DNA of 31,654 bases from Candidatus Bathyarchaeia archaeon. GTDB lineage: Archaea > Thermoproteota > Bathyarchaeia > TCS64. Positions 1 to 31,654 of the stretch are shown here, piece by piece. The notes under the pieces were generated by a model, which was not told the origin of the DNA, ran no database searches, and worked only from the letters and a program-made list of their open reading frames with translations. The position numbers and the translations under genes were made by a program. The stretch covers positions 1 to 31,654 of the forward strand of contig JBEKDF010000035.1 in NCBI GenBank assembly GCA_050014495.1, in the 5' to 3' direction. Position 1 is the first letter of the stretch. Every line of letters begins with the position of its first letter.

Positions 1-595
1 TTCTAACCTGATCTCTGTATATCTCTGAAGGGTCTCTGCTAACGTCGATACTCCTAGACTTAATTGAGAGCATTGCATAGCCACCCTTCCTCAGGAACAT
101 GTGTGCGTTCTTCACTACGATATCTGCTTGGTCGGGCTGTGCCACATCGGCGAAGATGGTCTCGACCTTTGGGACTTGGAGGGCATAGGCCTGAGGTTGG
201 CGGGCATCCCCCAGAATAGGGGTTATGTTTCTCCTGTACCTCGCAACTTGATCTACGAGGTCTCTTATAGGGCGGGGGGCGAAGTCAACACCCCAGACAT
301 GGCCCGACTCGCCAATTATGTCTGAGACGTGGCTGCACGTTGTGCCTGATGCCACTCCAAGGTAGAGAATCTTCGTACCGGGAACTATCGGGTTACGCTT
401 TAACCCCTTCATTATAGCGGCTCCGAGTTTGCTGCGGGAGGGGTTCCAGAGGCGATACTCTACTCCACTCAAATCGACTAGTTCCTCCCCATACACTCTT
501 CTCCCCGGCGTTAGATTTTGAGTTGCGAGTAGCCTCTGCCCATTATAATCTATGAAGTAGACTCCCGGAGTGTACTCAACAACACTTAGCCCCAA
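1..595 (-). CDS. flpA: Fibrillarin-like rRNA/tRNA 2'-O-methyltransferase (3' end runs off the window)
   Basis: Not in the ORF track. Manual translation from TTG at 595 gives [57 protein letters not shown] and IKSRSIDV, all fibrillarin hallmarks. Open to position 2 and downstream of nop5. Confidence 0.96.
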
Positions 596-601
596 ACGGG
601 G

Positions 602-904
602 CTACCTCGGTGTTGGATCAGCTGCCTCAGCGTCCGGGCCATCTGCGTCGATCACCCTCGCCTGGTCTATTGCAAGCTTCTGGAGCCACGTCATGGGAAC
701 CTGTAGTTCGCCGACCCTCTTCGCGAAGTGGTGGCAGTTGGGATATGCGGGTGTCTTGCATACCCTGGCAAAGAAATCCTTCGTTATCTCTACGTCACAT
801 TCAAAGATGAAGGGGCAGTCCTTCCGCCCGAACTTCTCTTGGAACGCCTCAGAGAACGTAGACACCCTATAGCCCCTCTGGAATGATACGCTGAGCCCCC
901 TCAT
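602..904 (-). CDS. Small hypothetical protein, Cys/His-rich (possible metal binding)
   Basis: ORF fills the gap between nop5 and fibrillarin, co-oriented, ending 6 nt before the flpA start. Contains CPF-x3-C-x12-C-x7-CHH. Start uncertain: ATG 904 chosen, track start 943 overlaps nop5. Confidence 0.65.
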   Translation of the reverse strand: MRGLSVSFQRGYRVSTFSEAFQEKFGRKDCPFIFECDVEITKDFFARVCKTPAYPNCHHFAKRVGELQVPMTWLQKLAIDQARVIDADGPDAEAADPTPR

Positions 905-914
905 TTTAAACCTT

Positions 915-2075
915 TCAGGGCTGGACGCGCCGTCTAGACCCAACTACCTGTGATGCTGCCTCGTCAAGTTCTTTCTTGAGTTGTTCCGCGATCATGTTAC
1001 CGCTGAAGGCGTCGGCCCTTGCAGCAATAGAAAGCTTCGCTGCCAAGTGGCGTGCGCGTAATCCCCTCAGTCCACGTGGAGCAGCATTTACATAAGGATG
1101 CTGAAAAATGAGCCCGTGTTTTGGGGGCCTTGCATTAGTCTTCACCGCTCTATAGAGCGCCTTCTCAGCACCCAGTATCTGTAGAGTACTGGATGGCATC
1201 ATGGCGAGCCGTTTTAGGCTGCCTGCCCTCTCGATGAGCTTCGCTGCCAGAGTCGGTCCAGCAATGGCTGATACGTTTGGGGCGGTCTCAGCAGCTATGC
1301 CGGAGATGTACTCCGTCAACCTGACCCTATACTCGTATAGTGAGAGAACCTGACTTGCGAGACGCTGCACCTCGTCGAGTTCCTCCACGCTCAGCGGTGC
1401 TCCCATTGATCCCTCAACCCCCTTTAAGATGCTAGTCTCCTCTCGTCTTTGCAACCCAAGGGCTTCGACATTTTCCGGAGTGGCTGAGGAGCGATTCCCA
1501 ATCTCCTTGATGAATTTAAGGTATTTCTCGTGATCGCGTATGATCCTACTAAGCTCCGGATAGTGGAGCCCATACCATTCTCTGACTCGGCTACTCAGCC
1601 CATTTAGACTCGTGTCTAGTTCACCAAGTAGCTGGACCGTCTGAGTTATCTGCGCCTCTTTACCACCTAGAGCGTCCTGAACGGCACCGCGGGTGAGGAT
1701 GGTTGAGACTTGACGTCCGAGGTCGTAGTAGCCCTCGTCGTCGCGGACAATGTTATTCTGGCGAGCAATCGTTGGTAGTTGCTCCCGGAGTTCATCGCCG
1801 AGGCTCGAGTCGACGACACTCACCTCAAGGCTAAATTCACCCCGGAGGGTCTCAGCAAGATCCTGATTAGTGGTTGTAACCCCATCGAAGCCTCTTTTTA
1901 TTACACCCTCGACGACCCTAGTGACCTCTTTAGTTACTTCGCCATTCCTCTGCCGAGTTATAGCACGCGCTATCTTCTCCGGCTCCTTCGGATAAAGTGC
2001 CTTCTCTATCACCCTTCCATCCTCTGTGAGGGCAAAAACACCTATTAGTGTCTCCTCGATGTGGGCTCTTGTCAA
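915..2075 (-). CDS. nop5: C/D box methylation guide RNP subunit Nop5 (Nop56/58)
   Basis: REWYGLHYPEL, APNVSAIAGPTLAAKLI, STLQILGAEKALYRA, PPKHGLIFQHP and LAAKLSIAARADAF are Nop-domain motifs. Confidence 0.96.
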   Translation of the reverse strand: MTRAHIEETLIGVFALTEDGRVIEKALYPKEPEKIARAITRQRNGEVTKEVTRVVEGVIKRGFDGVTTTNQDLAETLRGEFSLEVSVVDSSLGDELREQLPTIARQNNIVRDDEGYYDLGRQVSTILTRGAVQDALGGKEAQITQTVQLLGELDTSLNGLSSRVREWYGLHYPELSRIIRDHEKYLKFIKEIGNRSSATPENVEALGLQRREETSILKGVEGSMGAPLSVEELDEVQRLASQVLSLYEYRVRLTEYISGIAAETAPNVSAIAGPTLAAKLIERAGSLKRLAMMPSSTLQILGAEKALYRAVKTNARPPKHGLIFQHPYVNAAPRGLRGLRARHLAAKLSIAARADAFSGNMIAEQLKKELDEAASQVVGSRRRVQP

Positions 2076-2157
2076 GTCGGTCGCCTAGCCATCGCTTCAG
2101 TGATCGCCCTGGTCTTTCTAAACGTTATTGGGTAGCGAAACTTAGCCGGTTCCTTTC

Positions 2158-2553
2158 TCAACGAATCCCGGTGTCTATGTTGATCTGTAGAGTTGTGGTC
2201 TCACCCTGTTTAACGGTGACAGTCATAGGTAGGACGCGGGAGCAGCCCAAGAAGGTGCAGTTACTCATATCCAAGCTGTATGTGCCAGTTCTCACCTCAG
2301 CAGTAAAGAACCCAGTACCATTCATGGGAATTTCTATACGCGGCAGGAGAGTGCCTTCAAGGATGATCTCCCTCGATGTGTAAACTTCCGGTGGGGGGCT
2401 ACTCCCCCCGATGGGCTCAACGGGTGTCCAGGGCCCTATTGTAACCCTGCCCTCTATGGTTCCAACACCTAAGCTGGAGGAGTAAACTATGGATAAGGAA
2501 ACAAGGATCAGTAGTCCGAGGGCCAGTGCCAACACAATACTACCTGTCCTCAA
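2158..2553 (-). CDS. Hypothetical membrane-anchored/secreted protein with a small beta-sandwich (carboxypeptidase-regulatory-like) domain
   Basis: N-terminal hydrophobic helix, then GTIEGRVTIGP, GFFTAEVRTGTYSL and VTVKQGETTTLQINIDTGIR. Confidence 0.7.
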   Translation of the reverse strand: MRTGSIVLALALGLLILVSLSIVYSSSLGVGTIEGRVTIGPWTPVEPIGGSSPPPEVYTSREIILEGTLLPRIEIPMNGTGFFTAEVRTGTYSLDMSNCTFLGCSRVLPMTVTVKQGETTTLQINIDTGIR

Positions 2554-2639
2554 GTGTTTCCATGTTAGTGCATGGATCGGTGCTTAATAGACTCCGTAGC
2601 CTCGATGGACACCTTTAATTTGGAGAAGGTAAACTTACA

Positions 2640-3566
2640 GTGGTCGGCTTGACTGGGAAAGGTTTAGCCGTTGAAATAGCCGGATTAAGGCTTCGCTCCC
2701 CAACGATGAATGCCTCGGGTGTTCTCGGGATGTCGGCATCACTTCTGAAACGTGTCTACAACTCGGGGGCGGGTGCCGTAGTGACAAAGAGTCTCGGCCC
2801 AGCTGCGAGGCCGGGACACATCAACCCAACCGTCGTCGAAGTCGAGGGTGGCCTCCTTAACGCCATGGGTCTTCCCAACCCCGGTGTCGAGAGCTACCTC
2901 AATGAACTCGGTGAGCTAAAGGTTGAGGGTGTGCCGGTCGTGGCGAGTTTTTTCGCTTCAACCGTCGAGGAGTTCCAGTCAGACGCCAAGATGTTGGCTG
3001 GGGCAGGTGCTGATGCATTAGAGCTTAACCTAAGCTGCCCCAACGTGGGTGGTGAGCCGGGGATGTGTGCTGCCGACGCGATCAGTGTCGAAAGAATCAC
3101 GCGGTCCGTGAAGGACTTTGTCAATATCCCAGTCTTCGTGAAGCTCTCCCCAAACGTAAGCGACATCGCTAGCATAGCAGTTTCAGCCGAGAATGGTGGC
3201 GCTGATGCCATAACCGCGGTGAATACATTAAAGGCGATGGCGATCGACATCGACTTCAGGCGGCCCATTCTCACAAATGTCACAGGAGGGTTATCTGGTC
3301 CTGCAATCAAGTCAGTCGCGCTTCGCTGCGTCTGGGAAATAGCTGAGGTGGTTAAGGTGCCGATAATCGGCTGTGGCGGTGTGGCTAACTGGCGCGATGC
3401 AGTCGAATATATACTCGCGGGTGCGTCAGCAGTCGAGATAGGTACCGCCGTTATGAACCATGGCTTCGAGGTCTACGAGAAGGTCAACGACGGTGTGGCG
3501 AATTACCTCGAGGAGAATGGCTTTGGTTCCGTCTCTGAAGTCGTGGGCCTCGCCCACAGAGGGTGA
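2640..3566 (+). CDS. pyrD: Dihydroorotate dehydrogenase family 1B, catalytic subunit
   Basis: NASG, KS, LNAMGLPNPG, ELNLSCPN, VKLSPN, NT, GGLSG and IIGCGG motifs. Confidence 0.96.
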   Translation: MVGLTGKGLAVEIAGLRLRSPTMNASGVLGMSASLLKRVYNSGAGAVVTKSLGPAARPGHINPTVVEVEGGLLNAMGLPNPGVESYLNELGELKVEGVPVVASFFASTVEEFQSDAKMLAGAGADALELNLSCPNVGGEPGMCAADAISVERITRSVKDFVNIPVFVKLSPNVSDIASIAVSAENGGADAITAVNTLKAMAIDIDFRRPILTNVTGGLSGPAIKSVALRCVWEIAEVVKVPIIGCGGVANWRDAVEYILAGASAVEIGTAVMNHGFEVYEKVNDGVANYLEENGFGSVSEVVGLAHRG

Positions 3567-3570
3567 TCCC

Positions 3571-4353
3571 ATGACAGTTGTGAAGATCGAGAGAATTGAA
3601 AAAGACGCGTTAGATATTTATACCTTCTACTTCCCAGCCATCGCCGAGGCTCGCCCCGGGCAGTATGTCATGGTATGGATCCCTGGCGTCGACGAGGTGC
3701 CGATGAGCCTTTCTAGCCTCGGTAAGACGTTGAGTATCACCGTCAAGGTGGTCGGTGAAGCGACGCAGGCTCTATCCGAACTTAAGGCTGGTGACAAAAT
3801 CGGTGTTCGCGGCCCCTTTGGTAATGGATATACCGCGAATGGAAGGACACCGATGATGGTCGGGGGTGGAACCGGGATAGCATCCCTCGCACCTCTCGCT
3901 GAGGAGATGGTAGGAAAGGGAATCAACCCCACCTTCATCATAGGCGCCCGCAGCATTGATCAACTATTATTTAAGGGGCGTCTCAGTCGGCTCCTCGGGT
4001 TCAACCTCCTCGTCTCTACCGATGACGGCTCCGAAGGCTACCATGGGTACGCCAGCAACCTCGCCACTGAGATAATGTCCCGCAGGAGATTTGACCAGGT
4101 CTACATATGTGGCCCCGAGATCATGGCCGCAAAGATATGGGCGAAGGCGGATAGACTCGGGATACCAACTCAAGCCAGCCTCGAGAGGTTCTGCAAGTGT
4201 GCCGTCGGCCTCTGTGGGAGCTGTGCCATCGGCCCATATAGAGTCTGCAGAGACGGGCCAGTTTTCGATTCGGCTAGTCTGCGGGAGATCGCTGTAGACT
4301 TCGGGAAGAGACGAATGGACGCCTCAGGACGGATAATAAAAGTAGATCACTGA
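3571..4353 (+). CDS. pyrK: Dihydroorotate dehydrogenase electron transfer subunit
   Basis: PGQYVMVW, GVRGPFGNG, GGGTGIA, CGPE and the 2Fe-2S motif CAVGLCGSC-x7-CRDGPVF. ATG 3571 follows the pyrD stop; the track start at 3460 is too far upstream. Confidence 0.95.
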   Translation: MTVVKIERIEKDALDIYTFYFPAIAEARPGQYVMVWIPGVDEVPMSLSSLGKTLSITVKVVGEATQALSELKAGDKIGVRGPFGNGYTANGRTPMMVGGGTGIASLAPLAEEMVGKGINPTFIIGARSIDQLLFKGRLSRLLGFNLLVSTDDGSEGYHGYASNLATEIMSRRRFDQVYICGPEIMAAKIWAKADRLGIPTQASLERFCKCAVGLCGSCAIGPYRVCRDGPVFDSASLREIAVDFGKRRMDASGRIIKVDH

Positions 4354-4478
4354 AGTAACTGTTTTCTATCATTGAAAAATTCTATACATGTCCAGCGATA
4401 AGGCAAGTGTAGATTTTCTCTTATAGTGTCGCGTGCTCCTCGCTATTGAATGATATACAACGCATTCTCGAGACTCTA

Positions 4479-4490
4479 GAAAGGTTTATA
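4479..4490 (+). promoter_or_regulatory. Probable BRE/TATA promoter of the S30e-elp3 unit
   Basis: Purine run followed by TTTATA about 35 nt upstream of ATG 4525. Confidence 0.5.
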
Positions 4491-4524
4491 GTCTTATGCC
4501 CTGTAAGAAGACGGCGGTAATCTA

Positions 4525-4704
4525 ATGCCGACGCACGGTTCTCTGACGAAGGCCGGTAAGGTCAGGGCTCAGACGCCCAAGATCGAGCCGCAGCCAAGGA
4601 CTCACCTCGCCCCAAAGAGAAAGACAAGGGCCAACTACATTAAGAGAGTAGTCCACGCGCCACGAGACGACCGCCGCGGCGGTGACCGCAGGCAGCGTTT
4701 TTAA
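4525..4704 (+). CDS. rps30e: 30S ribosomal protein S30e
   Basis: Not in the ORF track (59 aa). Translation MPTHGSLTKAGKVRAQTPKIEPQPRTHLAPKRKTRANYIKRVVHAPRDDRRGGDRRQRF carries the HGSLxKAGKVRxQTPK signature. Confidence 0.95.
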   Translation: MPTHGSLTKAGKVRAQTPKIEPQPRTHLAPKRKTRANYIKRVVHAPRDDRRGGDRRQRF

Positions 4705-4731
4705 GCCTCTCGAAGCCTATTTGGATCAGTT

Positions 4732-6294
4732 TTGGATCGCGCCTTCAGGGAGATCGTAGACAAGCTTCTTCAGATAAATGGCCCTACCAGATCTGACCTA
4801 GATCAGGTCAAGATAGAAGTTGCCCGAGCTCATGGGTTGCCACAGATCCCCCGTAACTCTGAGATCCTAGCGACCCTGTCTATTGAAGAGTCAGAACTTC
4901 TGCTCCCCATACTAAGGAGGAAGGAGGCACGTACCCTCAGCGGCGTGAGTGTCGTCGCTGTGATGACTGCACCCTATCCCTGCCCACACGGGCGCTGTGC
5001 CTACTGCCCAGGTGGTCCCGACGAGGACAGCCCACAGAGCTATACTGGGTACGAGCCGGCTGCGATGAGGGGTGCCCAGAACGAGTACGATCCCTATCGG
5101 CAAGTCAAGGCTCGTATCAAGCAGCTCAAAACCATCGGACACATCGTTGATAAGGTCGACCTAATAATCATGGGTGGCACCTTCCCCGCATCACCACGCG
5201 ACTATCAGGAAGGCTTCGTGAAAGGGTGCCTCGACGCTCTAACCGACACTCCCTCAGTAAACCTTACCGAGGCTAAACTTAACGCCGAGGAGTCAGGTAT
5301 AAGGAATGTTGGCATAACCGTCGAAACTCGACCCGACTGCATAAAGGAAGAAGACGTAAATGGGATGCTGGAGCTCGGTGTCACACGTGTCGAGCTCGGC
5401 GTCCAGAACATCTATGATGACATCTATAGAAGGGTCGGCAGGGGGCACTCTGTGCAGGATGTGATAGATGCTACTGTTCACCTCAAGGACTCCGCCCTCA
5501 AGATCTGCTATCACATGATGCCTGGCCTACCAGGATCGAGCCCTGAGAGAGACCTAGAGGGATTCAGAACCATCTTCGAGGACCCATGCTTCAAACCGGA
5601 CATGCTTAAAATATACCCTACTCTCGTCGTTAAGGGTACACGGCTCTACGATTGGTGGAAGCGAGGCGAGTATACGCCCCTCGAGACGGAGGAGGCAGCG
5701 GAGCTGGTCTCAAAGGTCATGGAGATCACACCCCTGTGGGTTAGGATAATGCGGGTCCAGCGAGACATACCACTCCAGCGAATAGATGCGGGTGTTGATA
5801 TGAGTAATCTGAGACAGCTCGCCGAGGATCGCCTTACAGCTCGTGGCATGCGTTGCAGGTGCATTCGCTGCAGGGAGGCGGGCCACTCCATGAAGAAGGC
5901 TGATCCCGGAAGGGTTAAGATCACTCACACAGTCTATGAAGCGTCAGGGGGTATAGAAGATTTTATTCAAGCGGAGGACAGGGAGGCGGACGCCCTCATC
6001 GGCTTCGTCAGGCTCAGGATGCCCTATGAACCTTTCCGACCCGAGTTAGACGCCCATACAGGGCTTATTCGGGAGCTACATGTTTACGGGCGCATGGTCC
6101 CCGTCGGGGAAAAGCGGGATGACGCTTGGCAGCACAAGGGTTGGGGAGAGGCTCTTATGGCGGAGGCGGAAAGGGCAGCGCGTGAGCGCTTCGATATGCG
6201 TCGTATGGTCGTAATGAGCGCTCTCGGTACAAAGCGATACTACACCCGCCTCGGATATGAGAAGCAGGGCGTCTACGTTGCTAAGCCCATTTGA
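4732..6294 (+). CDS. elp3: Elp3 tRNA uridine(34) acetyltransferase (radical SAM + KAT)
   Basis: RTLSGVSVVAVM, CPHGRCAYCPGG, QSYTGYEP, ETRPD, KIYPTLV, RVQRDIP, RELHVYG and QHKGWG. Confidence 0.96.
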   Translation: MDRAFREIVDKLLQINGPTRSDLDQVKIEVARAHGLPQIPRNSEILATLSIEESELLLPILRRKEARTLSGVSVVAVMTAPYPCPHGRCAYCPGGPDEDSPQSYTGYEPAAMRGAQNEYDPYRQVKARIKQLKTIGHIVDKVDLIIMGGTFPASPRDYQEGFVKGCLDALTDTPSVNLTEAKLNAEESGIRNVGITVETRPDCIKEEDVNGMLELGVTRVELGVQNIYDDIYRRVGRGHSVQDVIDATVHLKDSALKICYHMMPGLPGSSPERDLEGFRTIFEDPCFKPDMLKIYPTLVVKGTRLYDWWKRGEYTPLETEEAAELVSKVMEITPLWVRIMRVQRDIPLQRIDAGVDMSNLRQLAEDRLTARGMRCRCIRCREAGHSMKKADPGRVKITHTVYEASGGIEDFIQAEDREADALIGFVRLRMPYEPFRPELDAHTGLIRELHVYGRMVPVGEKRDDAWQHKGWGEALMAEAERAARERFDMRRMVVMSALGTKRYYTRLGYEKQGVYVAKPI

Positions 6295-6342
6295 CCCACA
6301 TCTCTTAATACCCGGAGCAGCCGTAGAAATTCCTGATTCTAG

Positions 6343-7674
6343 ATGGCTGCCGAGTCTCTCCCCGGCTACAGAGGGAAGCTAAGAGAACTTCTTATTCATT
6401 CCAAGGTCGGCGTAGGGGACCTCGTAAGAGTAAACAAGGTTGGCGAGGTTTACGAGGGTACACTTCTGCCCCGTGTCGAGAACGCGGACGATTGGCACCT
6501 GATCATTAAGCAGAAGACAGGCTACAACATAGGGATCGCCATAACTGACGACCTCCGATTAGAGAAGATCGGAGAGGCGGTCAAGCCAGAGTTTAGGCCG
6601 CCGCCGCTCCCCCCCGTTAAGGTTGGATTGCCCAAGGTCAGCATAATAAGCACGGGTGGCACCATCGCGAGCCGAGTAGACTACGTCACGGGCGGCGTCT
6701 ATGCCGCAATGTCGAGTCGGGATCTCTTAAGTATCGTCCCAGAGCTGGCGGATATCGCCCAGATCGAGGCCGACATCCTCTACAGCGTCTTCAGTGAGAA
6801 CATAAACTCGGACCACTGGGAGGGAATGGCGAAGAGGGTCGCGGAGAAGATCAAGCAGGGCGTGGATGGTATCGTCATCACCCACGGAACAGATACGATG
6901 GGGTACAGCACAGCTGCCCTCACGCTGGCGATTCAGAACCTCCCGATCCCCGTAATCTTCGTCGGCAGCCAGCGTAGCAGCGACCGCCCAAGTAGCGACT
7001 CCGCCACGAATCTAGTAGCCGTCGTCAATGCAGCTGCCCACGCCCCCTTCGCCGAGGTAGTCCTCGGTATGCACGAGGGCACGAGTGACGACTCCATAAT
7101 CTTCCATCCCGGCGCCAAGGTACGTAAGTGCCATTCCAGCGCCCGCTACGCCTTCCAAACAGTGAACGCGAGCCCAGTCGCCCGCTTTAAAGATGGCAAG
7201 ATCGAGATGATCACTGAACACTACAGACCACGCCAGAACTCTGAGCCAGTCATCATGAATAAATTCGAGAAGAAGGTAGCTCTCATAAAATTCCACCCAA
7301 ATTTCGACCCTATTATAGTCGACGCCATTATAGACGCAGGCTTCCGTGGAATAGTGTTTGAGGGGACAGGTCTTGGCCACGTCTCCGAGAGACTATACGA
7401 TGCCATCGGCCGTGCTGGGAAGGCTGGGATTCTAATGGGAATGACGAGCCAATGCATCTGGGGGCGCGTCAACATGAATGTATACAGTATGGGACGGGAG
7501 CTTACCCGACGCGGCGTCGAACCCCTGGAGGATATGTTACCCGAAACTGCCCTCGTAAAGATGATGTGGAGCCTCGGTAACACTGGCAGTAGCGAGGAGG
7601 CGAAGATACTACTAAAGACAAACGTTGCCGGGGAGTACAATCCCAGAACCCCATATGCGAGGAGGGAGAAGTGA
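6343..7674 (+). CDS. gatD: Glu-tRNA(Gln) amidotransferase subunit D
   Basis: GYNIG, STGGTIASRVDYVTG, HGTDT, GSQRSSDRPSSD and DMLPETALVK. Confidence 0.97.
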   Translation: MAAESLPGYRGKLRELLIHSKVGVGDLVRVNKVGEVYEGTLLPRVENADDWHLIIKQKTGYNIGIAITDDLRLEKIGEAVKPEFRPPPLPPVKVGLPKVSIISTGGTIASRVDYVTGGVYAAMSSRDLLSIVPELADIAQIEADILYSVFSENINSDHWEGMAKRVAEKIKQGVDGIVITHGTDTMGYSTAALTLAIQNLPIPVIFVGSQRSSDRPSSDSATNLVAVVNAAAHAPFAEVVLGMHEGTSDDSIIFHPGAKVRKCHSSARYAFQTVNASPVARFKDGKIEMITEHYRPRQNSEPVIMNKFEKKVALIKFHPNFDPIIVDAIIDAGFRGIVFEGTGLGHVSERLYDAIGRAGKAGILMGMTSQCIWGRVNMNVYSMGRELTRRGVEPLEDMLPETALVKMMWSLGNTGSSEEAKILLKTNVAGEYNPRTPYARREK

Positions 7675-9572
7675 TGGATTACAAAAAGATCATCCTAAAG
7701 GTCGGCATCGAAGTCCATCAGGAGCTAGCCACGATGCACAAGTTGTTCTGCAGCTGCCCCCCGAAACTCAGTGAAGCTGAGCCAGAGTACAGGTTCCTCC
7801 GCCGTCTTCGTCCCAGCCAGAGCGAGCTCGGCGAGTTCGACCCTGCCGCCCTCTTTGAGTTCCTAAAAGGAAAGACTATCCAATATGAGGCAGATAGCTC
7901 TTCGACATGCCTCGTGGAGATGGATGAAGAGCCACCAGGGCCACTAGACCCTGAGACACTCGATCTCACACTCAGCTTTTCCCTCATGGTTGGGAGCCAA
8001 CCCGTGGACGAGGTACATGTTATGCGTAAGACAGTTGTCGATGGAAGTAACACAGGTGGATTCCAGCGTACTTGTGTTGTGAGCCTTGGTGGCGAAGTCG
8101 ACGTCGATGGAAGGCGATATGGTATCCAGCAGATCAGCCTCGAGGAGGATGCTGCAAGGAACGTGGGCGAGGAAGGGAACATAATTCGCTACCGCCTCGA
8201 CCGCCTCGGGATACCTCTGATGGAGATCGTTACAGCGCCAGATATGCATGACCCCGTTGAAGTCCAGTCCGTCGCCCTTAGGATTGGTAGCATCCTCCGC
8301 GCCACCGGGAAGGTCCGCCGCGGAATTGGAACCATACGACAGGACATTAACGTCTCCATAATGAACGGAAAGGTCGTCGAGATCAAGGGCGTCCAAGACC
8401 TCCCAATGATGCCGACTATTGTCGAGTACGAGGCCCAGAGGCAGTGGGGTCTTCTGGAAATTAAGAAGGAGTTAGCCACGAGAGGGGTGAAGCCCGAGCA
8501 CATCATGGACGAGCAATTCGACGTCTCTGGCGTCTTTAAGGCAACCGAGTCCAAGATACTTAGAAGTGCTCTGAAGTCAGGAGGCGTGGTAAAGGCAGTG
8601 ATACTCCACGGTTTCGCGGGCCTAACAGGCAAGGAACTCTGCCCCAATAGACGACTGGGTACCGAGATGAGCGACCACGCCAAATACCGAGGCGGGGTAA
8701 AAGGAATATTCCACACCGACGAGCTCCCAGGTTATAGCATCACCCAGACCGAGGTCGACGCCTTGCGGTCTGCGGTCTCCGCCAAGGAGGAGGATGCCAT
8801 AGTCATCGTCGCAGACAACGCTGAGAAGAGTAGACGCGCCCTCACAGCAGTTGTAGAACGTGCAAAAGAAGTCTTCGAAGGGATTCCCTTCGAGACTAGA
8901 GCAGCGAACCCGGATGGGACCACAAGGTTCACACGGCCACGTCCTGGCGCCGCTCGTATGTATCCTGAGACCGATGTCAAAGCTATAACAATAACACCTG
9001 AGCACTTAGAGCAGCTCAAGAGGAGTCTCCCTGAGATGCCGGAGGTGAAGCTCAAACGTTTCCAGAAGGACTACGGTCTCAATGAGAAGCTCGCGAGGCA
9101 GATCGTCGACAGCGAGTACATGAGTCTCTTCGAGGAGCTTACCCACGAATACGAAGAGCTGACAACTTTAGTCGCAGTGACCCTCACTGAAGACCTGAAA
9201 AAGCTACAGAGAGATGGTATCCCCGTTGAAGCACTAACAGACAACGCCATATGCAGCACTTTTGCCCTAGTGAGCTGCGGGGAGACGGTGAAAGAATCGG
9301 TCCCAGCGATACTCACATGGCTCTCCACGAACACAACTCGAAATGCTAGGGATGCCATCTCCGCTCTCGACCTCGGTATGATGTCTGAGGAGAAGCTTGC
9401 CTCCATCGTCGAGGCGAAGATTAAAGCAAATTCTGAGATGATCGCCAAAATGGGTGAGAAGGCCACTGGGCCCATAATGGGTGCCATTATGGCGGAGGTC
9501 CGAGGGAAGGCGAAAGCCTCCGATGTTCAGATAATGATAGCAGTGAAGTTAAAAGAAGCTATGGCAAAGTAG
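7671..9572 (+). CDS. gatE: Glu-tRNA(Gln) amidotransferase subunit E
   Basis: GIEVHQEL, KLFC, RKTVVDGSNTGGFQRT, LEEDAAR, GTIRQDINVSI and RPRPGAARMYPETD. Overlaps the gatD stop. Confidence 0.97.
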   Translation: MMDYKKIILKVGIEVHQELATMHKLFCSCPPKLSEAEPEYRFLRRLRPSQSELGEFDPAALFEFLKGKTIQYEADSSSTCLVEMDEEPPGPLDPETLDLTLSFSLMVGSQPVDEVHVMRKTVVDGSNTGGFQRTCVVSLGGEVDVDGRRYGIQQISLEEDAARNVGEEGNIIRYRLDRLGIPLMEIVTAPDMHDPVEVQSVALRIGSILRATGKVRRGIGTIRQDINVSIMNGKVVEIKGVQDLPMMPTIVEYEAQRQWGLLEIKKELATRGVKPEHIMDEQFDVSGVFKATESKILRSALKSGGVVKAVILHGFAGLTGKELCPNRRLGTEMSDHAKYRGGVKGIFHTDELPGYSITQTEVDALRSAVSAKEEDAIVIVADNAEKSRRALTAVVERAKEVFEGIPFETRAANPDGTTRFTRPRPGAARMYPETDVKAITITPEHLEQLKRSLPEMPEVKLKRFQKDYGLNEKLARQIVDSEYMSLFEELTHEYEELTTLVAVTLTEDLKKLQRDGIPVEALTDNAICSTFALVSCGETVKESVPAILTWLSTNTTRNARDAISALDLGMMSEEKLASIVEAKIKANSEMIAKMGEKATGPIMGAIMAEVRGKAKASDVQIMIAVKLKEAMAK

Positions 9573-9809
9573 TTTCTATTTTTTATAATATTCGTACGTT
9601 AAAGATCGTATTATAAATAATTACTCGTATCATCTCAAAATTATCAAACGTTATTTGATATTACGGGATAATAAATCTAGGAAATGACTATAAAACAATC
9701 GTTTTTTTCAATTATTAACTAGTCTCAAATAAAGGCAATATGATATAGATAACTGCGATAACTGTTATAAGCCCAATAATATAAGGTGTAATACGAGTTG
9801 TGAGGATCT
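9573..9809. promoter_or_regulatory. AT-rich intergenic control region with short palindromic and direct repeats
   Basis: About 26% GC by hand count. T-run after the gatE stop, TATCAAA-N5-TTTGATA at 9642-9660, GATAACTG twice (9748, 9757), TATA-like TTATAA at 9765 and GAGG before ATG 9810. Confidence 0.6.
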
Positions 9810-10253
9810 ATGAGCCGTCCCTCTTTCCATCTCAAAGTCAAAATCGGGGAGATGGAGGTGGAGCTGGGTGGAGATAAGGCTGAGGTCCTCAGCGCTCTAG
9901 ACGAACTCCCCACAATAGTTGAGAAAGTCTCAAACAGTTTCCAAGGGGAGTCTTCTGGCCACAGGCCCCGCTCCAAGAAGCAAACGGATAATGGTGCCTC
10001 AGAGGTGTTGCCGCAGATACCTAGGACCACACAGTGCAGCGAGGCCGTCACCGCTCTCCTTGCAGAACCTTGGGGGAAGACGCCACGTACAATCTCTGAG
10101 CTTAGGGAGGCCATGGAGGCTAACGCCGTATTCTTCCCTAAGACAACCTTATCTGGGGTCTTAGTTTGGATGGTGAAGAAAGGGACAATCAGAAGATGGA
10201 AAGATAAGAAGAGAGGATACCTCTATACCATGAATTCGCCGGAGCCTGAGTAA
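9810..10253 (+). CDS. Hypothetical protein: N-terminal beta-hairpin/helix domain, linker, C-terminal winged helix
   Basis: FHLKVKIGEMEVELGGDKAEV, a low-complexity linker, then PRTISELREAM...TTLSGVLVWMVKKGTIRR...GYLY (wHTH pattern). RBS-like GAGG upstream. Confidence 0.8.
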   Translation: MSRPSFHLKVKIGEMEVELGGDKAEVLSALDELPTIVEKVSNSFQGESSGHRPRSKKQTDNGASEVLPQIPRTTQCSEAVTALLAEPWGKTPRTISELREAMEANAVFFPKTTLSGVLVWMVKKGTIRRWKDKKRGYLYTMNSPEPE

Positions 10254-10254
10254 G

Positions 10255-10737
10255 TTGCCTAAGATAACCCTGACTGTGAAGACCCAGTTTGGAGATATCC
10301 AAGTTTCGGGGGAGACTCCCGAGGAGCTTCTAAGAGGCCTCGAATGGCTCACCCAGGAGTACGTGGCGCAGCTCAATGAGAAGGTCTCTGGAGTTGTCTC
10401 AAAGCAGGCCCTTGACCACCTAAAGGAAATCGTGGAGATGAGGCGGGACGGTCCAATCCTCGTCTGCAAGGAGGAGATAAGCCACTATGAGATGATTGGG
10501 CTCCTACTCTACGCGATGAAGGGATATCAGGCGACGGGGAGGGAGTTGAAGGAATGCCTAAACGAGAGCGGGCGTAAGGTAATCGTGCCTGCTAGGCTCC
10601 ACGAGATGGTTAAGAAGGGTTTCTTGTTCCGCCCAGAGGGGCGAGGGAGTATATATAAGATGACTGCGAAGGGCGTCAACTGGGTGGAGAAGGAAGTTCT
10701 CCCGCCGATTCGGGAGAAGCAGGCTGCACTGGCTTAG
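10255..10737 (+). CDS. Hypothetical protein, same architecture as 9810-10253
   Basis: ITLTVKTQFGDIQVSGETPEEL, then ATGRELKECL...VPARLHEMVKKGFLFR...IYKMTAKG (wHTH). TTG start 1 nt after the upstream stop. Confidence 0.8.
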   Translation: MPKITLTVKTQFGDIQVSGETPEELLRGLEWLTQEYVAQLNEKVSGVVSKQALDHLKEIVEMRRDGPILVCKEEISHYEMIGLLLYAMKGYQATGRELKECLNESGRKVIVPARLHEMVKKGFLFRPEGRGSIYKMTAKGVNWVEKEVLPPIREKQAALA

Positions 10738-11077
10738 GGTGCTCCCTCTCGTAGTCCTCGTACATATCGGAGACGGTGACGAGTAGGCTCATAACAATCT
10801 GTTTAGCGTCACATGTATAGCCGCTGTCTTTGAAAGGACTGCGTTGAATGAGGTTCTTCTCTAGAAGCTTCGAAACCGCCCTCTCTGTTGCCTTCAGTGT
10901 GAGGTTCAGCTCGGTTGAGATCTCCTTGACCGACAATGTTCTAGCTGTGCTAAGGAGGTGGAAGACTATCTGGAACTGGCTAGGTGCCTTTCGTAGCTTG
11001 AGAAGCGTGTCCGTCCTGTCCCTTAGCTCGGCAAGCTGCTTCTCTGACATCTTTTCCCAGGAGCCACTTTCTTCCAT
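10676..11077 (-). CDS. Small winged-helix protein (array member 5)
   Basis: SQFQIVFHLL...LSVKEISTELNLTLKATERAVSKLLEKNLIQR...GY. True start may be ATG 11050. Confidence 0.8.
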   Translation of the reverse strand: MEESGSWEKMSEKQLAELRDRTDTLLKLRKAPSQFQIVFHLLSTARTLSVKEISTELNLTLKATERAVSKLLEKNLIQRSPFKDSGYTCDAKQIVMSLLVTVSDMYEDYEREHPKPVQPASPESAGELPSPPS

Positions 11078-11130
11078 GCCCTTTTAAATGATACCTATCC
11101 GAGTGGACCAGGGAGGTGGCTGAAAGTGGC

Positions 11131-11388
11131 CTACTTACGCCCCATATCCCTGTAGAGCTTCATAATAAAGTCGTAAGGAGTAATAACTGCAATGTAGCCC
11201 TCGGGGCGTACTTCAACGAGACCCTGCTTCTTAAGCTCCGCTAAGCGTGCTCGAACAGTGGATCCATTCTCCTTTAATGCCACTGCGATCTCCAGAGGCT
11301 TCAACACACTCCCCCTGAAGGCGAGATAGCACAAGATCTTATATGCAGATGTGTCAGGCTCAAGCTGATCAAGCTTCTCAGCGCTCAT
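11131..11388 (-). CDS. Small winged-helix protein (array member 4)
   Basis: YKILCYLAFRG...KPLEIAVALKENGSTVRARLAELKKQGLV...GY. ATGA overlap with the upstream gene. Confidence 0.85.
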   Translation of the reverse strand: MSAEKLDQLEPDTSAYKILCYLAFRGSVLKPLEIAVALKENGSTVRARLAELKKQGLVEVRPEGYIAVITPYDFIMKLYRDMGRK

Positions 11389-11651
11389 TTGCTGAAATAC
11401 TCCTTAAGTAGCGTGACTAAAATGGGGCCGAGCTTATAGCGGTAGACGCCACGGCTAACTGGGTCGACGAGTCCCTTATTCTTGAGGTTGAATAGAGCGA
11501 TGTTTACAGCGTTGACTGTGAGATTGAGCTGCTCCGCGATCTTCTGACTAGACATAGCCTCGCCATTCTCGACGAGGCACAAAAGCACCTGCTGCTGGCT
11601 CTCAGCCCGCCTCAGGCCCTCTAGCTCGTCGGCGCCAACCAATCTGGTCAC
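11385..11651 (-). CDS. Small winged-helix protein (array member 3)
   Basis: MSSQKIAEQLNLTVNAVNIALFNLKNKGLVDPVSRGVY. GTGA overlap with the upstream gene. Confidence 0.85.
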   Translation of the reverse strand: MTRLVGADELEGLRRAESQQQVLLCLVENGEAMSSQKIAEQLNLTVNAVNIALFNLKNKGLVDPVSRGVYRYKLGPILVTLLKEYFSK

Positions 11652-11905
11652 TTCTTCGCGAAGATATATGAGACGAAGTCTGTGAAGGGAATAACGCTCC
11701 TATAAGTGCCATCATCCTGTTGCTTCACGTAACCCTTGTCGAGGAGGCTACGGAGTGCTGGACGCACCGTCCCCGGGGCTATGCTCGTCTCCTCACTGAT
11801 GGCACCAGGTAGGCTCACACCCCTGAAAGCGAGGTAGGTAAGGACTTTGAACTGCGCCGTATCTGGCTTGAGTTCCTGAATCACCTTATCGATAAGATCA
11901 GTCAA
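11648..11905 (-). CDS. Small winged-helix protein (array member 2)
   Basis: FKVLTYLAFRG...PGAISEETSIAPGTVRPALRSLLDKGYV...GTY. TTG start 1 nt after the upstream stop. Confidence 0.85.
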   Translation of the reverse strand: MTDLIDKVIQELKPDTAQFKVLTYLAFRGVSLPGAISEETSIAPGTVRPALRSLLDKGYVKQQDDGTYRSVIPFTDFVSYIFAKK

Positions 11906-11906
11906 T

Positions 11907-12152
11907 CTATTTCGCCTTCTGCTCTAATGCCTCAATCCTATCTATGAGATGGATCACGATCCCCGCGTAGTTGGGTTCATAGTTGCCACGCCCGCTTCTC
12001 TGTAGAAGACCATCTCTCGCGAGCTTCGCGAAAGCATCCTTGACAGAATTGTACTTTGCGTCGAGCTTAGCCGCCATCTGCTCAGGACCGAGTGTCGGGT
12101 CCTGGAGGAAGCTGCGGAAAACCCTGTCCTTTAGACTCAATTCCTCGGACAT
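11907..12152 (-). CDS. Small winged-helix protein (array member 1)
   Basis: LGPEQMAAKLDAKYNSVKDAFAKLARDGLLQRSGRGNY followed by a short amphipathic/coiled helix (LIDRIEALEQK). Confidence 0.85.
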   Translation of the reverse strand: MSEELSLKDRVFRSFLQDPTLGPEQMAAKLDAKYNSVKDAFAKLARDGLLQRSGRGNYEPNYAGIVIHLIDRIEALEQKAK

Positions 12153-12322
12153 TTAGTTAAAACAAGCGTGTAGTTCTTATTAACTTTGTTTTTGACCCAG
12201 TGACATCGGATTGCTCATGGTGTGATTATCTTGAGCGTTATTATTTCTCCCTTTATATATAGAATGGCATTTAAACCAAATTACGCTCTTTATATTCGAT
12301 CACTTTATATGTCTAGGAAAAA
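12153..12322. promoter_or_regulatory. Divergent promoter region shared by the wHTH array and nurA-herA
   Basis: Minus-strand TTAATAAG at 12176-12183, about 25-30 nt before ATG 12152. CTTTATAT occurs three times (12251, 12288, 12303). Inverted repeat AAAACAA/TTGTTTT at 12159/12186. Confidence 0.6.
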
Positions 12323-13420
12323 ATGTGTTGTGCAGAGATTATTCTGGGGGCTATTGATCGAGTGCTGAGTCTTGAGGAGCGAGCAGGCATCATCGAGGAT
12401 GCTAGAAGGCAGGGTGAGAACCTTAGCCTCTCCATAAGGGACCTTCTATTGAGCGAGATTTCCAGTGATGTAACAACAGAGCAGCCAGCTGTGGCAGGAC
12501 TCGCTACGAAGATCAGGGAGGAGATGAGCCTCTTTCCCATGACAAAGCACGAAGCTTTCAAGAGGGTCGCTGGTGTGGACGCTGGGAGTCAGATACTGCC
12601 ACTCGCTTCGAAGAGATATGGAGTTGTCAGCGCACTCGTCTATGGGCTTCCGGGATGCACAAAATTTTGGATGCACCCCGAGTCTATGTCGCTCCCATAC
12701 GGGATCGCCGGGAACAGGTTTGAGGGGATGGTAAATGCGAGGAGGGAAGCGAAGCTCTATGAGACCGCCGCAGTATACCTTAAGACACACCCGGAAACCG
12801 AGCTAATGCTCGTCGATGGTCCTCTCGCCTTCAGCGATTGGTGGATGATGGTGGGGTGTCACAAAGATCAGAAGAGGCTCCTCGAAGCGATCAACAACCT
12901 CCTTCACCTCAGCAGGGAAACTGGAGTAATACTGGCGGGCGTGGTGAAGAGACCGAACGCTAGATATCTCATTTACTACCTCGGCTTACAAGGTGAGACT
13001 CAGTTACCAGACAGCTTTGTTCTTCTGCATGCTTTGAAGCCTGGGGAGAGGACCGATATATTCTCGCCCAAGGCAGCACTGACGCAGGCGAGCAGAGCCG
13101 CCAATTTCATGGGCTCCCTAGATGTTCCCATCTATAGCTTCTATGGGAGGATGACTAAAGAATGGAGCTTTCCACCCATAAGGGTGGACCTCCCAGCCCA
13201 CAGCCTAGGGGGACTCGACGATGTCGCCGACTATTGTTATGGGACTGCGCTCAACGACGGGATACCCCTTCCCATTGTTAAAGCGGATGAGGGAGTCAAG
13301 ATTACCCGCCGTTTCATGGCTGAGATTTACGGGGAGATATTAAGCAAGGTCAGCAGGCGCACCGGAGAGGTCCGGGGGCTCGCGCCGTACTGGGGTGAGG
13401 GCAGATGGATGGGGGCTTGA
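12323..13420 (+). CDS. nurA: NurA-family nuclease (divergent, stand-alone type)
   Basis: VAGVDAGS (AVDGS-like), LMLVDGPL, LAGVVKRP, IRVDL and GIPLPIVKADEGVKIT (GYP-x-L-x2-A[HD]-x2-VxI-like). Overlaps herA. Confidence 0.82.
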   Translation: MCCAEIILGAIDRVLSLEERAGIIEDARRQGENLSLSIRDLLLSEISSDVTTEQPAVAGLATKIREEMSLFPMTKHEAFKRVAGVDAGSQILPLASKRYGVVSALVYGLPGCTKFWMHPESMSLPYGIAGNRFEGMVNARREAKLYETAAVYLKTHPETELMLVDGPLAFSDWWMMVGCHKDQKRLLEAINNLLHLSRETGVILAGVVKRPNARYLIYYLGLQGETQLPDSFVLLHALKPGERTDIFSPKAALTQASRAANFMGSLDVPIYSFYGRMTKEWSFPPIRVDLPAHSLGGLDDVADYCYGTALNDGIPLPIVKADEGVKITRRFMAEIYGEILSKVSRRTGEVRGLAPYWGEGRWMGA

Positions 13421-14919
13421 AGGTAGGACACACCTACAGCCTGACAGGCGAATATAGCGTCGATCAGATCACTGTACTACTCATGCGGGGGCGTGAGCTG
13501 GCGAAGGGCGACCTCGTATACGTAAAACACCCAAAGAATGGGTCACCAGTCGTCTACCAAGTAGTTAAAGTCTATCCCCATAAGAGGGTCCGCGAGTACG
13601 AAGAGGCTCTCCTAACTGAAGGGCGTGTGATTGATGATGCTGAAGATTCGAGCCTCCATGCGGAAGCGTACCAATGGGGCTGGATGGACGGCGAGGGCAG
13701 CCTCAGGCCACTCCGATATCCCCTAACACCCAATACCCAAGTCTTTGCAGCGGAGCGCGACCTCGTCGCAAAGTTCACTAAGCCTAACGGTGAGTGGAAG
13801 TTTCTACTCGGCACCGACCCGACTACAGACCTCGATGTTGAACTCGGCTTATACCCGTTGATCAGGCAGAGCTGCCTAATTTGTGGCGCAGTTGGGACGG
13901 GGAAGACGACGACTGCTATAAGCATGGTAGCCCGTGCAGCCTGTGCGAATCCCCCCGTCCGATTCTTCATCGTAGATAAGGACGGAGAGTACAGTAGCCT
14001 CACCGATCATCTAGGGGTAGGGGCAGTCCTCAAGGTGCCATGGAACAGCTTTTTCCAACCGGGGGACGTACCTTGGGACGACTACGTCGCTGAGTTCGGG
14101 TGGCAGAAGACTTGGTGGAACGCCAAGATACTCGTACAAGCCTTGAAGACTCTCTATGCTCAGACCGCGATAGTTACGAAAACGAATCTACGTCGAGCCG
14201 TTGCAATGGTTAACCCCGAAAATCTCGGTTTCAACAAGAAGATAGACGAGTGGGAGCTATACCGTGCCCAGGTTGAGAACGCGATAAACATGAGTCGCCT
14301 CATCCCCGATGGTGAGGCCACTGTCCTCGACCCCGTCCAGCTCCTAAAGGAGAGAAAGATAATCATCATGGACCTCAGCGACGGGAAGGACACTTGGGAA
14401 CAGAAGCATCTAGTGGTGGCTCAGGTTCTCCGACGCATCTTCGGTGAGGCCCTCGAGAATAGAAAGTTTGGCTGCATTGTATTGCTTGAGGAGGCTATGT
14501 ACTATGCACCGCAGCACGGTGTCTTCGAGATAGGAGAGAAGGAAAGCCGGGGCAAGCTGCTTGGTGTCATCAAGGAGATCGCGACGAATGGGGGGCGGAA
14601 CGGTGTTGGCCTCTGGGTGGTAACTCAGCGCCTTGCCACCGTGGAGAAAACTGTTGTCACCCAGTGCGCCAATAATATAATATGTCATGGATTAGAGGAC
14701 CTCGACAAGCAGCGCCTCGCTGAGATAATGGGAGACGAGTTTACCCAGCTTATAGGCGATCTACCCCCTGGTGAGGCAATAGTCAAGGGGACCACACTGA
14801 AATGCAGGTTTCCCATCTGGGTCAAGGTACTCCCCGAAGTCTACCCCGCCTCAAGTCTTAGTACACCGATGAGCAGATTCATTCACATGGCTCACACCGA
14901 AGCGGTATCTTCCCCTTAA
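13405..14919 (+). CDS. herA: HerA/FtsK-superfamily ATPase with N-terminal HAS-barrel-like region
   Basis: Walker A GAVGTGKTT, VDKDGEY, IIIMDLS, Walker B VLLEEA, GVGLWVVTQR and LPPGEAIV. N-terminus GDLVYV...VYQV...YPLTPNTQV fits a HAS barrel. Confidence 0.88.
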   Translation: MDGGLKVGHTYSLTGEYSVDQITVLLMRGRELAKGDLVYVKHPKNGSPVVYQVVKVYPHKRVREYEEALLTEGRVIDDAEDSSLHAEAYQWGWMDGEGSLRPLRYPLTPNTQVFAAERDLVAKFTKPNGEWKFLLGTDPTTDLDVELGLYPLIRQSCLICGAVGTGKTTTAISMVARAACANPPVRFFIVDKDGEYSSLTDHLGVGAVLKVPWNSFFQPGDVPWDDYVAEFGWQKTWWNAKILVQALKTLYAQTAIVTKTNLRRAVAMVNPENLGFNKKIDEWELYRAQVENAINMSRLIPDGEATVLDPVQLLKERKIIIMDLSDGKDTWEQKHLVVAQVLRRIFGEALENRKFGCIVLLEEAMYYAPQHGVFEIGEKESRGKLLGVIKEIATNGGRNGVGLWVVTQRLATVEKTVVTQCANNIICHGLEDLDKQRLAEIMGDEFTQLIGDLPPGEAIVKGTTLKCRFPIWVKVLPEVYPASSLSTPMSRFIHMAHTEAVSSP

Positions 14920-14999
14920 TTATCAATATAGATGACTTTTAGGGGGATGTAAGGGAGCTCGCGTGTTAATCCTTAAAGAGTGGTTTCGACGCCATTCTC

Positions 15000-15448
15000 A
15001 TGGTGTTATTCTTGAGTCCTGATCGCCTTTACCCCGAGCGCCCAATGATTGGTGTCGGCGTACTGATCCGTAAAGGTGAGGAGTATCTCTTGATCAAACG
15101 TGCTTCCGAACCCGATAAGGGTCTATGGTCCGTTTCAGGAGGCGTTATGGAGATAGGGGAAAAGACCACTGAAGCTGCCATACGGGAGACAAAAGAGGAA
15201 ACTGGACTTGACATCGAGATACTAAAGGACCTCGGAGTCGTCGACAAGATAGTTAGGGACGAAACAGGGAGGGTAAAGTACCACTTCGTAATTATCGATT
15301 ACCTCGCTGAACCGGTTTCCGGCAAGATGCACCACCACGATGACGCTCTCGATGCTCGCTGGATCCACCGAGGGACTTTACCGACTATGAGATGTCCCCA
15401 ACCCTCGTCGACCTCCTAAAGAAGATCGATCTAAACCCTGAGTTCTGA
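15000..15448 (+). pseudogene. Nudix hydrolase (ADP-ribose pyrophosphatase-like) with a frameshift near 15369 (or a sequencing error)
   Basis: Intact Nudix box GGVMEIGEKTTEAAIRETKEETGL plus YHFVIIDY. After ARWIH the family-like tail RDFTDYEMSPTLVDLLKKIDLNPEF continues in another frame (15371-15448). The in-frame ORF stops at 15419. Confidence 0.7.
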
Positions 15449-15492
15449 GTCCCTCACACTTTTAAGTGGAGAAACCCACCTGAGAAGACGTA

Positions 15493-16428
15493 GTGATATC
15501 TTTGGTAAGTGCATCTAACTTTAAGGGGAAAGACGTCCTGTCGATGCGGGACTACAATCGTGGGGACATCGATTTCATACTGGACGAAGCCACGAAGATG
15601 GTGAAGGTGGCAGAGAAGCCTAGCGTGATATGTGCTGGGAAGATCTTAGCTGCACTATTCTTCGAGCCTAGTACCCGCACACGTCTAAGCTTCGAGACCG
15701 CGATGCTTCGCCTCGGGGGAGGCGTTATTGGATTCAGCGACCCTAGCGCGAGTAGTGTAAAGAAGGGTGAGACTCTCGAGGACACCATCAAGACAGTGGA
15801 GTGCTATGCGGACATCATAGCGATGCGCCACCCTGAGATTGACTCTGCAGCTAGGGCAGCGGCGGTTGCCGACATACCCATCCTCAATGGTGGGGCGGGC
15901 TCTGGTGAACATCCGACACAGGCACTTCTCGACCTTCATACAATGAAGTATGCGAAGGGGAAAATCGATGGACTAAAGATAGGACTTTGTGGCGATCTCC
16001 TCTATGGTCGCACGACCCATAGTTTAGCCCTCGCCCTCAATCACTTCGATGTGGAATTATACCTCATAAGCCCCAAGGAGCTGGCGATGAAGGAGGACAT
16101 AAGGAAATACCTCAAGATGAAGGTCAACGAGGGAACAGACCTCGCCAAAGTTATCCCCAAGCTCGACGTCCTTTATGACACACGTATTCAAAAGGAGCGA
16201 TTCACGGACCCCGAGAAATATGAAGAACTGAAGAATGCATATATCATCGACCCTGCGATGGTGAAAAAAGGGAAAAAGGACCTGGTCCTCATGCACCCGC
16301 TGCCCCGTATTAATGAGATTACAACTGATGTAGACACGATGCCAAACGCGTGGTACTTCAAACAGGTGAAGCATGGGGTCTACGTTAGAATGGCACTCAT
16401 AGCACTGGCTCTCGGAGCCGTAAAGTGA
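15493..16428 (+). CDS. pyrB: Aspartate carbamoyltransferase catalytic subunit
   Basis: FFEPSTRTRLSF, KGETLEDT, MRHP, HPTQALLD, GDLLYGRT, TRIQKERF and MHPLPR. Confidence 0.97.
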   Translation: MISLVSASNFKGKDVLSMRDYNRGDIDFILDEATKMVKVAEKPSVICAGKILAALFFEPSTRTRLSFETAMLRLGGGVIGFSDPSASSVKKGETLEDTIKTVECYADIIAMRHPEIDSAARAAAVADIPILNGGAGSGEHPTQALLDLHTMKYAKGKIDGLKIGLCGDLLYGRTTHSLALALNHFDVELYLISPKELAMKEDIRKYLKMKVNEGTDLAKVIPKLDVLYDTRIQKERFTDPEKYEELKNAYIIDPAMVKKGKKDLVLMHPLPRINEITTDVDTMPNAWYFKQVKHGVYVRMALIALALGAVK

Positions 16429-16499
16429 CTCAGTTTTCACTATCCTCTTACTAATCTCCTAATCGGTAAGTACACATGAGTATTTTCATACCCCTTTTT

Positions 16500-17237
16500 T
16501 TATTTGTTCATATTGGGTGATACATGTTTTGTAACATTTGCGCGCGCGCTCTTGTCTATACGGGTGAACATGTCTTGGACACGCCTCCACCTGTTCTCCT
16601 CCTCGTCGGTACGCTGTACCTTGACCTCCTTGGTGTAGGCCTCGGGAATTCTATAGAGGAATATCTTATGACTACCTATAGTGTGGGATGTACCGTCGGG
16701 CTGGTCGGTGACCCAACCGTGGATGGGAAAGTCGTGACTCACGACCCTGCTACCCGATTTCAACTCCGCCTCCAGCTTAGGCTTCAGTTTCGTGTTGCCG
16801 CTAGTTGTGAGGTAGAGAGTGATTAAGGTGGCGGGGCTCAAGTCTATCTCCATGAAGTTCGCCTGGATTGCAAAGATTCTCCCGACCATCCCTGAGTCCG
16901 TTATCTTATTCTCCAACATCTCCACCATATCCAGGTCGAGGTCGTAGCCTACCGCCTTTGAGACTTTAAACTCCTCAACCGCGGTGAAGAGGACGCGCCC
17001 GTCACCGCATCCGAGGTCGTAGACCACATCCTCTGGTCCAGCGCCTGCGAGTACAAGCATTTCCCGAACAATATTCAAGGGAGTTGGAACGTAGGGTGCT
17101 AAGCTGTCGGGATGATCTCCCCAGAACGTCGCCCTTATCCAGTTCGGTGCCTTCCGATCATGCTCCTCGGGGCGTCGCTCATCGACCATACCTGAAAACA
17201 CACCCAACACTCTCATATACTCTGCGAAGAGGCTCAA
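16500..17237 (-). CDS. Class I SAM-dependent methyltransferase (aKMT/FAM173-like, probable protein-lysine methyltransferase)
   Basis: APYVPTPLNIVREML, VVYDLGCGDGR, ATLITLYL and GSRVVSHDFPIHGW. Start position uncertain. Confidence 0.85.
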   Translation of the reverse strand: MSLFAEYMRVLGVFSGMVDERRPEEHDRKAPNWIRATFWGDHPDSLAPYVPTPLNIVREMLVLAGAGPEDVVYDLGCGDGRVLFTAVEEFKVSKAVGYDLDLDMVEMLENKITDSGMVGRIFAIQANFMEIDLSPATLITLYLTTSGNTKLKPKLEAELKSGSRVVSHDFPIHGWVTDQPDGTSHTIGSHKIFLYRIPEAYTKEVKVQRTDEEENRWRRVQDMFTRIDKSARANVTKHVSPNMNK

Positions 17238-17267
17238 GTTTTAAACTCAATAAACGGATGATCACAT

Positions 17268-17750
17268 ATGGAATTCAAGGTAGTAAACGTTGAGGCTCCT
17301 CAGGACTGCAATCTAATCTTCGGCCAGAGCCACTTCATAAAAACTGTTGAGGACGTCTATGAGGCCCTGGCATCCTCGGCGACAGGGATCAAATTCGGCA
17401 TCGCCTTCTGCGAGTCGAGTGGAGAGTGCCTCGTCCGCCACGATGGAAACGATCCGGAGCTCAGGAAGAAGGCAGCCGAAGCTGCTCTTAATATCGGATG
17501 TGGCCACAGCTTCATAGTCTTCTTAAAAGGCGCTTACCCGATCAACGTCCTTACTCAGCTGAAGGTCGTCCCAGAGGTTTGCAGTATCTACGCCGCTACT
17601 TCAAACCCACTCCAGGTCATAGTCGCTGAGACTGAACAGGGAAGAGGCGTCATGGGCGTTGTCGACGGGGCAAAGCCAAGGGGATTAGAGGACGAAAATG
17701 GGATAAAATGGCGCAAAGACTTCCTCAGGGGGATTGGGTACAAGACCTGA
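17268..17750 (+). CDS. Adenosine-specific kinase family protein (DUF355)
   Basis: NLIFGQSHFIKTVED, FGIAFCESSG, GHSF, YPINVL, VPEVC and GRGVMGVVDG. Confidence 0.9.
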   Translation: MEFKVVNVEAPQDCNLIFGQSHFIKTVEDVYEALASSATGIKFGIAFCESSGECLVRHDGNDPELRKKAAEAALNIGCGHSFIVFLKGAYPINVLTQLKVVPEVCSIYAATSNPLQVIVAETEQGRGVMGVVDGAKPRGLEDENGIKWRKDFLRGIGYKT

Positions 17751-17809
17751 TGGTTTAATTCTATTTGGTTCCCGCTCTAAGGGTTTTTTAATTTAATATT
17801 TAACGTGAG

Positions 17810-18457
17810 TTAGTCATTGTTTAGCACATTTCTCAATACGGACGGTAGTTCTCTCAAGTTGATGTCGCCCCTTATCGTCTTTATCTCACCCCTTTTCTCA
17901 TAGAAATCGAGGAGAGGTTGCGTTTTCTCCCTATAGACCTCGAGCCTGCGCCTTATGACCTCCGGTTTATCATCATTCCTCTGTATGAGTACCGTTGTGC
18001 AAACATCGCACTTTCCATTAGATCTTGGTGGCTTGTTCTCTAGGTGGAAGATAGCACCACACCTGGGGCAGCTCCTCCTCTTACTCAGCCTGTCTATGAT
18101 GATTTCATCTTCAAGTTTCACGTGCAGTACGTGATCTAGCCTCTTCCCCGACTCCTCGAGTATCCTCTCTAGTGCCTCTGCCTGCTTCGGGCTCCTTGGG
18201 TAACCATCTAGGATAAAGCCGTTCACAGCATCGGCCTCACTTAGTCTCTCAGCTACGAGATCATTCACCAAGTCGTCGGGTACCAGCTCGCCCCTTTCCA
18301 TATATCCCTTGGCTGTAATGCCCAGAGGCGTCGCTCTGGCGACGGCCTCCCTAAGCATATCCCCTGTTGTTATGACGGGAACACCATACATCCCCCCAAT
18401 TATTTTTGCACATGTCCCCTTGCCGGAGCCAGGCGGACCAAGAAGCACAACCCTCAA
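17810..18457 (-). CDS. adk: Adenylate kinase, bacterial-type with Zn-LID
   Basis: GPPGSGKGT, TGDMLR, GELVPD, GFILDGYPR, CPRC...CDVC and QRNDD. Likely TTG start at 18457. Confidence 0.95.
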   Translation of the reverse strand: MRVVLLGPPGSGKGTCAKIIGGMYGVPVITTGDMLREAVARATPLGITAKGYMERGELVPDDLVNDLVAERLSEADAVNGFILDGYPRSPKQAEALERILEESGKRLDHVLHVKLEDEIIIDRLSKRRSCPRCGAIFHLENKPPRSNGKCDVCTTVLIQRNDDKPEVIRRRLEVYREKTQPLLDFYEKRGEIKTIRGDINLRELPSVLRNVLNND

Positions 18458-18712
18458 AGAACAGCCTCCAAGAGCACGCTGATACAAGCTTTAACGATTA
18501 TAACATTTACGGGGCCGCAAATCGGATGTAGACGCCACATCTGGGCTACAGAAGGATTTTATGACAACGATCTGAAGAAGGATAGTATACTCAAGACTGG
18601 ACATCAATCGCGCTCTTGCACACGCCTGATCTAACCAACATTGGATCAGTCACAGAATAGGATAACACGCTAAAAGGGAATAATAGACATTTAGGATCAT
18701 GTGTGTCCGCCG

Positions 18713-19444
18713 CTACCTCTTCTGTTTATAGAGATCCACAAGCGCGTCTACTAGTTCATCCTCCGATGGGAGGCGCGAATATCCTAGTGGTATACCTTCA
18801 TGCTCCGCAAGACTCACTGCAAGCGGGTCGATCTTCCTGATCTTACCATGTAAAATCACCACTCTCGGCTTGAATGGGCTGATCTTAACTGCTATCATTG
18901 GGCTGCGCCCTTGAGTTACTTCGGTGAAAACAAGGGCGCGCTCACTTGTTGCACCGAATATCCTGTAGAAATCAAGCCCCGAAAGTGTAGTGATCGCCTT
19001 GACGCTGTCAATAATAGTGTAACCTAGAACTTGGTTCTCCAGCTTCTCCATCCCTGTGAGCACCTCAGCGTCAACAGCCCTGCAAAGTTGCTCAACCGTA
19101 ACCGGTTGCGTGAATTCACGGATGTCAGTGAAGACGTCGCTCGGGTCGATGGTGATCCTAGCCATCTGCCTAATGTAGTCTCCACCCCTGCTTTGATCAA
19201 GATCGAGAAGTGCCTCCACATAACGCTTGATAAAACCACTCCCAGGCGACTGTCTCCTACCCGTCTCATAGTCGCTGATCACAGACGGCGAAAGGTCAAG
19301 CTCGTCCGCAAGCTCCATCTGGTTAACGTTCAGTAGACCCCTCCACTTTCTCATTGTCTGACCAGGGTTGCTGCTGAGAACGATTTCACCAGCGATTCGT
19401 TTCGCGAGTGTGTCCCTGACAGGGCTGTACGCGGACATCAACAA
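18713..19444 (-). CDS. Archaeal HTH (Cro/C1-type) transcriptional regulator, COG1709-like
   Basis: IAGEIVLSSNPGQTMRKWR, SPSVISDYETGRR, GYTIIDS, ERALVFT and GRSPMIA. Confidence 0.88.
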   Translation of the reverse strand: MLMSAYSPVRDTLAKRIAGEIVLSSNPGQTMRKWRGLLNVNQMELADELDLSPSVISDYETGRRQSPGSGFIKRYVEALLDLDQSRGGDYIRQMARITIDPSDVFTDIREFTQPVTVEQLCRAVDAEVLTGMEKLENQVLGYTIIDSVKAITTLSGLDFYRIFGATSERALVFTEVTQGRSPMIAVKISPFKPRVVILHGKIRKIDPLAVSLAEHEGIPLGYSRLPSEDELVDALVDLYKQKR

Positions 19445-19478
19445 TGGACTAGTGAAAGAAGATAAAAGGGTAAGCTAG

Positions 19479-20453
19479 TTAGACGCCCGCCTTCTCGCAG
19501 AGAATCTGCCAGCGGGTGTCAATAGACTGCTGAACCTCCTTCAGAAGCGCCTCGTTCCTAGTAGGCCTGAAGAAGTGCCTGAACCTCCCCTGTGGCTCCA
19601 AGTAGACCTCGACGGGCTTCTTCGTCTCTGGTCTCTTTGCTATCGCTAGGCTTGGAGCTGATAGCTCGTAGACAGGTCTTCCTTTCTCTTGCCTGCACTC
19701 GAAAAGGGGGAAGACGCAGGTCTGAGTCGCAAGTCTGCTAATCTCAATCGTCTTCTCTGGAGAGAATCTCCACCCCCTACTGCAGGGTGCAAGGCTGTGA
19801 AGGAAAGTTGGGCCGTCGACCTCTATGGCCTTTCTCGTCTTCTTTATCACGTCTAAGGGCCAAGCCGTGTTGATAGTCGCCACGTAAGGCGTCCCATGAG
19901 CGATTATTATCTCATCAATAGGCTTCTTCGTCTCCGTCTTCCCATGAACCACCTTGCCAGCGGGTGTAGTCGTCGTCGACGCCCCAAAGGGAGTGCCACC
20001 GCTTCTCTGAATACCCGTGTTCATGTAGGCTTCGTTGTCTAAGAGGACGTAGGTGAAGTCGTGCCCACGCTCAATGGCTCCAGAGAGCGCCTGGAACCCG
20101 ATATCATATGTACCGCCGTCTCCTGCAAATGCTATAACGTCTATCCTTGGATACTTTGCTAGCGGTCCCTCTTTCTTCTTCTGCATTGCCTTAATTGCAG
20201 CCTCGATGCCACTGGCGGACGCTGCAACATTCTCAAAGGCGCTGTGCAACCATGGGACCTCCCAGGAGGTGAATGGGAAGATGCTAGTGGAGACCTCGAG
20301 GCATCCAGTGGCATTAGTCACTATGGTCGGGCCTCTAGTTGCTTTCATTACCTGCCTGACGACGATCGTTTCATCGCAACCTGCGCAGAGTCGCCCACCG
20401 CAGACGAGGGCATCAGGCTTCTTTGCCATCTCTTTAAGAGTAATTTCGCTCAT
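19479..20453 (-). CDS. porB: Pyruvate/2-oxoacid:ferredoxin oxidoreductase beta subunit
   Basis: LCAGC, ATGCLEV, AFEN and the TPP motif GDGGTYDIG...DNEAYMNTGIQRS. Confidence 0.93.
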   Translation of the reverse strand: MSEITLKEMAKKPDALVCGGRLCAGCDETIVVRQVMKATRGPTIVTNATGCLEVSTSIFPFTSWEVPWLHSAFENVAASASGIEAAIKAMQKKKEGPLAKYPRIDVIAFAGDGGTYDIGFQALSGAIERGHDFTYVLLDNEAYMNTGIQRSGGTPFGASTTTTPAGKVVHGKTETKKPIDEIIIAHGTPYVATINTAWPLDVIKKTRKAIEVDGPTFLHSLAPCSRGWRFSPEKTIEISRLATQTCVFPLFECRQEKGRPVYELSAPSLAIAKRPETKKPVEVYLEPQGRFRHFFRPTRNEALLKEVQQSIDTRWQILCEKAGV

Positions 20454-20454
20454 A

Positions 20455-21672
20455 TCACTCCCTCACACCAACATAGGTCACCGGCTCAGTTACGGTACCT
20501 TTCTCCTTGATTCTTTGTAGACTCTTGAACACATCCCTTATCATATCTGGGCTCGTGTCCTTCCCGCCAAGGCCATTTATGTAATCGGCTACGAGCGGTC
20601 TCCTTGGTATGTCGTAGAGTGCAGTCTTAACCTCCTCATAGAGGGGTGCACCCGGGCCACCTATGCTATAGGCCTTCTCCATCACGCCGAGGACTGGTAC
20701 ATTACAGATCGCTTTCTTCAACTCCTCCACCGGGAATGGTCTGAAGAGTCTCATCTTAACGAGACCGGCTTTCACTCCCTCAACCCGGAGCTCATCCACG
20801 ACCTCGCGGACTGTGCCCATTGCAGAGCCGAGACCAATAACTGCCACCTCGGCGTCCTCCATCTTGTAGGGGTAGACATACTTGAGTTCCCTGCCCGTAA
20901 TCTTCTCAAACTCATTATCCACAGACCCTATTGCTTTCAGGGCATCCTTCATCGCCTCCATTTGCTGGACCTTGTGTTCAAAGTAGAAGTCCTGAAGGTC
21001 AAGGGGACCTATAGTCACAGGGTTCTCGGGGTCGAGTCTGAACTCAACCTCTCCACGCGGGCTCTCAGTCTTCATATAAACCCTTTTACCGACGAAGCTC
21101 TTCACATCGACGTCTTCTAGGGTATAGACGTTCTCCATCGTATGGCTTATCGTGAATCCATCGAAGTTGACCATGACTGGTAACTGAACATCGGGGTGCT
21201 CAGCTATCCTCCATGCTTCGACACTAGTGTCATAGACCTCCTGGCTATTCTCACAGAATATCTGCACCCAGCCCGCGTCTCTAGCACCCATGGCATCACT
21301 GTGATCATTGTGTATGTTGATAGGGCCACCGAGGCATCTGTTCGCTACGGCCATCACAATAGGCTGCCTGAGTCCAGCTGCAACATAGAGAATCTCCCAC
21401 ATTAGCGCTAACCCATTAGCTGCAGTCGCTGTGAACGCTCTCGCCCCCGCGGCTGAAGCACCTACACATGCGCTCAACGCGCTATGCTCAGACTCGACCG
21501 AAACAAAAACCGACCCGACTAGACCATCGGCGACGTACTCACTGTACCTCTCGACGATGATTGTCTGAGGCGTGATAGGATAAGCTGCCACGACGTCGGG
21601 GTCAACCTGTTTTGTAGCGTAGGCCGAGGCCTCGTCACCATTGAGGCCCGTCATTTTCTGTTTTAAGACCAT
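20455..21672 (-). CDS. porA: Pyruvate/2-oxoacid:ferredoxin oxidoreductase alpha subunit
   Basis: AAYPITPQT, VESEHSA, NIHNDHSD, DGFTISH, RLFRPFP and GLGGKD. Confidence 0.93.
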   Translation of the reverse strand: MVLKQKMTGLNGDEASAYATKQVDPDVVAAYPITPQTIIVERYSEYVADGLVGSVFVSVESEHSALSACVGASAAGARAFTATAANGLALMWEILYVAAGLRQPIVMAVANRCLGGPINIHNDHSDAMGARDAGWVQIFCENSQEVYDTSVEAWRIAEHPDVQLPVMVNFDGFTISHTMENVYTLEDVDVKSFVGKRVYMKTESPRGEVEFRLDPENPVTIGPLDLQDFYFEHKVQQMEAMKDALKAIGSVDNEFEKITGRELKYVYPYKMEDAEVAVIGLGSAMGTVREVVDELRVEGVKAGLVKMRLFRPFPVEELKKAICNVPVLGVMEKAYSIGGPGAPLYEEVKTALYDIPRRPLVADYINGLGGKDTSPDMIRDVFKSLQRIKEKGTVTEPVTYVGVRE

Positions 21673-21953
21673 TACTTCTTCATCTCCATTTTAATGCACT
21701 TTACTGGGCATTCGTTGGCGCAGACTCCACAGCCTTTACAGTAGTCCTCATTAACCTCAGTGTACCCATCTTCACGAACCTTGATAGCCCCCTCTGGGCA
21801 AAAGAAGTGGCAGAGAGTGCACTTCGTACATTTAGTGTGGTCTATTATCGGCTTAGCGACACCCCAATCGCCAGTCTTGTAATCCTTACTGGACTTGTAA
21901 GGTACTGCACCTTTGGGCAGAGTTTTCCAGCCTCTCTTCTTATCCTCACTCAA
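21672..21953 (-). CDS. porD: Pyruvate/2-oxoacid:ferredoxin oxidoreductase delta subunit (2x4Fe-4S)
   Basis: KTGDW, CTKCTLCHFFCP and CKGCGVCANECP. Confidence 0.93.
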   Translation of the reverse strand: MSEDKKRGWKTLPKGAVPYKSSKDYKTGDWGVAKPIIDHTKCTKCTLCHFFCPEGAIKVREDGYTEVNEDYCKGCGVCANECPVKCIKMEMKK

Positions 21954-22504
21954 CCTTTGACAGCCTCCCTATAGGCAGTCTCGACGACCTCGAGATTCTG
22001 ATCCTTAACCTTGCCTTGGAACCTCTCCTTAACTACGGCGAGAACAGAGTCGAGTTTAACGGCTCCTGAAGCCTTTACTACTGCTCCAAGAACCGCCGTG
22101 TTTGTGATGTTTACCCCCATTATCCTCATTGCCATACCCGTGGCGTCGACGACCCAAGTCTCGTTATTGATGCCCAGTTTTTTCTTCACAGCGTCCGGTG
22201 TCTCTGTTGTGTTAACGATGACCTTACTCAAGGGTTTGAGGCCTTCAGACACAGCGGTACCAAGAAGTGTTGGGTCCAGCACTACAGCCATGTCCGGCTC
22301 GTAGACGCTGGAATGGATCTGAATAGGCTTATCACTTATACGTGTGTAAGCCGTCATAGGCGCTCCTGCCCTTTCTGGGCCGAAGGCTGGGAAGCTCTGG
22401 ATCTGCTTCCCCTCCAAGAGCCCCGCCTGAGCTAGGAGGAGCGATGCCGTCCAAGCTCCTTGACCACCGCGGCCATGGAACCTGATCTCATAGAGCCCGT
22501 CCAA
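21950..22504 (-). CDS. porG: Pyruvate/2-oxoacid:ferredoxin oxidoreductase gamma subunit
   Basis: EIRFHGRGGQG, FPAFGPERAGAP, VVLDPTL and NTAVLGA. Confidence 0.93.
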   Translation of the reverse strand: MDGLYEIRFHGRGGQGAWTASLLLAQAGLLEGKQIQSFPAFGPERAGAPMTAYTRISDKPIQIHSSVYEPDMAVVLDPTLLGTAVSEGLKPLSKVIVNTTETPDAVKKKLGINNETWVVDATGMAMRIMGVNITNTAVLGAVVKASGAVKLDSVLAVVKERFQGKVKDQNLEVVETAYREAVKG

Positions 22505-22635
22505 ATCGACTACTCTCCACTTGACTTGGTCCTCAATGGTTTAAACGTATATGCTAAAGAATAGCGAATTAATCGACAAGAAGATATCGCGCTCGCGATC
22601 TCAGCGTAAACCAACCAGAGTGTAGAAATCTTAGG

Positions 22636-23508
22636 TTATCTACCCGATCTCTGCTTCATATCTTTCAAATCATCTCTACTCTTTTTCGCTTGGATCGCTG
22701 ATGCCTCTGCGAACCGCTCCCAGTTCCACCCCATGACCTCGTATGCGTAGTTGACCGTGCGACTCGAGGAGATGAGTAGCCCTTCTCCCTCTCTGTTGGT
22801 TCCAAGTCTGATCGCAGCAGCTGGGTCACCTCCCTGAGGGCCAAGACCAGGAGAAAGAATAAGCCTCTCTCCACCAATTATCTCCCTAACTATCCCGAGT
22901 TCCTCTGTTGCTGTACTGCCAACGACGAAGCCATTCGATCCGTGTTTTGTCGCGTCTATAGCAAGTCTTTGATAGAATGGTATGCCCTCCATGTCCCTTG
23001 ACTGATAATCACTTGTTCCGGGGTTGGACATCCTACAAAGAGCGAATATCCCCTTCTGCTTTTCTTCTGACCACCTGTAGACAGAATCAACCCCGTTCTC
23101 GTAGCCGGGAAATGGGCTGAAGGTGATCCCGTCGAAACCAAGCTCCTCAATCCAATGAAGGGCGGCATCCATGGTTGTACCAATATCTGAGAGCTTACAA
23201 TCTAGGAGAGACAGACACCCCTCCTCATGTATGGCTTCAGCGATTGTCTTTAACCCCTCGAAGCATAAGGGGTAGACTAAGAACTGAGCGTTCGGCTTTA
23301 TTATCGGAGTGAAGGGGGCGACTGCTTTTATGAAGTCCACACAAAACCTCTCGATGCCCTCCGAGACTCCATATCTATCGATTAGAGGTTGTGGGATAAT
23401 GTATTTGTCCCTGAAAGCTCTTGTTGCTGGATCGAGACCAACACACAAAAAGCTCTCTTTCTCCCTGCTCAATTCGTAATACTTCTCAACAAATCTTCTC
23501 CCTAGCAT
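22636..23508 (-). CDS. pyrF: Orotidine-5'-phosphate decarboxylase (subfamily 2 type)
   Basis: LCVGLDP, KPN, DCKLSDIGTT, SNPG, VVGST, LSPGLGPQGG and SSSR. ATG 23508 preferred over GTG 23532. Confidence 0.92.
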   Translation of the reverse strand: MLGRRFVEKYYELSREKESFLCVGLDPATRAFRDKYIIPQPLIDRYGVSEGIERFCVDFIKAVAPFTPIIKPNAQFLVYPLCFEGLKTIAEAIHEEGCLSLLDCKLSDIGTTMDAALHWIEELGFDGITFSPFPGYENGVDSVYRWSEEKQKGIFALCRMSNPGTSDYQSRDMEGIPFYQRLAIDATKHGSNGFVVGSTATEELGIVREIIGGERLILSPGLGPQGGDPAAAIRLGTNREGEGLLISSSRTVNYAYEVMGWNWERFAEASAIQAKKSRDDLKDMKQRSGR

Positions 23509-23624
23509 CCGAACACCAGAGGAAAAGGACACTGGTGGAATAAAAAAGCGCAGCGTCGAGAGGGTATGTCTTTAAAGGGCTATAACCACACTAGATTCAG
23601 AACCCTCTCCAAGTTGGGACCAAT

Positions 23625-24227
23625 ATGAGTAACGAGTCGGAAATAAGAAAACTGCTAAAAATTCGCGCTGAACTTGAGGAACGCGCTGAGCAGCTTCAGA
23701 TCGAGGTCAACGACTTAAAAGTAGCTATGGTGGAGATCGATGAAGCTATTGTACAGCAGGGTTTTCGACAACCAGATACTGCCTTCCAGCCAATGAAACT
23801 TGACGATGTGAAGAAGGAGGAGCCGAAAACCGTTGAGAGCAGCCTTCCTGAGGAAAAGCCTGAGCAGCATATTGATGGATCATCGATTCAGGCTAAGGAT
23901 GGGACAGTTCTCGGTAGAGTCCAAATAATTGGCGACGATATACTCTTTACACCACGTGAGGGCCTCTCTTTTACGATGTCGACGCCCCCCTTTCAGTCCT
24001 TCCTGATCGAACGTGTACTCGCTAATATGAGGACAACAGACGAGGCTCGTGCTTCAACTGGGGAGATAACTCCGGAGCAGGTTCTTGGCTACAGTGTAGA
24101 AGCTGATGGGGAGGTTATAAAATCCGTGACAGTGCATAATGTTGGCGGAGAGAGGCGCCTCAGGGAAATACAGAGTAGTCTGCGTTGGAGCCTTGACAAG
24201 ATGTACGACAAGATGAAGCGGGGATAA
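23625..24227 (+). CDS. Hypothetical protein, N-terminal coiled coil plus C-terminal globular domain
   Basis: Heptad pattern over residues ~5-45, an acidic linker, then PPFQSFLIERVL...RLREIQSSLRWSLDKMY. TTTAAA at 23571 upstream. Confidence 0.8.
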   Translation: MSNESEIRKLLKIRAELEERAEQLQIEVNDLKVAMVEIDEAIVQQGFRQPDTAFQPMKLDDVKKEEPKTVESSLPEEKPEQHIDGSSIQAKDGTVLGRVQIIGDDILFTPREGLSFTMSTPPFQSFLIERVLANMRTTDEARASTGEITPEQVLGYSVEADGEVIKSVTVHNVGGERRLREIQSSLRWSLDKMYDKMKRG

Positions 24228-24233
24228 GAAGCC

Positions 24234-24455
24234 ATGAGCAGTGAACTCGAGAAGAGCCCCCTCTGGAGCGTACTCGTCGAAACTGTGCATAGACTGCCCC
24301 TATACAGGAGTCATAGATCCTATGTAAAGGAAACCATACTCCCCAAGAAACCTAGTGTCACGCCGGAGGAATTATCGGAAAGGATCGGCATGCCACTTGG
24401 CGAGTCAATTGTGATACTAGACGAGCTAAAAGTCGAAAAACCAGAGACCGATTAG
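24234..24455 (+). CDS. Small hypothetical protein with an HTH-like C-terminal half
   Basis: Starts 6 nt after the upstream stop and contains VTPEELSERIGMPLGESIVILDEL. Confidence 0.7.
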   Translation: MSSELEKSPLWSVLVETVHRLPLYRSHRSYVKETILPKKPSVTPEELSERIGMPLGESIVILDELKVEKPETD

Positions 24456-25000
24456 ACGACGTACCTGTACGAGATCGCGGTTCCAGCGGTCTCACTCTTC
24501 TGAGTTATCTTGAGGACATCTCCCCTCTTAGCTCCAAGTATTATGGCAATGGGGTCATTGACCTTTATCCAGGGGAACTGAAAGGGTTCCGCGTGATACT
24601 TCTTCGTGACTTCCTTCAGCTCTACCTCAGAGACTATCTCATGGCGGGGAACTAGGGCATGTTCGAAAATGTCGAAGGTAGGAAGCGTTGGCGGGATAAG
24701 CTCAATTCCGAGCTCCTCAGCGCTGCTCCGTGCCGAGTAAGTGTATTTTCCATCTCCGGCTAGGATACCCTTAGAGGCTCCCTCCTTCTCCACCATTTCC
24801 TTGAGTTCCCTCACGTAGCTGATACCAATCGTCTTCTGCCCGAGGACTGCGTGCATAATCATGAGCTGATTCTTTGAGTCACGTAACCGATAAATGAGCT
24901 TGTCCTCCTCACTGACAGGCTTCGCTGTATCTGTTGTTAGGTTCCTATACTTGATGATGAGGTTCGCCCGTTTTTCCTCTAGGGAAAGGTTCTTGCTCAT
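24452..25000 (-). CDS. rpoH: DNA-directed RNA polymerase subunit Rpo5/H with an N-terminal extension (RPB5-like)
   Basis: The C-terminal ~75 aa is canonical: HALVPRHEI, FPWIKVNDP, GAKRGDVLKI and SETAG...YRYVV. It is preceded by about 105 extra residues. Confidence 0.93.
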   Translation of the reverse strand: MSKNLSLEEKRANLIIKYRNLTTDTAKPVSEEDKLIYRLRDSKNQLMIMHAVLGQKTIGISYVRELKEMVEKEGASKGILAGDGKYTYSARSSAEELGIELIPPTLPTFDIFEHALVPRHEIVSEVELKEVTKKYHAEPFQFPWIKVNDPIAIILGAKRGDVLKITQKSETAGTAISYRYVV

Positions 25001-25005
25001 TTGAC

Positions 25006-25206
25006 TTACCTCGCCTTCACCCTCTTAACAATCGGGGCTCGGACCTTCCTGAAAATCCTGTAGCCACAGTAGGGACACCTGAAGCTAATATACTTCTCCA
25101 GGTCCTCGTAACTAACTCTTCTGCCACACTGGACGCACTCATACACAGGTCCCTCAGTAGGTGCCTGCTGCTCCTTCTTAGGCTCGTCGACAGTCAAGAG
25201 GTTCAA
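25006..25206 (-). CDS. rpoP: DNA-directed RNA polymerase subunit Rpo12/P
   Basis: YECVQCG...RCPYCGYRIFRKVR...VKAR. Start uncertain. Confidence 0.93.
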   Translation of the reverse strand: MNLLTVDEPKKEQQAPTEGPVYECVQCGRRVSYEDLEKYISFRCPYCGYRIFRKVRAPIVKRVKAR

Positions 25207-25234
25207 CCAGCATTAAGCACTCGAACAGCTTCCA

Positions 25235-26821
25235 TTAAAACATAGCGACTGGTCGCCCTTTGACGATCCTCTCCGTAGCGACACCCGTCACCTCTATGTC
25301 AATGATTCTCCCCTCCCAAGATTCAGGTGACTCTATTAGTACTACAGGACCATGTTTCAATGGGTAGGCGACTAACATCCTTTTATTTCGATCATACCTC
25401 TCGGCGACCACGACGCGCATTACCTTACCAATCATACTCTCCTTCGCCCTCATGTTCGCCTTAGCCGCTGTCTCATGGATTTTCTGGCTCCCCGGATCTC
25501 TAACATTGGGAGGTGCTGATGGGTATCCACTAAACGCCGACATCGGAAGAGACTGGAACCTATATAGGATGATGCGCTCCGCCCCCTCATCCCTGCTGGC
25601 TTCAATAGCTTTTACGGTCTTCTCGACAGTTTCCTTTGTTTGCCCTGGAAGTCCATGGATGAAGTAGACATAAGGCTTCAATCCCACTCTTCTAAGCCGT
25701 CTAATCGCATTGAGTGTTTCCTTTGGCGTCGAGGGTCTCCCCAGAAGTTCACTATGTGAGTCAGATCCAGTTTCGAAACCGATGCTTACTGGAGTACCAT
25801 TTAAGTATCTCCCGAGCAGCTTCGCCGCTTTTTCAGTGACGAGAGAAGCCTTTAGGTTCTCAATCATAAAGGCAGCTGTTTCATCTTTCATTCTACTAAT
25901 ATCCATTAAGGATGACAATAATTTCTCGATCTCGTCATAGTTGGGTTCTGGACTCCTTGGATCGGTTAAGGGCTCGGGCTCGACGAGGAGATCTCTACCG
26001 TAATCTAGGAAGCATGGGGCACTTAACACAATTCTACTTACTCCTTCATTCAGTAGGGCGACGACTTCCTCCTTTATTCTAACTGCGGAACGGCTCTTTG
26101 GAGTACCATAGAGACTTGGGACGGAGCAGTAGCCACAGCCAGGAGGTGTTCCAAGGGGGCAATCATACCTCTCGATCAGAGGACCATTCCTACATTTCCC
26201 ACACGTTTTACAGTCCCCATTTAAAAGCGACCTATGATAGTTACTACAACCTCTCAAGACCTCAACATAGACTCGAGCCGAACGATACAGATTATAGCCT
26301 CTAATGGTCGATGTAGATGGTTTGAATTTATCAAAAGTCTGCCTGGGCATGACCCTCCGAAGTTTTGTCCACTCTGGATCACCATCGGTTTTAAAAGCTA
26401 ATCCTCTAATTTTTCTCAACGAATCCTCATCAGGCAACTCTCCATTCGAGAGCCTCATATCAAGTAGTTCCGATAGCGTCTCCTCACCTTCTCCAACTAC
26501 GGCTATATCCGAGCCCGTCTTCCTGAGTGCCTGTTCGGAGTCTGAGGTTACAGGACCACCAATCAATACCGGGCCACCCTCCCAGCGAGAGGTCACCCTG
26601 CGAATTGCATGTATATCCCCAGTCATCCCACTCATTAATAGGAGGTTGAATCCTCTAGGAAAATCCCCCATTAGAATCGTTTCTGCCTCGATGATGGAAA
26701 CATCAATACCCCTGACCTCGAATATACCCGCTAAAGCCCGTGGCCCAGCCCCTATAGCGTCTCTCGTTGCCTTCCTCTCACCCTTGCCTGAAGCAAGGGT
26801 GTCTACTATCAGAGCCTTCAC
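25235..26821 (-). CDS. B12-binding-like/radical SAM/TRAM domain protein (COG1031-like)
   Basis: VLIGGP, VVGEGE, EVLRGC...GCGYC, KSRS, GFETGS, YFIHGLPGQT and a C-terminal TRAM-like beta region. Confidence 0.85.
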   Translation of the reverse strand: MKALIVDTLASGKGERKATRDAIGAGPRALAGIFEVRGIDVSIIEAETILMGDFPRGFNLLLMSGMTGDIHAIRRVTSRWEGGPVLIGGPVTSDSEQALRKTGSDIAVVGEGEETLSELLDMRLSNGELPDEDSLRKIRGLAFKTDGDPEWTKLRRVMPRQTFDKFKPSTSTIRGYNLYRSARVYVEVLRGCSNYHRSLLNGDCKTCGKCRNGPLIERYDCPLGTPPGCGYCSVPSLYGTPKSRSAVRIKEEVVALLNEGVSRIVLSAPCFLDYGRDLLVEPEPLTDPRSPEPNYDEIEKLLSSLMDISRMKDETAAFMIENLKASLVTEKAAKLLGRYLNGTPVSIGFETGSDSHSELLGRPSTPKETLNAIRRLRRVGLKPYVYFIHGLPGQTKETVEKTVKAIEASRDEGAERIILYRFQSLPMSAFSGYPSAPPNVRDPGSQKIHETAAKANMRAKESMIGKVMRVVVAERYDRNKRMLVAYPLKHGPVVLIESPESWEGRIIDIEVTGVATERIVKGRPVAMF

Positions 26822-26902
26822 GTATGAGCCCCTTCAACGTCGTGTGATAAACATTCCCAACGCAAGATAGTGATAAATCAACGCTCCATAATACCCTTAG
26901 CC

Positions 26903-27934
26903 ATGATCAATGACCAGCTCCCACTTATCGCAGCAATAGCCCTCTCCTTTGCCGTCTCATACCTCACAATACCGATATTCAATAAGTTCATGGTTGCTGT
27001 AGGGATCGTTGGCAGGGACATAATGAAACGTGATAGTAAACTAATCCCTGATATGGGTGGACCAGGCGTCATTACGGGTTTTCTTTTTGGAATATTCACA
27101 TTCATAGGCCTAGAGGTCTTCGCTTTGAAGAACTCGACAGACCTCATTAACATTCTCGCGAGCCTAAATACTATCCTGATTATCACATTGATCGGGATAT
27201 TCGACGTGTTAACAGCCCTTATGAAGCAAAGAGAGGGACTCGGTATCGTCGAGAGGCTAAAACGGCGTGGTATTCCCTCTTGGTTTTACTTCTTTATACC
27301 TCTACCCGCAGCTGTCCCACTTATGGCAGTTAACGCCGGTATAACCCAAATGTCTCTACCATTTATAGGTAAGGTCGAACTAGGCTTAGTTTACCCTCTT
27401 GTCCTAGTTCCGTTAGCGGTGCTCTGCTGTTCGAATGCCACAAATTTCCTCGCTGGCTTTAATGGTCTGGAAGCGGGTATGGGGCTCGTCCTTCATGTTT
27501 CGCTCGGAGTGTTCGCGTTGATGAGCAACAGGTTAGCCGCAGCAGCCCTCGCCTTAGTCTTTGCTGCTGCTCTCGCCTCCTTTCTTAGATACAACTGGTA
27601 CCCGGGGAAAGTCTTCCCTGGCGATCTTAATTACACAATAGGTGCCGTTGGCGCCTGCGTCACGATATTAGGAAATATGGAAAAGTTCGCGATTCTGTGT
27701 TTCATACCTTGGATATTTGAGGCATTATTAAAGGCGCTATCTGGCTTTAAATCCGAAAACTTCGGTATTTTGAATGAAGACGGGAGCGTCAAGCCACGGG
27801 AGCCTAAAATTCGTTCACTAACACACCTAGTTATGAGGTCGGGTAGGTTCACCGAGAAGCAGGTTACCATGATCCTTATTGGGGTTGAGGTCGCCGTCTG
27901 TTTGCTAGCATTTTCTGTTATACGCCTCATTTAG
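26903..27934 (+). CDS. aglH: UDP-GlcNAc:polyprenyl-phosphate GlcNAc-1-P transferase (GPT/Alg7/AglH-like, MraY family)
   Basis: Multi-TM protein with GRDIMK, PDMGG, NATNFLAGFNGLE and YNWYPGKVFPGD. ATG 26903 preferred over GTG 26870. Confidence 0.85.
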   Translation: MINDQLPLIAAIALSFAVSYLTIPIFNKFMVAVGIVGRDIMKRDSKLIPDMGGPGVITGFLFGIFTFIGLEVFALKNSTDLINILASLNTILIITLIGIFDVLTALMKQREGLGIVERLKRRGIPSWFYFFIPLPAAVPLMAVNAGITQMSLPFIGKVELGLVYPLVLVPLAVLCCSNATNFLAGFNGLEAGMGLVLHVSLGVFALMSNRLAAAALALVFAAALASFLRYNWYPGKVFPGDLNYTIGAVGACVTILGNMEKFAILCFIPWIFEALLKALSGFKSENFGILNEDGSVKPREPKIRSLTHLVMRSGRFTEKQVTMILIGVEVAVCLLAFSVIRLI

Positions 27935-28906
27935 GTGCTGCCTTTGGGGAAAAAGGTCCTGATATTAGCTGGAGGTGGGGGGCATACGAGTATCGCCCTT
28001 GCCATCGCTCAAGCATTGATGGGAAAAGTCGAAACCTCCTTTCTAATACCCGATAAAGACCAGCTCAGCAGGGAATTACTTGCTCCCTATGGACCAGTGG
28101 AGGAGTTGATCAAGGGGAGGTATCCTCAAACCTCCAACTTCCTTTTCTTATTTCGATTCGCAACATCTTTTTACCACTCATTTTCGAAGGTTAACAGAGA
28201 TTACGATATTGTCGTTTCCACAGGTAGCAACTTCTGTATACCCCCAGCCATAGTTGCTTGGCTTAAATCGATTCCAGTCATAAACATAGAGAGTCGAGTA
28301 GCCATAACAAAGCCCTCCAAGACGGCCCTCTTTCTACAGCACTTCTCGAATAAAACACTGCTACAATGGGATGAACAAAAAAAGAATCTAAAAGGCATCG
28401 TCATAGGGCCAATATTCCCAGAGAAGAGATATGAGGCGAGGGATCTGGGGTACGTGCTAGTGACCGGTGGGACTGAGGGTCATAAACAGCTCTTCGATGC
28501 AGTCGTGGGACTAGACTTAGGGAGAGTGGTTATGCAGACTGGGAAGGTTGATCCATCACAGTATCAGGAGAAGCGCCCGAATTGGAGGATCATTCCTTAC
28601 TCGACGGAGTTCGAGAAGCTGGTCGCTGAGGCATCGTTAGTAATAACCCACCAGGGAGGAGGCACAATTTTTGAGGCTCTCCTCTATGAGAAACCAATAA
28701 TAATAGTCTATAACTCGGACCTTACAAGGACGGCGAATATTGAGGATATGCGTACACTTGCGAAGAAGATAGACGCCCTCTTCGTCGAAAAAGCCGATAA
28801 AGGCCAAATAATGTCCCTAATTCTCAAGGTTAAATCCCACAACAAATCACACTTTGAAAACGGTCGATTAAATGCTGCAGAAGTCATTCTCAACTTATTA
28901 GGTTAA
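27935..28906 (+). CDS. Fused Alg14/Alg13-like (Agl24/MurG-like, GT28) UDP-GlcNAc transferase
   Basis: LAGGGGH, VSTGSN, INIES, SKT and LQW form the Alg14-like half; VLVTGGT, VMQTG and ITHQGGGT form the Alg13-like half. Confidence 0.82.
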   Translation: MLPLGKKVLILAGGGGHTSIALAIAQALMGKVETSFLIPDKDQLSRELLAPYGPVEELIKGRYPQTSNFLFLFRFATSFYHSFSKVNRDYDIVVSTGSNFCIPPAIVAWLKSIPVINIESRVAITKPSKTALFLQHFSNKTLLQWDEQKKNLKGIVIGPIFPEKRYEARDLGYVLVTGGTEGHKQLFDAVVGLDLGRVVMQTGKVDPSQYQEKRPNWRIIPYSTEFEKLVAEASLVITHQGGGTIFEALLYEKPIIIVYNSDLTRTANIEDMRTLAKKIDALFVEKADKGQIMSLILKVKSHNKSHFENGRLNAAEVILNLLG

Positions 28907-29039
28907 TTTCCGCTCAGCTATTTCACGCTCGTTAACATATCCATTCAACATAAGGGGACTTAGATTCAGGACGCTTGAAATAAATACAGATGGTAACATT
29001 TTCCGCTTATTCTGAATGCAGTTACACCTCGAAGATATT

Positions 29040-29255
29040 GATCCTTCGCATCTTTCCGATGTCGTAAATGAATTATGTTAACCCACACATGATTTGTGGC
29101 GTACCTTCTCGTGATAGAGTTCAAGAGGAATATGTCCTGAGCTTTTAGTATCATTTTTACGGCTTCTTCGTCCTCGGTCTCTATCCACACTTTTTTTGTG
29201 CGCACGCGTTATCCTGTTCATTATATACAGGCATCACAACCGAGAAAGCTATCAA
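29040..29255 (-). pseudogene. Decayed glycosyltransferase fragments (GT2 N-terminus plus GT4 C-terminal motif)
   Basis: FSVVMPVYNEQD at 29246-29211 with a stop at 29181. Further along is DIFLLNSIT / frameshift / EGTPQIMCGLT*..YDIG. Confidence 0.55.
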
Positions 29256-29400
29256 ATGTTACATCAATATCAGAGCAATCCACTTTTCTGAAAAAGGTTT
29301 TGAGGAATTTTCTCTCCTCATATGAATGAAAAATAACTACTCTAAACATATGTATTTTCATACATATCATATAAAAGCATGCAAATGAATGAACTATTAT

Positions 29401-31224
29401 ATGTGCGGTATTTTCGGTCTTGTTCAGCGTTCCGGTGACGTTGCTCCTACTATTTTAGCGGGTTTGAGCCGTTTGGAATACAGGGGTTACGACTCTACCG
29501 GTGTGGCAGTCATCGATAACGGTGTTCTCAAGATTAGGAAAGACGCCGGTAAGATTCAGGATGTCGCTACTCGTCTACACGTCGCCGAAATGAAGGGGAG
29601 CATAGGAATAGGGCATACTCGCTGGGCGACCCACGGCGCGCCTAATATGATTAATGCTCACCCACATACCGACTCAAATGGTAAGATCGCGGTCATACAC
29701 AACGGCGTCATTGAAAACTTTATGGAGCTGAAGCAGGAACTAATTGACAAAGGACACAGTTTTATCTCCAAGACCGACACCGAGATTATTCCTCACCTCA
29801 TTCAAGAGGAGATGAAGAGTGACATTGGGCTCACAGAGGCTACTCTTAGAACTCTCAGGCGTCTGAAGGGATCCTACGCGGTATGTGTATTATCGAGTCT
29901 CGAACCCGATAAGATAGTATGCGCTAGACTTGAGAGCCCACTTGTTCTTGGCGTCTCCGATAACGGAACATACTGTGCATCTGACGCACCTGCAATCCGG
30001 CCATACTCTAACAAGGTTGTCTATCTTAGAAACGGGGAACTCGCTACATTAGATGTAGATGGGTATAAGATTGTGAAGGTTTTGGACGGTTCATTAGTTG
30101 AGCGTGCACCCGAGGAGATTACATGGGCACTCGAGATGGCGGAAAAGCAGGAATTCCCCCATTATATGTTAAAAGAGATTTTCGAGCAGCCCATCAGTCT
30201 GAGGAATGGGCTTAGACTACAGGAGAAGTATATGGATCTCATTACTACTTTCCTCGACAGGGGGAAAGAGGTTTTTCTCGTTAGTGCTGGTACTTCACAA
30301 CATTCGTGTATTGCTGGTTCATATATATTCTCGAAGATCGCCAGACTCACAACTTATCCCGTCGTTTCATCCGAGTTTGTCGAGCAATACGGGTCGACGG
30401 TTGGTATAGACTCCATCATTTTAGCGGTAAGCCAATCTGGAGAGACATACGACACATTGAAGGCAGTCGATCACTCTCGTATGAGAGCTGCAACTGTATT
30501 AGGATTAACAAACACCGTCGGCTCGACACTCACTAGAGTATCAAGGGCTTACTTGATACAACAATCTGGGCCAGAGATAGGTGTGGCTGCAACAAAGACT
30601 TTCACGAGCCAGGTTCTTGTACTTGCTCAACTCGCACTACGATTAGCAAAACTACGTGGGAAACTTTCTCAGGACGAACTCGATGAGTATAGTGATAGTC
30701 TCCATAAGATACCCGACATAGTCGAGGTGGTTCTAGAGAAAACCCACCAGAGGGTGAAGGAGGTAGCTGTTCGTGAGAGAGATTCGCGGCTTTTTCTTTT
30801 CCTTGGAAGAGGGATTAGCTCGGCGACTGCCATGGAGGGGCGTCTAAAGTTGCTTGAGATTACTTATGTCCCATCCTTGGCTTACCCTGCTGGTGAGAGT
30901 AAGCATGGTCCTATCAGCATTGTAGAGAAGGATACGTCTTGCGTCTTCGTCTGCCCACGTGGGGAGACCCACGCCGAGATAATTGGTAGTATCATGGAGA
31001 TGAAGGCAAGGGGAGCTAAAATTATCTCCATCTGTGAGGAGGGAGACACGAATATAATCAGTCTCTCAGATGAAGTTATTGAGATGCCTAAGGGTATACC
31101 CGAGCTCCTCTCTCCAATACCCTATATTGTGCCAATGCAATTGCTCGCCTATGAATTAGCCGTCATGAAGAAGTTGGATCCGGACAAGCCCCGTAATTTA
31201 GCCAAGAGTGTAACCGTTCCTTAG
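29401..31224 (+). CDS. glmS: Glutamine--fructose-6-phosphate aminotransferase
   Basis: Must start MCGIFG (catalytic N-terminal Cys). LEYRGYDS, GHTRWATHG, HNGVIEN, SQSGET, VAATKTF and PRNLAKSVTV. Confidence 0.97.
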   Translation: MCGIFGLVQRSGDVAPTILAGLSRLEYRGYDSTGVAVIDNGVLKIRKDAGKIQDVATRLHVAEMKGSIGIGHTRWATHGAPNMINAHPHTDSNGKIAVIHNGVIENFMELKQELIDKGHSFISKTDTEIIPHLIQEEMKSDIGLTEATLRTLRRLKGSYAVCVLSSLEPDKIVCARLESPLVLGVSDNGTYCASDAPAIRPYSNKVVYLRNGELATLDVDGYKIVKVLDGSLVERAPEEITWALEMAEKQEFPHYMLKEIFEQPISLRNGLRLQEKYMDLITTFLDRGKEVFLVSAGTSQHSCIAGSYIFSKIARLTTYPVVSSEFVEQYGSTVGIDSIILAVSQSGETYDTLKAVDHSRMRAATVLGLTNTVGSTLTRVSRAYLIQQSGPEIGVAATKTFTSQVLVLAQLALRLAKLRGKLSQDELDEYSDSLHKIPDIVEVVLEKTHQRVKEVAVRERDSRLFLFLGRGISSATAMEGRLKLLEITYVPSLAYPAGESKHGPISIVEKDTSCVFVCPRGETHAEIIGSIMEMKARGAKIISICEEGDTNIISLSDEVIEMPKGIPELLSPIPYIVPMQLLAYELAVMKKLDPDKPRNLAKSVTVP

Positions 31225-31273
31225 GCTCTGAAACTCTTTAAACTAATTCATCTTGTTAATCTCTTGACCCGAT

Positions 31274-31654
31274 TTGCTTAATGTCGATGCAATTCGTCGG
31301 GATTTCCCGATTCTTAATAAAGGATTAATCTATTTCGACAGTGCCGCAAGCAGTCTTACGCCTGAGCAAGTTGTGCTCAAGGAAATGGAGTTTTATAGAG
31401 AATACCGGGCCAACGTCGAGAGAGGGGTTCATCGTTGGGGTCAGAGGGCCAACGCAGAGTTTGAAGGTGCTCACGAGGAGGTGGCGAAATTCATCAATGC
31501 TCCGGGTCCAGAAAACGTCGCCATGCTCCGGAACACTACAGAAGGTATAAACCTCGTCGCTAACAGTCTCGACTGGAAGAAAGGAGATAAGATTGTTACT
31601 ACGGTGATTGAACACCACTCCAACTTTATTACGTGGTTGAGGGTGGGTAACAGG
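31274..31654 (+). CDS. sufS: SufS-type cysteine desulfurase (3' end runs off the window)
   Basis: Not in the ORF track. Manual translation from TTG 31274 gives IRRDFPIL, IYFDSAASS, ANVERGVH, NTTEGINLVA and EHHSN. Confidence 0.9.
   Translation, partial: MLNVDAIRRDFPILNKGLIYFDSAASSLTPEQVVLKEMEFYREYRANVERGVHRWGQRANAEFEGAHEEVAKFINAPGPENVAMLRNTTEGINLVANSLDWKKGDKIVTTVIEHHSNFITWLRVGNR

Follow-up and report, generated by a model that had tools for sequence, protein, structure and literature searches.

An extra NurA–HerA pair and its winged-helix neighbours at a fixed chromosomal locus of Bathyarchaeia

The archaeal HerA–NurA pairs are among the closest described systems. Their canonical operon runs herA-mre11-rad50-nurA, and the complex is defined as a 6:2 assembly that degrades dsDNA in an ATP-dependent manner. 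The consensus of NurA motif III is LxxAH according to a 2026 review (PMC13748450). In the accessible part of a 2026 study (PMC12977600), a case is made against simple end resection by archaeal HerA–NurA. The Thermococcus kodakarensis complex is described there as cutting both strands, an antiviral role is proposed, and a function of archaeal HerA in cell division is raised.

The locus considered here lies in a window of 31,654 nt (the whole stretch of DNA that was analysed) from a member of a single, as yet uncultured order of sediment archaea in the class Bathyarchaeia. It encodes a NurA–HerA pair, called alpha, together with two sets of winged-helix-turn-helix (wHTH) genes, and the mre11-rad50 genes of the canonical operon are missing from the block. 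The chances are about even that this is a self-regulated block, in which an extra NurA–HerA pair would be switched by five small wHTH paralogs at a predicted 56-bp operator between divergent promoters. Conserved partner or regulator genes, a putative operator and motor paralogs that exclude one another provide handles on the control of this machine and on whether it can work without Mre11–Rad50. The host group counts among the most abundant sediment archaea. Full-text searches of openly available papers returned no paper on this cluster.

Layout of the block and its NurA–HerA pair

A previous reading of the window from its letters alone (the sequence-only reading) had described nine genes, and all nine lie at the positions, in the order and on the strands it had given. 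The AT-rich intergenic stretch at 9573–9809 (no strand assigned), also described as a control region, has 26% GC across 237 nt and is the probable A-B promoter. Its length 5' of A varies among relatives, and alignment shows short TATA-like and GTGAT-like motifs recurring there. Genes A (9810–10253) and B (10255–10737), both on the plus strand, are separated by 1 nt. Five small wHTH genes occupy the minus strand: W1 (11907–12152) heads this divergent row, followed by W2 (11648–11905), W3 (11385–11651), W4 (11131–11388) and W5 (10676–11077). Overlaps of 4 nt join W2 to W3 and W3 to W4. The conserved core of W5 begins at about 11050, and its tail runs into the end of B. On the plus strand, nurA (12323–13420) and herA (13405–14919) overlap by 16 nt, and a Nudix gene lies downstream of herA. 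The GC content of the gene block is in line with that of its flanks. A Pfam scan of 35 distinct window proteins gave no match to mre11, rad50, integrase or transposase families, in agreement with the earlier description. Relatives do not share the nurA ATG at 12323, and it stands only 19 nt past position 12304, where a conserved TATA-like box begins; a GTG in the same frame, at 12362, is the more probable start. Taking this GTG, the spacer between the divergent genes measures about 209 nt rather than the 170 nt first proposed.

NurA scores 39.4 bits against PF09376 (cut-off 21), and HerA 35 bits against PF01935 (cut-off 23.2). Across 34 NurA sequences, D86 of motif I and D165 of motif II are invariant. 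Motif I reads DA where the published consensus has DG, and motif III carries an invariant AD (D322) where it has AH. These two departures (DG to DA, His to Asp) count against the self-regulated reading. The gamma, C2 and C9 NurAs likewise have Asp at the motif III position, and by comparison with them the residue may be compatible with the predicted nuclease activity. The top Foldseek matches of the NurA model are NurA structures (S. solfataricus NurA, 2ygk, E 8e-14), and chain G of TdpAB (8wfd) is matched at E 4e-10. A sequence-profile search of the PDB with NurA returned no NurA; the fold search alone did. In HerA the Walker A (GAVGTGKTT), Walker B (LEEAMYY) and TQR motifs are invariant or near-invariant, and the P-loop core matches 4d2i at E 1e-11. 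Scores against NCBIfam models are 34–36 bits for repair HerA (cut-offs 800–970) and 46 for anti-phage HerA (cut-off 800). The alpha pair is predicted to combine a nuclease with an ATP-driven DNA motor that feeds it.

The intergenic site and the small winged-helix proteins

The spacer contains two putative promoters. A conserved BRE/TATA-like box (12176–12195, minus strand) would serve W1–W5, and a TATA-like box (12304–12311, plus strand) would serve nurA-herA. Between them lies a 56-bp site (12233–12288, no strand assigned) with inverted asymmetric arms and an AT-rich centre, following the pattern GAGC-N6-MTTT-N7-TATA-N20-AAAT-N3-GCTC. The exact length is kept in 40 of 45 dereplicated spacers (strict pattern). 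A single copy occurs in 55 of 59 genomes of the order, and a reversed-pattern control gave 0. The W1-side box, conserved in the 45 spacers, stands 52–54 nt from the site in 33 of 38 measured, and the nurA box 14–16 nt past it in all 43 measured (15 nt in 35). The site is absent upstream of nurA at the distant alpha loci that have no W genes (L062, L063, L083-L087, L092), and at beta loci another conserved motif occupies the equivalent position. It is a likely operator candidate, and its conservation between divergent promoters favours transcriptional control rather than the coating of DNA. The sequence-only reading had putatively heteromeric wHTH proteins coat, sense or mark DNA and regulate or target the nuclease; the regulatory part of that proposal is the one favoured here, not the coating.

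Several further readings of the site were set aside. A PWM scan of G000 gave no second full site (best other score 28.6 against 75.8 bits), which removes a regulon of further sites and with it a regulon linking the site to DNA damage, a point against the self-regulated reading. The next-best match (C15:22078) is without the outer arms, and half-site matches fall mostly in coding DNA. A hairpin was rejected on weak arm covariation (27 of 45 rows have complementary bases at position 5/52, and a loose pattern had mis-picked two of the rows). A replication origin was rejected because cdc6 is not adjacent: cdc6/orc1 lies on other contigs in four of five genomes and about 86 kb off in G158.

In Pfam, W3 and W5 exceed the HTH_24 cut-off, W2 and W4 have weak HTH matches (TrmB and IclR for W2) and W1 has none. 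W5 also matches MarR and carries a C-terminal helix. W1 aligns with W3 (hhalign 96%) and W3 with W2 (97.9%), and W4 is a W2 paralog at 37% identity; the descriptions of W2, W4, W5 and herA draw on alignments as well. Matches of W3 and W5 to Lrs14 and Sta1 are weak and below cut-off (24–26 bits against NCBIfam cut-offs of 80–90). All five genes stand beside the alpha pair at 47 of the 53 loci whose upstream flank reaches 4.5 kb or more, so that the predicted synteny does recur; partial sets of one to four genes occur at 0 of these 53. W1 is present in 63 of 66 genomes inside the order and 0 of 184 outside, and W3 is the most conserved of the five proteins (median identity 72%, 29 loci). The five genes are an order-specific set separable from A-B, and they co-occur with the 56-bp site across genomes. 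In G006 (L081), W1–W5, nurA-herA and the site are together, with A-B elsewhere. The linkage claimed for a seven-gene wHTH array stands, and the single array resolves into two sets.

In the self-regulated reading, W1–W5 would bind the single site between the two promoters, likely controlling both nurA-herA and their own operon. All-or-none retention and the long asymmetric site suggest that the five are co-translated and act as a mixed complex. An obligate five-member wHTH regulator would be unusual among archaea. DNA ends, as at broken chromosomes or stalled forks, would probably be processed or destroyed under certain conditions, apart from the Mre11–Rad50 operons. A one-operator switch would not need five paralogs plus A and B, and this surplus speaks for a structural or adaptor role.

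Distribution, related pairs and alternative explanations

The genomes compared are related, and the counts are therefore not independent. Alpha HerA is present in 65 of 66 genomes of the order, at one locus per genome, and the block keeps its position between gatE and the Nudix gene. Median identity is 77% for alpha HerA against 64% for GatE (29 loci). On the chromosome the block occurs once, at a constant position. No relatives of alpha HerA were found in viral contigs, and no B matches in phage records. One apparent counter-example (L018/G113, a nurA-peptidase fusion with W1-W2 missing) has N runs at both breakpoints and was discarded as a scaffolding artefact. Five other genomes hold alpha-like pairs with no wHTH neighbour (L091, L116-L119), an observation that speaks against the self-regulated reading.

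The source genome also carries two nurA-herA-mre11-rad50 operons, and all 10 genomes of the order that were checked have a further HerA-family gene. Alpha branches apart from the operon pairs of its genome in quick, unrooted trees with no characterised sequence included. The two outcomes that the sequence-only reading had named as fatal to it, unlinked genes or a sole pair branching with repair orthologs, were not what was found, and separate nurA-herA-mre11-rad50 operons, of the kind it had suggested looking for, exist. Alpha had looked like the sole pair in G113, G158 and G006, each with one NurA by PF09376; this was rejected, since G158 and G006 have a second HerA-family gene and divergent NurAs score weakly. 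An apparent loss of mre11 (21 of 59 order genomes missed with one query) was also rejected, all five rechecked genomes having another herA-mre11 type. Near the block, mre11 and rad50 were neither found in the window nor flagged at the 47 W-bearing loci. The pair is an orphan, as had been claimed, inside the order but not in distant Bathyarchaeia, where alpha pairs adjoin mre11 or lie within about 6 kb of it (L062, L083, L084, L085). Beta is a distant NurA–HerA paralog, present in 145 of 251 class genomes and found beside the A/B family and at times followed by mre11-rad50. Alpha and beta were never found in one genome, are only about 21% identical, and do not form a clade by themselves (rejected, p-AU 0.0018). 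Alpha likely took the place of a beta pair at this locus in this order. Gamma was rejected as the alpha ortholog: both are present in G003, and an alpha-like pair accompanies gamma in G001.

A has an N-terminal hairpin-helix part and a C-terminal wHTH that matches BlaI (1p6r, E 0.0035, PDB profile search), and it is a paralog of B (hhalign 96.7%). Pfam gives A one HTH match, below cut-off, and B none. The model of B (pLDDT 86) comprises a beta-hairpin, helices, a hairpin and then a wHTH; residues 70–160 match PadR/MarR-type wHTH structures (Z about 9–11), and the N-terminal domain of A/B has no structural match among the matches listed. The B family occurs in 219 of 251 genomes of the class and, across the phylum, in 121 of 301. 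A-B is an older family than the order-specific W set, and may be a layer, likely of regulators or adaptors, that accompanies NurA–HerA paralogs phylum-wide.

It is possible, though doubtful, that the wHTH proteins, chiefly A and B, work as physical adaptors: coating or marking DNA, they would load the motor or hold it back. An A/B-family gene directly adjoins nurA at 36 of 40 beta loci (two are contig-cut, two without) and, beyond the class, lies near the pair at 17 of 20 loci. The genes share the direction of nurA-herA at many loci (e.g. L163-L168), and paralogs are retained as sets of 2–4. The divergence of alpha from beta and the rejection of their clade, however, make a common protein interface harder to retain, and B-family genes often stand at gatE apart from nurA-herA, the pair being missing at 7 of 20 loci. 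A broader scheme is offered only tentatively: A/B would be a phylum-wide specificity layer outlasting motor exchange (alpha, beta, gamma), and with a heteropentameric wHTH complex of the order reading one 56-bp chromosomal site would form a sequence-directed, Mre11-independent translocase–nuclease for chromosome handling or foreign-DNA disposal.

A core innate-defence nuclease, with NurA–HerA destroying incoming linear foreign DNA under wHTH control or licensing, is quite unlikely. Patchy defence islands differ from this single-copy, near-universal, slow-evolving locus with its gatE–Nudix position; PADLOC left NurA unmatched, and the island-like C9 operon (OLD and WYL neighbours) belongs to a clade other than alpha. 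The idea draws on the double-strand cutting and antiviral proposal for T. kodakarensis (available part of PMC12977600) and on the TdpAB match of the NurA model. A mobile defence island fits poorly, given retention at a fixed position in single copy nearly throughout the order. The foreign-DNA role named in the sequence-only reading loses ground on these points and on the anti-phage HerA score, far below cut-off.

An inherited neighbourhood without joint function, in which slow rearrangement left regulators beside a spare repair pair to which they are unrelated, is very unlikely. The conserved neighbours gatD-gatE, Nudix and pyrB, and the separation of A-B from the other genes in G006, are what it would predict; but A/B genes adjoin members of three HerA subfamilies, with surrounding genes that differ from place to place both within the class and beyond it, and W1–W5, the site and nurA-herA relocated together in G006. 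Least probable of all is a centromere-, origin- or terminus-like site bound by wHTH proteins, at which HerA would pump DNA in the manner of FtsK. The single site of each genome, its inverted arms and AT-rich core, AspA among the fold matches of B (Z 9.7, level with many others) and the cell-division role raised for HerA (accessible part of PMC12977600) would suit it, but the distances to the two TATA-like boxes are fixed as at an operator, cdc6/orc1 lies elsewhere in the five genomes compared, and the block is without a ParA-like gene.

Comparison with described systems

The alpha block shares with archaeal HerA–NurA (S. solfataricus 2YGK, 4D2I; T. kodakarensis 9X1L-N) the NurA fold, the Asp residues of motifs I and II, the HerA P-loop core and overlapping genes. 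It differs from the characterised pair in the Asp for His of NurA motif III and in the EEAM of HerA Walker B. Alpha HerA is also further from 4d2i than the C2 HerA of the same genome (47 against 128 bits, profile against single-sequence searches). The wHTH satellites and dedicated site are features of the alpha block that go unmentioned in the available portion of the 2026 NurA review (PMC13748450). TdpAB (8wfd), Sir2-HerA and HerA-DUF4297 likewise join a HerA motor to a nuclease or effector without Mre11–Rad50; unlike them, the block has no Sir2, DUF4297 or modification gene, and its distribution is core rather than patchy. The small wHTH proteins share the combination of wHTH and C-terminal helix with Lrs14/AbfR1, Sta1, Sso10a and AspA. 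Scores far under cut-off separate them from the Lrs14/Sta1 type, as does the retention of five paralogs together.

Gene content of the block

The positions given for all nine genes in the sequence-only reading were borne out. Between gatE and a Nudix gene lie two genes for two-domain winged-helix (wHTH) proteins on the forward strand (A and B), five small wHTH genes on the reverse strand (W1–W5) and, divergent from W1, a nurA-herA pair. In a Pfam scan, W3 and W5 exceed the cut-off for an HTH family; HTH matches are weak for W2 and W4, and there are few or none for W1, A and B. Profile comparison connects W1 with W3 (96%), W2 with W3 (98%) and A with B (96.7%), and W2 and W4 share 37% identity. 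The W2 profile reaches only 39% against the B family, so that W1–W5 and A/B represent two separate paralog sets. A structure model of B (pLDDT 86) predicts a C-terminal PadR/MarR-like wHTH preceded by an N-terminal hairpin-helix part, which falls outside the span of the fold matches listed.

Both NurA and HerA pass Pfam cut-offs, and the best matches of the NurA model are solved NurA structures (2ygk, E 8e-14). The aspartates of NurA motifs I and II are invariant in the alignment. Motif III has Asp in place of His, relative to the consensus in PMC13748450. HerA retains Walker A, Walker B as EEAM, and TQR. The likelier nurA start, judging from the sequence, is the GTG at 12362. By analogy with its family, this pair (type alpha) would be an active ATP-driven DNA-end nuclease. 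Elsewhere in the window, a single ORF (24452–25000) comprises Rpb5 and an N-terminal Mrr-like region, which we take to be the eukaryote-like long form.

Distribution and the W1–nurA spacer

In both distribution and identity the block looks like a core locus. Among 251 genomes sampled from the class, alpha HerA is found in 65 of the 66 other members of the order TCS64 and in 4/184 genomes outside it, one of these four being a distant sister type. W1 is present in 63/66 and 0/184, respectively. The best 80 of 88 related loci in the genome collection are mostly from Bathyarchaeia. One locus with a partial herA (L076) was dropped and 26 with less than 4.5 kb upstream were set aside, leaving 53 to be scored. 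The full set of A, B and W1–W5 is present in 44, A with five W genes in two, and the five W genes only in one; five loci, all distant, have A/B-family genes without W genes, and scaffold gaps break the last. Across 29 complete loci, median identities to the window are 77% for HerA, 72% for W3, 64% for GatE, 62% for A, 60% for W1, 59% for W4, 58% for W2, 57% for NurA, 55% for W5 and 50% for B.

The W1–nurA spacer contains a candidate operator of 56 bp (12233–12288), whose AT-rich core is flanked by inverted, unequal arms, between two divergent TATA-like boxes. Dereplication reduced 62 spacers to 45, and under a strict pattern the element measures precisely 56 bp in 40 of these. Exactly one copy occurs in 55/59 order genomes against a control count of 0, with a search pattern derived from members of that same order. 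The element lies 15 nt upstream of the nurA-facing box in 35/43 cases and 52–54 nt from the W1-facing box in 33/38. Alpha loci lacking W genes have no such element upstream of nurA, and a variant of it occurs in L081 (genome G006), in which A–B are separated from W1–W5 and nurA-herA. An intergenic stretch of the window's own genome (G000:C15:22078), with a small gene on one side and a HAD-like gene on the other, resembles the inner part of the site with the outer arms missing (28.6 bits).

We propose that W1–W5 would act as a mixed complex on this long asymmetric site, controlling both divergent units, and that A and B may be older regulators or adaptors. Taken as a whole, with an active alpha pair, this sequence-based reading stands about evenly between right and wrong.

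A/B genes and their NurA–HerA partners

The B family extends to 219/251 class genomes and, in the phylum, to 121/301, being missing from several large families. In genomes without alpha, A/B genes adjoin a NurA–HerA pair of a distant paralog, beta, with P-loop and NurA motifs intact. Beta is present in 145/251 genomes and in no family having alpha. Forty of the 145 beta loci were examined, all hand-chosen (the first 20 in genomes with their best B match at another place), with A/B profiles widened by members from such loci; 36 have an A/B gene immediately next to nurA, contig ends truncate two, and the remaining two have no A/B gene. Among 20 loci picked by hand around B-family matches outside the class, 17 carry a beta pair or one of a further type, gamma. 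Gamma, sister to alpha, is patchy (16/80 non-order genomes). The beta pair is followed by mre11-rad50 in L125, L130, L143, L163, L166 and L167. In L170 a single row comprises B-B-B-A, the beta pair, a gamma pair, mre11 and rad50. The alpha pair is followed by mre11 in L085, and mre11 is near alpha in L062, L083 and L084.

In quick trees alpha groups with gamma and unlinked pairs of other Thermoproteota, far from beta. A clade of alpha and beta alone is rejected (p-AU 0.0018), and one of alpha, its sisters, gamma and beta is not rejected (p 0.45), long branches being in play. The association with A/B genes thus survived an exchange of the motor paralog, which may have come about through replacement or through duplication followed by loss. 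The same link could be read as the wHTH proteins being direct adaptors of NurA–HerA. Tight A/B–motor coupling is disfavoured by the five alpha-like sister pairs that lack any neighbouring wHTH gene and by the 7/20 loci around best B matches that have no NurA–HerA pair. We consider direct adaptors unlikely.

Several further features recur at these loci. In several families (L164, L165, L168, L171, L172, L174, L176–L178; also L132), the start codon of nurA beta and its ribosome-binding site appear to lie within a conserved GC-rich inverted repeat, resembling an RNA hairpin for translational control. Beta loci with a divergent A-type gene (L141–L161, L169, L180, L181) have another conserved promoter element between that gene and nurA, directly before the TATA-like box, made of short ATTGT-type repeats and a TGCA-rich stretch. 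A protein of 230–245 aa, matching no Pfam family at cut-off, recurs among A/B genes in several lineages (L128:7646–8380, L137:8256–8993, L244:8275–8970; also L245, L246, L247, L252, L253, L169, L180); G000 has no homolog. Three gamma HerA ORFs are unusually long (about 830–1050 aa; L248:10133–13288, L252:1562–4156, L253:1842–4352), possibly through inteins or fusions. The Nudix gene (window 15000–15419), with a second copy on contig C4 (43% identity), adjoins alpha and many beta loci.

Other NurA–HerA copies and known systems

Besides the window pair, G000 (estimated contamination 7.5%) has two nurA-herA-mre11-rad50 operons. The first, on contig C2, lies amid housekeeping genes; the second is island-like (L088, G000:C9:1237–10600) and adjoins an OLD-family ATPase–TOPRIM gene and a WYL-domain gene. 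At least one further HerA-family gene was found in 10/10 other order genomes tested. The C2-type mre11 is matched in 38/59 order genomes, strongly (E below 1e-50) in 27 of these; mre11-rad50 operons therefore vary while the window block does not.

A role in core innate defence we hold to be improbable; the window HerA falls below the family cut-offs of anti-phage HerA families. A chance neighbourhood of genes is slightly less probable again. A chromosome-handling role is the least probable of these explanations for such a locus.

No description of this cluster was found in the main texts of the literature searched; arCOG-type supplementary tables could list these families. The wHTH proteins of the window lie below the Lrs14 family cut-off. 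By position, the pair falls outside the four-gene repair operon (herA-mre11-rad50-nurA). It would nonetheless work like HerA–NurA.
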